A stretch of DNA of 64,000 nt, from positions 5,129 through 69,128 of the forward strand of contig JAFUXI010000066.1 of the NCBI GenBank assembly GCA_017470995.1, in the 5' to 3' direction. Positions 1-64,000 of this stretch are shown one piece after another (the stretch's first letter is position 1; each line of letters begins with the position of its first letter). This DNA is from Spirochaetales bacterium (GTDB taxonomy: Bacteria > Spirochaetota > Spirochaetia > Sphaerochaetales > Sphaerochaetaceae). Under the pieces are notes generated by a model. The model searched no databases and was not told the origin of the DNA. It saw only the letters and a list, made by a program, of their open reading frames with translations. Made by a program: the position numbers and the translations under genes.

Positions 1-441
1 TGAAAGCTCATGCGGTGCATGATGTAGATAGTCATCCACTCCCAGCAGGGAAGCGGCCTCACGGACACGCTTTTTCATCTCATCAAGGGGAACCCTGTCG
101 TTTTCCAGGGCAAAGGCTATGTCCTCCCCTACTGTCAGACCTATGAACTGGGCATCCGCGTCCTGGAGAACGGTTCCTATTGTCTTTGAAATGCTGAAGA
201 TATCCAGGTCCCTGAAGCTTTTCCCGTCTATGAGAAGCTCTCCTGTGGCCTGTCCGGGATAAGAAGCGGGGATAAGGCCGTTCATGCAGTGCACCAGCGT
301 GGATTTGCCGCATCCGGACGGACCGCATATGAGGACCTTCTCCCCTTTTTTTATAGTGAGGTTTATGTCATACAATGTGGGCTCAGCCTGAGCCGCATAC
401 TTGAATCCGAAATTTCGGAATTCAATTACATTTTCAGACAC
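1..441 (-). CDS. ABC/ECF-type transporter ATP-binding protein, N-terminal part (gene continues past window start)
   Basis: This frame is absent from the ORF track because it runs off the window. Manual translation from GTG at 441 gives VSENVIEFRNFGFKYAAQAEPTLYDINLTIKKGEKVLICGPSGCGKSTLVHCMNGLIP..., with Walker A GPSGCGKST. It starts 9 nt after the S-component stop. Confidence 0.85.
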   Translation of the reverse strand, partial: MSENVIEFRNFGFKYAAQAEPTLYDINLTIKKGEKVLICGPSGCGKSTLVHCMNGLIPASYPGQATGELLIDGKSFRDLDIFSISKTIGTVLQDADAQFIGLTVGEDIAFALENDRVPLDEMKKRVREAASLLGVDDYLHHAPHELS

Positions 442-450
442 TGTAAATAA

Positions 451-999
451 TTACTCTTTCTTGAGGCTTCCTTCTGCAGGACGGGCCTTGCTGTATGCGA
501 AGCACAGAAGCGTTCCGATGACTGCAGTGGTGACGATGTTTGACAGACCGGCTACAAGACCCTGGGTAAAGACCTTGTTTGCAGGTTCTGCATAGATGAT
601 GATGTCAAAAATCGGTGCGATAAGGCCCCAGGCGATGATCTGCGCAACAACCTGGAAGATATTGAAGGTCAAAGCCTTCTTTGCATCGAACGGCTCGCTT
701 GAGAGGCAGAGCTTCTTTGCTGCAAGACCCATGATCAAGCCTGCTGCGCCGGATGCGATTACCCAGGACCACCAGATTCCCCAACCGTAGGAGAAATCAA
801 TCAGTGCATGTCCGATGAATGCTATGAGAAGACCTGCAAGCGGGCCGAAAAGACCGGCCATGAAGCCGAGAAGTCCGTACTGTGTGGAAAAATTGGTATT
901 TGGAACCGGTGTGGGAATGGAAACAAAACGTCCGAGAACGAAGAACAGTGCAGCACCGATACCGATAGCTACAACCGTGATGACAGGTGATTTTTTCAT
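451..999 (-). CDS. ECF transporter S (substrate-capture) component, UPF0397-like membrane protein
   Basis: 182 aa and polytopic. The N-terminus (VVAIGIGAALFFVLGRFVSIPTPVPNTNFSTQYG) is typical of UPF0397/ECF S components. An ABC ATPase gene lies directly downstream. Confidence 0.75.
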   Translation of the reverse strand: MKKSPVITVVAIGIGAALFFVLGRFVSIPTPVPNTNFSTQYGLLGFMAGLFGPLAGLLIAFIGHALIDFSYGWGIWWSWVIASGAAGLIMGLAAKKLCLSSEPFDAKKALTFNIFQVVAQIIAWGLIAPIFDIIIYAEPANKVFTQGLVAGLSNIVTTAVIGTLLCFAYSKARPAEGSLKKE

Positions 1000-1043
1000 A
1001 AAATCCCTCCATATACATATCTATTTCATGGGGAATTCTATAC

Positions 1044-1490
1044 TTATACGGAAAGCAAAGTCAACGAGGCATCGGCAAAGGAATCACCGCTTCTGGTTAT
1101 GAGGGTTATTCCCTGTGCCTTGACGGCATCGTCCACCAGAAGGTTCACTATCAGGGTGCAGGAGTCGCCCTCCCCTATGTCGGATTCGTCATACCTGACA
1201 GTGAACTGGATGGGGAAATTCAGAAGGTTGCGGATTCTCTGATGGGATATTTCGGTCACAAGACCGGTCGATGCATCTGTCTTGAGCATCGAGATGTCGA
1301 GGATATCGCTTGAGGTCGGGAAATAGAAGCCGGCTCCGTAGCTGACGGTACCTCGAAGAAGTCCGATGGAGCTCTGGCTCTTCTGTGTCTGTGTCAGGCT
1401 GAACTGCGTGGCTTGGGTCGAAGCAGTGGTACTGCAGGAAACCAGACAGAAGAAAACAAAACAGAGCAGAAGGAAGAAAAGCTTTCTCAT
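1044..1490 (-). CDS. lipoprotein, YbaY/YscW-like
   Basis: Signal peptide with lipobox (FFCLVSCS). The G.V.Y...L.I.ML.D.S...I..Q.I...P..F.V.YD pattern resembles YbaY/YscW-family lipoproteins. Confidence 0.6.
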   Translation of the reverse strand: MRKLFFLLLCFVFFCLVSCSTTASTQATQFSLTQTQKSQSSIGLLRGTVSYGAGFYFPTSSDILDISMLKTDASTGLVTEISHQRIRNLLNFPIQFTVRYDESDIGEGDSCTLIVNLLVDDAVKAQGITLITRSGDSFADASLTLLSV

Positions 1491-1493
1491 ATC

Positions 1494-1811
1494 TCAGACC
1501 TCAGGTCCCATTGTTTCTTCGTAATGCTCGGTACCGAGGTCGAGGATCCTGGAGATGTGCTCGTCATTGAGGGCATAGATGACGTTCTTGCCGTCCTTTC
1601 GCCAACGGACAAGCCTGGAGACCCTGAGGAGCTTGAGATGCTGGCTGGCAACTGACTGGGAGATTCCGAGGTTCGAGGATATCGTATTGACATTGGCTTC
1701 CCCCGCATCCAGAAGAAACAGGATGCGCAGTCTGGTCGGATCTCCGAAGACCTTGAAGAAATCAGCGATGTCAGTGACCTCCTCTTCAGGGAGGATTCTC
1801 TCTTGGGCCAT
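1494..1811 (-). CDS. ArsR/SmtB family transcriptional regulator
   Basis: 105 aa. Contains the motif FKVFGDPTRLRILFLL...ISSNLGISQSVASQHLKLLRVSRLV. Confidence 0.85.
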   Translation of the reverse strand: MAQERILPEEEVTDIADFFKVFGDPTRLRILFLLDAGEANVNTISSNLGISQSVASQHLKLLRVSRLVRWRKDGKNVIYALNDEHISRILDLGTEHYEETMGPEV

Positions 1812-1903
1812 TTTTACCTCGATATCAAGTATATTCTGAAAAGTGTTGTCTGAAAAGTTAAATCAAGATACCTTAGAAGAAGTTACACGATATAGGGATA
1901 GGA

Positions 1904-2716
1904 ATGGCAAAAAAGGAAAAGCCCTCGGGACAGCAGCGCTTCGAGCAGTATTACGGCGAACTCTATGGAGAAAGATGGCAGACCCTCAGGGAGGCCCTGC
2001 TCAAACCGTCCAATCCGGTTTCGCTCTCAGACAGGCTCGTTGAACCGTATTACATGGATCAGGCCTCAATTTTGGCTGCATCTATTCTTCCTATTTCGGA
2101 AAATAATTCCGTACTAGATATGTGCGCAGCCCCGGGAGGCAAGACTTTGAGCCTTGCGCTGCGTCTGAATGGTAAAGGAAGCCTCACTGCAAATGACCGT
2201 TCTGCCTCAAGGCGCAACAGGCTTCTGAACGTAATACAGACCTGTTTGCCTTCCGAATTGAGACAGATCATCAGGGTTACGGGCCATGACAGCACCAAAT
2301 GGTCGCTCCATGAGAAGAATGCCTACGACAGGATTCTTCTGGATGCGCCCTGCTCCTCCGAGCGTCATGTACTTACTGACAGCAGCGCTCTCTCCATCTG
2401 GAGCCCCAATAGGCCCAAGCAGCTTGCAATCCAGCAGTTTGCGATGCTCGCTGCTGCTCTGGATGCAGCCAAAGCCGGAGCATACATCCTTTACAGTACC
2501 TGTTCTATCTGCAATCTGGAAAACGAATTAGTCATTGAAAAACTCATTAGCCGCAGAAAAGGCCTTTTTGAAGAGGTAGATATGGTTGTTCATCATCCGG
2601 AGCTTGAAAATCTTTCAGAAAAACTGGAACATGGCCGTATAGTTCTTCCCGACAGGCAGAACGGTTGCGGTCCGCTCTATTTCTGCCTGATCAGGAAAAA
2701 GGAAACCGACGAATGA
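1904..2716 (+). CDS. RsmB/RsmF (NOP2/Sun) family RNA m5C methyltransferase, catalytic domain only
   Basis: SAM-binding motif LDMCAAPGGKT and catalytic motifs DAPCSSERH and STCS. Confidence 0.8.
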   Translation: MAKKEKPSGQQRFEQYYGELYGERWQTLREALLKPSNPVSLSDRLVEPYYMDQASILAASILPISENNSVLDMCAAPGGKTLSLALRLNGKGSLTANDRSASRRNRLLNVIQTCLPSELRQIIRVTGHDSTKWSLHEKNAYDRILLDAPCSSERHVLTDSSALSIWSPNRPKQLAIQQFAMLAAALDAAKAGAYILYSTCSICNLENELVIEKLISRRKGLFEEVDMVVHHPELENLSEKLEHGRIVLPDRQNGCGPLYFCLIRKKETDE

Positions 2717-3855
2717 ACAGCACAGCCTATGTTGCGATAGACAGATGCGAAAACTATAATCAGGAACAGATATTTTCTTGTCTTAAAGAACTTTGCGAAA
2801 AAGCAAACATGCCGGATGTAAGAGACAGGAAGGTTCTCGTAAAGCCCAATATCCTCTCAGATGCCAAGCCCGAGAACTGCATTACCACCCATCCGGAGGT
2901 CGTGAGGGCCGTAATCCGTATCCTTAAGGAAAACGGAGCCTCCGAGATCTACGTAGGTGATTCCCCGGGCCTTCACAACCCCGGTTTCTGCGGGAAAAAC
3001 TGCGGAATCCAGGATGTCTGCGTCCAGGAAGGGGCAATCTGGTGCAATTTCCTGCAGAATCCCGCAACAAAAAGGATAAACGGAACCAAAACGAAGCTTC
3101 CGATGGCCGGAATACTCGATGAAGTGGACATGGTGTTCTCCGTGTGCAAGTTCAAGACACATACGCTGATGTACTCCACGGGAGCCACAAAGAACCTTTT
3201 CGGTCTGGTTCCGAACCTGAACAAGGCCGTCTGCCACACGAAGTACCCCTCGAAGGAGAGCTTTGCAAAGCTTATCGTAGGAATCCATGAGACAATAAAG
3301 CCCGCATTCTGCATCATGGATGCAATCATAGGAATGGAAGGAGCAGGACCGGCTAACGGTAAACCCAGACCCATAAACATTTTACTTGCATCAGATAGCT
3401 GCTATGCCATGGATACTGCCGAGGCTCTGATCATGGGATATAACGTCGATGATATACCGATTCTCAACGAGGCACGAAGCCGCCATCTCCTTCCTCAGAA
3501 CATCGAATACCCCATTCTGGATGCTAGAAATCTTGTAATTGAGGACTTCGACCGCGTTCCCATAAGCAGAAAGACCCGTTTCATACGTTCGCTCGTCCTT
3601 CCTTTCTTCTCCACTCCTATCCTGAAAAGGAAGCAGAGACGCGAACCGGCCCCTCAATTCAATGACAAAAGGTGCATCCGCTGCCTCAGATGCGTTAATA
3701 TCTGTCCTGCAAAGGCCCTTGAGCTCAAGGAGGAGGCAGATAAGACCAAACATGTGGTCTGTGACTACAAGAAATGCATCAGATGCTACTGCTGCCACGA
3801 GATGTGCCCGGTCGATGCTATTACAGTACACAACAGGGAGAATAAAGAGAAATGA
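2713..3855 (+). CDS. DUF362 domain protein with C-terminal 2x[4Fe-4S] ferredoxin domain
   Basis: Start trimmed to ATG 2713 (ATGA overlap with the upstream stop). Contains a KVLVKPNI DUF362-type core plus CIRCLRCVNICP and CIRCYCCHEMCP cluster motifs. Confidence 0.8.
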   Translation: MNSTAYVAIDRCENYNQEQIFSCLKELCEKANMPDVRDRKVLVKPNILSDAKPENCITTHPEVVRAVIRILKENGASEIYVGDSPGLHNPGFCGKNCGIQDVCVQEGAIWCNFLQNPATKRINGTKTKLPMAGILDEVDMVFSVCKFKTHTLMYSTGATKNLFGLVPNLNKAVCHTKYPSKESFAKLIVGIHETIKPAFCIMDAIIGMEGAGPANGKPRPINILLASDSCYAMDTAEALIMGYNVDDIPILNEARSRHLLPQNIEYPILDARNLVIEDFDRVPISRKTRFIRSLVLPFFSTPILKRKQRREPAPQFNDKRCIRCLRCVNICPAKALELKEEADKTKHVVCDYKKCIRCYCCHEMCPVDAITVHNRENKEK

Positions 3856-4334
3856 CCAGAATATACCTTCTGAGTGCATTATTGGGCATAATCCCAATTT
3901 CGGAGCTGAGAGGGGCAATCCCCTACGCCTATTTCAAAGAAGTACCGCTCTTCTGGGCATTCCTCATCGGAGTGCTTTCAAACGCGCTGGTGCCCTTCAT
4001 AGGCTTTGTGTTCTTTGCCACGCTGCACACTCTTCTGGACAAATGGAAGCTCTACCACAACTTCTTCGAGAAAACCATCGCCAGAGCGCGGAAAAAAGTC
4101 GGAGAAAAGGTTAATAAGTACGGCTTACTAGGACTTATGTTGTTTGTAGCTATACCTTTACCCATCACAGGCGCTTGGACGGGAACCATAGGAGCATGGG
4201 TTCTCGGACTGGATAGGAAGAAGAGCATACTATTTATAATTCTCGGAGTCCTGATTTCCGGAATCATAGTATCAACAGTCATCTATACAGGTGCAGGCAT
4301 TGCCAAGATATTTACAAAGACTGTAAATATTTAA
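3852..4334 (+). CDS. small membrane protein, COG2426 (putative small multidrug export) family
   Basis: 160 aa with 4 TM segments. Contains ISELRGAIPYA and IPLPITGAWTG motifs. Overlaps the upstream gene by 4 nt. Confidence 0.65.
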   Translation: MTRIYLLSALLGIIPISELRGAIPYAYFKEVPLFWAFLIGVLSNALVPFIGFVFFATLHTLLDKWKLYHNFFEKTIARARKKVGEKVNKYGLLGLMLFVAIPLPITGAWTGTIGAWVLGLDRKKSILFIILGVLISGIIVSTVIYTGAGIAKIFTKTVNI

Positions 4335-4335
4335 C

Positions 4336-5934
4336 TTAGTTTGTAAGCACTACTCCCAAACCAGCCGGAAGGCTGATTTCATTGTCTCTGACAGCTATAT
4401 TGACCCTATCGTAGGTGCACAGCGCCACATCCAGGCCTGAAACGCCGGGCGCGACGGTATCGAGCCTGATTGTCCGGGTTTTCCGGCTCATGTTCAGGAT
4501 CACTGCCGTGCATCTGCCGTCCTTGGTGAAGCTGTATGCAAGAACCGAAGAAGGAACGCCGCTGCAGAAGAAGGCATCGGCAAGACCGATCTCCGCCCTG
4601 CTCTTTCTGAGAGCTATGAGCTTTCGGTATAGGGCCAGCATCGTGTCCCTGTCGTGCTCCTGCCACTCGACGGTCAGGTGGCGCCAGAATCTGCTGTAGT
4701 TGGGCTTGAGCCAGGGCTTTGAATCAGAGAACCCCATGTTGGGCGAATAATCCCACTGCATTGGTCTGCGCTCAGCATCACGACCCTTCATGATAGGCCA
4801 GTACTGCTTTCCCAACGGATCCTGTATTTCCTTTAGTGAAAAATCTTTGCTTTGAAGTCCAAGCTCCTCTCCGAAGTAGATGACGCTGCACCCGCGCTGG
4901 ATCAGAAGGTAGACTGCAAGAAGCCTTCCCACGCTTTCGCTGTTGCCCGCACGGGTAATCGCGCGCGGCACATCGTGGTTGCTGAGCACCCAGCAGGGAG
5001 TCTTTCCCTTATCCAACGGGTTGAGTTCATACCATGTTTTGGCGGTTTTTCGCAAATTTTGAGCATTCAGACGCTTTTTTGTCATCGAGAACTCGAAGCA
5101 CAGCTGCAGTTCATCGTTGTTCTGACCTGTATAGGAGGCGCTCTGCTCCATCTGGCTCTTGCCCTGGATCATGATTTCACCCAGAAGCGCCCTGTCGTCG
5201 TACTCTGCTATCACGGAACGCAGCTGACGGATGTATTCGTGCGTATACTCGGTATTGCGGTCATAGATGTGGTTCTGCATGTCATAAGGCCTGGGAGTCT
5301 CGCCGAACATGAACGGATTTGACCTCAGCTGGGGGTCCTTTCCGACTGCATTGATGACATCAAGCCTGAAACCATCCACGCCTTTATCAAGATAAAACCT
5401 TACCTCATCGAAAATTGCATTTCTACAAGTCTCATCATGCCAGTTGAGATCCGGCTGCTCCTTGAGAAACGAATGCAGATAATACTGCCCGCGCTTCTGG
5501 TCGAAAGTCCATGCGCTTCCGCCGAAGCAGGCCTTCCAGTTATTTGGCACATTGTCTTTCCAGATATAGAAATCCGTGTACTGTCCTTCCCGGCTTCGGC
5601 TCTTCTCGAACCACGGATGCTGGTCCGAGGAATGGTTCAGCACCATATCCATCATGACCTTCAGACCCAGAGCATGGGCTTCGGAAAGCAGGGTCTCGAA
5701 ATCCTCCATCGAGCCGAAGATGCCGTCGATCTGCCTGTAGTCCGAAACATCGTAGCCGAAATCCTTCATCGGGCTCCTGTAGATGGGACTGAGCCAGATG
5801 GCATCGACCCCAAGACTCTTGATATAGGGCAGTCTCCGGACGATACCCTTAAGGTCCCCTATCCCGTCCGAGTTGGAATCCTGAAAGCTTCTGGGATAAA
5901 TCTGATAGATCACAGCTTTCTCATACCAAGCCAT
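4336..5934 (-). CDS. GH13 alpha-glucosidase / oligo-1,6-glucosidase
   Basis: N-terminus WYEKAVIYQIYPRSFQDSNSDGIGDLKG, plus GVDAIWLSPIY, GFRLDVIN, GEIM and SNHD motifs. Confidence 0.9.
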   Translation of the reverse strand: MAWYEKAVIYQIYPRSFQDSNSDGIGDLKGIVRRLPYIKSLGVDAIWLSPIYRSPMKDFGYDVSDYRQIDGIFGSMEDFETLLSEAHALGLKVMMDMVLNHSSDQHPWFEKSRSREGQYTDFYIWKDNVPNNWKACFGGSAWTFDQKRGQYYLHSFLKEQPDLNWHDETCRNAIFDEVRFYLDKGVDGFRLDVINAVGKDPQLRSNPFMFGETPRPYDMQNHIYDRNTEYTHEYIRQLRSVIAEYDDRALLGEIMIQGKSQMEQSASYTGQNNDELQLCFEFSMTKKRLNAQNLRKTAKTWYELNPLDKGKTPCWVLSNHDVPRAITRAGNSESVGRLLAVYLLIQRGCSVIYFGEELGLQSKDFSLKEIQDPLGKQYWPIMKGRDAERRPMQWDYSPNMGFSDSKPWLKPNYSRFWRHLTVEWQEHDRDTMLALYRKLIALRKSRAEIGLADAFFCSGVPSSVLAYSFTKDGRCTAVILNMSRKTRTIRLDTVAPGVSGLDVALCTYDRVNIAVRDNEISLPAGLGVVLTN

Positions 5935-6025
5935 ATAACCTCTGAATTAAAACTGTAGTATTTTACTATTGTTATGCTATCATTTCTATTAAATTACTAT
6001 ATTACAACGATTTAAAGAATACAAA

Positions 6026-6050
6026 AGTTCTATAGAATGACTATAGAACT
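6026..6050 (-). terminator. hairpin terminator after the parA-small ORF unit
   Basis: Perfect 10-bp stem AGTTCTATAG/CTATAGAACT with a 5-nt loop, followed on the minus strand by TTTTGTATTCTTT. Confidence 0.5.
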
Positions 6051-6086
6051 TTCCAAATTTTACAATGATACTTATATAACTTTTAT

Positions 6087-6326
6087 TCAGCTTTTGTATT
6101 TCTTTGAGAATTCTTTCAAAGCAAACCTGATTCCGCCTGCCCAACCAAGACCGAGCTCCGCGAACAGGTCCTCGAGCTCCTTCTTGAACGAAGGCTCAAT
6201 CGAAAACGTGGTGAGGATCTTGTTCTCTTTCCTGCGAACGCTGTCACTTGCAAAAAGCTGCTTGGCTTTTACGGTGATGTCTTCATTGTACTGGACTGAA
6301 TCTTCAGGGTTTCTCTTCAACGCCAT
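6087..6326 (-). CDS. small protein downstream of ParA, possible ribbon-helix-helix centromere-binding (ParG-like) protein
   Basis: 79 aa, with RBS GGAAGG. The C-terminal segment KILTTFSIEPSFKKELEDLFAELGLGWAGGIRFALKEF has a strand-helix-helix pattern. Lies 21 nt after the parA stop. Confidence 0.5.
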   Translation of the reverse strand: MALKRNPEDSVQYNEDITVKAKQLFASDSVRRKENKILTTFSIEPSFKKELEDLFAELGLGWAGGIRFALKEFSKKYKS

Positions 6327-6347
6327 AACACTACCTTCCTACCGGTC

Positions 6348-7109
6348 TCAGTCCCAGATGACACTTTCGAGCTTCATGATTGACTCAACCGTCTTATCCT
6401 TCAGCCCTCTGCCGCGCTCTTTATACTGCTGGGGAGCCATGGAGGCCTCCTGAGCCTTTCTGAACACGGGATCAACCGGAATCCTGTAGACCTCAAACGA
6501 ACCTTCCTGGGCCGCTTTGAGTATATCTCTATGTTGTTTTATTCTTTCATCGTAGGAATTGATTATGACCCTCGAGTGCCTGACCTGGCTGCGAAGGTTC
6601 TTCTTCAGTCTCTTGAGCTCGTCTATGAAAATCTCAAGACCGTCAAGGCTGAAGACTTCGGGTGTCATGGGTGTGATGACCTCATCGCTGGCAATGATGG
6701 CGGAACGCTCGAGCCTTCCGAGACCCGGCGAAAGATCCAGTATGATATGGTCGAAATCCTTGGACAGCTCATTGACCAGATCCTGGAGCACGAAGGGCTC
6801 CTCGGAGAGCTTGGTCTCGCTGTAGTTCTTCAGTACTCCGCCAATGCCGAAGGTCGGAAGCAGATAGAGGTTGGGAACCTGCTCCACCGGAACAAGCGCA
6901 TCCTTGATATAGCATCTGCCCTGCACGACATCGGCAAGCTCATACTTCGGGGTTTTCTTAAGAAACCAGGACGATGCGTTACCCTGCGGGTCAACGTCAA
7001 TCAGAAGAGTCTTGAAACCGTCCAGTGCGGACTGACATGCAAGAGTACCTGAAATAGTTGTTTTTCCGACACCACCTTTCTGAAGGTGAAACGCAATTGT
7101 TTTAGCCAT
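6348..7109 (-). CDS. parA: ParA/Soj-type partition ATPase
   Basis: Deviant Walker A (HLQKGGVGKTT), plus the LLIDVDPQGN and ILDLSPG motifs. Confidence 0.85.
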   Translation of the reverse strand: MAKTIAFHLQKGGVGKTTISGTLACQSALDGFKTLLIDVDPQGNASSWFLKKTPKYELADVVQGRCYIKDALVPVEQVPNLYLLPTFGIGGVLKNYSETKLSEEPFVLQDLVNELSKDFDHIILDLSPGLGRLERSAIIASDEVITPMTPEVFSLDGLEIFIDELKRLKKNLRSQVRHSRVIINSYDERIKQHRDILKAAQEGSFEVYRIPVDPVFRKAQEASMAPQQYKERGRGLKDKTVESIMKLESVIWD

Positions 7110-7294
7110 GATTTTACCCTAAAACAAATATATACTATGCAGTAAAATCATACAAGTCTTTTTTATTTTAAAATGCCTTTTGTACGCTTTTTTATGCAGT
7201 TCGATATTGATTTGCACTATTTTTATATAAGTTTTCTACAATTTTGATAGCCAAATACACCCATAATTGTAATAAACAGTAGCATTCTTTGCAT

Positions 7295-7318
7295 AAAAAA
7301 GGGACCCTTGCGGGTCCC
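7295..7318 (-). terminator. rho-independent terminator
   Basis: GGGACCC-TTGC-GGGTCCC stem-loop followed by a T6 run on the minus strand, just after the stop at 7352. Confidence 0.85.
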
Positions 7319-7351
7319 CTGTAACACCTTATCGGTGATTGTCAGTTTGCC

Positions 7352-8128
7352 TTACGAATCGCCGAGAAGGCTCCTGAGGAATTCATCATCCTCGGATTCG
7401 GGATCGGTATCCTGCTTGGATTTCACTGTCTCCTCGACCTCGCTGTCATAACCCGGCTTTTTCTCATAATAGGCATCTTCCCTTCTCTCGCGCCTTGCAC
7501 TGATGATAAGCGCAATGATGATGTAGATGACTCCGATGAAGCATACGAAGATTCCTGCGCTCAGAAGCTTTTCCTTGACGACGAAATTACCGACCTTCTT
7601 GATCAGGTCAGTCAGCTTATCGACGAAAGAAGCCTTCTTTGCATCCTTGGTTGTCTGAGGCTTTGCAGGCTCTGCTTCAGCGGGCTTCTCAGCTTCTGCA
7701 GGAGCTGCTTCGGCAACAGGCTTCTCTTCCTGTGCCGGCTGGGCTTCGGCTTCCTGCTCAGGTGCCGGTGCGGTGATTACCTGGCTCCAGTCCTGCTCGG
7801 CTTCAGCCTGCGGCTCTACCACGGCGGGCTCTTCTTCAACAGGCATCTCTGCAGGTGTTTCTGCTTCGGCAGTTTCTTCAGCAACTTGTTCTTCCGCAAC
7901 AACTTGCTCTTCTTCAGGTATAAATTCGACCTCTTCGGCCGGAGCTATTTCCTCAGCCGGAGCTTCCTGCTCGGGAGCTACTTCAGGCGTCTCAACGACC
8001 GCAGCAGCTTCCTCCACGACGGTCGGAACAACGGTCTCGACCTCCGGCTCGGAGACAGGCGTCTTGCCTGTGGCACAGGAAACCAGCAAGGATAGAATCA
8101 GTATCAATATCAGAAGGACTCTTCTCAT
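7352..8128 (-). CDS. acidic low-complexity lipoprotein with C-terminal TM helix
   Basis: Lipobox signal (LLVSCATG), about 170 aa of E/P/A/V-rich repeats, then a TM helix (LLSAGIFVCFIGVIYIIIALIISA) and an acidic tail. Confidence 0.6.
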   Translation of the reverse strand: MRRVLLILILILSLLVSCATGKTPVSEPEVETVVPTVVEEAAAVVETPEVAPEQEAPAEEIAPAEEVEFIPEEEQVVAEEQVAEETAEAETPAEMPVEEEPAVVEPQAEAEQDWSQVITAPAPEQEAEAQPAQEEKPVAEAAPAEAEKPAEAEPAKPQTTKDAKKASFVDKLTDLIKKVGNFVVKEKLLSAGIFVCFIGVIYIIIALIISARRERREDAYYEKKPGYDSEVEETVKSKQDTDPESEDDEFLRSLLGDS

Positions 8129-8187
8129 CTGAACCCCCTAATCATATATAACATAACATACAATCTATAGTTACTGCAAAGTTATAT

Positions 8188-10839
8188 TCAGAATGATTTC
8201 AGAACATCTATATGCTTTGCAGCCTTCTCGATCTTCTCTTCGAACTCGGCCTTCTTGGAAAGCTCCTTGTCAATTGCCTCCTGTTTGGCGTTGTTCATGA
8301 ACTTCTCGTTGGAAAGCTTCTTGAGAACAACGTCCAGAAGAGCCTGTGTCTTGGTGATCTCCACGTTGAGTCTTGCAATCTCCTTATCCACATCAATTGC
8401 ATCTCTCACAAAGACATAGGTCTCGAATCCGGTGCCGGCGATCGGGAATGCTCCCTTGACATCGACCTCGCCCTTATCGTCGATCAGAAGCTCTTCCGCA
8501 TTGGCGAATACCTTAAGAAGATCGATATGGCCCTTCATGAATGCAGAGAGATCACCGGCCTGGTCGAGCTTGACGACCATCCTGAGTTTCTTCTCCGCAC
8601 CGATTCCGAGCTCGGCTCTCATGTTCCTTATTCCTCTGACCATATCCTGCATTGCAGCCATCAACTGGGCCTCAAGCGGGTACTTTCTGGCATCAAGATA
8701 CTCTGGGAAGGATGTTGTAATCAGTTTGCCTTCCGTGTTCGGAAGCTTAGACCAGATCTCCTCGGTGAGGAACGAAAGCAGCGGATGCATCATCTTCATT
8801 GACTCTGCCAGGATGTCCATCAGGATGGAAACAACCCTGTCCTTCTCGGCATCGTCATCCGAATAGAGGGAAATCTTGGAAGCCTCGACGTACCAGTCGC
8901 AGAAGTCGTTCCAGAAGAAATCGTATACAGCCTGGGCGGCTTCGTTGAACTTGTAGCCTTCGATGGCGTTTCTGACCTTCAGGACATTTTCGTTGAGGCT
9001 GTGGTAGATCCACTTGTCGACCGCATTGAACTTCGAGGGATCGATTTCAACCAGATTCCTGCCTTCGAGGTTCATCAGAAGATATCTGGTGGCGTTCCAG
9101 ATCTTGTTTGCGAATCTCGAGCCGAGCTTGAAGCTGTCCATATCGACCAGGACATCCTGACCCTGCGTTGCAAGGTAGCAGATGGTGAACTTCATGGCAT
9201 CAGCGCCGTAGAGGTTGACCACATCGAGCGGATCAATGCCGTTTCCGAGGCTCTTGGACATCTTGCGGCCCTTTTTGTCCCTGACAAGGCCGGTGATGTA
9301 GATATCCCTGAACGGAGCCTTGCCCGTGAACTCCAACGAGGCCATTATCATTCTGGAAACCCAGAAGAATATTATGTCATAAGCAGTTACGAGAGTACTT
9401 GTCGGGAAGAACCTCTTCATGTCCTCGGTATCCTGAGGCCATCCGAGGGTGCTGAACGGCCAGAGCCAGGAGCTGAACCAGGTGTCAAGCACATCGTTGT
9501 CCTGATGGATCTTCTTGCTTCCGCACTTGTCGCAGCAGCAGGGATCCTCGCGTCTGACCATCATCTGACCGCAGTCCTCGCAGTACCAGACCGGAATCCT
9601 ATGGCCCCACCAGAGCTGGCGGCTGATGCACCAGTCGCGGATATTCTCGAGCCAGTTGGAATAGGTGTTCTCCCAGCGCTTGGGATAGAATCTGATTTCT
9701 CCGTCCCTCCAGGCCTTCAGAGCCTTGTCCGCAAGGGGTCTCATCTTTACGAACCACTGTTCGCTCATGTAGGGCTCAACGGTGCTGTTGCACCTGTAGC
9801 AGTGTCCGACTTCATGCTTATATTCTTCACACTTAACGAGATAGCCCTGCTCTTCGAGAACCTTTGCGACCTTCATCCTGGCCTCTTCGGCAGGAAGTCC
9901 CCTGAACTGCTCGGGACAGACATCGTTGAGCGTTCCGTCCGGATTCAGGATATTGATCGGCTCGAGGTTGTGTCTCTTTCCGCACTCCCAGTCGTTTGGA
10001 TCGTGGGCAGGAGTGATCTTTACCATACCGGTTCCGAACTCTATGCCTACGAAGCTGTCTGCAATGATGGGAATCTCGCGGTCCGTAAGCGGAAGCTTGA
10101 GCATCTTGCCCACAAGAGCTTTGTAGCGCTCGTCATCCGGGTTCACGGCAACAGCCTGATCGCCGAACATGGTCTCGGGTCTGGTCGTGGCAACGGTGAT
10201 GTATCCGCTGCCGTCTGCAAACGGATATCTGACATCGAACAGATGCCCTGTGTCTTCCTGGTGCTCGACTTCGTCATCGGCCAGGGCCGTTCCGCAGTGC
10301 GGGCAGTAGTTGACCAGATACAGGCCCTTGTAGATCAGGCCTCTCTCGTAGAGGGAAACGAATGTCTCCCTGACAGCCTTGGAGAGTCCCTCGTCCATGG
10401 TGAATCTCTCGCGTGACCAGTCACACGAGGCACCGATGGTCTTGAGCTGGTTCACGATGATGTCGTGGTGCTTCTCCTTGACCTGCCATGTGCGCTCGAC
10501 GAACTTCTCGCGACCCAGGTCCTGACGCCTCAGGCCTTCCTTTGCAAGCTGGCGCTCGACGACGTTCTGGGTGGCAATTCCGGCATGGTCGGTTCCCGGC
10601 AGCCAGAGTGTCGGACGACCCGTCATGCGGTAGTATCTTGTGAGCGTATCCTGGAGCGAGTTGTTGAGCGCATGCCCCATGTGAAGAATACCCGTAACGT
10701 TCGGTGGCGGCATTACAATGACAAAGGGTTTTCCTTCCTTGTCTGCCGGCTTGAAGTTGCCGTCCTCCACCCATTGGGCATAGATCCTTTCCTCAAAATC
10801 CTTGGGATTGTAGGTCTTCTCGAGTTCAATGGCTTTCAT
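8188..10839 (-). CDS. valS: valine--tRNA ligase
   Basis: Start trimmed to ATG 10839 (MKAIELEKTYNPKDFE) after GAGGAG. Class I motifs PNVTGILHMGHALN and KMSKSLGN, with a coiled-coil C-terminus. Confidence 0.95.
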   Translation of the reverse strand: MKAIELEKTYNPKDFEERIYAQWVEDGNFKPADKEGKPFVIVMPPPNVTGILHMGHALNNSLQDTLTRYYRMTGRPTLWLPGTDHAGIATQNVVERQLAKEGLRRQDLGREKFVERTWQVKEKHHDIIVNQLKTIGASCDWSRERFTMDEGLSKAVRETFVSLYERGLIYKGLYLVNYCPHCGTALADDEVEHQEDTGHLFDVRYPFADGSGYITVATTRPETMFGDQAVAVNPDDERYKALVGKMLKLPLTDREIPIIADSFVGIEFGTGMVKITPAHDPNDWECGKRHNLEPINILNPDGTLNDVCPEQFRGLPAEEARMKVAKVLEEQGYLVKCEEYKHEVGHCYRCNSTVEPYMSEQWFVKMRPLADKALKAWRDGEIRFYPKRWENTYSNWLENIRDWCISRQLWWGHRIPVWYCEDCGQMMVRREDPCCCDKCGSKKIHQDNDVLDTWFSSWLWPFSTLGWPQDTEDMKRFFPTSTLVTAYDIIFFWVSRMIMASLEFTGKAPFRDIYITGLVRDKKGRKMSKSLGNGIDPLDVVNLYGADAMKFTICYLATQGQDVLVDMDSFKLGSRFANKIWNATRYLLMNLEGRNLVEIDPSKFNAVDKWIYHSLNENVLKVRNAIEGYKFNEAAQAVYDFFWNDFCDWYVEASKISLYSDDDAEKDRVVSILMDILAESMKMMHPLLSFLTEEIWSKLPNTEGKLITTSFPEYLDARKYPLEAQLMAAMQDMVRGIRNMRAELGIGAEKKLRMVVKLDQAGDLSAFMKGHIDLLKVFANAEELLIDDKGEVDVKGAFPIAGTGFETYVFVRDAIDVDKEIARLNVEITKTQALLDVVLKKLSNEKFMNNAKQEAIDKELSKKAEFEEKIEKAAKHIDVLKSF

Positions 10840-10990
10840 CTCAGCTCCTCTGCGCACACATGCGCGCACACTATAAAACTAATTAATAAATAGTACCCTA
10901 AAAGCCGACTCTGCGCAATAACCAGAGTCCTAAAATGCAAATATAATTTTAACCCCAAATCACCCTTAAATTCCTAGCAAATTTCTATCG

Positions 10991-11100
10991 TTTCGATATA
11001 ATTCCAATCAGTTCCAATTAGTTTCAATTTGTTTCAATATTTATTCAATATCGTTTACATATTATTTAAATTAATATTCAATATATATTCCAGTCAATTT
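10991..11100. repeat. array of 10-bp-phased TYCAAT motifs in an AT-rich intergenic region
   Basis: Consecutive decamers ATTCCAATCA, GTTCCAATTA, GTTTCAATTT, GTTTCAATAT and TTATTCAATA span 11001-11050. Further ATTCAAT/GTCAAT copies occur near 11076 and 11093. Confidence 0.6.
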
Positions 11101-11194
11101 CCCACGCATTTTGTGCATCCCAAACCCCATGCAAAGGCAAATTCTCCCACATATACGGCGTGCAATGTGATACTTTAGTAAAGGAACAAAATTC

Positions 11195-11365
11195 ATGAAG
11201 TCGGAGGTTGCATATAAGGGGACCCTGAATGTTCGTCTTGGTGAGGGAACTCACAGAAGAGCAGCCATATATGCTCTAACCCATAACCAGAGTCTTAATA
11301 GTTTCATTGATTTCGCAGTCCAGGAAAAATTGGCTGCATACGGGAAAACTGAGGACAAGACCTGA
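11195..11365 (+). CDS. HicB-like / RHH antitoxin (orphan)
   Basis: Below the ORF-track cutoff. Manual translation gives MKSEVAYKGTLNVRLGEGTHRRAAIYALTHNQSLNSFIDFAVQEKLAAYGKTEDKT. The Y.G.LNVRL....HR.AA..A...SLN.FI pattern is typical of COG4226/HicB-like antitoxins. Confidence 0.55.
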   Translation: MKSEVAYKGTLNVRLGEGTHRRAAIYALTHNQSLNSFIDFAVQEKLAAYGKTEDKT

Positions 11366-11384
11366 CTAATTCAGTGAAACTGGC

Positions 11385-11768
11385 TCAGACTCTGAATCCG
11401 GTCATCGTTGCAAATGCAATGAGAAGCCCGTTCTCGTCCTTGACCCGGATCTCATAGAAAACCGTAGTACGTCCGTCCTTGATCCTGCGGGCCTCGGCAA
11501 TCAGTCTGTTTCCTTTGGCAGCATGAAGATAGCTTATCTCGCTGGTCATGGAACAAGCCTGACCGTCACAGGCAGCCCCGTAGCAAAGGTCTGCAAGGGT
11601 GAAGATCGCTCCTCCCATCACTACACCTCTGGCGTTCTTGTGAAAGTCCTTTATATCCATGCTGCAGACAGCATACCCTTCACCGACTTCATCAATCTCA
11701 ATTCCGCTGTGAACAGCGAATCTGTCATCCTCGAAAAAAGCCCTTGTTTCTGCCAAATCTCTTCTCAT
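11385..11768 (-). CDS. PaaI-family hotdog-fold thioesterase
   Basis: Start trimmed to ATG 11768 (RBS AGGTGG). Contains HKNARGVVMGGAIFTLADLCYGAA, with a typical length of about 127 aa. Confidence 0.75.
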   Translation of the reverse strand: MRRDLAETRAFFEDDRFAVHSGIEIDEVGEGYAVCSMDIKDFHKNARGVVMGGAIFTLADLCYGAACDGQACSMTSEISYLHAAKGNRLIAEARRIKDGRTTVFYEIRVKDENGLLIAFATMTGFRV

Positions 11769-11830
11769 ATCGATAAACCACCTGCTTCGGATGATACAGG
11801 ACCATCCTCTTTTCATCAACTCGTTTACCA

Positions 11831-12126
11831 GCGGTCCTGCAGTCGACCGGTCTTGCAGTCCGACAGTCTGACGGTCCTGCAGTTATAGTTTTTTAATTAT
11901 ATATATTAAAAGGTTTTATAATCATTTTGTCTTTAAAAACATTACAGTCTTGCAGTCCTGCAGTCCGACGGTCTTGTCATTTTGACATGACTGCAAGACT
12001 GCAAGACTGACGGACTGTGCCCATTTCAATAGACAATATAACACTAATTTGTTTTATTATAATATTTTATATTTTTCACACTGAAAGACTGCAGGACCGC
12101 AAGACTGCAAGACCGGTCGACCGTCC
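11831..12126. repeat. nested quasi-palindrome built from about 20 copies of the octamer RGTCYKRC (REP-like cluster)
   Basis: Block A 11833-11884 reads GGTCCTGC AGTCGACC GGTCTTGC AGTCCGAC AGTCTGAC GGTCCTGC AGTT. Block B 11946-11977 reads AGTCTTGC AGTCCTGC AGTCCGAC GGTCTTGT. Blocks C (11989-12017) and D (12081-12126) carry the same units on the opposite strand. There is a perfect 19-nt inverted repeat, GTCGACCGGTCTTGCAGTC, at 11842-11860 and 12103-12121. AT-rich spacers of about 60 nt separate A/B and C/D. Confidence 0.85.
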
Positions 12127-12176
12127 AAAACCACAACAGAAAAAAACTAAAAAAACTTCAAAAATCCCCTCGGAAT

Positions 12177-12210
12177 TTCTAATGAAAACGACAGTTTTTC
12201 TGTTATAGGA
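12177..12210 (+). other. 34-nt conserved element, copy 1 (upstream of the HUH gene)
   Basis: TTCTAATGAAAACGACAGTTTTTCTGTTATAGGA matches 17328-17361 at 26 of 34 positions, including CAGTTTTTC and GTTATAGG. Confidence 0.6.
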
Positions 12211-12237
12211 GACAAAGGTCAAAAAAGGAGGTCTGTC

Positions 12238-12987
12238 ATGGCTGAAAACTCAAACCCGAACAGGAAACCCGGAATCGGTAAACGCGGGAACGTCGAAAGA
12301 AACGCAAAGGTCTTTCATGTCGTCCAGAGGACGATGATGAAACTGCCGCTGTTGGAATCGGATCAGGTCTTTGACTATTGGCAATACCATTTCAGAATCT
12401 GCTGCATCGAGGAAAACATCTCGATCCTGTGCTTTACGGTAATGACAAATCATATTCATGCAATAATTTATACTGAAGATTACCGGAGTATAGGTAGAGC
12501 TTTCAGGAGGCTGAATACGGGTCTGAGCCAGTTCATATCAAACAAGCTCATAAAGGATTCGGATTATACAAAGATGTTTCCGGAAGCTGAGGAGTTCAGG
12601 CTCTTCAGTTCCTCTCCGAGGCTGTTTCCCATAGAAGGAACAATACCGCTCTTCATAGACACAAGATATCTGTTCGACAATCCCAAACACCATGGCGCAT
12701 CAAACACAGGGCTCTATTACAGACATTCGAATTTCATGACACTCTACAAGGGTGAATACGAACGCAAAGATCTGCGGCTTTTCTACGACCTGTACAACAT
12801 GTATCCGGGTCAGGTCATGAAGACCATCAGCAAAGGACAGAAGGAATTCATCGAAGCCCTTACTGAAATCTCCCGGAACCTGGACAGACACAAGGAGAAT
12901 CTGGTGTTCAAGGTCAATCCGGACAAAGATTGGACAAGCTCGGCAGAGAACGTCAGAGACGGATATAAATTGTTTGATATTCAGTAG
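12238..12987 (+). CDS. HUH / Y1 tyrosine transposase-like protein (IS200/IS605 TnpA or REP-associated RAYT family)
   Basis: FHVVQRTM...ILCFTVMTNHIHAIIY (HUH motif HIH) followed by TRYLFDNPKHHG (Y-x3-NP catalytic Tyr region). RBS AAGGAGG. 249 aa, longer than a minimal IS200 TnpA. Confidence 0.7.
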   Translation: MAENSNPNRKPGIGKRGNVERNAKVFHVVQRTMMKLPLLESDQVFDYWQYHFRICCIEENISILCFTVMTNHIHAIIYTEDYRSIGRAFRRLNTGLSQFISNKLIKDSDYTKMFPEAEEFRLFSSSPRLFPIEGTIPLFIDTRYLFDNPKHHGASNTGLYYRHSNFMTLYKGEYERKDLRLFYDLYNMYPGQVMKTISKGQKEFIEALTEISRNLDRHKENLVFKVNPDKDWTSSAENVRDGYKLFDIQ

Positions 12988-12999
12988 ATGATAAAGATT

Positions 13000-13021
13000 C
13001 AGCCCCGCACAGGCGGGGCTG
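13000..13021. terminator. bidirectional hairpin between convergent genes
   Basis: CAGCCCCGC-ACAG-GCGGGGCTG, a 9-bp GC-rich stem. Lies between the stop at 12987 (+) and the stop at 13055 (-). Confidence 0.6.
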
Positions 13022-13054
13022 AAAGGCATTGGTTTTTACTAATTTAAAACAAAA

Positions 13055-13810
13055 TTAGTTTTCTGCTGGGGGAGGAATGATCTCGAGGACATCGGCCTCG
13101 AAGATCACGGTACCGTCGGAAGCGACGATCCTGTTCTCGCTGTCCAGGATGACTCCCGTGGCAACGATCTGACCCTCGGCGTCTCTTGCAAGACCGTCGG
13201 AGGTGATTGTGATGCCCTTGTCCTTGACCTTGGCGATCACGTGGACATCTGAGCTGATCTTCTCAAGTGAGAGCGGCTGGATGCTTTTGAGTCTGATGTC
13301 GACATCATAGCCTCTGGCATCGAGGTTCTTGAGGATCTCGTCGAGCGAGTAGTTCTCAAGGCTCTTGGATGTTGTTGCATTATCAGTCGATCTGGTCTGA
13401 GTGATGTTTGTCAGATCAATCGAGGTGTTGACGTCCGGAAGAGGAATTGCGTTATCGGAACTGCCGTTTCCGCCGAAGACTGCCCATGAGCCGACAAAGA
13501 CGACCACGAATGCGGCTGCAACACCGAGAAGCTGCGGTGCTGTGAGTTTGAAAGTCTTGCGGAGGAAGGAATTACCCTTCTTCTTCGAAAGATGGTTTTT
13601 CTCAATCATCGAGAGAACCCTGTCCATGCGGGGCTGGATTTCCTCATCTGAGAGCTCGGCGTTCTTCATAGCGCCCTTAATCGAAAGTAGATTCTGATAG
13701 CGGGTTCTGCAGCTGGGACAATAGCTCAGATGCTCCTCGACCTGGCTCTTCCAGGGCTCGGTCAGCTCGCCGTCGAGATAAGTGTTGAGAATCTGGTCGT
13801 CAAGGCACAT
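13055..13810 (-). CDS. anti-sigma factor (zf-HC2 type) with one TM helix
   Basis: N-terminal H-x3-C-x2-C motif (EEHLSYCPSCRTRY) and TM helix LLGVAAAFVVVFVGSWAVF. Overlaps the sigma gene by 11 nt. Confidence 0.75.
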   Translation of the reverse strand: MCLDDQILNTYLDGELTEPWKSQVEEHLSYCPSCRTRYQNLLSIKGAMKNAELSDEEIQPRMDRVLSMIEKNHLSKKKGNSFLRKTFKLTAPQLLGVAAAFVVVFVGSWAVFGGNGSSDNAIPLPDVNTSIDLTNITQTRSTDNATTSKSLENYSLDEILKNLDARGYDVDIRLKSIQPLSLEKISSDVHVIAKVKDKGITITSDGLARDAEGQIVATGVILDSENRIVASDGTVIFEADVLEIIPPPAEN

Positions 13811-14342
13811 TCACTTCCTCCCGGTCCAGTTTTGCTTCAAGCTCTTTTCTTGCCCGATGCACCCGGACCTTAACATTGCTTTCCGAAATCTTCAGCTGCT
13901 CTGCAATCTGCTTGTAGTTCAGACCTGCATATTCCAGAAGAACAATCACAGTCTTGTAGATCTCAGGCAGTTCGCTTACCGCTTTACGCACAGCTGCCGT
14001 CGATTCCTTCAGAAGAAGCTCTGAGGCACCGTCCTTGAAGGGATTTATCTGCGGTCCCCTCATGACTTTCTCCAACGATGCGGATTCCCTCATCTTCCTC
14101 TTGTTGTGGTTGATCGAAAGGTTCTTCACAACCCGGATCAACCAGAACTTGGCATCGTCCATAGTGGGAAACACCATGTCCTTGTCGTAGAATCTGATGA
14201 ATGCATCCTGACAGATATCCTCGGCAACATCCTGATTGTAGGTAACGTGGTAGGCAACCTTCATCACAACCGGGAAAACCTCGTTGTAAACCTGTCTAAA
14301 GGCAAGCTCATCGCCGCTTCTGATTTCCATAAACTTTAACAA
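13800..14342 (-). CDS. ECF-type RNA polymerase sigma-70 family factor
   Basis: Region 2 (FRQVYNEVFPVVMKVAYHVTYNQDVAEDICQDAF) and region 4 HTH (YAGLNYKQIAEQLKISESNVKVRVHRARKEL). Start is ambiguous between TTG 14342 and ATG 14330. Confidence 0.85.
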   Translation of the reverse strand: MLKFMEIRSGDELAFRQVYNEVFPVVMKVAYHVTYNQDVAEDICQDAFIRFYDKDMVFPTMDDAKFWLIRVVKNLSINHNKRKMRESASLEKVMRGPQINPFKDGASELLLKESTAAVRKAVSELPEIYKTVIVLLEYAGLNYKQIAEQLKISESNVKVRVHRARKELEAKLDREEVNVP

Positions 14343-14368
14343 CCGTCCTCATCAAAAGTTACATATTA

Positions 14369-15781
14369 TTACATCTTTTTTTGCAAAGATGGTCCGGCAG
14401 GTGTGTCCTTGACCGTGTAACCGAGCTCCTCGATCTGATTCCTGAATAGATCCGCAGAAGCCCAATCCTTGTTTTTCTTGGCCTGGGCACGCTTTTCGAC
14501 CAGTTCCAGAACCTCTGCCGGGAAATCCTGGGGACCCTGGGAGGAAGCCTTGACTTCAGAGAGCTTCAGGCCGAGCACCTGATCCATGTAGTTGACCACG
14601 TAGCGTTTCTCGGCGTTGGAAAGACCCTCGTCCTTGAGCATGTTCCAGAGGACCGACAGGCCTCTGGCCGTTGCAAGGTCATTGCACACGAAGCCGTCGA
14701 ACTGATCCATGTAGGCCTTGCCCTTCTCCGAAATATCCGCAGCAGATGCAGCGGAATCTCCCAGAGAAGCGATTCTCTCCACAAGGCCAAGCCTTGCGGT
14801 TCTGGCGCTGTCCATGCCCTGGTAGGAGAACTGGAGCTGGGTCCTGTAGGTGGCTCCGAGGCAGAAATACCTGTAGTCGAGAGGATCATAACCATGCTCT
14901 TTAAGTACTGACATGGTAAGGAATTCTCCCGAACTCTTTGACATCTTGCCCTTGTCGGAGAGAAGGAACTCTCCGTGCATCCAGTAGTTGACCCACTTCT
15001 TGCCCGTTGCGGCCTCGCTCTGGGCGATCTCATTGGTATGGTGAACGGGGATGGCGTCGATTCCGCCGCAGTGGATATCGAACTGCTCGCCCAGATAGTA
15101 CATGCTCATGGCAGAGCACTCGATGTGCCAGCCCGGGTAACCGCGACCCCACGGGGAATCCCACATCATGGCCTGCTCGCCGAACTTGCTGTTGGTGAAC
15201 CAGAGCACGAAGTCCTTGGGATTGCGCTTGTTGGAGTCGATGTCGATTCTCGCGCCGCTCTTGAGGTCATCGAGATTCAGTCTTGCAAGACGACCGTATG
15301 CCGGGAAGGTATCGATCGAGAAGTAGACGTTTCCGCCTGCCACGTAGGTGTGGCCGCCCTCCTCCAGACGCTTGATCAGATCGATCATCTGCTGGATATG
15401 CCGGGTTGCCGGACATACGACATCGGGGCGGATGATGTTCAGGCTGTCATAGTCCCTGAAGAATGCGTCGGTATAGAACTTGGCGATGTCCCAGACGCTG
15501 CGGCCGCTCTCGCGGGCGCTCTTGGCCATCTTGTCCTCTCCCTCATCACCGTCTCCGGTAAGGTGTCCGACGTCAGTTATGTTCATTACATGCTTGACTT
15601 TATATCCTGCATGGCGCAGTACGCGCTTGAGAGTATCCTCGAAAATGTATGTCCTGAGGTTTCCGATATGTGCATAGTTGTAGACCGTGGGTCCGCATCC
15701 GTAGAGCCCCACGAAGCCTTCTGTGATGGGCTTGAACTCCTCGACGGTCCTGGACATGGTGTTGTAAAGATATACTTTCAT
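14369..15781 (-). CDS. cysS: cysteine--tRNA ligase
   Basis: HIGN motif ([12 protein letters not shown]) and KMSKS motif (GKMSKSSGE). Start set at ATG 15781, with GGAG 5 nt upstream. Confidence 0.95.
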
Positions 15782-15919
15782 TCTCACTCCGATTTACGGC
15801 TTAAGAATAAGCATAAACAGTAATCTTGTAAATATAGTCTGATTGTGATTAAATCAAAGCGGCGCCCCGATGCAAGGGCGGCCTCATCCAAACACAAAAC
15901 CAATTTCGGAGGAACAGCA

Positions 15920-17260
15920 ATGGTTATTCTGACGCTGAACTGCGGAAGTTCATCCGCCAAGTATCAGGTATATGACTGGGACCAGAAAGACGTCCTGGCT
16001 GTGGGAGTCGTAGAGAGAATCGGTCTTGAGTACTCGACAATCGAGCACAAGGCTACAGGCAAGGACGAGTTCGAGGACAAGTTCACCTGCCCTACACATA
16101 AAGAGGCCATTGAGCTCATCATAAAGCTCATCACAGACAAGACTTACGGAGTAATCAAGGATGTCTCCGAGATCGGTGCCGTAGGCCACAGGGTCCTGCA
16201 CGGCGGCGAGATCTTCAAGAAGAGTGCGCTGGTGACCGACGAGGTCGTCGAGCAGCTGAAGACCATCATCCCCCTCGGACCGCTCCACATGCCCGCCAAC
16301 ATCATGGGAATCGAGGCAGCCAGAAAGGTCATGCCGAACGTCCCGCACGCAATCGTCATGGACACCGCTTTCCATCAGACCATGCCGCCCGAGGCATACA
16401 TGTACGCAGTACCTTACGAGTGGTATGAGAAGTTCAACGTCAGACGCTACGGCTTCCACGGAACCAGCCACCTCTACTGCGCAAAGAGAGCCGCTGTTCT
16501 TCTCGGCAAGGAAAACAAGGATACCAACGTCATCATCTGCCACATCGGAAACGGCGCATCGGTAAGCGCAGTAAAGAACGGCATCTGTATCGATACCTCA
16601 ATGGGACTGACCCCGCTCGAGGGCCTTGTCATGGGAACAAGAAGCGGAGACATGGACCCCGCGATCATGCCCTACATCATGAACAACACCGGTATGACAG
16701 CCAAGGAAATGGATACCGCACTGAACAAGAAGAGCGGTCTTCTGGGAATCTGCGGAATGAGCGATCGCCGCGATGTCGAGAACGCAGCAGATGCCGGCGA
16801 TGAGAGGGCAAAACTCGGAATGCTGATGGAATGCCACCGCATCCGCAAGTATATCGGTGCATATGCAGCCCTTCTCGGAAGGGTAGATGCCATTGTTTTC
16901 ACAGCCGGTGTCGGTGAGATGGGTCCCAGGATCCGCTACCTGTCAACCTGTGGTCTTGAGAACTTCGGCATCAAGATCGATGCCGCAAAGAACGACATCC
17001 TCAAGTGCCGCAATGCAGAGTTCGAAATCTCTGCCGACGACTCGCCGGTCAAGATCTTCGTCATCCCGACAGATGAGGAGCTGGTCATCACGGAGGATGC
17101 AGTTGCACTGATGAACGGAACATATGACATCCACACCAACTTCCACTACAGTTTCGAAGATCCAAACTATGTGAACAAGGGACGCGAGAGAGGCCTTGTG
17201 AAGAACCTTCAGAAGAAGCCTGAGATAGCTGCTCTGATTGCAAAGCCGAAAAAAAAGTGA
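15920..17260 (+). CDS. ackA: acetate kinase (with about 45-aa C-terminal extension)
   Basis: Start at ATG 15920 after GGAGG. Contains [34 protein letters not shown] and [10 protein letters not shown]. Confidence 0.95.
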
Positions 17261-17304
17261 AGTTTTTACAAATACTTTGAGACAAAGGATTTGAAACCTA
17301 AGGA

Positions 17305-17331
17305 CTGGGTGTGTCGAGCACCCGGTTTTTT
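17305..17331 (+). terminator. rho-independent terminator of ackA
   Basis: CTGGGTG-loop-CACCCGG stem followed by a T6 run. Confidence 0.8.
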
Positions 17332-17361
17332 AATAGAAAAAGCAGTTTTTCCGTTATAGGT
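17328..17361 (+). other. 34-nt conserved element, copy 2 (upstream of the secreted-protein gene)
   Basis: TTTTAATAGAAAAAGCAGTTTTTCCGTTATAGGT matches 12177-12210 at 26 of 34 positions. Confidence 0.6.
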
Positions 17362-18652
17362 GGATATGAAGAGAAAAACCATCATATCCACCCTTTTCTT
17401 TCTGTTTCTTGCCCTCTGGCCGGTCGGAGCCTCATCCGGAGACAACAACCTTGTCCTGACCTACAGCCAAAAGACACGCTCCAGGGATCTGGAAGTCAGG
17501 CTCAACAGCCCGAATATTGCCTACCGGATGACAATCAGGCAGAACCTCGACGGTTCCTTTACCCTGCTCTCTCCGCCGTTTCTGTGCGCAGAGATAGACA
17601 GACTCAGGATCGGAGAGCTCAAGGATACCGGACTTCTGTCACTGATGCTCGATCCGATGGGCGCTTCAACAGACAACGAAGCATTCCGAAAAGGAAGAGT
17701 CTTCAGCCGTATCGGAAGCCCGTCCCTGAATCCGAAGCTCTCCGGAGCGGCGCTGAACCTTGAGAATCTGAACCTGTTTGCCTTCAGTCCCGTGCTCAAT
17801 CCGCGCTCGCCGTCAGGCTTCGGTCTGATTGCAGGCAACAGCGAGGTCTTTGCCGGCATTCTTTTTGCCACGCAGAACCGGATTCTGGTCAGGCAATCTG
17901 CAGACCGGATGCAGGTGAACTGGAGGCAGCTGGGAATCGGAAAAAACATGATCTTCTCCCTCATCGGAGCCGCCAGCAGTGCCAGGCTGCTTGGCATTGA
18001 TATCCGCAGCCGCATATTCCTGCAGAATGCATTCGATACGCTCCTAGGCGGTGGCACAACGCTGGGGTTGAGCCTTGAAGCCCAGACAAATCTCCTCCCG
18101 ATTACAATAAATCTCAGCCACAGAATCGGAGGCTTCGGAGTAAAGCTCAATCGCCTTACAGATGACTCGAGCCCAAAGGACAGCTTCCGAGCCGCATTCA
18201 GGGCAGAAAGCACCGAAATCAAGGATCTGGGCATGGAAATCGAATATGTAAGCGATACTTACGAACTTCCGGTCTACGGCGGCAGCAGCCAGAAACGCCG
18301 TCTTTACTACAATCTTCAGGCATTCTGGCGCAAGAACAGCCTCAAAATCAGAAACAGCACCAGCTTCGACCAGGACCGCGGGAAGGTTCAGCAAACGGAA
18401 TATATCGTTGTTATAAAAGAACTTGGAGCAGAACTGGAAGCCTCATTCATACTCAACCGCCCTCTCGGGTCCCCGAGCTTCACAAGCGGAGGCAGACTGA
18501 AGTTCAAAGCAGACCACGCCACGCTTGAGGTCGATGATAAGAAAGTACTCCTTACTATGGGTTGGAGCGTACGAAGAGATGGTTATGAGCTTGAGTTCTC
18601 GATAGATCAGGACCGGCGCATTACCGCAAGCCTGAGCTTCAGGGGCCTTTAG
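17360..18652 (+). CDS. hypothetical secreted protein, possible outer-membrane beta-rich protein
   Basis: Signal peptide (ISTLFFLFLALWPVGASS) followed by alternating-polarity beta-like segments. No recognisable motif. Start is GTG 17360 or ATG 17366. Confidence 0.6.
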   Translation: MDMKRKTIISTLFFLFLALWPVGASSGDNNLVLTYSQKTRSRDLEVRLNSPNIAYRMTIRQNLDGSFTLLSPPFLCAEIDRLRIGELKDTGLLSLMLDPMGASTDNEAFRKGRVFSRIGSPSLNPKLSGAALNLENLNLFAFSPVLNPRSPSGFGLIAGNSEVFAGILFATQNRILVRQSADRMQVNWRQLGIGKNMIFSLIGAASSARLLGIDIRSRIFLQNAFDTLLGGGTTLGLSLEAQTNLLPITINLSHRIGGFGVKLNRLTDDSSPKDSFRAAFRAESTEIKDLGMEIEYVSDTYELPVYGGSSQKRRLYYNLQAFWRKNSLKIRNSTSFDQDRGKVQQTEYIVVIKELGAELEASFILNRPLGSPSFTSGGRLKFKADHATLEVDDKKVLLTMGWSVRRDGYELEFSIDQDRRITASLSFRGL

Positions 18653-20160
18653 AAGTTCCTCATGTTGTTGGTCGGGAACTTCGGCTCGCTGGTGACGTTG
18701 ATACCGAGCTTGCGCAGTCCCGTGGAATCCCCCGCACTCGGGATGTGGCTCATGTGGCTCTCGCATCCGCGAAGCTTGGGCAGCATCGAGAGGGCCTTCT
18801 TGGCATTCTCGTCCATGGTGGCGGCCATAGCCAGGCAGATGAGGGTCTCGTCCAGATTCAGGCTGATTCCCCTTCCGCGCAGGCTGTCGCGCTTCATGGC
18901 ATAGACGCTGTCTAAGACCTGATGCGGAATCAGATCCACATCCTTGCCGATGCCTGCGAGAACCTTCAGGGAATTCAGCACGAGGGCGCTGGAAGCGTGC
19001 ATCAGAGGCGAGTTGTGGGCCGTCACGAAACGCTCGTCATTGAGCTGGATGGCAGCAGCACATGCAATTCCGTCCTTGCTCTTTCCGCGTGCGATGGCAT
19101 CGTCAAGAGCTGCCTGGGCGACTCTGACGGTGGGTCTGTCCTCGCAGACAAGGCCTGCCTTGGACATGATGTCGTAGCTTCTCTGTACTGTTTCCTTGGT
19201 GCCGATTCCCTGGGCATACTCACAGGCAGAACGATAGTATCTTCTTATGATCTCTTGATTTGCTGCTTCACGGACCACAGAATCGTCGCTGATTCCGAAG
19301 CCTAGGCGGTTGACGCCCATGTCTGTAGGCGAGTTGTAGGTCAGCGATCCGCCAGAGATCTTGTCCAGAATCCTCTTCAGAAGCGGGAAAGCCTCCATGT
19401 CGCGGTTGTAGTTGACCGCAATCTTGCCCGTGGCAGCCACATAGTAGTGGTCGATCTGGTTGTAGTCGCCGATGTCCGCGGTTGCCGCCTCATAGGCGAT
19501 GTTCACAGGATGGTCGATGCACAGATTCCAGATCGGGAAGCTCTCGAACTTGGCATAGCCGGATTTGCGGCCGTCGCGGAAATCGTGGTAGATCTGGGAC
19601 AGACAGGTTGCAAGCTTTCCGCTTCCAGGGCCGGGAGCGGTTACGATGACGACAGAGGCATCGGTCTCGATGTAGGGATTGCTGCCGTAGCCCTCGTCGC
19701 TGACGACCATGTCGACGTTGTCGGGATAACCCATGATCGGACGATGGAAGTAGACCTTCACACCGCGGCGTGTAAGCATGTCGGCGAAGTTGTTGACGCT
19801 CTTCTCGCCGTTGTAGCGGGTAACGACAACCTTGTTGGCCTTGATTCCCCAGGCTGCGAAGTCATCGATCATCTTGAAGACGTCCGTATCGTATGAGATT
19901 CCGAAATCGGATCTCATCTTGCGGTGTTCGATGTCTCCGGCATGGATGCAGATGATGACGTCAAGATCATCCTTGAAGGACTGGAAAACCTTCATCTTGT
20001 CATTTGTATCGAATCCGGGAAGCACGCGGGCTGCGTGGTAATCGAACAGGAGCTTTCCACCGCATTCGATGTAGAGCTTACCCTCGATCATGGCTTTCCT
20101 TTCAAGGATATATTGTTTCTGCTCCTCAAGATACCTTTCGTTGTTGAACCCAATCTTCAT
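18649..20160 (-). CDS. DUF1846 (UPF0371) family protein
   Basis: Start trimmed to ATG 20160 (RBS GAGGA). MKIGFNNERYLEEQ...KLYIECGGKLLFDYHAARVLPGF is typical of UPF0371. Confidence 0.8.
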   Translation of the reverse strand: MKIGFNNERYLEEQKQYILERKAMIEGKLYIECGGKLLFDYHAARVLPGFDTNDKMKVFQSFKDDLDVIICIHAGDIEHRKMRSDFGISYDTDVFKMIDDFAAWGIKANKVVVTRYNGEKSVNNFADMLTRRGVKVYFHRPIMGYPDNVDMVVSDEGYGSNPYIETDASVVIVTAPGPGSGKLATCLSQIYHDFRDGRKSGYAKFESFPIWNLCIDHPVNIAYEAATADIGDYNQIDHYYVAATGKIAVNYNRDMEAFPLLKRILDKISGGSLTYNSPTDMGVNRLGFGISDDSVVREAANQEIIRRYYRSACEYAQGIGTKETVQRSYDIMSKAGLVCEDRPTVRVAQAALDDAIARGKSKDGIACAAAIQLNDERFVTAHNSPLMHASSALVLNSLKVLAGIGKDVDLIPHQVLDSVYAMKRDSLRGRGISLNLDETLICLAMAATMDENAKKALSMLPKLRGCESHMSHIPSAGDSTGLRKLGINVTSEPKFPTNNMRNF

Positions 20161-20167
20161 ATAATCC

Positions 20168-20731
20168 TCACTTAACAAGCATGCCTGCTTTCACGCTCTG
20201 ACTGACGCTCTCACCGAAAAGGGCCTCCGAGATTGCAAGGCCGAACTCCAGGGCTGTTCCGGGGCCTGCGCTGGTGATTACGTTGCCGTCTTTCACCACT
20301 CTTTCCCCGTTGAATCCGAGATGGGAGTACTTTTCCTCACAACCGGGATAGCAAGTGCATTTTCTGCCGTCGAGAATCCCTGTGGGAGCCAGCACGAAAG
20401 CCGGCGAGGCGCAGATGGCGCACACAAGATCCCCGCGCTTGTAAGTATCAAGGACCAGGGTGTTGACCATCTCGCTCTTATGGAGATTCAGGGCGCCGGG
20501 CATTCCGCCGGGAAGCACGATGGCATCGAACCTGTCTTCCCTGACATCCAGAAGTTCCACATCGCAGCGGATCCAGACATCATGGGCACCACGCACGAGA
20601 TTGCCTCTCTCGGGCTTGAGACCTGCCACCGTAACGGCAGCGCCGCTTCTTCTGAGGACATCGATCGGGGACAGAGCCTCGACCTCCTCGAAACCGTCTG
20701 CCAAAATAACCAGAACCTTCTTCTCAGCCAT
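20168..20731 (-). CDS. DJ-1/PfpI family protein
   Basis: KVLVILADGFEEVEA and the nucleophile-elbow motif VCAICASP. Confidence 0.85.
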   Translation of the reverse strand: MAEKKVLVILADGFEEVEALSPIDVLRRSGAAVTVAGLKPERGNLVRGAHDVWIRCDVELLDVREDRFDAIVLPGGMPGALNLHKSEMVNTLVLDTYKRGDLVCAICASPAFVLAPTGILDGRKCTCYPGCEEKYSHLGFNGERVVKDGNVITSAGPGTALEFGLAISEALFGESVSQSVKAGMLVK

Positions 20732-20751
20732 ATTACCCTGCCCCCTTGTCC

Positions 20752-22134
20752 TTAGAAATCCGCCTGCTTAGCTGCTCTGGGATAAGGAATTACGTCGCGG
20801 ATGTTCTGCATTCCGGTGACATACTGCACGGCTCTCTCAAATCCGAGTCCGAAGCCTGCATGCGGCACCGAGCCGTACTTGCGGAGCTCCAGATACCACC
20901 AGTAGTCCTTCTCGTCCAGACCGAGCTCAGCCATCCTGGCCTTGAGCACGTCGAGGCGGGACTCTCTCTCGGAACCTCCGATGATCTCTCCGAGTCTCGG
21001 AGCAAGGACATCCATGGCGCGGACGGTCTTTCCGTCCTCGTTGAGCTTCATGTAGAAAGCCTTGATCTCCTTCGGGTAGTCGGTGACGATCACGGGGCGC
21101 TTCGCAACTTCCTCGGTGAGGAACCTCTCATGCTCGGTCTGAAGGTCGCAGCCCCAGAACGGCTTGAAGTCGAAGCGGTCGGATGCCTTCTCGAGCTCCT
21201 TTACTGCATCGGTGTAAGTCATGTGTGCAAAAGGACTTTCGACAACATGAAGAAGAGTATCCTTGACGCCGGGTTCAACGAACTTGGAGAAGAAATCCAT
21301 GTCCTCCTGACAGTTGTCGAGAACATACTTGAAGACATACTTCAAAAAATCCTCGGCCACCTTCATGTCGCCCTCGAGCGTGCAGAAGCTCATCTCCGGC
21401 TCGATCATCCAGAACTCTGCAAGATGTCTCTTGGTGTTGGAGTTCTCGGCTCTGAAGGTCGGTCCGAAGGTGTAGATGTTCTTCAGCGCAGTGGCGTATG
21501 TCTCGCCCTCCAGCTGTCCGCTGACGGTCAGGCTGGTGCGCTTTCCAAAGAAATCCTTGGAGTAATCGATCTTTCCGTCCTCGGTCCTGGGGATGTTGTC
21601 CAGATCCAGTGTGGTTACCTGGAACATCTGGCCTGCACCCTCGGCGTCGCTGGCGGTGATAAGCGGAGTGTTGACGTAGTAGAAGCCGTTCTCCTGGAAG
21701 AAGCGGTGCACGGCATAGGCCATGGTGCTTCTGACCCTCTGTACGGCTCCGATTGTGTTGGTCCTTGCCCTGAGGTGTCCGATTTCCCTGAGGTACTCGA
21801 GCGTATGTCTTTTCTTCTGAAGAGGATAGTCAAGCGGACAGTCCCCGACCAGAGTAATTTCTGAAGCCTGGAGCTCGACCTTCTGGTCGCCGCCCATGGA
21901 GGCAACGAGCTTTCCCTCGCAGATTACCGAGCATCCGGTGGTGATGGAATTGAGGAGATTATTGTCCAGAACCGCCCGATCTGCCACGACCTGAAGCCCC
22001 TTGAGGCAGCTTCCGTCATTGACATCGATGAATGTAACAGTCTTGCTGTCACGCTTCGTTCTGACCCAACCTTCGATCCTAATGGTTTCGGGTCCCGGTT
22101 CCATTGTCTTGATTTTGCTGATTAATTCTGCCAT
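20752..22134 (-). CDS. asnS: asparagine--tRNA ligase
   Basis: Class IIb synthetase with an N-terminal OB fold. Contains FRAENSNT and the C-terminal GFGLGFERAVQYVTGMQNIRDVIPYPR. Confidence 0.95.
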   Translation of the reverse strand: MAELISKIKTMEPGPETIRIEGWVRTKRDSKTVTFIDVNDGSCLKGLQVVADRAVLDNNLLNSITTGCSVICEGKLVASMGGDQKVELQASEITLVGDCPLDYPLQKKRHTLEYLREIGHLRARTNTIGAVQRVRSTMAYAVHRFFQENGFYYVNTPLITASDAEGAGQMFQVTTLDLDNIPRTEDGKIDYSKDFFGKRTSLTVSGQLEGETYATALKNIYTFGPTFRAENSNTKRHLAEFWMIEPEMSFCTLEGDMKVAEDFLKYVFKYVLDNCQEDMDFFSKFVEPGVKDTLLHVVESPFAHMTYTDAVKELEKASDRFDFKPFWGCDLQTEHERFLTEEVAKRPVIVTDYPKEIKAFYMKLNEDGKTVRAMDVLAPRLGEIIGGSERESRLDVLKARMAELGLDEKDYWWYLELRKYGSVPHAGFGLGFERAVQYVTGMQNIRDVIPYPRAAKQADF

Positions 22135-22252
22135 ATAGCAATCTCCTCTAATGAAGAAGAATGATATTTACATGATTAAGAATAGTCAATAATGATAGAA
22201 AAGAAGGCTTGGCATTCAAGAGGAATTCAATTATACCGAATTAGGATTTGTA

Positions 22253-23017
22253 TCAGTCTAATTCGTAGAAATAGCAGGCTCCACGCTCGCAGACATGGGC
22301 ATTGAACTGCATCGTGGACTCCTGCACCAGTTCGACGCAGTTGTTGTTGTCCGACAGATGGATCAGGTGCACGGGCTTCCTGCTCGAGTCGAATCCCGCA
22401 TCCAGCAGAAAGGACCTGGCCTGGTCGTTGGACAGGTGTCCGCGCTCTCCGGCCACCCTTCTCTGCAGCACCAACGGGTACGGCCCGTGGCGGAGCATCT
22501 GGACATCGTAGTTGGACTCGAGGAAAAGGACATCCGCCCTGCGGGCATATTCGACCATCTCCTGGCTGTAGACCCCTGTGTCGGTCACGATCACAAAGCA
22601 TTTGTTGTCAACCGAGATGCTGTAGCCGCAGCTTCCCGGACTGTCGTGGCTTGTATAGAAGCACCTGACGCAGAATGGTCCGACCTGTACATCTGTTCCG
22701 GGCTCGATAGTCCTCTGGCACTCGGGAGCGATGTTCAGGGCAAAGTACTCGGTGCGCCCGTGCTCATAGCAGCGCCTTGAGACATAGACGGGTCTTCCGG
22801 TTCTTCTGGCAAATGTGCCCGCGCTGTGGGCATGGTCGGGATGAAGGTGCGTCAGGAAAAGAGCCTGCACCGTATCCAGGGTAAAGCCGCCCTGCTCCAT
22901 CCTAAGCAGCATCTGCTTGAACGAGTAGCCGCAGTCCACTAGGATGGACTGACCTTCACAAGAGAAGATGTAACCGTTGCCGCAACTTCCCGAACCAAGG
23001 ATTGAATACCTGACCAC
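22253..23017 (-). CDS. MBL-fold metallo-hydrolase
   Basis: SILGSGSCGNG and the metal-binding motif LTHLHPDHA. Confidence 0.8.
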   Translation of the reverse strand: MVRYSILGSGSCGNGYIFSCEGQSILVDCGYSFKQMLLRMEQGGFTLDTVQALFLTHLHPDHAHSAGTFARRTGRPVYVSRRCYEHGRTEYFALNIAPECQRTIEPGTDVQVGPFCVRCFYTSHDSPGSCGYSISVDNKCFVIVTDTGVYSQEMVEYARRADVLFLESNYDVQMLRHGPYPLVLQRRVAGERGHLSNDQARSFLLDAGFDSSRKPVHLIHLSDNNNCVELVQESTMQFNAHVCERGACYFYELD

Positions 23018-23030
23018 TTCTGCCCCCGAA

Positions 23031-23061
23031 TACGAAGAAAGGCACCCGAAACGGATGCCTT
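23031..23061 (-). terminator. hairpin after the tRNA
   Basis: AAGGCATCCG-TTT-CGGGTGCCTT (one mismatch) followed by TTCTTCG on the minus strand. Confidence 0.5.
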
Positions 23062-23067
23062 ACTGTT

Positions 23068-23140
23068 TAGCGGCGAAGGGCCACGATCCCCTGACCGATC
23101 GGATATGAGCCGATTGCTCTACCAGCTGAGCTACGCCGCC
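23068..23140 (-). tRNA. tRNA with CAU anticodon (elongator Met or Ile2/lysidine type); CCA not encoded
   Basis: The reverse complement GGCGGCGTAGCTCAGCTGGTAGAGCAATCGGCTCATATCCGATCGGTCAGGGGATCGTGGCCCTTCGCCGCTA folds into a 73-nt cloverleaf. Acceptor stem 7 bp, D-arm GCTC/GAGC, anticodon stem ATCGG/CCGAT with loop CTCATAT, T-stem AGGGG/CCCTT. Confidence 0.8.
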
Positions 23141-23246
23141 AAGACTTTGACTTTATAGAACATTTGGACAAAAAGAACAATACCCCAAAGGGTACTTTTT
23201 TGAAAATCGGATGATGAGTGACCTCTTACGCGGGAATATGCCCGGC

Positions 23247-23684
23247 TCAGTGCTCCTCGGAAATGATGCGCATGGAGACTATCTGCGACCCGTCCAGGAT
23301 GAAGGCCACGCAGGAGAGCGTAAAGCGCACGTTCACGCCTACCGTTCCGTCTGCGTTGAAATACGGGACGGAGAAAATCATTTCCTGACTCGGGAGGTTC
23401 TCGGAGAACCACGAGCCGAACAGTTTCACAAGCGAAGACCTGACGCTTTCGTGGAGGTAGGTTTCAGTCCATTCGAAGGAATAAGGCTCCCTGAAGGCCT
23501 TGGCAAGAAGGCTGACCGCCTCGCAGCTGTCATCATCTCCGATCTGGCCCAGAACCGAGTCTGAAGGCAGAATTGCAGTCGAGCCGTGCAGGGCCGGAAG
23601 CGCCGAACGTATTTCGGCTGCAGGCAGGATCGATGAGACCAGAATCAGCATGAGAACGGCAACGATGGCCCTTCTTTTCTTCAT
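23247..23684 (-). CDS. hypothetical secreted protein
   Basis: Start trimmed to ATG 23684 (MKKRRAIVAVLMLILVSSILPAAE signal peptide). No recognisable motif. Confidence 0.5.
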   Translation of the reverse strand: MKKRRAIVAVLMLILVSSILPAAEIRSALPALHGSTAILPSDSVLGQIGDDDSCEAVSLLAKAFREPYSFEWTETYLHESVRSSLVKLFGSWFSENLPSQEMIFSVPYFNADGTVGVNVRFTLSCVAFILDGSQIVSMRIISEEH

Positions 23685-23757
23685 GCCTCTATTGTCCTTC
23701 AAAAAAGCCGTTTGCTCAACAGTTTTCAAACACAGTGTTTTAGATTATGATAGGACT

Positions 23758-24552
23758 ATGAAGGAAGCCAGAACAAGCGAATACGATAGCTCAAAACTCT
23801 CATATACCAACATAATCGAAGGCAATATGATGCCATGGGTCATGCGTTTCATTAAAGACGTCGGCAAAGGCATCAACGATTTCGACATGATCCGGGACGG
23901 CGAGGACATCCTTCTGGGCGTCTCCGGCGGAAAGGATTCGCTTGCATTGGCAATGGCCCTTTCCATCCGTCGCAAATGGCTTCCGATAACCTATAGGCTC
24001 CACGGCATAATGATCAACTGGATAGATCATCCGATCGACGAATCCTACAGGCCCCGCCTCAAGAAGTATTTCGAGGACCTGGACATCGATTTCGAGATCA
24101 TCGACGAGCCCCAGTTCCCGACCACCTTGCCGGAGGACTACAACTGCTACATCTGCGCACGCAACCGCAGGCGAATTCTATTCGAAATCGCAAACAAGCG
24201 CGGCTTCAGGCAGATAGCGCTGGGCCATCATCTGGACGATCTTGTGGAGACCAGCATGATGAATCTGTTCTTCAGAGGCGAGTTCGCCACCATGAATCCC
24301 ATCCAGGAGTTCTTCGAAGGGGATCTCTATGTCATACGGCCGATGATCGAAATCCATGAGAACACCCTTATCCGTCTTGCCCAGACCTACGATCTGCCGG
24401 TGATCAAACCGGTATGTCCCTATGACCAGACCAACATCAGGTCCAAGCTCAAACCGCTGGTCAGGGAGCTCTCTCATATGGACAGATTCGCACGCGAGCA
24501 TGTAATGCACGCCCACAATCTGGACTGCAGAATCAAGAGGAATACTGACTAA
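23758..24552 (+). CDS. TtcA-like PP-loop ATP pyrophosphatase (tRNA thiolation family)
   Basis: Start trimmed to ATG 23758. PP-loop LLGVSGGKDSLA and CxxC motif (CYICARNRR). Confidence 0.8.
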   Translation: MKEARTSEYDSSKLSYTNIIEGNMMPWVMRFIKDVGKGINDFDMIRDGEDILLGVSGGKDSLALAMALSIRRKWLPITYRLHGIMINWIDHPIDESYRPRLKKYFEDLDIDFEIIDEPQFPTTLPEDYNCYICARNRRRILFEIANKRGFRQIALGHHLDDLVETSMMNLFFRGEFATMNPIQEFFEGDLYVIRPMIEIHENTLIRLAQTYDLPVIKPVCPYDQTNIRSKLKPLVRELSHMDRFAREHVMHAHNLDCRIKRNTD

Positions 24553-24669
24553 CTTCAGTTTACCTGCAATTTACGTCCAATTAGAACCGAAAACTCATTG
24601 CTACATTCTCGAAATACAGATAATATAATACTGATATATAGTATTCAGTTAACACCTGAAGGAGTGCTT

Positions 24670-27432
24670 ATGAAGTCATTTTTCGTAAATGCCATCGCAA
24701 AGAAGACCGTAGCGTTGCTTCTGGTCCTTGCAATTGCAGTCGGCGTCGCATTTGCTGCCCCGCTGGCTCCAAAGTCAGGATTCGGTGATGCCAAGGTCTA
24801 TGACAGCAGCTACAAGGCTGTAAAAAACCCGACAGAGGTTTCTGACAGCTTTGTACTCAGGACAGCTACCTCGACAGTAGTTCTCAGCGGAACCAATGCT
24901 GAAGTGGAAGTGGAAGCCAATTCTCTTCTGCAGTTCATCAGCATCGGTGACCAGCCTGTGTTCTACCTGCTGGATGGAAGAGCAATCTTCACTTCAAATT
25001 CTGCGTTTGAAGTAAGAACACCGGTCACAACCTACCAAGGACAGGCCGGAACCTCCATCTATGTCATTACAGAGGATGAGGAAGAAACCGCATACGTCAA
25101 TTCGGGACTTGCAACGGCTACGAACCTTATCACCAAGGAAGTAACGGAAATCGGTGATGGTCAGTACATCGACAATGCAAGAAGAGGTTTCACCCCCACA
25201 TCCACTACAAAAGAAGAGTACTGGGCAAAGAGCACATCTGCTTCCGAACAAGCGGTTCCCGCCAAGGAAGAAACACCAGCTTCACAGGCAGAAGAAACCG
25301 CTGCTCAGCCTGCAGAACAGGCGGAAACAAAACCTGCAGAGACAGCTCCGGTTCTCTCGGAAACGGTCACAACTGAGGCCGGTGCACTTGAGCATACCTT
25401 CGAGTACAGAGGCTTCAGAGCAGTTTTGAGAGCCTATATCGGCGTTGCAGAGCTCGATTATCCAGCATTTGTCACAAACGAGGAACTCGATGCTGCTGCC
25501 AGAGCCGCAGTTTACACCTATCCGGATCTCACTTCGGAAATCGCATACGAGATTGTTGAACCGGGATTTGCCAAGGTTTATTATCCCGAAACATACGGCA
25601 AGGCAGAGTTCGATTACGCCGTTCAGATCCTGGAGAAGGAGCTTGCCGGTTATATCGATGCAGTTCTCGGTCTCGAGCCCGAGCAGGTCGTACAGGAGCC
25701 TGTTGCAGAGCCTGCAGAGACAGTCGGTCCTCTCGTGAAGGAGTTCAGTCACCGCGGAATCGAAGCAAGGATCGAGGCATACATCGGCGAATGTGATATC
25801 TTCTATCCTCAGTTCGTAACCAACGACGAAATCGATGATGCAGCAGCCGCAGCAGTCTGGAAGTATCCCGAGTACACACAGGGCATCACCTATGTAGTAG
25901 TCGAGCCCGGTCATGCAAAGGCCTATTATCCTGTCGAATACGGTCCGGATGAGTTCTACTTCGCAATGGGACTCCTGGAGAGCGAGCTCTATGCATACAT
26001 CGACGAGCTGTTCGCAAGATATGCCGCAACAGCCGAGCCTGCAGAAGAGCCGGCAGCCGAAGCTCCCGAAGCACCTGTAGAGCCTGAGGTCGAGAAGACT
26101 CCGATCGAGACAACACCCAGAACCGAAGAGCCTGTCGTTGAACCCGAGCCTGTCGTCGAAGACAAGGGCTTCAAGTTCGGCGCAACTGTAGCATTCATCT
26201 ACGGACACGGAGACAAGGGAGACTTCTACAACGGCATCTCCTTCCTGCATGACAGAGTCGGCCTGTTCCAGAAGAACTATATGGTCATAGTTGATCCTAC
26301 ATTCTCGGTCGGCAACTTCAAGTTCGGTCTTCATCTTGTCGCTGACTTCAGAAGCGGCAAGCTGGTCAACCCGCTCAACAAGTTCACAGGCAGAGGTGTA
26401 ACGGGAATCGTGAACGGTGTAATGCAGTTCATTTCCCTCTTCAATTACACAAACGGCAACTTCGTCATCAATGTTGACAGGACCTCTGATATCGAGTTCA
26501 GAAGCCCGATCTTCGCCGGTCTCAACCGTGAATTCGAATATGATCCTTCCGGAAGACTCCAGGCTACCATGGCATACAAGGGCGGAGAGTTCGGCTTCAA
26601 CGCATTCATCGATGACCTGTCATTCCAGGCCAAGCTTGAAGGCAGAAGCCAGTTTGCCGGAGCCAGAATGGCATTCTTCGTCGGTAAGATGCAAATCGGT
26701 CTGAGTGTAGTTGCTGACCTCAAGAATGGCTTCAGGGACATCGCCTTCTATCCGGGCGGAGATGCTTTGATTCCGTTCACGATCAAGGACATTGACTTCG
26801 CTCTCGAAGGCGGTGCTGTGGCTTCCTTCAGGAAGACCGGCAAGGCTGCCATGATCGAAGGAAAGTTCAAGAAGACATCCGGTCTGATCACATTCGGCGT
26901 CGGTGGAGCTTATTCCGTGAGATACAACTTCAACGATCTGATCAATGTCGGTCCGACTGACGTGATCTCCACATGGAGAGGAAAATCCATCGATATCCTT
27001 GCCAACGTCGGCCTGAATACCGAGATCTTCAAACTCTCTGCAGAAGTCAGAGCTCCGTTCACCATCAAGGGTTCGAGCAGACTGGTATACAACACCGTAC
27101 TTGACAAGTACGGCAACACCCAGACCATTTCTGCTGACACAATGACATTTAAGGCTGATGTAATGCTCGGCAAGTTCACATTCACCGCCGGTGCAGCATT
27201 CAACGGTTTCGCCGGTCGTGTCGCAGACCTGCTCAAGGCAATCAAGAATGCTTCCGGTAGAAGAGCAGCCCTTGCAGGCATTGTGGATCCTGGTATCTCC
27301 ACATTCTATGCACAGGCCAGCTTCTCGTTGGATATCGGACCTGGAAGCCTTGGTGCATATGTCAGAGCAGATGTTGCTGGCATCGAAAAGATTACAATAC
27401 CTGTCTCAGCAGGAATCAAGTATTCCTTCTGA
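24670..27432 (+). CDS. large secreted protein with internal tandem domain duplication and beta-barrel-like C-terminus
   Basis: Start at ATG 24670 (signal peptide ending VAFAAPLAP). Two homologous modules of about 98 aa at 25387-25680 and 25732-26025. The C-terminal half is beta-rich and ends in GIKYSF. Confidence 0.7.
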   Translation: MKSFFVNAIAKKTVALLLVLAIAVGVAFAAPLAPKSGFGDAKVYDSSYKAVKNPTEVSDSFVLRTATSTVVLSGTNAEVEVEANSLLQFISIGDQPVFYLLDGRAIFTSNSAFEVRTPVTTYQGQAGTSIYVITEDEEETAYVNSGLATATNLITKEVTEIGDGQYIDNARRGFTPTSTTKEEYWAKSTSASEQAVPAKEETPASQAEETAAQPAEQAETKPAETAPVLSETVTTEAGALEHTFEYRGFRAVLRAYIGVAELDYPAFVTNEELDAAARAAVYTYPDLTSEIAYEIVEPGFAKVYYPETYGKAEFDYAVQILEKELAGYIDAVLGLEPEQVVQEPVAEPAETVGPLVKEFSHRGIEARIEAYIGECDIFYPQFVTNDEIDDAAAAAVWKYPEYTQGITYVVVEPGHAKAYYPVEYGPDEFYFAMGLLESELYAYIDELFARYAATAEPAEEPAAEAPEAPVEPEVEKTPIETTPRTEEPVVEPEPVVEDKGFKFGATVAFIYGHGDKGDFYNGISFLHDRVGLFQKNYMVIVDPTFSVGNFKFGLHLVADFRSGKLVNPLNKFTGRGVTGIVNGVMQFISLFNYTNGNFVINVDRTSDIEFRSPIFAGLNREFEYDPSGRLQATMAYKGGEFGFNAFIDDLSFQAKLEGRSQFAGARMAFFVGKMQIGLSVVADLKNGFRDIAFYPGGDALIPFTIKDIDFALEGGAVASFRKTGKAAMIEGKFKKTSGLITFGVGGAYSVRYNFNDLINVGPTDVISTWRGKSIDILANVGLNTEIFKLSAEVRAPFTIKGSSRLVYNTVLDKYGNTQTISADTMTFKADVMLGKFTFTAGAAFNGFAGRVADLLKAIKNASGRRAALAGIVDPGISTFYAQASFSLDIGPGSLGAYVRADVAGIEKITIPVSAGIKYSF

Positions 27433-27447
27433 TAGGGACAGACGGCA

Positions 27448-29235
27448 ATGGCATCAATCAGGCAGCTTGACCCGATTGTAGCATCCCGTATTGCAGCCGG
27501 AGAGGTGGTCGAAAGACCATCCTCCGTGCTCAGGGAGCTGCTGGACAACTCCATTGATGCCAAAGCCACAAAGATAAGCATTTATATCGAAGAAGGCGGA
27601 ATAAAAAGCCTTACGGTCATCGATAACGGAGTCGGCATGGATGCCGATGATCTGCTTCTGGCGTGCGAGAGCCACGCTACCAGCAAGGTCCGTTCCCTCG
27701 ATGACCTTTTCAATTTAAAGACCCTCGGATTTCGAGGCGAAGCCCTGAGCAGCATAGCAGCCTGCTCCAGACTCACAATCAGTTCAAACGGCAACAGCAT
27801 CACGGTGGACAACGGAAAGAAAAGCCCCGTGGTCCCCGGAAGCATCATGCAGGGAACCTCCATATGCATGGAGGACCTGTTCGAGAACATCCCCGCCCGC
27901 AGGCTCTTTCTCAAGCGCCCCCAGAGCGAGGCCTCAGAATGCCGCAAAACCCTCATAGAAAAGGCCCTCGGTTTCGAGAACATTGAATTCCTGTTCTTCT
28001 CCGACGGAGAGCTCAAGCTCCATTTCGAACCCACAGACAGGAAAAACCGCTCGGTACAGGTCTTTTCCCTGGACAAGTCATTCGTCCCGGCACAGATCCT
28101 TCAGATGAGCTACAAGGGCGAGAACGAAAGCCTCTGGGCCGTGTGCTCCGATCCCGGCTGCCACAGACGCGACAGGACCCAGATCCGCATCCTGGTCAAC
28201 AACAGGATCATCGATAGCTACCAGTTCGTCCAGGCCATAACCAACGCCTACTCGGCAGCCCTTCCCGGCGGGGCCTTCCCCTATTTCCATCTCTTCATAG
28301 ATGCCAACCCAGCCCTCGTGGACTTCAACATCCACCCCACCAAACGCGAATGCAAACTCAGAAACCAGAGCGCCATCTACGGTGCCATCACCACCATGAT
28401 CCGCAATGCCCTGGTATATAAAAAGGCCGATACCGTCGAGACTCCCCAGCTCTTTTCCGAAGTCAGGGAAGCTCCCGCAAGGCCCTACATCGCCGCCCCG
28501 GTTTCCAAAGGCAGCTCAAAACCTTCGATTGCGCAGAATTCGGCAAAACCTTTCGATTCCTCCTGGTTCGAAAGCGCAAAGGCCATCCTTTCGAAGAAGG
28601 ACAATGCTTCGGGGCAACAGAAAGAAAGTCCTGCAAAGCCTCAGGAAACTCCTGTGCAAAGAGCTCCGTCCGTCGTCACCACGACCAGGATCATTCCCGA
28701 GTACAGATACATCGGACAGGTCTTCAACACCTTCCTTGTAGTGGAGATGGAAGACAAGTTGCTCTTCATCGACCAGCATGCCCTGCACGAGAGACTGCTC
28801 TACGATGAGATCCGCGCCCTGAAGGACTTGCAGCGCCTGATAGTACCCTACAGCTTCGAGGTGGAGCGCTCCGTGGACGACTTTCTTATCAAGAACAGCT
28901 TCATCTACAGCGACTTCGGAATCGAGCTCACAAGGCGCGAGGACCTTGTCTGGGACATGGCAAGCATCCCTGCAGCATGCAGGAAGAACGAGGAAGAGAT
29001 CGTAAGCTTCATCAGAAACCAGACAGGAGATCTGGAGAGCGTCCAGAAGGGCCTCTTTGCCATCATCGCCTGCCATGCCGCAATCAAGGCCGGCGATCCG
29101 CTGGACAACGTTACTGCCACATCGCTGGTAAAAAGATGCTTTGAGCTGGACAGGATGGTCTGCCCCCACGGAAGGGAATTCACGTTCTCGCTTTCAAAAC
29201 AGGAATTATACAGGCAGGTCGGAAGAATCGTCTGA
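27448..29235 (+). CDS. mutL: DNA mismatch repair protein MutL
   Basis: GHKL N-terminus IAAGEVVERPSSVLRELLDNSIDA, plus GFRGEAL and a C-terminal dimerisation domain. Confidence 0.95.
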   Translation: MASIRQLDPIVASRIAAGEVVERPSSVLRELLDNSIDAKATKISIYIEEGGIKSLTVIDNGVGMDADDLLLACESHATSKVRSLDDLFNLKTLGFRGEALSSIAACSRLTISSNGNSITVDNGKKSPVVPGSIMQGTSICMEDLFENIPARRLFLKRPQSEASECRKTLIEKALGFENIEFLFFSDGELKLHFEPTDRKNRSVQVFSLDKSFVPAQILQMSYKGENESLWAVCSDPGCHRRDRTQIRILVNNRIIDSYQFVQAITNAYSAALPGGAFPYFHLFIDANPALVDFNIHPTKRECKLRNQSAIYGAITTMIRNALVYKKADTVETPQLFSEVREAPARPYIAAPVSKGSSKPSIAQNSAKPFDSSWFESAKAILSKKDNASGQQKESPAKPQETPVQRAPSVVTTTRIIPEYRYIGQVFNTFLVVEMEDKLLFIDQHALHERLLYDEIRALKDLQRLIVPYSFEVERSVDDFLIKNSFIYSDFGIELTRREDLVWDMASIPAACRKNEEEIVSFIRNQTGDLESVQKGLFAIIACHAAIKAGDPLDNVTATSLVKRCFELDRMVCPHGREFTFSLSKQELYRQVGRIV

Positions 29236-29715
29236 GCTTTCCTGCACAGGCTCGGGAAGCGGCAGAACGGTCAGATTCTCATCGCTGTCATACCAGGCCT
29301 GATCCGTATCCACCGACATAAAATGCTCTTTGGCAGCCTGCACGTCGCCGTAGTCGACCTCGAAGGTCTTCCTGACGGTGCTTCCGTCCTTGTACATGAC
29401 ATCCAGGCTCCAGATTCCTATGGGAAGCATGCTTCCGGTCGGCATGCAGATGTCAGAGCTTCCCAGGTATGTCCACCCGTCCAGTTCCACCTTGTTGGTT
29501 GCAAGCGACCAGCTCAGGTTCCCGCCGGGAGCCCTTAGCGAGAACTGCACCGAGCCCTCGTCCCCTTCGGACGTGGTGACATAGAGGCTGAGGCCCATTC
29601 TGCCGTCCATGCAGACATAGGGTTGGGCCTGAACCGAATCAACGGTGAAATCGGTCTTCGAACATGAGACAAGAAGAATCAGCAATGCCGCTAACAGCAG
29701 AATCCTAAGCTTCAT
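29206..29715 (-). CDS. hypothetical lipoprotein
   Basis: Start trimmed to ATG 29715 (MKLRILLLAALLILLVSCSK lipobox). Its 3' end overlaps the mutL 3' end by 30 nt (convergent genes). Confidence 0.55.
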   Translation of the reverse strand: MKLRILLLAALLILLVSCSKTDFTVDSVQAQPYVCMDGRMGLSLYVTTSEGDEGSVQFSLRAPGGNLSWSLATNKVELDGWTYLGSSDICMPTGSMLPIGIWSLDVMYKDGSTVRKTFEVDYGDVQAAKEHFMSVDTDQAWYDSDENLTVLPLPEPVQESSDDSSDLPV

Positions 29716-30880
29716 CGCCCTTCTCCCTGAGCATGGATACGACCGGATTTGCATAGCCCTGGAATACCATATCCCTGACTTCCGGCTTCAGGTGCTTGTA
29801 GTGCTTCACGAAGGACTTGGTATTCATGTCCGCATACTTGTCGGCAAACATCTTGGTCCTGTTGAGGTAGTCGTATGAGAAGTAATTGGTGTCCCAAAGT
29901 CTGTAGTTAGTGTGAATTTGTCTATCTATCTCCCGCACAGCGGCCTTCGGATCTGCAATATCATCGCCTGAAAGAGGCATTCCGACCTGGATGTGGACGT
30001 TACCCTTGTTCAGTCTCAGACCTCGTACCAGATCCAGGATGTCGGCATACTTTTTCTTCACGTAGACGTTGTAGACGCCCTCGGCCTTGAGCTTTCTGAT
30101 CTGGGCCTCGCTCTTGGTTACATCGCAGGGATCGTGCTGATAGCTGATTGCGACCGGGACGATGGAGGCCCTTCTGATGAAGTCCTGGAAGGAGATTCCG
30201 TTCTCGCGGTAGGCAAGATAGAGCATCTTCAGAATCGCGGAGCTGGTATTGTCTATTCCGTCCTTGGAGCGGCCGCTCTTCTGGGCTATCCAGAGGCTTA
30301 CCTTCTTTTCCTCGATGCAGTGCCTCATGTACCTGCTGAGCCTGAGGGTCTCTTCCCTGAGATCGGAGGTATTTGAAAGCGATCTCTTGACCGTGATGGC
30401 CCCGTTGACCTTGAAGAGGTCGGTGGTGAACTGGTTGACCAGAAGGTTGTCGCCTATGACCATCTCGCAGCGCTTTCTGTCGGATCTGTAGAGAGCCAGA
30501 TCCAGAAGCGCAGTATCGAGGACTATGTCGCGGTGGTTGCTGATGTAGATGTGCGGCTCGTCGGAACCAAGCTGCTCTATTCCGTCGAAGGTAAAGTCGT
30601 CGATGCTGGAGGATTCAATCATGTCCAGGAACACGTCGCAGGTAATCAGCTCCTGGAACTCAAGGTAGTCGTGGACCTGGGACAGAAGGACCTTCAGAAG
30701 CCGCTTGGAATGGAAGGATTTCCACTTGTTCACGACCCTGCTGTGTCTGGAGATGATGTCGGTGAAGTTGTTCAGAAGCTGCGGATACTGCTGCAGACGC
30801 GAGATTGCGTCCTCGAAATCCTGACCCTCGTAAGGGCCGATATCTCTGAAATCGTCCTTTCTCATATGATCCTCTCTCAT
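29705..30880 (-). CDS. PlsC-family (lysophospholipid/glycerol-phosphate) acyltransferase
   Basis: HXXXXD motif in YISNHRDIVLDTAL. Start set at ATG 30880 (RBS GGGAGGGG); ATG 30865 is also possible. Confidence 0.75.
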   Translation of the reverse strand: MREDHMRKDDFRDIGPYEGQDFEDAISRLQQYPQLLNNFTDIISRHSRVVNKWKSFHSKRLLKVLLSQVHDYLEFQELITCDVFLDMIESSSIDDFTFDGIEQLGSDEPHIYISNHRDIVLDTALLDLALYRSDRKRCEMVIGDNLLVNQFTTDLFKVNGAITVKRSLSNTSDLREETLRLSRYMRHCIEEKKVSLWIAQKSGRSKDGIDNTSSAILKMLYLAYRENGISFQDFIRRASIVPVAISYQHDPCDVTKSEAQIRKLKAEGVYNVYVKKKYADILDLVRGLRLNKGNVHIQVGMPLSGDDIADPKAAVREIDRQIHTNYRLWDTNYFSYDYLNRTKMFADKYADMNTKSFVKHYKHLKPEVRDMVFQGYANPVVSMLREKGDEA

Positions 30881-31005
30881 ACGGCCCCTCCCATGATGAT
30901 TATAGCAGATACACCGTGCAATTGAAAGCAATGTAAGGAAATTGGAGGAATATCACAACGCGGATATACATTTTTTATATTTCCATCAGTTTTCAATATT
31001 AAAAT

Positions 31006-31033
31006 TTGACTTATACGAAAAGCATGCTACAAT
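31006..31033 (+). promoter_or_regulatory. sigma-70-like promoter
   Basis: TTGACT, a 16-nt spacer, then TACAAT. Followed by a GAGGGC-CCAT-GCCCTC leader hairpin (31043-31058) and the gene start at 31090. Confidence 0.5.
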
Positions 31034-31089
31034 GATTCATGTGAGGGCCCATGCCCTCTTATCGATCAATAACGCAACGGGAGGAATCT

Positions 31090-31974
31090 ATGCTCATTCT
31101 CATTTCAGATGCATTCGATGCATCGCTCGAATCCAAACTCCAGGCTTTCGGAGAAGTCACTACCGACAAGGCAAGAGCCCCTGAGGCCGATGTCATCCTG
31201 GTCAGAGCCAAGACCATCTGCGACAAGGCCTATATCGATGCCGCAAAGAACTGCAAGCTCATCATCCGCGGCGGCGTCGGAATAGACAACATCGACAAGG
31301 CCTATGCCGAAAGCAAGGGCATCATCGTCCGCAACACCCCGAGAGCAAGCTCCATCGCTGTTGCAGAGCTCACATTCGCCCTCATGCTCAGCGTTCCCAA
31401 CCACATCGAGGAATATGACCTCGGTATGAAGAACGGACAGTGGCTCAAGAATATCAAGAGAACCGAGCTCTACGGCAAGACACTCGGACTGCTGGGAATC
31501 GGAAACATCGCAAGCAAGGTCGCAGAGCGCGCCAAGGCCTTCGGAATGAACGTAGTGGCCTACGACAAGTACGTCACAAGCTCACCGGTTGCAACGCTTG
31601 TTCCCTCCGTTGAGGATGCCGTCAGGGATGCTGATTACATCTCAATCCACATGCCGCTTACCGATGAGACAAGAGGAATGTTCAACGAGAAGCTCTTTGC
31701 CATCATGACCCGCAAGCCGGTCATCATCAACGCAGCAAGAGGACTCATCGTGGATGCCCCGGCCATGGTCAAGGCACTCGACGATGGTCAGGTCTCCTGG
31801 TACTGCGCAGATGTCTACCCCAACGATCCTCCTGCAGAGGACTATCCGCTGCTCAAGGCCCAGCACGTCACGCTCACCCCGCACGTCGGCGCAAACAGCA
31901 AGGAAAACCTCCTCAGAATCGGTGAGGAAATCGTTGCGACTATCAAGGACCTCATGGGCGACGGGAAAATCTGA
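31090..31974 (+). CDS. D-isomer-specific 2-hydroxyacid dehydrogenase (short phosphoglycerate dehydrogenase-like)
   Basis: Start at ATG 31090 (RBS GGGAGGA). NAD-binding motif GLLGIGNIASKV, plus SIHMPLT and HVGA. Confidence 0.85.
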   Translation: MLILISDAFDASLESKLQAFGEVTTDKARAPEADVILVRAKTICDKAYIDAAKNCKLIIRGGVGIDNIDKAYAESKGIIVRNTPRASSIAVAELTFALMLSVPNHIEEYDLGMKNGQWLKNIKRTELYGKTLGLLGIGNIASKVAERAKAFGMNVVAYDKYVTSSPVATLVPSVEDAVRDADYISIHMPLTDETRGMFNEKLFAIMTRKPVIINAARGLIVDAPAMVKALDDGQVSWYCADVYPNDPPAEDYPLLKAQHVTLTPHVGANSKENLLRIGEEIVATIKDLMGDGKI

Positions 31975-32423
31975 TGAAGCTTGACGATACCAACATTGCA
32001 ATTATCAAGGAACTCAGAAACGGCAGGAAGGCCTTCTCCTCCATCGCCGACAAGATTGGGATTACGGAAAACACCGTCCGAAGCAGAGTCAACAAGCTCA
32101 TCGAGGACGGTGTGCTCCAGATCTCCGGCCTCGTGGATCCCCAGTACATCCCCGAGATGCAGGTAGTTGTCATGGGCGTCAAGCTCAGCACCCTGAATCT
32201 CGAGGACAAGGCAAAGGAGATGCTCCAGCTCAAGGGCGTCATAAGCGTAATGGTCGTAACCGGCCGCTATGACCTGATAGTCCAGCTGGCAACAAGCACC
32301 CAGGACGACCAGAGCCTTCTGAATTTCTTCAAGAACGAGCTCTCGAAGGTCAAGGGCGTCTCGGACGTCGAGACCTTCGTGGTATACCAGAGCCACAACT
32401 ACATGATTCCATACATGCTCTGA
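31974..32423 (+). CDS. Lrp/AsnC family transcriptional regulator
   Basis: LDDTNIAIIKELRNGRKAFSSIADKIGITENTVRSRVNKLIEDGVL. 149 aa. Confidence 0.85.
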   Translation: MKLDDTNIAIIKELRNGRKAFSSIADKIGITENTVRSRVNKLIEDGVLQISGLVDPQYIPEMQVVVMGVKLSTLNLEDKAKEMLQLKGVISVMVVTGRYDLIVQLATSTQDDQSLLNFFKNELSKVKGVSDVETFVVYQSHNYMIPYML

Positions 32424-32430
32424 GGCAGTC

Positions 32431-33168
32431 ATGGAACGCAACATCCAGACCCGGGCGATAGTCCTGTCAGTGAGAAAGTACGGGGAGCTTCACAAGGCCC
32501 TTACCATTCTCTGCCCGGACCTGGGTCTTCTTGATGTAATAATCTTCGGCGGGCGCAAGGGAAAGAAAACGGCCCTTGCGCCACTGTTTTCTATCAATGA
32601 CCTGCAGATCTACCACAACCCGGTAAAGAAGGAATATTCGGTCACCGAAGGGGTGAGCACCTTCATTCCGCAGGCAATCAACGAAGATCTGGGTTGTACC
32701 TATACAGCAGCTTTTTTCTGCGAAATACTTACAAAATCTCCAACTGATGAACCGAATCAGACCTTCGTTCTTCTTGAAAATGCTCTTACCGAACTTGAGA
32801 AAAGACCCCAGCTGAGACGCCGGATCACCATTTCGTTCATCTGGAACCTGATGCAGATTTCAGGCACCGCTCCGGATCTCGAAGCCTGCCCCGTCTGCGA
32901 CAGGCGTTACAGCGATGACGAGGTCCTTCACTTCTCCAATCCCATGATAGTGCCCTGCTGCCGCTCGTGCGCCGACAGCGAGTATCTGGTGCTTCCTCCG
33001 GGAGCCAGAAGATATCTCAGATACACTGCGGGGATGGACATCGCCTCTTCTGTGGAAGTACAGCTGAGCGAAGCGGCAGAGAGCCGCATCTACAACTACA
33101 TGCTTCGCTGGGCCGGGCTGTTCTCACAGACCCAGCTCAGGACACTGAACGAGCTTCTCAATTTCTGA
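32431..33168 (+). CDS. recO: DNA repair protein RecO
   Basis: N-terminal OB-fold pattern RAIVLSVRKYGE and a Cys4 zinc motif (CPVCDR...CCRSC). Confidence 0.85.
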   Translation: MERNIQTRAIVLSVRKYGELHKALTILCPDLGLLDVIIFGGRKGKKTALAPLFSINDLQIYHNPVKKEYSVTEGVSTFIPQAINEDLGCTYTAAFFCEILTKSPTDEPNQTFVLLENALTELEKRPQLRRRITISFIWNLMQISGTAPDLEACPVCDRRYSDDEVLHFSNPMIVPCCRSCADSEYLVLPPGARRYLRYTAGMDIASSVEVQLSEAAESRIYNYMLRWAGLFSQTQLRTLNELLNF

Positions 33169-33177
33169 CAGTCTTTC

Positions 33178-34242
33178 TCAGGGGTGCAGGAAACCCTCCA
33201 GAGAATCCACGGTACCGTTAATGCGCTCGATGGCGTAGATCTTGGCATCCTCGAAGTAGAAGGGCTCCATGCACCAGTAGATTCCTTCCTTACCGAAAGC
33301 AGTCTCTTCCGAATACTCCGAGCTTCCCTCCGCCACCTTGAGGATGTAGCTTCCGCCGGTAAGCTGCACGGTATGGACCTGGCCGGGATACATGAACCAT
33401 TCGTACTCGGGAACCGGATCCTTCTCCCTGAGGATATCGTCCACGTCCTGCTCCTTGTAGAGCCTGAACGTGGCCGAGGCTCCGCCCGTGGAGCCGATTT
33501 TCAGATAGGCAAGACCGCCGTACGGACGCCCCTGCAACACCCTGAATCCATTCGGCCACTTCTGCGAGAAGTCCCTGTCGTTTGCAAGGAATCTGGAACT
33601 TGCAAAGTTCTGTCCCAGAATTGCCTGAGAGTATGCATCATCGTAAGCCGAGAAAAGACCTCCCGAGAGGTTGCCTGCCCAGCCGTAGTGAACATGAAGC
33701 GGCAGCACCCGGGCCGAGATTCTTCCGTCGCGCACCTTGATTGTCGAATCCTGCATCAACTCGATTGCATAGTCGTCATTGCTACTGATGGTTCCGGCCT
33801 GAATATCCAGACTTCCTCCCTTCTGGACCCTGATGCAAAGACCGTCGGCACAGAAAACTCCGCCCTGATACCTGTCGGCTTTTCCGGTCACGATGGCAAG
33901 AGATCCGGAAGCGATGACGATCGCAGGCTTTCCGAGGCTCTTGTTCTGGAAGATGGTATGGCCGTTGAGGTTCAGGTTCCAGATCTCTCCGGTATCCAGG
34001 ACAAGCGAAGCGCCCTCTTTCAAATGGAGATCCTGTTTCAGCGAGATGAAGCCCTCGTCGATCTGAACCGAGGCTCCTGCGTCCAGGAACTGCTTCACGA
34101 ACGGGCTGTCTGCACTGCCTTTTCCTGATTTGGATGCTACAGGCTTCTGCTCCTGGGCGGTACCGGTACTTGCGCACGAGGCAAGAAGAAAAGCAATCAG
34201 CAAAGCACAGAGCAGAACTGCGGGGGTACGGCGAATGGACAT
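33178..34242 (-). CDS. hypothetical lipoprotein, possibly beta-helix repeat
   Basis: Start trimmed to ATG 34242 (RBS GAGGAGG). Lipobox FLLASCAS. Confidence 0.55.
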   Translation of the reverse strand: MSIRRTPAVLLCALLIAFLLASCASTGTAQEQKPVASKSGKGSADSPFVKQFLDAGASVQIDEGFISLKQDLHLKEGASLVLDTGEIWNLNLNGHTIFQNKSLGKPAIVIASGSLAIVTGKADRYQGGVFCADGLCIRVQKGGSLDIQAGTISSNDDYAIELMQDSTIKVRDGRISARVLPLHVHYGWAGNLSGGLFSAYDDAYSQAILGQNFASSRFLANDRDFSQKWPNGFRVLQGRPYGGLAYLKIGSTGGASATFRLYKEQDVDDILREKDPVPEYEWFMYPGQVHTVQLTGGSYILKVAEGSSEYSEETAFGKEGIYWCMEPFYFEDAKIYAIERINGTVDSLEGFLHP

Positions 34243-34252
34243 AGGAACCTCC

Positions 34253-35506
34253 TCAGGCGGTTTTCTCGGAAGATCTGATTCTCCTTGAAACAAGGTATAG
34301 GAGAATGCAGAGAACTATCACTACTGCGAATGCGGCGAACCAGATGCTCCTGTTCGGCAAAAACGATGTGGTTCCGTCGCTGTTTACGATGACCTCGGCG
34401 TTCCTGAGCACGGCAGCTCCGATTGCAGGACCGATGAGGCCGGGCACGAAAACCTGCCCTATGATCCTCACGCCCTGGAACTGACCGGAGCGGTTCTCCG
34501 GGATATTGTCCCTGATCATGGCGCCGAAGACGCTCATGCCGGTAAGATATCCGCCCAGCATCAGCATGGAGCCGATGAGCACGGGAACGACCGAACGACA
34601 GAAGTACAAGATCACATAGCCGGCACAGAGCATCACGACCACAGGTCTCATGCTGAACATAAAGCCTTTCTTGTCATAGGTCTTTCCATAGAGGGCGGTA
34701 AGCACGGCAGCGGCTATGATCGCCGGCGCCATGATTATCACGTAATTGGCAATGCCGAGGGTCTTCTCATAGTAGATTATCAAATACGGCATGAATATCT
34801 GAATGGAGATTCCGAACACCGCAAACAGTCCCAGGACCTCATACAAAAGGATGTTCTCTTTGAAAACCGATGGCCTGAAACTATACAATAGCGTCTGAAT
34901 CATTGAGTCTTCACTCTTTTTGAGCCCTTTTGCGTCTTCAATCAGGAACAGGCCTGCAAGACCGATGAGGAAGGTATCTCCGCAGATGATGTAGTAGATG
35001 GTGACCCAGCTTCCCTGCTTGTCCAGATCGAATCCCATGAACGATCCGAACACCACGAGAACCGATACCAGGGGCATCATGGAGTTCATTCCCTCGATCC
35101 TGCCGCGGTTGGTGCTATCGCCCCTGTCCGTGAGCCAGGCATTGTATGCTGCATCGTTTGCAGTGGAACCGAAGAAGGTCATCACGCAGTCCATGACAAT
35201 CGTGAGCATGACGTTCCTGATGTAGGCGAAGACTATGATGGACAGTCCCCAGAGCATGTAGCCGTAGCTCATGAAGGCCTTGCGGCGGCCTACCTTGTCC
35301 GACAGCGCGCCCATGACTATCGTGGTCAGCGCTGCCATGACGGCACTGGCCATGACCATTGCGGAAATCTGCGATGCCGTCGCATGGAACATCTTGTAGA
35401 TGAACACGTTGAAGTACATGTTCTCGACCACCCATGCTATCTGGCCCATCAGCCCGAACACCAGCATGGAGATCCAGAACCTCTTTCCCAATCTACTTTC
35501 ACTCAT
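34253..35506 (-). CDS. MFS transporter
   Basis: 417 aa with about 12 TM helices. Contains a GALSDKVGRRKAF loop motif. Confidence 0.8.
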   Translation of the reverse strand: MSESRLGKRFWISMLVFGLMGQIAWVVENMYFNVFIYKMFHATASQISAMVMASAVMAALTTIVMGALSDKVGRRKAFMSYGYMLWGLSIIVFAYIRNVMLTIVMDCVMTFFGSTANDAAYNAWLTDRGDSTNRGRIEGMNSMMPLVSVLVVFGSFMGFDLDKQGSWVTIYYIICGDTFLIGLAGLFLIEDAKGLKKSEDSMIQTLLYSFRPSVFKENILLYEVLGLFAVFGISIQIFMPYLIIYYEKTLGIANYVIIMAPAIIAAAVLTALYGKTYDKKGFMFSMRPVVVMLCAGYVILYFCRSVVPVLIGSMLMLGGYLTGMSVFGAMIRDNIPENRSGQFQGVRIIGQVFVPGLIGPAIGAAVLRNAEVIVNSDGTTSFLPNRSIWFAAFAVVIVLCILLYLVSRRIRSSEKTA

Positions 35507-35625
35507 GGTAGAGTATTATATACGATAATATGGTTGAAAGCACCTTGAATTTGACATATTCTAAAGCTGTGACCCGCCTCAGGCGGAGAACTTGTGATAC
35601 GGCATTTTAATTTTTGGATATATAG

Positions 35626-37755
35626 ATGAAATGGAAAACCAGGCAAGCCGCCTTCGATGACATCAAGGCGCTGGTGGACAGGTTCGGCTTGGATCTTCTT
35701 TCTGCAAGGATTCTTGCAGGCAGAGGCATATGCACGCCCGAGTCCGCCAAATTCTATCTGGAGAGTGATATCTCCTTTCTGCACAATCCTTTCCTCTTCG
35801 AGGACATGGAGAGTTTCTGCGACCGTATCCTGCAGGCTGTAGAGGACAACGAGAAGGTCCGGGTGTTCGGCGACAGGGATGTCGACGGAATTACAAGCAC
35901 AGCCCTTCTTGTCTCTGAACTGAGATCGATGGGCCTGGATACCACCTACGCCGTCCCCATGGGAGACGATCCCTACGGAATGACCGTAGACAGCGTGAGG
36001 CAGGCCATAGAGGACGGAGTCACCTTGGCCATAACCGTTGACTGCGGAATCTCCTGCATAGCCGAGATCGACTACGCCCAGTCCCACGGCCTGGACGTTC
36101 TTGTAACCGACCACCACATCGCCGGCGAAGACCTTCCGCCTGCAAGCGCAATCATTGACCCCAAGGTTCCCGGATGCGGCTATCCGTTCGAGCATCTGGC
36201 AGGCGTAGGCGTTGCCGCCAAGTGCATCTGGGCAATCAGATTCGCCCAGAGCCGCTTCTACAACAGCCCCATCATGCTGCTTCACGCCTACCCCGGCAAC
36301 GGAACGGTAGTCATCGAAGCCGCTAAAATCAGGAACATGGAAGTCACCGACCGCATAGCCGAGGAAGTCGTTCCGGGAATCCTGCCCGAACAGAACAGCA
36401 GACTGCTGAAGTTCCTTGCCTGCGGAGTTCCCATCTACGTTTTGGACAAGCAGGAGGAACTTTCCCAGCTCAAGAAGGCCTTTCCCAAGGCGGACATCTA
36501 CATGAGCGACCTGCGGCCCGAGTTCGAGAAGTTTCTTCCCGCAGTCAGGGGAAGATCCCTGTTTGCCCTCAGCCAGGTCAGCCGCTTTGCAAGATACACC
36601 CAGATCAGAAGCGAACTGGATACCCTGATCGGACTTTTCGGAGCCTATGTACGTGCCTGCTCGCCGATGCTGTACAAGGACTACATGAACCTCATGGACC
36701 TGGTGGCAATCGGTACGGTCAGCGACCTCATGCCCATGACAGACGAGAACCGCATCCTGGTCAAAGCAGGACTGAAGGTCCTTGAGACAAGCCCGCGCGA
36801 CAGCATGAGACCGTTTATGGCAATGCAGAACCTTCTGGGAAAGAAACTGACCACAACCGACATCGGCTGGCAGATTTCCCCGCTGATGAACGCCTCAGGA
36901 AGACTCGGAAAACCCGATACCGCCATAGAGATGCTTCTGTCCACAGACCAGATCCATGCCCTCGAGAGCGCACAGAAGCTGAGCATCCTGAACAAGGAGC
37001 GCCAGAAGCTCGGAGAGGATGCCTGGACACGCCTCCAGGGCAAGGCAAAGAAGAGCTATGAGCAGTTCGGAACCAAGCTTGTGATGGTCTATGATGAGCA
37101 TATAGCTCGTGGAATTACAGGTATTATTGCAACCAGGCTACTGAAAGCCTTCAAGTGTCCGTCCATGGTAATCACCCAGACAGACGACGGCAGAGCCATC
37201 GGATCCATGAGAAGCACCAGCGGTTTCAACTGCCACGACTTCCTTTCCCGCTATGCCGAACTGTTCGACGACTTCGGCGGCCATGCCCAGGCCGGAGGCT
37301 TCTCACTTGACCCGAAGAAGGTCGACGAGCTGTGCATCCGCATCTCCGAGGACATAGATTACATGGACTGCCCGGATGCCGACGAGGAAGAAGCCCTGGA
37401 AATCGATGCAGTGCTCAGGCCCGAGGAATTCAACCAGAACACCATCAAGGTCATCGAGCGCTTCGAGCCCTACGGGGAGAAGAGCGGCCCCATCGAGTTC
37501 CTGATCGAGGGAGCGCGCATCGAGACCATCACGGTCATGGAAAACTCCAAGGATCCCTCGCAGGCGCATCTGAGGATCAACCTCTCCTACGGCTCGCACC
37601 AGTGGCCGGGAGTGTTCTGGAGCGCAGGTCCCCGCGTGGGAAGGGATTTCGATGAAGGCGACATTGTGGATGTGGTATTCAGGATGGGGCGCAACTACTA
37701 CAAGAACCAGGAGCTGATCCAGCTTACGCTGCAGGACATCCGCAGGCACCTATAG
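35626..37755 (+). CDS. recJ: single-stranded-DNA-specific exonuclease RecJ
   Basis: DHH motifs GDRDVDGITS, VDCG and VTDHH, plus DHHA1 motif GGHAQAGG. Confidence 0.95.
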   Translation: MKWKTRQAAFDDIKALVDRFGLDLLSARILAGRGICTPESAKFYLESDISFLHNPFLFEDMESFCDRILQAVEDNEKVRVFGDRDVDGITSTALLVSELRSMGLDTTYAVPMGDDPYGMTVDSVRQAIEDGVTLAITVDCGISCIAEIDYAQSHGLDVLVTDHHIAGEDLPPASAIIDPKVPGCGYPFEHLAGVGVAAKCIWAIRFAQSRFYNSPIMLLHAYPGNGTVVIEAAKIRNMEVTDRIAEEVVPGILPEQNSRLLKFLACGVPIYVLDKQEELSQLKKAFPKADIYMSDLRPEFEKFLPAVRGRSLFALSQVSRFARYTQIRSELDTLIGLFGAYVRACSPMLYKDYMNLMDLVAIGTVSDLMPMTDENRILVKAGLKVLETSPRDSMRPFMAMQNLLGKKLTTTDIGWQISPLMNASGRLGKPDTAIEMLLSTDQIHALESAQKLSILNKERQKLGEDAWTRLQGKAKKSYEQFGTKLVMVYDEHIARGITGIIATRLLKAFKCPSMVITQTDDGRAIGSMRSTSGFNCHDFLSRYAELFDDFGGHAQAGGFSLDPKKVDELCIRISEDIDYMDCPDADEEEALEIDAVLRPEEFNQNTIKVIERFEPYGEKSGPIEFLIEGARIETITVMENSKDPSQAHLRINLSYGSHQWPGVFWSAGPRVGRDFDEGDIVDVVFRMGRNYYKNQELIQLTLQDIRRHL

Positions 37756-37785
37756 AGTCATTGTTCTGTCAATTGTATTATTCGG

Positions 37786-38838
37786 CTACTCTACTATCCA
37801 GTCCAGGAACGTGGATTCTTCCTTCATGCCGTTGACCATGTTGCGTATCTTGGTTGCGGCAAGGACCCCCAGCTCTTCCTTGCGGTGTCCCAGAGACTCG
37901 AAATGGATTGCCGAGGTCCGTGCAAGGTAGCTGTCGTCGAAACTGACGATCTTGGGAACCTGCCTGCCGCTTCTGGTCATATCCCTGACCAATGCGGCTG
38001 CGACCTGGTCGTTGTAGCACACTACCCCGTCGAAGCCCTTTCGGTCCAGGACGTCCAGCATGGCGTTGTCGATCGTCATGCCGTGATCGATTATGTCCTC
38101 AGTGGTATACCAGCGCACCTCGATGTTGTCCAGGGCAAGGCCTGACTGCAGGACGCCTTCGGAGAAACCTGCGTACCTCAGAAGACCCTGGCGGTCATCG
38201 GACTTGAAGATACCCAGCATCCTCCTGCATCCGGCTTCGATGAGCTTCTTGGCTGCAATCATTCCGCCGGAGCGGTCATCCATGCCTACCACGACCGAAT
38301 TCGGGAGTTCCTGATATGAGCAGTGGAGGAACACTAGCGGAATTCCCATTTCCTCGATCTTGGTGTAGAGATTGATGTTCGGGTTCGGAAAACCCGTCTT
38401 GGAACCTTCTACGATTATTCCATCGCATTCCTTGAGGTTGATCACATCGTTGAGGATCTTTCTCTCAAGGTCCACCTTGTTTCCGGTAGCAGCGATATGG
38501 ATCCTGTAGCCGGTGCCGTTGAGGGTGCTCTCGATACCGCGGACGATGCTCGGGAAAATATATTCGCTGATGTATGTGCAGATTACGAAGATGTTCTTGA
38601 AGGCGCTCTCCGGTCCCCTTCTCTCGGGAACGTTCTTGGAGATGAAGGTTCCGCTGCCCTGAATCTGGTACACGACTCCATCTGCCTTCAGACTGGAGAT
38701 GGCCTGTCTGACGGTCTGTCTGCTGACCTTGAATCTTGATACGAATTCATACTCCGTGGGCAGTTTTCCGCTTTTGGCGTAAGCGCCCGCCTTGATCTCT
38801 TCCCTGAGTTTGTCTGCTATTACGGAATACTTCGACAT
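37786..38838 (-). CDS. araR: AraR-type repressor (GntR wHTH fused to LacI/PBP1 sugar-binding domain)
   Basis: Start trimmed to ATG 38838. KLPTEYEFVSRFKVSRQTVRQAISSLKADGVVYQIQGSGTFI is followed by a periplasmic-binding-protein-like domain. Adjacent to araBDA. Confidence 0.8.
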   Translation of the reverse strand: MSKYSVIADKLREEIKAGAYAKSGKLPTEYEFVSRFKVSRQTVRQAISSLKADGVVYQIQGSGTFISKNVPERRGPESAFKNIFVICTYISEYIFPSIVRGIESTLNGTGYRIHIAATGNKVDLERKILNDVINLKECDGIIVEGSKTGFPNPNINLYTKIEEMGIPLVFLHCSYQELPNSVVVGMDDRSGGMIAAKKLIEAGCRRMLGIFKSDDRQGLLRYAGFSEGVLQSGLALDNIEVRWYTTEDIIDHGMTIDNAMLDVLDRKGFDGVVCYNDQVAAALVRDMTRSGRQVPKIVSFDDSYLARTSAIHFESLGHRKEELGVLAATKIRNMVNGMKEESTFLDWIVE

Positions 38839-38887
38839 AAAATCTCCAAAACCCCTTTTGAGCAATCCTAGACAACTTTACTTCCGA

Positions 38888-38936
38888 GTACAATACAAAT
38901 CGGAAAAAAACACATACAACTTCATAAATACAACTT
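38888..38936 (-). promoter_or_regulatory. putative AraR operator cluster upstream of araR
   Basis: On the minus strand, ATTTGTATTGTAC (38888-38900) and two AAGTTGTAT repeats (38914-38922, 38928-38936). The first box overlaps a TTGTAC-17 nt-TAGGAT promoter-like arrangement. Confidence 0.45.
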
Positions 38937-38955
38937 CAGGAAACCTGAAGAAGAT

Positions 38956-38980
38956 CGGCTGCCGCAGAGTGCGACAGCCG
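38956..38980 (-). terminator. hairpin after the dehydrogenase gene
   Basis: CGGCTGTCGCA-CTC-TGCGGCAGCCG (one mismatch) followed by ATCTTCTTC on the minus strand. A second 7-bp hairpin lies at 38934-38950. Confidence 0.5.
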
Positions 38981-38988
38981 GATGATTC

Positions 38989-40092
38989 TTATCCTTCGGG
39001 GTTGAGAACTATCTTGATGGACTCCTCTCCTTCCGTTGCCATATCGAAGGCTTCCTTCCATCTGCTGAGCGGGAACTCATGGGTTACGATCTTCTCGGCC
39101 TTGAAGATTCCCTTCTCCAGCATGCTGATTGCCACATCATAGCCGTGCTGGCCTCCGATGTGGGAACCCTTGATATCGAGCTCCTTGCGGTCTCCGATGA
39201 CCGACCAGTTGACTGTGGTGTCGGAACCGAAGACTCCGAATTCAACGAAAGTTCCCATCTTGCGTATCATATCCAGACCCTGCACGCATCCGGAAGGATG
39301 GCCTGTAACGTTGATATACACATCACATCCGTAGCCATCCGAGAGTTTTCGGACCTCTTCTGCGGCATCGCACTTGGCTGGGTTCAGGACAATGTCGGCA
39401 CCCAGTTCCTTGGCTGCCTGCAGTCTCTTCTCCTTGGTATCGACTGCAATCAGAAGCTTTGGATTCTTGAGCTTTGCAAGCTGCAGGTCGCAAAGTCCGA
39501 TCGGACCCATTCCGGCAACAGCCACGATATCGTTGAACTTGATGCCTGCCCTCTCGATCGTATGGACTGCACATGAAAGCGGCTCGATCAGCGCGGCATA
39601 CTTTGCCGGAACGTCCTTCGAGACCTTATGCACGATGTCCTGGACCGTGTACTTCATGTACTCGGCCATTCCGCCGTCTGCGACTATCTTCTGGTGGCCG
39701 TGGATATGCTGGTACTGGCACATCCACCAGTGACCTTCCTTGCAGAACTTGCACTCGCCGCACGGCACGATCTGCTCCGCTACAGCCCTGTCTCCCAGCT
39801 TGAGGTTCCACCTCTTTGCGGCATTGTCGCCGATTGCGGCAACGGTGCCGATGAATTCATGTCCTGCCACGACCGGTCCGTCCATGAATGGCTTGACCGT
39901 GGGGCTTCCCCAATAGACCTCAGCGCCATGATAGGCCTTGATGTCTCCCGCACAGATTCCGCAGTCTTCGACCTTGATCAGAATCTCATCCTCATTGATC
40001 TGCGGTACCGGAATATCCTCGTACCTGTAATCATACCCTCCGTGGGCAACCAAGGCCTTCATGGTCTTGGGAATGTTAGGCAAACTCTTCAT
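38989..40092 (-). CDS. zinc-dependent medium-chain alcohol/polyol dehydrogenase
   Basis: Start trimmed to ATG 40092 (RBS GGAGGG). Contains CGICAGD, GHEFIG, CGECKFCKEG and the Rossmann motif VAGMGPIG. Confidence 0.85.
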   Translation of the reverse strand: MKSLPNIPKTMKALVAHGGYDYRYEDIPVPQINEDEILIKVEDCGICAGDIKAYHGAEVYWGSPTVKPFMDGPVVAGHEFIGTVAAIGDNAAKRWNLKLGDRAVAEQIVPCGECKFCKEGHWWMCQYQHIHGHQKIVADGGMAEYMKYTVQDIVHKVSKDVPAKYAALIEPLSCAVHTIERAGIKFNDIVAVAGMGPIGLCDLQLAKLKNPKLLIAVDTKEKRLQAAKELGADIVLNPAKCDAAEEVRKLSDGYGCDVYINVTGHPSGCVQGLDMIRKMGTFVEFGVFGSDTTVNWSVIGDRKELDIKGSHIGGQHGYDVAISMLEKGIFKAEKIVTHEFPLSRWKEAFDMATEGEESIKIVLNPEG

Positions 40093-40140
40093 ATTTCCCT
40101 CCACTCGAATCGACGCAACCCCATATTTCTCCATTTTAAA

Positions 40141-40156
40141 AGTTGTTCATACAACT
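40141..40156. promoter_or_regulatory. palindromic AraR-type box between adh and araB
   Basis: AGTTGT-TCAT-ACAACT. The core TTGTTCATACAA is identical to 47545-47556. Confidence 0.5.
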
Positions 40157-40182
40157 TACCTAAATTCTACCACGGCATAACC

Positions 40183-40209
40183 ATTTGTAAAGATATTTGT
40201 ATTGTTTTC
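40183..40209 (+). promoter_or_regulatory. AraR-type half-site repeats overlapping the araB promoter
   Basis: ATTTGTAA at 40183 and ATTTGTATTGTTTTC at 40195-40209 (15 of 15 identical to 47636-47650). A TGcTATACT extended -10 lies at 40221-40229. Confidence 0.5.
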
Positions 40210-40267
40210 TCGCGAATCGGTGCTATACTATATTTAGTAACAATGCGCACAAAAGAGGTATATCGAT

Positions 40268-41821
40268 ATGGATCTTAAGAAAACCGTCATTGGTATCGAG
40301 CTGGGATCCACCAGAATCAAGGCAGTCATGGTGGATCAGAACTTCAAGAGCATCGCCTCCGGCGACTTCGAGTGGGAGAACAGACTCGAGAACGGAATCT
40401 GGACATACCACTACGATGAGGTCGAGACAGGTCTCAGGACCTGCTTCGTGCGTCTCTGTTCAGATGTAAAGGCCAAGTTCGGAGTCGAACTTACCACCAC
40501 GGGCGCAATCGGAATCTCGGCCATGATGCATGGCTACATCCCCTCGGACAAGAACTGGAAGCCCCTTGTGGGATTCAGGACCTGGAGAAACACGATTACC
40601 GGAGAAGCTGCAGAGAAGCTTACCAAGCTCTTCGGTTTCAATATACCTCAGAGATGGTGCATCTCCCACCTCTATCAGGCAATCCTCAACAAGGAGGAGC
40701 ACGTCAAGGACATCGCCCATGTCGAGACGCTTGCAGCCTACGTCAACCGCCTGCTCACCGGCCAGAACAACATCGGCGTGGATGATGCCTCGGGCATGTT
40801 CCCGATCGACAGCGACACAAGTGACTTCAATACCGACATGGCAGACAAGTTCCTCACCCTCACGGGTCTGGATATCAGAAAGGTCTTCCCGAAGGTCCTG
40901 GTGGCCGGTCAGGAAGCAGGAAAGCTCACCGAGGCCGGAGCAAGATTCCTCGATCCGAGCGGAATACTGCAGGCTGGAATCCCGATCGCACCGCCTGAGG
41001 GAGATGCAGGAACGGGAATGGTCGCAACCGATTCGGTAAGACTGAACACCGGTAACGTCAGCGCCGGAACCAGCGACTTTGCAATGATAGTAACCGACAA
41101 GAAGCTCGGCGTACACAGGGAAATAGACATGGTCACCACCCCGTCCGGAGCTGCTGTTGCAATGGTTCACTGCAACAACTGCACCACGGACATCAACAGC
41201 TGGGTCAACCTCTTCGGAGAATTCGCAGAGAAGGCAGGCCTTGCCATAGACCGCAACAGACTATTCTCCCTGCTCTACTCCATCTCGCTTGAAGGAAAGC
41301 CGGACTGCAGCGGCCTGTTGAGCTGCAACTACTACTCGGGCGAAGGCGTGACGGACTTCGACAGCGGTCTTCCGCTCTTCCTGCACAAGCCGGATTCGCA
41401 GGTACATCTTGCAGACTTCATGAGAACGCACATGATGAGCGCAATGGCCACCCTCAAGATCGGAATGGACATCCTGAGATCCGAGAACGTTAAGATCGAT
41501 AAGATCTTCGGCCACGGCGGCTACTTCAAGACCCCGGTTGCCGGTCAGAGAATCCTCAGCGCGGCAATCGGAGCTCCCGTCTCCGTAATGGAGACTGCCG
41601 GTGAAGGCGGCCCCTACGGCATGGCCCTTCTTGCAGCCTACATGATCTGGGGCAAGGGCAGCACGCTGGAAGACTATCTGGACCAGCAGGTCTTTGCCGG
41701 CAGCAAGACCATGACCATCATGGCCGACGATGCAGAGGTCAAGGGCTTCGACGCCTACATAGAGAATTACAAAAAGCTTCTTGATGTGGAAAAGAAGGCA
41801 TTGGAGGTATTCAATGCTTGA
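40268..41821 (+). CDS. araB: FGGY-family carbohydrate kinase, probable L-ribulokinase
   Basis: N-terminus [13 protein letters not shown], 517 aa. Overlaps araD and lies upstream of araD-araA. Confidence 0.8.
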
Positions 41822-42512
41822 GAAACTAAAAGAAGAAGTCTTGAAAGCCAACCTGCTGCTTCCGAAGCACAACCTTGTGACCTTCACCTGGGGCAATGTC
41901 TCGGCGATCGACCGCAAGTCCGGACTGATAGTGATCAAGCCGTCCGGAGTCGAATATGACGAGATGAAAGCCTCCGACATGGTGGTCGTGGACCTCGAGG
42001 GCAACGTAGTGGAAGGAAAACTCAGGCCCTCCAGCGACACGCCCACACACATCGAGCTCTACAAGGCATTTCCCGATATCGGCGGCGTGGTCCATACCCA
42101 CAGCCGCTGGGCAACCAGCTTCGCACAGGCCGGACTGGAAATCCGACCGATGGGAACGACCCATGCAGACTACTTCTACGGCCCCATCCCCTGCACAAGA
42201 TCGCTTACTGACGAGGAGATCAAGGGCCAGTACGAGAAGAACACCGGAACGGTGATAATCGAGACCTTCATGGGTATCGATCCGAATGCCGTGCCGGGTG
42301 TACTTGTTCGCAACCACGGTCCCTTTGCATGGGGAACAAGCGCCGCCAACGCCGTGCACAATGCAGTGGTGATGGAGGAAGTCGCATTCATGAACTATCA
42401 CGCGATGACGCTGAGACCGGAGGCCCCATGCGTCAGCCAGACTCTTCTGGACAAGCACTATTATAGGAAACACGGAAAGAACGCCTACTACGGGCAGGAG
42501 GTCAGAAATTGA
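41814..42512 (+). CDS. araD: L-ribulose-5-phosphate 4-epimerase
   Basis: Start at ATG 41814. [34 protein letters not shown] and the HTHS metal site. Confidence 0.9.
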
Positions 42513-43972
42513 AAAAGGAATTCTGGTTCATAGTCGGAAGTCAGGACCTGTATGGGGATGAAGTCCTCAGGACAGTCGCAAAGAGAGCACAGGAAATGGC
42601 GACAGAGCTTTCCAAGGCACTTCCCTATCCTCTGATCTACAAAGTCACTGCAATGAGCAACAGCCAGATTACGGATGTCATCAAGGAAGCCAACTACGAT
42701 GACAGCTGCTACGGAATCATAACCTGGTGCCATACATTCAGCCCATCGAAGATGTGGATCAACGGCTTCGCCAATCTGCAGAAGCCTTACTGCCACCTTG
42801 CCACACAGTACAACCTGGAGATCCCCAACGAGGAGATCGACATGGATTTCATGAATCTCAACCAGGCAGCCCACGGCGACCGTGAACACGGTTTCATCGG
42901 AACCAGGATGCGCATGCCGCGCAAGGTCATCGCAGGCTACTGGAAGGATCCTGAGGTCCAGAAGCGCATTGCAAAGTGGATGCGCGTCTGTATCGGAGTG
43001 CGTGTCTCCAGGACCATGAAGGTCATGCGTTACGGCGACAACATGAGAGAAGTCGCGGTCACCGAAGGCGACAAGGTCGAAGCCCAGATCAAACTCGGCT
43101 GGCAGGTCAATACCTGGGCAGTCGGAGATCTGGTCAAGGAGATGGCCGCAGTCACCGAGGCCGAAGTAGACGAGCTCTTTGCAGAATACAAGAAGAACTA
43201 CGACATCAACACCAAGGATATCGCAGCCATCCGCTATCAGGCCCGCGAAGAGATCGCAATGAAGAAGATGATGGACAGAAACGGCTGCAAGGCCTTCGCC
43301 AACACCTTCCAGGATCTCTACGGCATGGAGCAGCTGCCGGGCCTTGCATCCCAGCACCTGATGGCCCAGGGCTACGGCTACGGCGCAGAGGGAGACTGGA
43401 AGGTCAGCGCCATGACGGCAATCATCAAGGCAATGGGAGAGAACGGAAACGGAGCCTCGGCCTTCATGGAGGACTACACATACCATCTGGTCAAGGGCAA
43501 GGAATGCTCTCTGGGAGCCCATATGCTTGAGGTCTGCCCCTCGGTTGCTGCAGGAAGACCCAGGATCGAGACACACCATCTGGGAATAGGAATGAACGAG
43601 AAGGATCCTGCCCGACTGGTATTCGAGGGCAAGGCCGGAAAAGCAATCGTAGCCTCGCTGATCGACATGGGCGGCAGGATGCGCCTGATAGTACAGGACA
43701 TCGAGGCAATCAAGCCCATCATGGAAATGCCGAACCTCCCAGTTGCCAGAGTCATGTGGAAGGGACTGCCGGATCTTGCAACGGGAATCGAATGCTGGAT
43801 CATGGCTGGCGGCGCACACCACACGGTGCTCTCCTATGATGTAGATGCAGAGATGCTCGCTGACTGGGCACGCATCATGGAAATTGAGTTCGTCCACATC
43901 GGCAAAGACACCACGACAGAGAAGTTCGAGAAGGAGCTCTTCTTCAACGATATCGCCTGGAAGCTCAGATAA
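42509..43972 (+). CDS. araA: L-arabinose isomerase
   Basis: [15 protein letters not shown]-terminus, 487 aa. Overlaps araD by 4 nt. Confidence 0.95.
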
Positions 43973-43997
43973 CTCGATTATATTTGCTTGAAGCAAG

Positions 43998-44045
43998 GGG
44001 TGTTCAGCCAGTCTCGTGATGGGGCTTTCTGAACACCCTATTTTT
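43998..44045 (+). terminator. rho-independent terminator of araBDA
   Basis: 10-bp stem GGGTGTTCAG/CTGAACACCC followed by TATTTTT. Confidence 0.8.
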
Positions 44046-44155
44046 ATACTGTTTTATATACCAGTTTTCTTTTAGTTTTGAGAGTTTTGGTATATTTTAT
44101 ACCTATTCATATATTTTTTCTTGATAATGGTATATTTCTGCTTCATGCTTTTAGT

Positions 44156-45055
44156 ATGCAGAGAACAAATCCTTCAAAAGCGACAATTCGCACTCAAATG
44201 GAATCGTTACTGGACTACCTGAAAAAACTTAACTATAGCGTTGAGAAAGATGAACCGGACGGATATCTGACCGTTAAGAAGGTCCAGGGTAAAACGAGGT
44301 TCTTTCTGAGGAGTGCAGGCGGAAAGTGTACATATCTCGGGAATGCAAAACGAGACGAGATATCACGCTATGCCAAAAAGCGATATCTCAGAGAATTAAG
44401 AAAGGTTGCAAGGAAAGAGATAGCCCAGCTTGAGGAATGCCTGAGAATACTCGACTCTGAGAATTCAGATATCAATGAGGTCTACTCTGCCCTACCGGAC
44501 GAACTGAGGTCTTTTGTTGAGCCACTGTCGATGTCGGATGACGATTATGCAGCCCAGTGGCAGGAAGGGAACCTGGTAGTTAAGAGAAAGAGAATCCATG
44601 CCGAGGATGATTATCACAAGTTCAAAACCATACGTGGAGACTATGTCGGTTCAAAGAGCGAAGCTATAATCGCTGACAGATTGTTTGCAAATAACATCCC
44701 CTATCACTATGAAGTTGCATTTACTCCTGAAGCGGAACCCGATAGTTCGCGCCCTGTATTCGATGCATACGGAAGGCTTGTTGGATTTGAAGCCATCGGA
44801 TTCGATCCATTTGATAGAGATACGCTTCATCCGGATTTCTATGTCCTCAACAAAAGGACAAGAAAGGCATACTTCTGGGAACATCTCGGCAGACTCAGCG
44901 ATCCGAGATATTGTACTGACAATCTCAACAGGCTGGTCAGAATGATAGATGCCGGCTTCACAATCGGGGAAGAAATACTGATTACACATGAGGACGCCCG
45001 TAACCCGCTGAAATTAGAAAGCATCGATGAAATCATAGAGAAATACCTGAGATAA
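44156..45055 (+). CDS. hypothetical protein with PD-(D/E)xK nuclease-like C-terminal half
   Basis: VGSKSEAIIADRLFANNIPYHYE...HPDFYVLNKRTRKAYFWEHLG resembles the S-x-S-E / PDF / E-H-x-G pattern of Vsr/T7 endonuclease I-like nuclease domains. The gene and its flanks look AT-rich. No clear RBS, so the start is uncertain. Confidence 0.5.
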   Translation: MQRTNPSKATIRTQMESLLDYLKKLNYSVEKDEPDGYLTVKKVQGKTRFFLRSAGGKCTYLGNAKRDEISRYAKKRYLRELRKVARKEIAQLEECLRILDSENSDINEVYSALPDELRSFVEPLSMSDDDYAAQWQEGNLVVKRKRIHAEDDYHKFKTIRGDYVGSKSEAIIADRLFANNIPYHYEVAFTPEAEPDSSRPVFDAYGRLVGFEAIGFDPFDRDTLHPDFYVLNKRTRKAYFWEHLGRLSDPRYCTDNLNRLVRMIDAGFTIGEEILITHEDARNPLKLESIDEIIEKYLR

Positions 45056-45224
45056 ACAAGTCAGGCACTCATGTGCATAAGCCGGTCCCAGCCTGAGCAG
45101 AGCCTTTTCTGCTCCATACGGGTGGGCCCGCATCGGTTATGGCCAGCGGGCACACCTATTGCGCAGAGCCACCGCACAGGCTGAGAACAGCTTCTGCACA
45201 ATCATGCAGAGGCGACTGAAGTGC

Positions 45225-45257
45225 AAAAAAAGGCCGCCGCAGAAATCTGCGACGGCC
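45225..45257 (-). terminator. rho-independent terminator of the hydrolase gene
   Basis: GGCCGTCGCAG-ATTT-CTGCGGCGGCC (one mismatch) followed by a T7 run on the minus strand. Confidence 0.85.
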
Positions 45258-45282
45258 ATTGATACCGATTCCGATGTAACTA

Positions 45283-47520
45283 TCAGTAGATACCCCAGAA
45301 GGCTGCCACTTCGTTGCTTCCATACCACATGAACTGGTGCGAAATGTAGCCGGCGCATCTCCAGGCAATGAGGATTGCCACGAAGAAGGCACCGAGCCAG
45401 ACGCTTCCTGTCAGCTTGTAGAACTTCCTGTAGATGTAGTTGCAGATGGGAACAAGCGGAATGATGGAGAGCGTGCACTGGATGTGGAAGATATCCGGGT
45501 TGCCTGCGTTCGAGTATGTGTAGATGAACGAGATTGCCATCAGCAGGATCATACCGAGTGAGGTGAACAGCACGTTCAGTGCGGTATCGGCACTATCTGA
45601 CACACCCTTGAAACGCACCATGTTGTTGAGGGTGCTGATCACAAGCGTTGCAGGCAGGATCAGGATGAAGTACCTGGCCATTCTTCCGAACGAATAGTTG
45701 TTCATGACATCGAACGAACCGTCGATCATCAGGAATCTCGAATAGAACATCGTATTGATGAAGTTGGCGGCTGCATAGCTTGCAGCGAACAGGATCACCG
45801 CAATGAGGAGTGTCTTGAAGATATTCTTCACTCCGCCGATGTTCAGCTCCTTGAGCGATGATAGGCACTGCTCCTTGTTCTTCTTGTTGATCCTGCCCAG
45901 GATGAAGTACAGTAGTGCGCCGAAGAACATCGTCAGGAAGAGCATCTGGAAGCATCTGACCTGACCGGGCTCCCATGGCAGCCACTTGCTCATGCTCTTG
46001 TTGGAGAGCGTGAAGCTTTCATCGGACATCTGTGCTCCGTAGGCACCTGCGAATCCCGCGATGATCGTTGCGATCAGGTAGAACACGAAGTTCTTGCCCT
46101 TCAACGGCATCCTTGCCTCGGGCAGCTCGTGCTTGACTGACTTGAACAGCTCAGTACTGACCAGTAGTGCGATGATCGAGCAGAGCGCACCGATGAGTGA
46201 CAGGAACGACAGCGTGCTGAAGATGAGAATCAGATAGCCGTGGAAGCAGCTGTGAGTGTCGATCGGTTTTGTGTTCGGGTCTGAAAGCTCGCCGTTGTTG
46301 TATCCGCAGACCTGTGTGTAGAACTCCAGGTACTGTGAAATGGCTCTCTGGCTCCACAGGTTGCCGTTGTGCATCGTTACCGGGTTCAGGAAGAAGCGGG
46401 CGTTGTTGTTGTCGATGGCGTTCTTGAGAGCCGCGCTGTTGGAGATGTTGACGCTCCAGGCCTCGCCCAGATTCGTTGACTCCGCGGTGGGATCGTGGAT
46501 GTAGTCGGCGATATCATACCAGCTGTTTCTTGCAACCGGTGTGGTGACGTGGAAGATTCCCTTGTACTGTGCTGTGCTGCCCAGCTGCAGGCTTCCTGCG
46601 ACCTTCTTGGACCAGCCGCTCTTGAAGAGGTTCGTCCAGATGAAGCGTGTTCCGATGTTATTTGCGGGGACATCGTCGCTTACGCCGGACTGCTCATGTG
46701 TTCCGAGACCGACGATGAGGTTCATCTGCGGGTCACGCACAACCGTGTAGCCGGCGACCGTCGTCTTGACGCCGTAGGCTCTCTCCGTGAGCCTTGCAGC
46801 CTTGAAGTAGGTGTTTACGATCTCTTCCTGCTGTGCCCTCTTCTCGAGATATCTTCCGTAGTCGACATCGCTGAGCCTGTCCTTTGCGAACTGATCGGCG
46901 TCCTGTGTGATCTCTTCCTCAGTAAATGTGAGGCCGAAGTCGTTGTATAGGACATTGATGAGCCTGTCGTTTAGTGTCAGGTTCAGTCCGTAGTAAGTGA
47001 CGACCTTCGTGAAGAGGTGGCGGCCCGTGGAGTGTGCCCAGCAGCAGATTCTAGTCGGGTCTACAATTGCCATTGAAAGTGCATACTGGTATGCATCCCA
47101 CATTCCCATGGTTGCACCACGGTTCCATCTGGCACCGTCCATGCCGGTGGTTCCGTCTTCAACAATCTGCGGCTGATCCGAAAGACCTGCACCGTAGGCG
47201 CTGATGTTCAGGACCACGAAACCGCGGCGGGCCATTTCCCATGCCATCATGCTGTCTGCCGCCAGCGGCTCGGAGCCTCCGTGGGTCAGCAGGATACACG
47301 GGAGATTGCTGTTGTTGTCGGCGTCAGCCGGATAGTACAGCTCAATGTGAAGATCTCCGCCTCTGACGTTCAGTATGACATCCGAGACATTGATCTTATA
47401 GCCTCTGGTCATCAGGACCTGGGCCAGCAGACTGAATACGATGATGAGGGCAACGAACAGGGCCAGGAATCTCAGGGCTCCCTTCGTTGTCTTCAATGAG
47501 AAGAACTTCTCCTTTTCCAT
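45283..47520 (-). CDS. membrane-anchored alpha/beta-hydrolase fused to a polytopic membrane domain
   Basis: Start trimmed to ATG 47520 (RBS GGAGGG). An N-terminal TM helix is followed by a hydrolase region (ILLTHGGSE, nucleophile-elbow-like WAHSTG). The C-terminal half has about 8 TM helices. Confidence 0.65.
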   Translation of the reverse strand: MEKEKFFSLKTTKGALRFLALFVALIIVFSLLAQVLMTRGYKINVSDVILNVRGGDLHIELYYPADADNNSNLPCILLTHGGSEPLAADSMMAWEMARRGFVVLNISAYGAGLSDQPQIVEDGTTGMDGARWNRGATMGMWDAYQYALSMAIVDPTRICCWAHSTGRHLFTKVVTYYGLNLTLNDRLINVLYNDFGLTFTEEEITQDADQFAKDRLSDVDYGRYLEKRAQQEEIVNTYFKAARLTERAYGVKTTVAGYTVVRDPQMNLIVGLGTHEQSGVSDDVPANNIGTRFIWTNLFKSGWSKKVAGSLQLGSTAQYKGIFHVTTPVARNSWYDIADYIHDPTAESTNLGEAWSVNISNSAALKNAIDNNNARFFLNPVTMHNGNLWSQRAISQYLEFYTQVCGYNNGELSDPNTKPIDTHSCFHGYLILIFSTLSFLSLIGALCSIIALLVSTELFKSVKHELPEARMPLKGKNFVFYLIATIIAGFAGAYGAQMSDESFTLSNKSMSKWLPWEPGQVRCFQMLFLTMFFGALLYFILGRINKKNKEQCLSSLKELNIGGVKNIFKTLLIAVILFAASYAAANFINTMFYSRFLMIDGSFDVMNNYSFGRMARYFILILPATLVISTLNNMVRFKGVSDSADTALNVLFTSLGMILLMAISFIYTYSNAGNPDIFHIQCTLSIIPLVPICNYIYRKFYKLTGSVWLGAFFVAILIAWRCAGYISHQFMWYGSNEVAAFWGIY

Positions 47521-47542
47521 AATTCCCTCCAAGATAACAGAA

Positions 47543-47558
47543 ATTTGTTCATACAAAT
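47543..47558. promoter_or_regulatory. near-perfect AraR-type palindrome in the hydrolase 5' leader
   Basis: ATTTGT-TCAT-ACAAAT, about 20 nt upstream of the hydrolase RBS. Confidence 0.5.
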
Positions 47559-47600
47559 TACAGGTTCATTATAACACGTGATTTCCAACTGTAAAGCTAA

Positions 47601-47650
47601 ATTTGTAAAAACAATTTTCCCATGAATTTCACGGAATTTGTATTGTTTTC
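47601..47650 (+). promoter_or_regulatory. two further AraR-type boxes
   Basis: ATTTGTAAAAACAATT (47601-47616) and ATTTGTATTGTTTTC (47636-47650). Confidence 0.45.
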
Positions 47651-47756
47651 AGGCTCTGGAGAACCTCAAAAATCATACAACTATAATATTTTTAGAGAAA
47701 CTACACCTAGAAAATGAAAAAAAACTTCAGGAATGTATCGTTTTTAACAATTTCAA

Positions 47757-47796
47757 TACAAATTCTACGAAAAACCGAAATTTGTACTTGTTTTTC
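47757..47796 (+). promoter_or_regulatory. inverted half-site pair / box
   Basis: TACAAAT (47757-47763) and ATTTGTACTTGTTTTTC (47780-47796). Confidence 0.4.
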
Positions 47797-47872
47797 TGTT
47801 GTGACATATAAAGTCCTGATATAACATCAGAAGAGGAAAAGTTCTGCTGATTCCAGCCTGGTCGGCAGATCC

Positions 47873-47906
47873 GGCTCTGTGGCAGTTTGGTCACAGAGCC
47901 TTTTTT
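47873..47906 (+). terminator. intrinsic terminator oriented on the plus strand (no annotated plus-strand gene upstream)
   Basis: 9-bp stem GGCTCTGTG/CACAGAGCC with a 10-nt loop, followed by a T6 run on the plus strand only. The T-run overlaps the stop codon of the minus-strand DUF4105 gene. Confidence 0.6.
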
Positions 47907-49173
47907 ATGCCTCTCTCTTTCCGGAAAGGAATCTTCCGAAGACGAGAGGCAGATAGAAAAGTACCATGGTGATGATGATGTTCCAGTTCTGCTGGAAGAA
48001 GATGTTGCCGGCAATCAGCTTGAGGATGGCAAGCAGCAGGATCAGGCCGAAGAGCATCTTGTGTGAAATCGAGACAACCCTACCCCACTTGTCCGCTTTC
48101 TTGCCGCAGGCCATGAAGGAGAACACGGCAAGGACAATCAGCAGAGGGTTGATGAAGATTATGTTTTCGTTGAACCAGGTCACGTCATGGTTGGTGAAGG
48201 TCATCATGAAGAACAGCACGGTCCCGAGTATTCCGAAGATGATTTCCACTATTCCACTATATATATAATGTGCCTTTCTTAAGCCCACTAATAATAGCGC
48301 AAGCGATATTCCTCCGAGCACAAGCCCGAAGATCAGGGAGAACAGAATGTTGTTCTGAGGCTTGGCCGGGACTTCGCAGTAGGTGCCTGAATTGTCAAGA
48401 ATCGTTTCTTTTTCCAAGCCATAGAAAGCAAGGACGCCCTTTTCCAGCATCTCGGGTAGGAACATCTCATCCCAGAGGGTTGCACTTCTGTCTATGCTTG
48501 CGCTTTGAAGGAAGTCCAGACCCCAGAGCACGAACGGGTTCTTCGAGAGAGCACGGGAGGCCTGCTGCCTGAAAGTCAGTCCGGAAATGGACTCGGCCCA
48601 GGCTTTGAACGCCCCGCCTGTTGTCCTGTCGATTATGTCCCTTAGTCTGGTTGCGCAGTTGTCTTCGTAGTGGTGATAAAGATAGACGCGGTTCTCCGAT
48701 CGGGTATTGGCATTAAGAAATCCTACGACGGCCTTCTTCTGCTCGGATGTAAACGGCAGCACGACCTTAGTGACGCTTCTGCCCTCATCCTCGATCTCTG
48801 CCAGCTGATAGGCAGCATTCGAAGACAGACACAGGAACCAGAGCCTGCCGAAGGCGAAGTTTATGAAGAAGTCCTCGTCATTGAAGGAGAACGTACCGTA
48901 GTCGAAGATGATGTTGCGCCCGTCGGGAGTGCTGACAAGGAAGGCCGAATGACCGAACCATGAATAGAGCGGACCACCCGAGGAGATCGTCAGAAGCGAG
49001 ATCTCGCAGTTGTCCCAGAATGAAGCATAGCCGTCATCGGTCTCATCGTAGTATGTCTCGAGCATGGGGACGGAATCGAAAGGATGGACCTCCTCGGCAT
49101 TCCTGATGCTTATGCAGAACGCGGCACAAACCGCTATGAGGCTCAGGATTGCTACGCAGAGGGCTTTCTTCAT
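47905..49173 (-). CDS. DUF4105-like (Lnb N-terminal domain) membrane protein
   Basis: Signal peptide, the motifs GGPLYSWFGHSAFLV and FDYGTFSF, and C-terminal TM helices. Confidence 0.7.
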   Translation of the reverse strand: MKKALCVAILSLIAVCAAFCISIRNAEEVHPFDSVPMLETYYDETDDGYASFWDNCEISLLTISSGGPLYSWFGHSAFLVSTPDGRNIIFDYGTFSFNDEDFFINFAFGRLWFLCLSSNAAYQLAEIEDEGRSVTKVVLPFTSEQKKAVVGFLNANTRSENRVYLYHHYEDNCATRLRDIIDRTTGGAFKAWAESISGLTFRQQASRALSKNPFVLWGLDFLQSASIDRSATLWDEMFLPEMLEKGVLAFYGLEKETILDNSGTYCEVPAKPQNNILFSLIFGLVLGGISLALLLVGLRKAHYIYSGIVEIIFGILGTVLFFMMTFTNHDVTWFNENIIFINPLLIVLAVFSFMACGKKADKWGRVVSISHKMLFGLILLLAILKLIAGNIFFQQNWNIIITMVLFYLPLVFGRFLSGKREA

Positions 49174-49286
49174 GCCTGAATAATAACATCACAAGGCTTC
49201 ATATAAAAGATATGGATTTAAAGTATACAAATAGTAGACTTTATAATATACTTTATCTGCAATCCCGTACCATGAAGGAGGCAATC

Positions 49287-50624
49287 ATGAACCTCGGAAC
49301 CGAAAGCGAGAACCTTGAATTCAAGGAAACGCTGACTCAGCTGGACAACGGACTCAAATCCCTAAGCGCCATGCTCAACCGCCATGGCAGGGGATGCGTC
49401 TGTTTCGGAGTCAGGGACAACGGAGACGTAATCGGCACCGACGTGGGAAAGGACACCCTGAACAAAATCCGACAGAGGATTTCGGAGCTCATCCAGCCGA
49501 AGGTCGTTGCGGACATAAAGACATGCTCTTCCGATGACTGCAAAACCTATATTACGGTAAGCGCAGAGGGTTGCGACATACCCTACTCTTGCGACGGAAG
49601 GTACTTTATCCGCATCGTCGACTCGGATGAGAAGGTTCCGAACGATCTGTTGAGACGCATGCTGATTTCCAGCAGCATGGATCTGGCAAGAAGCCGTGCA
49701 TCCGACATTCAGGACCTTACGTTCTCCCAGCTCTGCACATTCTTGCTGGCAAAGGGCATACACATAGAAGACAACGAACGACTCTATTCCAGCTACGGGC
49801 TGCGTACCGCAGAAGGGCTCTACAACATCATGGCCTTCATTCTGTCCGACCAGAACAACTTCTCAATCAAGATCGTGCGGTTTGCAGGAAAGGACAAATC
49901 AGTAATGTCGGAGCGAACCGAGTATGGCGGCAGATGTCTTTTGACCTCGCTCGAGCAGGTCCTGCAGTATGCGACGGCAATCAACACGACCAAGGTCGAC
50001 CTTTCTGGAGGACAACGCAGGGAGAAGGAACTCTTCGATTTCGAGGCATTCAGGGAAGCTTGGGTCAATGCCTGCCTTCACAACAGCTGGGCGGAACTCC
50101 TGCCGCCGTCGGTCTTCATTTTCGATGACAGGATTGAGATCGTTTCCTACGGGGGACTTCCGTACGGCCTTTCGGAAGAGGATTTTTACAACGGCAAGAG
50201 CGTCCCGGTCAACAGGGCGCTGATGACAATATTCTCACTGACGGGTTTTGCAGAACAAAGCGGCCACGGAGTTCCCGTCATAGTGGCAAGATACGGCAGA
50301 AAGGCCTTCTCGTTCAGCAACGGGATGCTCACGGTCACCATTCCGTTCTCCTACGAGCCAGATTTTGGAAGTCTCAGAAAACGCATGAGCCATGCAGTCC
50401 TTCCACAGCTGACGGAGAAACAGTTCAGGATCCTCAGGTACCTTGCGGAGAACCCGACATCAACCCTATCTGCTGCAGCAGAAAAAGAGGACATGAGCCT
50501 TGCCTGGGCGAAGAAGATTGCATTGGTGCTTCAGAGCATGAGCGTGCTTGCCAGGGTCGGTTCCAAGAAGACCGGAGAATGGAAGGTGGATCCGGATCTT
50601 TTGGACTATCTTCAGGACAAATAG
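49287..50624 (+). CDS. AlbA_2 (Schlafen-like) / HATPase_c_4 putative DNA-binding regulator
   Basis: Start set at ATG 49287 (RBS AAGGAGG). Contains ESENLEFKE, a central FREAWVNACLHNSW...GFAEQSGHGVPVI segment, and a wHTH-like C-terminus. Confidence 0.7.
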   Translation: MNLGTESENLEFKETLTQLDNGLKSLSAMLNRHGRGCVCFGVRDNGDVIGTDVGKDTLNKIRQRISELIQPKVVADIKTCSSDDCKTYITVSAEGCDIPYSCDGRYFIRIVDSDEKVPNDLLRRMLISSSMDLARSRASDIQDLTFSQLCTFLLAKGIHIEDNERLYSSYGLRTAEGLYNIMAFILSDQNNFSIKIVRFAGKDKSVMSERTEYGGRCLLTSLEQVLQYATAINTTKVDLSGGQRREKELFDFEAFREAWVNACLHNSWAELLPPSVFIFDDRIEIVSYGGLPYGLSEEDFYNGKSVPVNRALMTIFSLTGFAEQSGHGVPVIVARYGRKAFSFSNGMLTVTIPFSYEPDFGSLRKRMSHAVLPQLTEKQFRILRYLAENPTSTLSAAAEKEDMSLAWAKKIALVLQSMSVLARVGSKKTGEWKVDPDLLDYLQDK

Positions 50625-50629
50625 AAAGA

Positions 50630-50647
50630 GGAGTCCTCGCGGACTCC
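50630..50647. terminator. hairpin between convergent genes
   Basis: GGAGTCC-TCGC-GGACTCC, followed by TCTTTCT on the minus strand (downstream of nhaC). Confidence 0.45.
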
Positions 50648-50672
50648 CCCATTACATGATCCGGACTCGGTT

Positions 50673-52316
50673 TCAGGCTGCAGCCTTCTTTGCCGTGATC
50701 TTCTTGATCACGAAAAGCGTAGCGATCATAAGGACTACTGAAATCGGAAGAACGATGCCCCACTTGGGAACAAAGCCTGCGATTATGTAGCTTACGAACG
50801 AAACAAGGGCCACAGTGATTGCATAAGGCAGCTGGGTGTTGACGTGGTTGATATGGTCACAGTCGGCACCGGCGCTGGCCATGATTGTTGTATCCGAAAT
50901 CGGTGAGCAGTGGTCACCGCACACCGCTCCTGCCATACATGCGGAAACACAGACGACTCCGATCTGCGTGGTGATCGGGAAGACGCTGATAGTAATCGGA
51001 ATCAGGATTCCGAATGTTCCCCAGGATGTTCCGGTCGAGAACGAGAGGAAGCATGCGATCAGGAAGATGATTGCGGGAAGCATGATCTGGAAGCCGGCTG
51101 CAGATCCTTTGACCACAGTCTCGACGAATTCCTTTGCCCCGAGGCTGTCGGTCATGGACTTGAGCGTCCATGCGAAGACCAGGATCAGGATTGCCGGAAC
51201 CATTGCCTTGAAGCCCTCGGGCAGGCAGCTCATGATGTCCTGGAACTTCAGGACGCGCCTGATGAGGTAGTAGATGATTACGATGATGAAGGTGCATGCG
51301 CTTCCGAGAAGAAGGCCTACGGATGCATCGGAATCGGAGAAGGCCTGGATTACTCCTGCGCCCTCGAAGAATTCGCCGCTGTAGAGCATGCCGATCACAC
51401 AGGCGATGATGAGAACCACAATCGGGAACACGAGGTCGATGACCTTACCGCTCTTGCGGCTCTTGTCCTTGATCGTCTCCTCTTCCTTGACCTCGATTGC
51501 CTCCGAGAAGGAACCGCTTCTGCTGATCATATTGTCGATCTTCTGCTTTGCGGACTCGACCGTGTAGGGCTCGAACTTGAGCATCGGGCCGTAGTCGAAC
51601 TTCATCAGAGCCAGACAGAGCATCATGACGATTGTCAGGATGGCGTAGAAGTTGAACGGAATTGCCTTCACGAAAAGACCGAATCCGCTGACTCCGGAAT
51701 CCTTGACGAAGCCCGAAACCGCAGCGGCCCATGAAGAAACGGGAGCTATGATACAAACAGGGGCTGCCGTTGCGTCGATGAGGTAGCTGAGTTTCTCCTT
51801 GGAGATGTTGTGCTTTTCAGCTACGGGACGCATGACCGATCCGACGGTCAGACAGTTGAAATAGTCGTCGATGAAGATCAGAACGCCCAGGGCCGTGGTA
51901 GCCAGCATGGCTCCGGTCTTGGTCTTGATGTGCTCTGACGCCCAGCGTCCGAATGCCTCGGATCCGCCGGCCTTGTTCATCAGGGCGACTATGGCGCCAA
52001 GAAGGACCAGGAAGATCAGGATTCCGACATTGTAGGAATTGGCAATGGATGCCACGAATCCGTCCTGGAATACGTGGACCAGCGTGCCCTCGAAGCTGAA
52101 GCCGGAATAGAGAAGACCTCCGATGAGGATTCCGATGAACAGCGATGAATAGACTTCCTTGGTGGAAAGCGCAAGTCCGATTGCAACCACAGGCGGCAAC
52201 AGGGCCCAGATGGTATAGGTGAAATCCTTGCCCGAGCAGGCTGCGATGATCATCAAAGTCAGTACAAGCAGTACGAAGATGCCCTTGACGATTGTGGCTT
52301 TCTTGATTTTTGCCAT
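50673..52316 (-). CDS. nhaC: NhaC-family Na+/H+ antiporter-like transporter
   Basis: Start trimmed to ATG 52316 (MAKIKKATIVKG). Polytopic. Contains ALLPPVVAIGLALSTKEVYSSLFIGIL and GDHCSPISDTT. Confidence 0.85.
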   Translation of the reverse strand: MAKIKKATIVKGIFVLLVLTLMIIAACSGKDFTYTIWALLPPVVAIGLALSTKEVYSSLFIGILIGGLLYSGFSFEGTLVHVFQDGFVASIANSYNVGILIFLVLLGAIVALMNKAGGSEAFGRWASEHIKTKTGAMLATTALGVLIFIDDYFNCLTVGSVMRPVAEKHNISKEKLSYLIDATAAPVCIIAPVSSWAAAVSGFVKDSGVSGFGLFVKAIPFNFYAILTIVMMLCLALMKFDYGPMLKFEPYTVESAKQKIDNMISRSGSFSEAIEVKEEETIKDKSRKSGKVIDLVFPIVVLIIACVIGMLYSGEFFEGAGVIQAFSDSDASVGLLLGSACTFIIVIIYYLIRRVLKFQDIMSCLPEGFKAMVPAILILVFAWTLKSMTDSLGAKEFVETVVKGSAAGFQIMLPAIIFLIACFLSFSTGTSWGTFGILIPITISVFPITTQIGVVCVSACMAGAVCGDHCSPISDTTIMASAGADCDHINHVNTQLPYAITVALVSFVSYIIAGFVPKWGIVLPISVVLMIATLFVIKKITAKKAAA

Positions 52317-52319
52317 AAA

Positions 52320-52541
52320 AAACCTCCACTTCTCCATGCCATGATATCTACCACGACACGGACTATGGAGGTCTGTGACCGATAGCTCTCCGCCATTGCT
52401 GGCGACAGTACGCAGGATATTGTCCCGCATCCCGGACGAAAGTCTTCCCAGGCAGAAGACCATCTCCTCGGCAGTTGACCCTTTTTCCGTCCGGCATTTC
52501 CTGAAGACCGATCGGGTACTCTTTTCAACCGCACCTCTATC
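52320..52541 (-). promoter_or_regulatory. lysine riboswitch (L-box) with SD-sequestering/terminator hairpin
   Basis: The minus-strand RNA reads GATAGAGGTGCGG..AAGAGTA..GGAAA..GGGTCAACTGCCGAGGAG..CTGTCGCC..GGCGGAGAGCTATC, with GATAG/CTATC closing P1. It is followed by CCTCCAT...GTGGAGGTTTTTT, which overlaps the SD just before the ATG. Confidence 0.8.
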
Positions 52542-52619
52542 ATGATCTGGAGTTTCTTGCCACTGATGTTACTATACATAGTTGCACAGAGTCAACCTCG
52601 CGTTATAAAATTGTATAAT

Positions 52620-53297
52620 ATGGAAGTCAAGCTGCCCGAAATCCGCAAATCAGAGGTCCTCAGATACCTGGGATACAATGGCCAGGACCTCGGCAGTACG
52701 CTTGAAGAGCAACTTCAGCGATGCATCGATGCGGTAGCCTCCTCTGCCCGCCCGAGGCTTACATACAGGATCTTCGATGTCAGAAACTCCGAAATAGAAG
52801 GTCTCAGCCTGGAAGGAAGCGACATAAGGGAGCTTCTGGAATCCTCGAAGCAGGCGATCATCATGGCGGCAACACTCGGAGCGGAGGCCGAGGCCCTTCT
52901 GAGGAGGACCGAGGTTACAGACATCTCCGATGCAGTGATCATGGACAGCGCCCAGAGCGTGGCGATCGAGAGCGTATGCGATGCCTTCGAGGCGAAGATG
53001 AGAATCTTCTACAGGGAGGAGAACCTCTATCTCACCGACCGCTACAGCCCGGGCTACGGGGACCTGCCCCTGGACAGCCAGAAGCTTCTGATGAATGTCC
53101 TTCAGACGGAAAAACGCATAGGTCTTGCCGCCACTGCTAGCAATATGATGGTTCCAAGAAAGTCCGTAACCTGTATAATCGGAATATCGGACAGGGCGCA
53201 AAAGCTTCAGCGCAGCGGCTGCAGTACCTGCATGATGGCACAAAAGTGCACTTACAGAAAACAAGGGAGAGTCTGCAATGGCCAAAACGATACTTGA
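52620..53297 (+). CDS. stand-alone methionine synthase reactivation (AdoMet-binding) domain protein
   Basis: Start trimmed to ATG 52620. Contains SPGYGDLPL and an overall Met_synt_B12-like pattern. Lies directly upstream of, and overlaps, the truncated metH. Confidence 0.75.
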   Translation: MEVKLPEIRKSEVLRYLGYNGQDLGSTLEEQLQRCIDAVASSARPRLTYRIFDVRNSEIEGLSLEGSDIRELLESSKQAIIMAATLGAEAEALLRRTEVTDISDAVIMDSAQSVAIESVCDAFEAKMRIFYREENLYLTDRYSPGYGDLPLDSQKLLMNVLQTEKRIGLAATASNMMVPRKSVTCIIGISDRAQKLQRSGCSTCMMAQKCTYRKQGRVCNGQNDT

Positions 53298-55611
53298 CGG
53301 TGCGATGGGCACGATGCTTCAGAGCCTTGGGCTCGGAATCGGAGAGAAGCCGGAGCTCTTTGCCCTCAGAAATCCAGAGGCGGTACTCTCCGTCCAGAAG
53401 GACTATGTGAAAGCCGGAAGCGATGTTCTCTACTCCAATACCTTCGGGGCAAACCGAAAGAAGCTGGAAGGCACGGGCATAAGCGTTGAAGAAGCAATCA
53501 GAACCAACATAAGAATAGCAAGACAGGCCGCAGAGTCGGCAGAAAGAAAAATCAAGGTAGCACTGGACGTAGGACCGATCGGCGAGCTCATGGAGCCGCT
53601 TGGAATCCTGTCCTTCGACGAAGCCTATGACATCTTCAGACAGATGGCAGTCTGCGGAGAGCAATCCGGAGCGGATCTGGTAGTCTATGAGACCTTCACG
53701 GACCTTCAGGAGCTCAGGGCCGCGGTGCTTGCCGCAAGGGAGAACACCGCCCTTCCTGTCTGGACTACGATGAGCTTCGAGGAGAACGGAAGGACCTTTA
53801 CCGGAACGGATCTTCAGAGCATGGCAATGACTCTCGATGCCCTTGGCGTGGATGCCATGGGAATCAACTGCTCCTTGGGTCCCGCTGAGATTCTGCCTCT
53901 TATGCAGAGGCTCAGAAGTTACACCGACAAACCCCTGATCGCCAAGCCCAATGCAGGTCTGCCCGATCCCAAAACAGGTGCCTATTTTATCAGTCCAGTT
54001 GAGTTTTCTGAAGGTATGTCCAAAATATCGGACATCGGAGTTGAGATACTAGGCGGCTGCTGCGGTACCACCCCGGCCTTCATAAAGGCACTGAAAAGCA
54101 CCACGACAGAAACAGAAAGACACCCGGAAACAGCAAGGATTTCAGGCGTCTGCTCCGCAGCAAAAGCCGTGTCGTTCGACAAGATCAACGTAATCGGTGA
54201 GCGCATCAATCCCACCGGAAAGAAGAAGCTCAGAACAGCCCTGGCCGCCCGCGACATGGACTATGTAAAAAAGCTTGCCATGGAGCAGGCACAGGCCGGA
54301 GCTGCGGTTCTGGACATCAACGTCGGTGTTCCCGACTGCGATGAGGCAGCGCTGATGAAAGAGGTTGTCCAGGCTGTCCAGAGCGTGGTGGATCTTCCGC
54401 TTATGATAGACTCATCGGATCCCGGGGCGATTGAGGCAGGACTCAGGTACTTCTGCGGCAAGGCCATCGTGAACTCGGTCAATGCAGAGGATGCAAAGCT
54501 TGAATCCGTTCTTCCTATTGCCAGGAAGTACGGGGCGGCCGTCGTAGGTCTTGCAATGGACAAGGCCCTGCCCTCCACCGTAGAAGAGCGCATGCAGCAT
54601 GCCCGGAAAATCCTGAAGAAAACAACCGAAGCCGGAATCCGCAAAGAGGATCTGATAATCGATGCGCTGACTCTTACGATCTCTGCCCAGCAGGACCAGG
54701 CCGGAAACACGCTTGAGGCAGTAAGAAGAATAACCGGAGAGCTGGGTCTTCATGCAACGCTCGGAGTAAGCAACGTAGCCTTCGGTCTTCCGCAGAGAAA
54801 CCGCATTGCCGCAAGCTTTCTGACCATGGCCCTTCAGAACGGTCTGGATCTTCCGATTCTCAACCCCAACGACCAGGTCATGATGGATGCTCTTGCCACC
54901 TACAAGGCCCTCAGCGGAGAAGACAGGGACTGTGAGAACTACATAGAGCGCTTCTCGCAATCCGAAGAAGAAAAACCGCAGACTCCAAAGAGCACTGAGA
55001 TGACTTTGGAGGAGGCAATTCTAAAGGGGCTGGGCAACGAGGCAAGGCTTGCAACCGAAAAACTGCTGGAAACAACGGAGCCCATGGAGATCATAGACAA
55101 ATACCTGATTCCCGCCCTTGACAGGGTCGGAGACCTCTATGAAAGCCAGAAGCTCTTTCTGTCGCAGCTGATCAATGCGGCAAATGCCGCGGGCAAGGGT
55201 TTTGACCTTCTGAAGTCCAGGATGAAGAAAAGCGCATCTCAGAACAAGGGCAAGATCATAATCGCCACTGTCGAGGGCGATATCCATGACATAGGAAAGA
55301 ACATAGTCAAGGTGGTTCTCGAGAACTACGGCTATCAGGTCATTGATCTGGGCAAGGATGTTCCCGTACAGACGGTGGTAAAGCGCACCATCGAGGAAGA
55401 TGCACATCTGGTTGCCCTATCGGCGCTGATGACTACGACCGTTCAGTCCATGAAGCGCACCATCGAGGCCCTGAAGGAATCGGGCCACAAGTGCGTGACG
55501 ATGGTCGGCGGTGCCGTGCTTACCGAGGAATATGCAATGGCCATCGGAGCCGACTACTACTCCAAGGACCCCAAGCAGAGCGCCGACATCGCAAGGAGGG
55601 TCCTGGGATGA
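53278..55611 (+). CDS. metH: cobalamin-dependent methionine synthase lacking the activation domain
   Basis: Hcy-binding domain (GGCCGTTP), a pterin-binding domain, and a B12-binding DxHxxG motif (EGDIHDIGKNIV). Confidence 0.9.
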   Translation: MAKTILDGAMGTMLQSLGLGIGEKPELFALRNPEAVLSVQKDYVKAGSDVLYSNTFGANRKKLEGTGISVEEAIRTNIRIARQAAESAERKIKVALDVGPIGELMEPLGILSFDEAYDIFRQMAVCGEQSGADLVVYETFTDLQELRAAVLAARENTALPVWTTMSFEENGRTFTGTDLQSMAMTLDALGVDAMGINCSLGPAEILPLMQRLRSYTDKPLIAKPNAGLPDPKTGAYFISPVEFSEGMSKISDIGVEILGGCCGTTPAFIKALKSTTTETERHPETARISGVCSAAKAVSFDKINVIGERINPTGKKKLRTALAARDMDYVKKLAMEQAQAGAAVLDINVGVPDCDEAALMKEVVQAVQSVVDLPLMIDSSDPGAIEAGLRYFCGKAIVNSVNAEDAKLESVLPIARKYGAAVVGLAMDKALPSTVEERMQHARKILKKTTEAGIRKEDLIIDALTLTISAQQDQAGNTLEAVRRITGELGLHATLGVSNVAFGLPQRNRIAASFLTMALQNGLDLPILNPNDQVMMDALATYKALSGEDRDCENYIERFSQSEEEKPQTPKSTEMTLEEAILKGLGNEARLATEKLLETTEPMEIIDKYLIPALDRVGDLYESQKLFLSQLINAANAAGKGFDLLKSRMKKSASQNKGKIIIATVEGDIHDIGKNIVKVVLENYGYQVIDLGKDVPVQTVVKRTIEEDAHLVALSALMTTTVQSMKRTIEALKESGHKCVTMVGGAVLTEEYAMAIGADYYSKDPKQSADIARRVLG

Positions 55612-57365
55612 AGACGATAAGAGAATACCTGAAAGACAACATCCTTCTCTTCGACGGTGCCATGGGCACCTACCTTGCAACCAAGGACAAGGCTCTGAGA
55701 AACGAGGTGGAATTGTCAAACCTCACCCACCCCGAGAAGATTCTTGAAATCCATAAAGAATACCTTGAAGCCGGTGCAATGGCCCTGACGACAAACACCT
55801 TCGGAGCCAACAGGCAGAACTATCCGGAGAGCTGGGGCAGAATAATCGACGAAGGCTTCAACTTAGCATCAAAGGCCGCCCTTGAAAGCGGTGCCTTCGT
55901 CTTTGCGGATATCGGACCGATAGAGACAGAGGAAACCGAAAACCCGGCTGAAGAATACAGGATGATTGCCGAAAGGTTTCTGAAAAACGGTGCAAAGCAC
56001 TTCATATTCGAAACACAATCGATGTCCGAAGGAATTATCGAAGCTGCAGAATTCATAAGATCTGTTGATGATCAGGCATTCATAATTGCTTCCTTTGCAG
56101 TAATGCCCGACGGCTTTACCAAGGACGGGGAATTTGCCTCCAAGCTGGCAAAGACTATCGGAAGCTGCCCTTACATAGACGCCTTCGGACTCAACTGCAT
56201 GCAGGATGCCCTTCACATGAAGGACCTTGCAAGAACTCTCAGATTCGGGGACAAACTTCTTTGTCTGATGCCCAACGCCGGCTATCCTACGGTTCTGGGT
56301 CGCAGGGTCTTCTATAAGGGAGATCCGACCTTCTTTGCAAGAAACGTCTCCGAGCTTGCTCTTTGCGGCGCACGGATTCTGGGCGGTTGCTGCGGAACAA
56401 CGCCCGAGCATATCAGGCTCCTGAAGGCCGCACTCCCTGCGAAGGCAGAAATCTCGATAACGGTCTCTCAAGATGAGAAGCAGATCACCGACACGGTGAC
56501 CAGTTTGTTCTGGGACAGCCTCAGGGACAAGAAGAAAAAGACTATTGCCGTCGAGCTGGACCCGCCGGAGAATGCATCATTGGAAAAGTTCATGGACGGA
56601 GCCAGAAGGCTTCAGAAAGCCAATGTGGATGCAATCACGGTCGCAGACTGCCCCATCGGAAGGGCCAGGATGGACTCAAGCCTGCTTTCCTGCAAGATCA
56701 GGCGCGAGCTTGACATTGATGTGCTGCCCCATCTGACTTGCCGAGACCGCAACCTGAACGCAACCAAGGCCCTTCTTCTGGGCCTCTATGCAGAACGGGT
56801 ACGCAACGTTCTTCTGGTAACCGGAGACCCGGTTCCGTCGGCCCAGAGGGACGAGGTAAGAAGCGTCTACCAGTTCAACTCAAGAAAGCTCTCGGCCTTC
56901 GTGGATGAGCTGGGACGTCAGGTCCTGGGCGGAGGCTTTCACATCTTCGGGGCCCTGAACGTCAATGCCAGGAACTTCGATGTGCAGCTGAAGCTGGCAC
57001 AGCAGAAGATAGACAACGGGATGACGGGCTTTCTCACTCAGCCGGTTCTTTCCGACAGCGCCATGGAGAACCTTGAAAAGGCAAGAAAGACTCTGGATGC
57101 CTACATCCTGGGCGGCCTGATTCCCATTGTCAGCGAGCGCAATGCCCGCTACATGGACAGCGTTGTAAACGGCATGAAGGTGGATCCGAAGATCATCGAA
57201 GCATACGAGGGCAAGGACAGGGCCCAATCGGAGATCCTAGCGGAAAAGTTCACAGTAAAGATTGCAAGTGAGATGGCGGACCTTGTAGACGGCTTCTATC
57301 TGGTCACTCCCTTCTCAAGGATTTCCCTGATGGAACGCATAATCTCCCAAATCCAGGCTTTGTAA
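55608..57365 (+). CDS. bifunctional homocysteine S-methyltransferase / methylenetetrahydrofolate reductase (YitJ-like)
   Basis: Start at ATG 55608 (ATGA overlap with metH). N-terminal Hcy-MT domain (GGCCGTTPEHI) and C-terminal MTHFR-like domain (LPHLTCRD). Confidence 0.85.
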   Translation: MKTIREYLKDNILLFDGAMGTYLATKDKALRNEVELSNLTHPEKILEIHKEYLEAGAMALTTNTFGANRQNYPESWGRIIDEGFNLASKAALESGAFVFADIGPIETEETENPAEEYRMIAERFLKNGAKHFIFETQSMSEGIIEAAEFIRSVDDQAFIIASFAVMPDGFTKDGEFASKLAKTIGSCPYIDAFGLNCMQDALHMKDLARTLRFGDKLLCLMPNAGYPTVLGRRVFYKGDPTFFARNVSELALCGARILGGCCGTTPEHIRLLKAALPAKAEISITVSQDEKQITDTVTSLFWDSLRDKKKKTIAVELDPPENASLEKFMDGARRLQKANVDAITVADCPIGRARMDSSLLSCKIRRELDIDVLPHLTCRDRNLNATKALLLGLYAERVRNVLLVTGDPVPSAQRDEVRSVYQFNSRKLSAFVDELGRQVLGGGFHIFGALNVNARNFDVQLKLAQQKIDNGMTGFLTQPVLSDSAMENLEKARKTLDAYILGGLIPIVSERNARYMDSVVNGMKVDPKIIEAYEGKDRAQSEILAEKFTVKIASEMADLVDGFYLVTPFSRISLMERIISQIQAL

Positions 57366-57396
57366 AGAAAAACGGCTCCCGAAGGAGCCGCTTTCA
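57365..57396. terminator. bidirectional rho-independent terminator
   Basis: CGGCTCC-CGAA-GGAGCCG, flanked by an A-run upstream and CTTTC downstream. Serves the convergent met operon and the rubredoxin gene. Confidence 0.75.
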
Positions 57397-57507
57397 CTCA
57401 TAATCACCTATACCTGCCAAATCATTGAATCCGAAGCAAAACCGCTTTGAAACGAGGCGACATACCTTTCTGGTAGGCGCCGAGATGAAACGCGGTTTTG
57501 AGAAGGA

Positions 57508-57666
57508 TTATGCTTTGGAGAACATGTCCTTACCGACACCGCAGACTGGACATACCCAATCCTCGGGAAGGTCTTCGAATGCTGTTCCCGGGGCGATTCC
57601 GTTGTCGGGGTCGCCTACTGCGGGATCATACTCATAACCGCATGCATCACAGACGTATTTATCCAT
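57508..57666 (-). CDS. rubredoxin
   Basis: Start trimmed to ATG 57666 (RBS AAGGAG). [15 protein letters not shown]...[13 protein letters not shown], 52 aa. Confidence 0.9.
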
Positions 57667-57668
57667 TG

Positions 57669-58046
57669 TCAGATCTCCTTCTTCCACAGACCGTGGAGGT
57701 TGCAATATTCATAGACGGCCACAGGCTCGTCTCCGGGGGCGACGAGGAACTCTGCCTTGGGCTCCTGACCCGGCTTGAGATCCTGCTTCTGATATCCTTT
57801 CTTCGTTTCGAGGATGATGAACTGAATGTAGTGTGCATCAAGCATGGGATGGGCGACAGATCCGACCTGGACCTTCACCAGATTACCTTCGACTGCAACC
57901 TCGGGGACATGTTTCTCCCTGGCGGCATCGACTGTGTTGGCGACAATTTCCTCCATCTTGACTCCGCAGCACATGGGTGTGCAGGCAGCCTTCTCTGTGA
58001 GGAATGTTACGAAATTCCCGCAATGGGCGCATTTGTAGAAAAGCAT
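57669..58046 (-). CDS. dfx: desulfoferrodoxin (class I superoxide reductase)
   Basis: N-terminal desulforedoxin-type cysteines (CAHCGN...CC) and SOR centre EKHVPEV...CNLHGLW. RBS AAGGAGG. Confidence 0.9.
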
Positions 58047-58235
58047 ATGCTCCTCCTTAGAGCTGATACATCTAATTTAGCACATTAATGCCGAAAGGCA
58101 ATATCTCAGACGACCATTGTGAGGACATTCAGGCCCAGCATGTTCTGGTACTGCATCGATTTTGCGATGCCCGAGATAACTCCGCTTCCGCTGCTGTAGC
58201 CGAGCCTGAGCGTCCTTTCCATTACGCCCTCTTGT

Positions 58236-60602
58236 TCAGTTCTCCATAATCACTTCGATATTGCCCTTCTCCAGTTCCTTCAACGGAACAAAGACGCTCT
58301 TGCCTTTCTCGATGTGAGACGGGTTCTTGACCGTGATATGGAGCTTCTTTCCGCGGAAGATACGGTCCATCTCAAAACCGTCCCAGGAGGCAGGGATACA
58401 CGGGTCAATGATCAGACCGTCATAGGTCGGTCTTACGCCGAGGATGTAATGGGTTGCAGCAAAGTATGCCCAGCCTGCCGATCCGGTCAGCCATGGGTGT
58501 CTTGCACGACCGTAGGCGGTGTGGTCACGGCCCATGATGAACTGGCAGTAGGTGTAAGGCTCGCTCTGGCGGACCTCGATCTTGTCGTTCTGTCTTGCCG
58601 GGCACAGTGAGTCATAGAACCTCATGGCAGTCTCGCCCTGCCCGATCTTGGCTGCGGCAACCCATGCCCAGGGATTGGGATGGCTGAAGATGGCTCCGTT
58701 TTCCTTGATGCCCTTGTAGACTCTGGTGATGAAGCCCACCTCATCGTCCGGCGTGCCGTAGCTGGGGGCATTGAGATGGATTCCCCACTCGCCCCACAGG
58801 TACTTGTCGATGGCCTCGACCGCCTTTCTGGCATGCTCGCCGGTTGCAAGACCGCTGCATACTGCCCAGGAATTGGACTCAAGATGAACCTTGCCTTCCT
58901 TGTTGGTGTGCGTTCCGATCTTCTTTCCGCTCTTGGTAAAGCCTCTGATGTACCAGTCTCCGTCCCACAGCTCCTTCTCGCAGGCCTTTCTGACCTTTTC
59001 CTGCATCTGCTTGTAGTAAGGAACCTTCTCGGTTGCACCGCAGTGCTCAAGAAGATCAATGAACTCATCTATTGCCCAATAGTGCAGGAACGACACAAGT
59101 GCGCTTTCACCTCCGCCGAGGTTCAGACAGTCGTTCCAGTCGGCTCTCAGGCCAAGGCAGATTCCGTGGCTTCCGATCTGCTTTGCACTGAACTCCAGAA
59201 TCTTCTCCATGTGCTCAAGCACCGTACCCTGCCCGCCGTCGGCATAGCCGAAGACCTCCGAGAGGAAGCTCATGTCGCCAGTCTCGCGGATGAACTCACA
59301 GATGGAAGGAACAAGCCAGAGAGCATCGTCGCTGCAGGTATCCTTCAGACCGTGGACCATGCTAGATGCCTCGGGTGTGGGCTTGACGGTCGGGCTCTTG
59401 AACGCAGCTACCTTCGGTGCATCCGGATCGAAGACTTCAGGGCTGAAGAGGTGAAGGCCGTAGCCTGTTGAAGTAAGACCGCGCAAAAGCTGGACTATAC
59501 GTTTTCTGCACTGAGAGGGATTTGAAGGAATGACGCACATTGCATCCTGTGCCGTGTCGCGGTACCCCAGTCCGGTTCTTCCGCCGACCTCGATGAATGA
59601 GGCAAAACGGGAAAAGACCACGTTGGTCTCGCTCTGGTAGAGATTCCATGTGTTGAGCATGGTATCCATGTCTGCATTGGGGGTCTTGACCTGCAGGGTG
59701 TCGGTCTTGGCTTTCCAGTAAGCGCAAAGCTCATCAAATGCCTTATCTACGGCAGAACTTGAAGAAAAGAATGCTTTCTCTTCTTTTCCGGCCATCAGAT
59801 CACCTACTCCGAGTATGAAAACGAACCTCTTTTCCTCGCCCGGATTGAGAACGAATTCCTTTGACAGGGCTCCGCACTGGTTGTTGCCCAGCTCCGTGCT
59901 TGAAGACAGCTTTCCGGTCTGTACTCCTATCGGATTGCTCTCGGTGTGGTAGACACCGATGAAAGAGTCGCGCACGCAGTCGAAGCCGGAAGGCTCGAAG
60001 TCGGATGTGAAGTAATGGTACATGGTCGGGTTGTAGAAGTTGTCGCACTCGATCACGCCGTCTTGGTATCTTGAGCCGCTGCAGTACATGCTCATCTGGA
60101 AGTTCTGGTTGTCGATCTCGATGATGTTGAAGCTGAACTCGAGGTATCCGAAAACAGAGAGCTTACGGACATCGGATCCGGTATTCTTCACGCGAACATC
60201 CCAGATTTCGCTCTTATGTCCGCGCGGGATGAAAAGCTTCTGGGAGGCTTCGATACCGCGGTACTTGCACTCGAAGATCGAATAGGACAATCCGTGGCGG
60301 GTGCGATAGGTTGCAGAAAAAAGGTCTTTACCCACCGGCTGCCAGGAGATGCTCCAATAGTCGCCGTCGCTGTTGTCGCGAAGATAAACATAGTGACCCG
60401 GTCTGTCCAATGGTACCGCATTTGCCCTGAAGCGGGTGATGCGGTGGGTCTCCGGGTCTCCGGAGAACATGTATCCGCCTGCATTGTGCGAGATAACAGT
60501 TCCGGTATCCTCGGTTCCGAGGTAGTTGGTCCACGACACCGGCACATCGGGCCTGGTGACTACATACTCTTTTCTCTCGTTGTCAAAATATCCGTACTTC
60601 AT
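58236..60602 (-). CDS. GH94 glycoside phosphorylase (cellobiose / N,N'-diacetylchitobiose phosphorylase family)
   Basis: MKYGYFDNERKEYVVTRPDVPVSWTNYLGTE...HNAGGY...RPGHYVYLRD..GDYWSISWQP. 788 aa. Confidence 0.9.
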   Translation of the reverse strand: MKYGYFDNERKEYVVTRPDVPVSWTNYLGTEDTGTVISHNAGGYMFSGDPETHRITRFRANAVPLDRPGHYVYLRDNSDGDYWSISWQPVGKDLFSATYRTRHGLSYSIFECKYRGIEASQKLFIPRGHKSEIWDVRVKNTGSDVRKLSVFGYLEFSFNIIEIDNQNFQMSMYCSGSRYQDGVIECDNFYNPTMYHYFTSDFEPSGFDCVRDSFIGVYHTESNPIGVQTGKLSSSTELGNNQCGALSKEFVLNPGEEKRFVFILGVGDLMAGKEEKAFFSSSSAVDKAFDELCAYWKAKTDTLQVKTPNADMDTMLNTWNLYQSETNVVFSRFASFIEVGGRTGLGYRDTAQDAMCVIPSNPSQCRKRIVQLLRGLTSTGYGLHLFSPEVFDPDAPKVAAFKSPTVKPTPEASSMVHGLKDTCSDDALWLVPSICEFIRETGDMSFLSEVFGYADGGQGTVLEHMEKILEFSAKQIGSHGICLGLRADWNDCLNLGGGESALVSFLHYWAIDEFIDLLEHCGATEKVPYYKQMQEKVRKACEKELWDGDWYIRGFTKSGKKIGTHTNKEGKVHLESNSWAVCSGLATGEHARKAVEAIDKYLWGEWGIHLNAPSYGTPDDEVGFITRVYKGIKENGAIFSHPNPWAWVAAAKIGQGETAMRFYDSLCPARQNDKIEVRQSEPYTYCQFIMGRDHTAYGRARHPWLTGSAGWAYFAATHYILGVRPTYDGLIIDPCIPASWDGFEMDRIFRGKKLHITVKNPSHIEKGKSVFVPLKELEKGNIEVIMEN

Positions 60603-61072
60603 AGTCCTATAAAATCCCTGTAAGCACCGGGAGTGCTTCCTTCAATCATCTTCGCGCCGCAGACCTTTTCATAGAAGGCGGCAGGTCCGACACCTCCGAT
60701 TATCGCATAGGCATAGCCTTCATCGCGCATGGACCAGAGGGCCGACAGCAACAGTGCCGCCCCTACTCCCTTTCCCCTGCAGGACTCGTCGACCGCAGTG
60801 GGGCCGAAGAAATCTCGCATGGTGGCATCGTAGCAGGCAAAGCCGAGAAGTTTGCCTCCCTTTTCTGCCACAAGGCAGCTGACCGGCTGGTGTGAGAAGC
60901 AGACGGTACACTCGCCTTTCCAGCTGGTGCCGAAGTTCTTCTCAACATAGTCCAGAATACCGTAGAGATCCGGGGCCATAGCCCTTCTGATGTTGATTCC
61001 CTCGCCCTCCAGACGCCTGATCAGATCATCGCAGTCGGGAAGATCGTAGAGATTCACTAACATGTCAGCCAT
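60599..61072 (-). CDS. GNAT family N-acetyltransferase
   Basis: Start trimmed to ATG 61072. Motif A CRGKGVGAALL. Overlaps both neighbours (ATGA at 60599-60602, ATGGCTGA at 61065-61072). Confidence 0.8.
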   Translation of the reverse strand: MADMLVNLYDLPDCDDLIRRLEGEGINIRRAMAPDLYGILDYVEKNFGTSWKGECTVCFSHQPVSCLVAEKGGKLLGFACYDATMRDFFGPTAVDESCRGKGVGAALLLSALWSMRDEGYAYAIIGGVGPAAFYEKVCGAKMIEGSTPGAYRDFIGL

Positions 61073-63539
61073 TATCACAACCTCCGTCAGAGAAACTAGA
61101 ATACAGATCGCGGATGCACAGGGAAGAAGAAAAATCCTCCAGAGAGACATCCTCATTACAGTAGAAATGTACCACCCTCCTGCCGTTGAGGGTAAAGAAA
61201 TCGTCATCGAATCTGCCGCAAACCGAAGAGGCGTCCAACATCACGTAGAAGGCGGGACGCGACGATGAGATCTCGACATCAAAGCCTCCGGAGACCTCCT
61301 TGATCGAATCTATCCTAAAATCCGGATCGCGGATCAGAGCATCCTTGGGTCTGCAGAGCAAAAGGGTGCTCTCGACTCCTGCAAACGAAGCGCAGGCGAA
61401 GGTCCCCCTTCTGTCCAGAGAAGAAAGATCCAGGACCAAGGCATCGGAGACGGATACGCTCCGTACGCTCAGAGGCATGCGCTCGAGGCGAATTACATTG
61501 CCCTCGAAATCGACGAGGCTGAACAACAGCTCATCTGAAACAGCCTTTCTGCCGTCGTTAGCGACCTTCACGTAGAGCTTGTCGCCTTCGATGTAGATCA
61601 GAGGAGCGGCACAGCTGTAGAAGCGCCTTGCAGCATAATGAAGGGCCTTCCACTTTCCGCTGTACTCGATGCTGGACCAGGACGATACCGGCCAGACGTC
61701 GTTGAGCTGCCAGTAGAGCGTTCCCATGCAGTAAGGCATGAGGCTTCGCCAGTATGTGACTGCAGTCTCTATGGCATAGGCCTGCTGGACCTGACTCAGA
61801 TAGAGCGTTGATGCAAAGTCCTTGGGTGCATTGAAATAACGGGAAAACATCTCCTCTATGATGGAGTTGCCCTCGTCGTTTCTCTGATGGTGATCCATCA
61901 CGGCGCTGTGGATGTCGTAGTCCTCGGGAACGGCAAAGGACGAAACCTCGCTTAAGGACGGGAAGCTCTGATAGCCGAACTCAGAGCAGAAGCGCGGGCG
62001 TACATCATGGTAGGCCTCGAAATCTTTTCTCTCATGCCAGACGGTCCAGTAGTGCATGTCCCCGTTTCCGTCACTGTGCCAGTTGTCAGAATAGTCGCCC
62101 GGACCTGCGCACGGACTGGAGGGCCAGTACATCCTGGACGGATCCTCCTCCACCAGGATATGGTCTATCCAGTTCACATAGAGCTTCTCGTAGTCCTTGA
62201 TATAAAGCGGAAGGTTGGCTCTGGTCTCCTCGTACCAGCCCAAAGCCCCGAGGCACTCGTTGTTGCCGCACCAGAGGGCTATGCAGGTTCTGGAAGAAAG
62301 ACGGCGAACCTGATTGCGAAGCTCGGCTTCCACGCTCTGAAGGAACCAGGGTTCTGCCGGGTATGTGGAGCAGCTGAACATAAGATCGTGCCAGATAAGA
62401 ATGCCGTATCTGTCGCAGGCATCGTAGAACTCCTCTTTCTCATACCAGCCGCCTCCCCAGACGCGAAGCATGTTCATGTTGGCCGCGGCAACCGAGGCGA
62501 TGATGCTGTCAAAACGCTCTGCGCTCTGAAGGGCGGGCCTTGCATCAAGCGGTATCCAGTTGGCGCCCTTGCAGAACACATCGAAGCCGTTTACGCACAC
62601 GGTCAGCTCCTTGCCGCCCATGGTACTCTTGTTCTTTACTTCAATGGTTCTAAAGCCTATATTCCTATGTTTTTCAAAGCTATCTACACAAAGTAGGACA
62701 TCATAGAGTTTCTGCTCTCCAAGTCCGTTGGGCCACCAGAGCTCCACGGAAGAATCTGGAACCGCAACGGAGAAAGCAACCGGATTCTCTCCTGAAACCA
62801 GAGAAGCATCAACGCTCATAGAGCATCCTGCCACGGAAGCGCAAACGGAAGCAGAGCAAGATCTGAAAGCCAATACGCGAGCACATACGCAAAGCTCCCA
62901 GCCCGACGCAACCTTCTTGGGAATTGCCGAGAAGGACTTGAGATAGACATCGGAGCATTCGTACAGGACTATGTCCTCGTAGATTCCGATTGTCTGAAGA
63001 CACAATCCCCAGTCCCAGGCAGCATTGCACTGGGCCTTTCTGACCAGGTTGCGGTGCGGGGAGTCATACTTGTACCTTGAACACGGGGACGGATGATCCA
63101 GTGAAGCTGCCCGCTCGATTGCAAGCTTTTCCGAGCTTCTGAAGCGGAACTCGATCGAATTCTCCCCCGAAACAAGGAAGGAAGTCACATCAAGATCGAA
63201 GATCCTGTGCTCGTTGTCAAACGAACTCACGAAACAATCATTTACAAATAAAGAAGCAACGGTATCAACCTTCTCCAGATGGAGGATGTAGTGCTTGGAC
63301 GGATCGTAATCCAAGGAGAAAGAACGGGAGATGTTCCAGTCACTCTTTCCGATGAAGATGGTCTCAAGCTCGTTGCAGCCATAATAAGGATCAGGAACTA
63401 TAGCCTGGTCTATCAGGGCATCCTGCACTGAACCCGGAACGGGCATCGTAAAAGAAGAGCCGTTGACAATACCGTAGTTGTTCTGTTCGACAGTAGTGGC
63501 TACCAGATTCCACTGCCCGTTTAAGGAAATCTTTCTCAC
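61065..63539 (-). CDS. GH2 beta-mannosidase
   Basis: Start set at GTG 63539 (GGAGG 6 nt upstream, GTGA overlap with the upstream stop). ISLNGQWNL...VPGSVQDALIDQAIVPDPYYGCNE, plus CGNNE and WQLND. Confidence 0.85.
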   Translation of the reverse strand: MRKISLNGQWNLVATTVEQNNYGIVNGSSFTMPVPGSVQDALIDQAIVPDPYYGCNELETIFIGKSDWNISRSFSLDYDPSKHYILHLEKVDTVASLFVNDCFVSSFDNEHRIFDLDVTSFLVSGENSIEFRFRSSEKLAIERAASLDHPSPCSRYKYDSPHRNLVRKAQCNAAWDWGLCLQTIGIYEDIVLYECSDVYLKSFSAIPKKVASGWELCVCARVLAFRSCSASVCASVAGCSMSVDASLVSGENPVAFSVAVPDSSVELWWPNGLGEQKLYDVLLCVDSFEKHRNIGFRTIEVKNKSTMGGKELTVCVNGFDVFCKGANWIPLDARPALQSAERFDSIIASVAAANMNMLRVWGGGWYEKEEFYDACDRYGILIWHDLMFSCSTYPAEPWFLQSVEAELRNQVRRLSSRTCIALWCGNNECLGALGWYEETRANLPLYIKDYEKLYVNWIDHILVEEDPSRMYWPSSPCAGPGDYSDNWHSDGNGDMHYWTVWHERKDFEAYHDVRPRFCSEFGYQSFPSLSEVSSFAVPEDYDIHSAVMDHHQRNDEGNSIIEEMFSRYFNAPKDFASTLYLSQVQQAYAIETAVTYWRSLMPYCMGTLYWQLNDVWPVSSWSSIEYSGKWKALHYAARRFYSCAAPLIYIEGDKLYVKVANDGRKAVSDELLFSLVDFEGNVIRLERMPLSVRSVSVSDALVLDLSSLDRRGTFACASFAGVESTLLLCRPKDALIRDPDFRIDSIKEVSGGFDVEISSSRPAFYVMLDASSVCGRFDDDFFTLNGRRVVHFYCNEDVSLEDFSSSLCIRDLYSSFSDGGCDNG

Positions 63540-64000
63540 AGCATGCCTCCTGCCTGAGAGTCTTCCCAGCGTACCGGACTGCAGACGATGTTCATCTTCC
63601 AGCAAAGCCGGGCAATCGAATCACGGCGGGCAAGACAGCGCTCCCAGTTCTTCCGATCTCCCAGGTACATGCTGTCTGCAAGGGCAAAGGAGCGCGGGAA
63701 CATCATGTACTCTATTTCGCGCCCGTTGTGAAGCAGCTCGGTCCAGATATTGCACTGGGCGCCGAGAATGAGCTTTCTCTGCTCTTGTGGCAGATCCTTC
63801 ATGCCCAGATCGACGCTGAAGGTATCCTTTACGGAGAAATGTCCCCACTGCTGAGGCTCATAGGAATCAGCGGTATAGCCCTTGTCGAAGTACAGTCCCT
63901 GCTGTGGGCAGAGAATAACGTTGTGACCGCGAGACGATGCAACGCGAGCTCCATTGAGACCGCGCCAGGACATAACCACCACGTTCTTGTCTATCGACGG
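63536..64000 (-). CDS. GH20 beta-N-acetylhexosaminidase, C-terminal part (5' end outside window)
   Basis: The frame stays open to the window edge. Contains GAQCNIWTE and MFPRSFALAD, typical of the GH20 C-terminus. Confidence 0.75.
   Translation of the reverse strand, partial: PSIDKNVVVMSWRGLNGARVASSRGHNVILCPQQGLYFDKGYTADSYEPQQWGHFSVKDTFSVDLGMKDLPQEQRKLILGAQCNIWTELLHNGREIEYMMFPRSFALADSMYLGDRKNWERCLARRDSIARLCWKMNIVCSPVRWEDSQAGGML

Follow-up and report, generated by a model that had tools for sequence, protein, structure and literature searches.

Octamer arrays in four inverted blocks beside a RAYT-like HUH gene of Sphaerochaetaceae: a candidate cognate DNA partner for a divergent Y1 enzyme

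The locus described here lies in a 64-kb stretch of Sphaerochaetaceae DNA, to which we refer as the window, and comprises an array of about 300 bp (11833-12124), built from some 20 units of 8 nt, and a top-strand gene (12238-12987) encoding a 249-aa RAYT-like class-2 Y1 HUH protein. Direct reading of the sequence resolves the array into four G+C-rich blocks that hold their units in strict register, with six and four units on the top strand (blocks A and B) and four and five to six on the bottom strand (blocks C and D). Block A (11833-11883), the outer left arm, consists of six RGTCYKRC octamers followed by AGT, in the order GGTCCTGC AGTCGACC GGTCTTGC AGTCCGAC AGTCTGAC GGTCCTGC AGT, with GTC recurring at 11834+8n, while block B (11944-11979), the inner left arm, contains the four octamers AGTCTTGC AGTCCTGC AGTCCGAC GGTCTTGT at 11946-11977. 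A central T-rich turn (11980-11982, in the context TGTCA TTT TGACA) places the symmetry axis near 11981.5. On the bottom strand, block C (11983-12018), the inner right arm, reads AGTCCGTC AGTCTTGC AGTCTTGC AGTCATGT, its four units running from 12016 to 11985, and block D (12080-12124), the outer right arm, reads GGTCGACC GGTCTTGC AGTCTTGC GGTCCTGC AGTCTTTC from 12122 to 12083. The arm coordinates of two inverted repeats detected in the array, I1 and I3, add up to 23963 and 23962, so that outer and inner arms share one common axis. The palindrome GACCGGTC is a landmark of the outer blocks, at 11845-11852 in block A and at 12111-12118 in block D; it occurs four times in the window, against 0.9 expected, and two of these four occurrences fall within the array.

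The structure is real, is not random and is under functional constraint. Within each of the four blocks GTC (or GAC) falls into a single residue class modulo 8, and TRF and a repeat finder likewise pick up the 8-nt period and the inverted arms, confirming the four blocks, the roughly 20 octamers and the 8-nt register put forward in the original prediction. Runs of three or more consecutive RGTCNNNN units are confined to these four blocks across the 64-kb window, and no dispersed copies of the array were found in the window outside them. A lag-8 self-similarity scan of the window returned the array blocks and one marginal match at 34569-34616, in a stretch with long open ORFs, and the earlier claim that the window holds no similar array thus stands with that single qualification. 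RGTCYKRC itself occurs 13 times in the approximately 300 bp of the array and 50 times in the window, where 31 occurrences are expected by chance, an excess that is due to the array locus alone.

Two AT-rich spacers of about 60 nt, S1 (11884-11943) and S2 (12019-12079), separate the outer from the inner blocks. Their length and composition are as originally described, but they are not featureless, since each carries an AT-rich near-palindrome of about 24 bp that is conserved across lineages (alignment A2). The core of the S1 motif is the near-palindrome TTTAATTATATATATTAAAA at 11892-11911 (repeat I19 and alignment A2); that of S2 is TAATTTGTTTTATTATAATATTTTA at 12045-12069, which fits the family consensus TAATTTnTTATAnTATAAnAAATTA and is its sole match in the 64-kb window, with 0 expected. 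The conserved spacer motif could be bound by a host factor instead of the HUH protein. About 65 bp beyond the 3' end of the array, and approximately 30 nt before the ATG of the gene, lies a putative promoter-proximal element on the top strand (12190-12210; GACAGTTTTTCTGTTATAGGA with the -10-like TGTTATAGG), which is conserved, as judged by eye, in most upstream regions of the family; a promoter scan returned no more sites than were found in shuffled sequence.

The protein carries NH[IY]H at residues 71-74 and Y144-LFD-N148-P149 (Y-x3-NP), and NHxH together with Y-x3-NP constitutes the signature of class 2 TnpAY1, that is, of the RAYT/TnpAREP class (PMC6006769). In an alignment of 18 homologues H72, H74, Y144, N148 and P149 are invariant, which argues that catalysis is under selection. 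The sequence matches to established models are weak, reaching 20.8 bits for Pfam Y1_Tnp (PF01797; cut-off 23) and 25.3 bits for the NCBIfam model of REP-associated tyrosine transposases (NF047646; cut-off 80), the latter shortfall counting against the interpretation that we favour below, and a PDB sequence search with the family profile yielded no match. For the AlphaFold (AF2) model (pLDDT 83, pTM 0.83), the best Foldseek match is 4ER8_A, the E. coli RAYT on a REP hairpin (E = 7e-6, target-normalised TM 0.72 over 164 columns), followed by the ISDra2 and IS608 transposases. The active-site residues and the fold match bear out the original assignment of the adjoining gene to HUH/Y1 enzymes, and the protein is a divergent class-2 Y1 HUH enzyme of the RAYT (TnpAREP) kind. 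To this catalytic core are added a basic, conserved N-terminal tail (RKPGxGKRGN) and a helical C-terminal domain of about 85 aa, neither of which has assignable relatives; residues 160-249 show no Pfam match and no recognisable DNA-binding domain, and the C-terminal domain modelled alone gave moderate confidence and no PDB fold match.

The family is small, with just 19 clusters, none of them named, among 5.8 billion proteins; an exhaustive profile search retrieved one 50%-identity cluster for the family and distant full-length relatives at about 22% identity, some of which score above the Pfam Y1_Tnp cut-off. All genome matches are to MAGs of Sphaerochaetaceae or Spirochaetales recovered from rumen and faeces, and PADLOC, PHROGs, plasmid and phage searches returned no relatives, the protein being absent from defence-system libraries. 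The anti-sigma protein encoded nearby falls into 255 clusters, compared with 19 for the HUH protein.

Eleven distinct loci encoding homologues at 47-96% identity to the window protein were read (L238, L001, L003, L005, L006, L007, L008, L249, L251, L252 and L262). The original prediction had named relatives that keep the gene and lack the array as evidence against it; the opposite was found, and in 11/11 loci the gene is accompanied by an array of the same four-block layout, two blocks per strand, with a T-rich turn and two AT-rich spacers. What differs is the unit: RGTCYKRC in the window and L001 is replaced by TTCAGTnn in L249, ACTCTnnn in L003, GCGCTCnn in L005, GATGCTCn in L008 and L262, GACTGTTT in L006, and AGGTC, ACGGTYC and GGAGGTC in L007, L251 and L252, and these octamer types track the protein clades. 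Most of the other loci read have, in their outer blocks, a palindrome identical or nearly identical to GACCGGTC; block A of L249 and that of L008 show no clear match to it. The flanks of the ten other loci (5-13 kb around each) contain a second array only in L008, as a module-flanking copy, and the distant relative P0029, which shares about 22% identity with the family, lacks an octamer array upstream of its gene, so the array is specific to the Sphaerochaetaceae family. Taken as a whole, these sequence comparisons establish the association of array and gene, the conservation of the array architecture and the co-variation of array and protein.

Other repeats were noticed near some of these arrays. 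Just upstream of the array in L001 (5395-5610) a unit of about 22-24 nt, AGCCCGATGYCCYTTTTCGYAG, can be seen by eye to recur some eight times in imperfect form (TRF made no call), and GCACAG-rich repeats occupy the equivalent position in L249 (2900-3000). The AT-rich stretch between the HUH gene and valS contains recurring GAAATTGTAC motifs in both L003 (2092-2300) and L005 (4727-4940).

Comparison of the window with L238, which belongs to the same species (94.6% identical), reveals 2/171 changes in the blocks against 32/268 in other intergenic DNA (Fisher p = 1e-5), with identical unit counts in all four blocks and no unit gained or lost. At the level of sequence this demonstrates purifying selection on the blocks within a species, and near-invariant blocks with a fixed unit count are the opposite of a slippage-prone microsatellite. 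Between lineages the units have changed in parallel. The flanks of L003 and L005 are 87-88% identical, their proteins 84% identical and their arrays alignable unit by unit; from one to the other, essentially every unit in all four blocks bears the same substitutions (ACTCT to GCGCTC), and L005 retains a fossil of the old block A, a case of concerted evolution of some 20 units together with the protein. The HUH gene shows a dN of 0.205 and saturated dS between the window and L249, whereas the neighbouring ValRS, sigma and anti-sigma genes show dN of 0.003-0.04 and dS of 0.27-0.67. Whether by evolution or by exchange, the HUH gene changes much faster than the genes beside it.

These patterns bear directly on whether the array might have arisen by slippage as simple sequence (LSSR type), or be a contingency locus, with no specific protein partner and akin to the 7-/8-nt tandem arrays of some Bacteroidota, cyanobacterial and Beggiatoaceae genomes. 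Short tandem repeats are known to be sporadically abundant in some phyla (PMC4679880), and a pattern search located arrays of window-type octamers, (GTCTTGCR)n, in at least 120 metagenome contigs. Among the matches listed, only L238 derives from the window's species and encodes the HUH family; the remaining listed contigs look like Bacteroidota by their proteins and have no Y1 gene within reach. These Bacteroidota-like contigs carry numerous (GTCTTGCR)n arrays in intergenic DNA, 5-20 units long and often located right at the end of a gene or, as inverted pairs, where two genes converge (for instance L147:3249-3403, L140:1554-1652 and L155:6311-6446), and the 708 kb of contigs L129-L248 contain 113 arrays of heptamers (e.g. 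GCACAGG) and 159 of octamers, those of GTCTTGCR type included. Because these arrays occur among many other 7-/8-nt arrays and in the absence of a Y1 gene, we rejected them as dispersed copies of the window array and assign them to a distinct, already described class of simple-sequence repeat. For the window array itself slippage is a very improbable origin, given that its unit number is unchanged with respect to L238 at 5% divergence, that the four-block inverted architecture and spacer motif are kept in every lineage despite replacement of the octamer, and that the array goes strictly with a single gene family.

In viral contigs the generic pattern of six GTC at 8-nt intervals (6xGTC@8) retrieved only (GTCT)n and perfect 8-mer microsatellites, plus contig L119, in which six heterogeneous RGTC octamers (2473-2520) precede a 157-aa ORF by about 300 nt, without the four-block architecture; control patterns gave too few matches in these contigs for calibration. 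A search of the literature for literal sequence matches returned none.

The position of the module in the chromosome is variable. A close relative, L256, has the window's gene order, AckA-CysRS-sigma-anti-sigma-ValRS, with an empty intergenic site of 283 bp, from which the segment corresponding to 11056-12990 of the window, encompassing a truncated hicB, a thioesterase gene, the array and the HUH gene, is missing; one junction of this segment falls 3 nt beyond the HUH stop codon. L006 carries the module inverted relative to the window between the same neighbours, and across lineages at least five genomic contexts are represented. Most loci have the array on the 5' side of the gene; in L262 a complete array lies on the 3' side and a remnant alone upstream; and L008 has an array on either side, and these two arrays (177-471 and 3135-3432) are reverse complements, 87.6% identical over 298 nt, and bracket the HUH gene and a carboxylesterase gene. 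Gene and array therefore constitute an accessory module whose presence or absence, position and orientation vary. This mobility could derive wholly from homologous recombination of the flanks after transfer, and not from the enzyme.

Several features of the surrounding DNA were recorded in passing. The HUH gene of L008 (543-1281) is split by a frameshift near 1045-1154, which could reflect either a pseudogene or an assembly error. In the window, a 56-aa HicB-like ORF (11195-11365) preserves only the C-terminal part of a hicAB toxin-antitoxin pair; in L238 (533-1146) both genes are present, hicA intact (85 aa) and hicB at full length (119 aa), within some 690 bp missing from the window. Upstream of valS, the window contains AT-rich repeats with a 10-11-nt period (10987-11092; ATTGAA/ATTGTA type). 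Repeats of this kind are also found ahead of valS in L256 and L003, whether the HUH module is there or not, and might act as a valS leader or regulatory element. GC skew was too weak for assignment of the leading and lagging strands.

The inverted arms of the array can pair, but their pairing is not that of a unique hairpin. The 19-mer GTCGACCGGTCTTGCAGTC (11842-11860) is a perfect complement of 12103-12121, as first reported for blocks A and D, and folding of the array as single-stranded DNA yields nested A:D and B:C stems (-66 kcal/mol, z = -10.8). The proposed hairpin of B and C is thus present among the nested stems, but the best B:C pairing, at 95% over 21 nt, lies off the symmetric register, and A:D complementarity is nearly equal in three registers 8 nt apart (76, 78 and 71%). 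The potential of the arms to pair stems from the unit that the inverted arrays share, rather than from selection of a unique hairpin. A symmetry-axis scan across loci was too noisy to reveal a preferred register. With no register preferred, selection for a particular secondary structure is not evident, which weighs against the interpretation that we favour. The spacing of the spacer motifs carries similar weight. Their centres are 151 nt apart in the window, and this distance is found in four lineages with unrelated octamers; elsewhere it measures 148, 139, 130 or 108-110 nt. The spacings of 130 and 109 nt differ from 151 by 21 and 42 nt, that is, by steps of 21 nt or two helical turns, pointing to a constraint on duplex DNA that again counts against our favoured interpretation.

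Both observations favour the main rival explanation, according to which the array is a multi-site platform of duplex DNA, operator or partition-like, where the protein occupies successive 8-bp units and regulates the gene or organises DNA, catalysis being irrelevant to the array. The protein would spiral along the helix, with a dimer or a host bending protein on each AT-rich palindrome. Ribbon-helix-helix proteins (omega of pSM19035, ParR/parC) bind heptad or iteron arrays in operators or centromeres, and omega and ParR-type proteins spiral along 7-bp or iteron arrays in duplex DNA. The window array shares with these systems its contiguous short units (7-8 bp), direct and inverted and here in strict 8-bp register, beside the gene of a putative binding protein, and the platform explanation gains further from the strong purifying selection within a species and from the location of most arrays upstream of the gene's conserved -10-like element. 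It fares less well with the complete array that lies 3' of the gene in L262, and with the 65 bp or so that separate the array from the -10-like element, a distance that leaves the promoter free of overlap and is far for a repressor. Unlike the partners of ribbon-helix-helix arrays, the protein belongs to the HUH enzymes and its active site is conserved, the invariant HUH and Tyr residues indicating that catalysis is under selection, and its C-terminal domain lacks a recognisable DNA-binding domain. No ribbon-helix-helix gene is conserved with the array, the only one nearby being the hicB remnant, which is missing from other loci. Finally, known Y1 enzymes require single-stranded substrates (PMC3333891). 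We consider the duplex platform a serious possibility, though an unlikely one; it is compatible with the array being the cognate partner of the enzyme, and the two explanations are not mutually exclusive.

Among described systems, REPtrons (E. coli yafM, 4ER8; class 2 TnpAY1, PMC6006769) resemble the module in the Y1 HUH fold, NHxH and Y-x3-NP of the protein, in an apparently single-copy gene, and in co-evolving cognate repeats that lie beside it in inverted pairs; the AT-rich linker between the inverted repeats here also recalls BIME linkers with IHF sites. The module departs from REPtrons in its 8-nt units, set in contiguous arrays of 4-10 rather than in tagged palindromes of 20-40 nt, in its fixed four-block layout with two conserved AT palindromes of about 24 bp, and in that no dispersal was seen in the DNA examined. 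The protein differs from REPtron proteins in the extra basic N-terminal tail and 85-aa C-terminal domain, and scores far below the curated RAYT model. The original prediction had named a REP/BIME-type cluster with its RAYT. An ordinary dispersed REP, REPIN or BIME family, of which this copy would be the cluster beside the RAYT gene, would account for the RAYT-like protein, for inverted arms that could form long hairpins, and for the location of the array, given that REPtrons typically place repeats beside the RAYT gene (PMC6006769). The tie between the array and a RAYT-like gene stands, but neither the array sequence nor the repeat search disclosed a GTAG- or CGTC-tagged 20-40-nt palindrome beside the gene, and a dispersed family is highly unlikely in view of the single array of the 64-kb window and of flanks that, over ten loci, show the second copy of L008 only. 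To our knowledge, the octamer unit is far shorter than any known REP, a point that, like the lack of a GTAG/CGTC head, also tells against our own reading.

A second parallel is provided by TIRtrons, whose TIRYT proteins are RAYT relatives of about 240 aa with a C-terminal extension and no genomic REP family, encoded by genes bracketed by inverted repeats (PMC3733652). The L008 gene, bracketed by two 300-bp arrays in inverted orientation, conforms to this arrangement, unlike the window, where the array lies on the 5' side only, and unlike most loci, which have a single array. The TIRs of TIRtrons are short and often GGGGWSAS, a motif that was not found here, and the C-terminal HTH of TIRtron subclass 2.1 (Bac_DnaA_C, HTH_23, HTH_28-like) was not found in the family protein.

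With IS200/IS605 elements (IS608, ISDra2) the module shares the catalytic fold and, plausibly, a dependence on hairpin-forming DNA by the gene. The earlier suggestion that the array represents the subterminal hairpins of such an element is nonetheless contradicted by Y-x3-NP in place of Y-x3-Q, by the lack of an LE/RE pair of subterminal hairpins and of tnpB, by a single copy in the window with no multi-copy identical elements, and by a structure that is one-sided in most loci, with mostly nothing conserved 3' of the gene. The last of the initial suggestions, a rolling-circle-type origin, belongs to a wider explanation in which the array is the replication or transfer origin, with iterons and a nick hairpin, of a rolling-circle-type HUH protein, or else a structured RNA. 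Iteron-like units by AT-rich DNA and a central hairpin are suggestive of an origin, and HUH proteins do include Rep proteins and relaxases; the fold, however, is that of Y1 transposases and RAYTs and not of Rep proteins or relaxases, the locus is chromosomal and single, without plasmid or phage relatives, and we found nothing in support of a rolling-circle origin. For an RNA, an Rfam search of the array gave spurious miRNA-hairpin matches alone and no known RNA family, and the promoter-like element lies downstream of the array. Neither version of this explanation is credible to more than a slight degree.

On balance, we think it more likely than not that the array acts in cis as the cognate DNA partner to the RAYT-like HUH protein, and that together they form a REPtron/TIRtron-like, self-contained, rare, patchy and relocatable module of Sphaerochaetaceae. 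The attachment of the array to the gene on any side and in any orientation, the invariant active site, the RAYT-like fold and the co-variation of array and protein jointly point to the cognate DNA of a Y1 enzyme, and we read the module as a variation on the REPtron/TIRtron theme with an unusual octamer-array partner whose repeats would never have dispersed. Two further observations speak against this reading: within single species, no evidence was obtained of forms that are excised, circular or inverted, and arrays are identical between independent assemblies (L001/L002 and L003/L004).

From the patterns above we infer that the HUH protein binds the units, that the DNA becomes single-stranded, and that cleavage and a homogenising mechanism follow. 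Each 8-nt unit would constitute one recognition element for the protein, and the units would be displayed on the inverted arms A/D and B/C. AT-rich flanks are linked to cruciform extrusion, and the easily melted AT-rich spacers that flank the inner B-C inverted repeat might aid opening or extrusion, generating the hairpin or single-stranded forms that Y1 enzymes require. The HUH/Tyr144 centre could then cleave and rejoin DNA inside the array, and repeated cleavage, priming and strand transfer would keep the units alike, for which a precedent exists in E. coli TnpAREP acting on BIMEs in vitro, an enzyme that binds ssREP, cleaves both BIME strands and, through strand transfer, generates BIMEs in tandem (PMC3333891). 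Homogenisation by strand transfer would explain how all units switch together between lineages, and the same activity may occasionally duplicate, invert or move the module. A bolder proposal, doubtful enough to be called speculative, is that the locus exemplifies a new type of Y1 HUH system, in which the enzyme would read a modular 8-nt code and continually rewrite a private array by cleavage and strand transfer, so that protein specificity and some 20 units switch together. The result would be a non-dispersing, self-maintaining element whose arrays can be used as ends, as L008 might illustrate, for moving or inverting itself and its cargo.

Should the octamer truly be what the enzyme recognises, no Y1 enzyme would have a shorter known modular target, and this would be of practical interest, given that HUH proteins serve as sequence-specific DNA-protein coupling tags. 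The family, with one gene, one array and about 20 short units, offers a compact natural experiment on RAYT-type repeat recognition and propagation. Several of its lineages have swapped all units in parallel while keeping the scaffold, which would make both the determinants of specificity and the homogenisation process testable between relatives such as L003 and L005.
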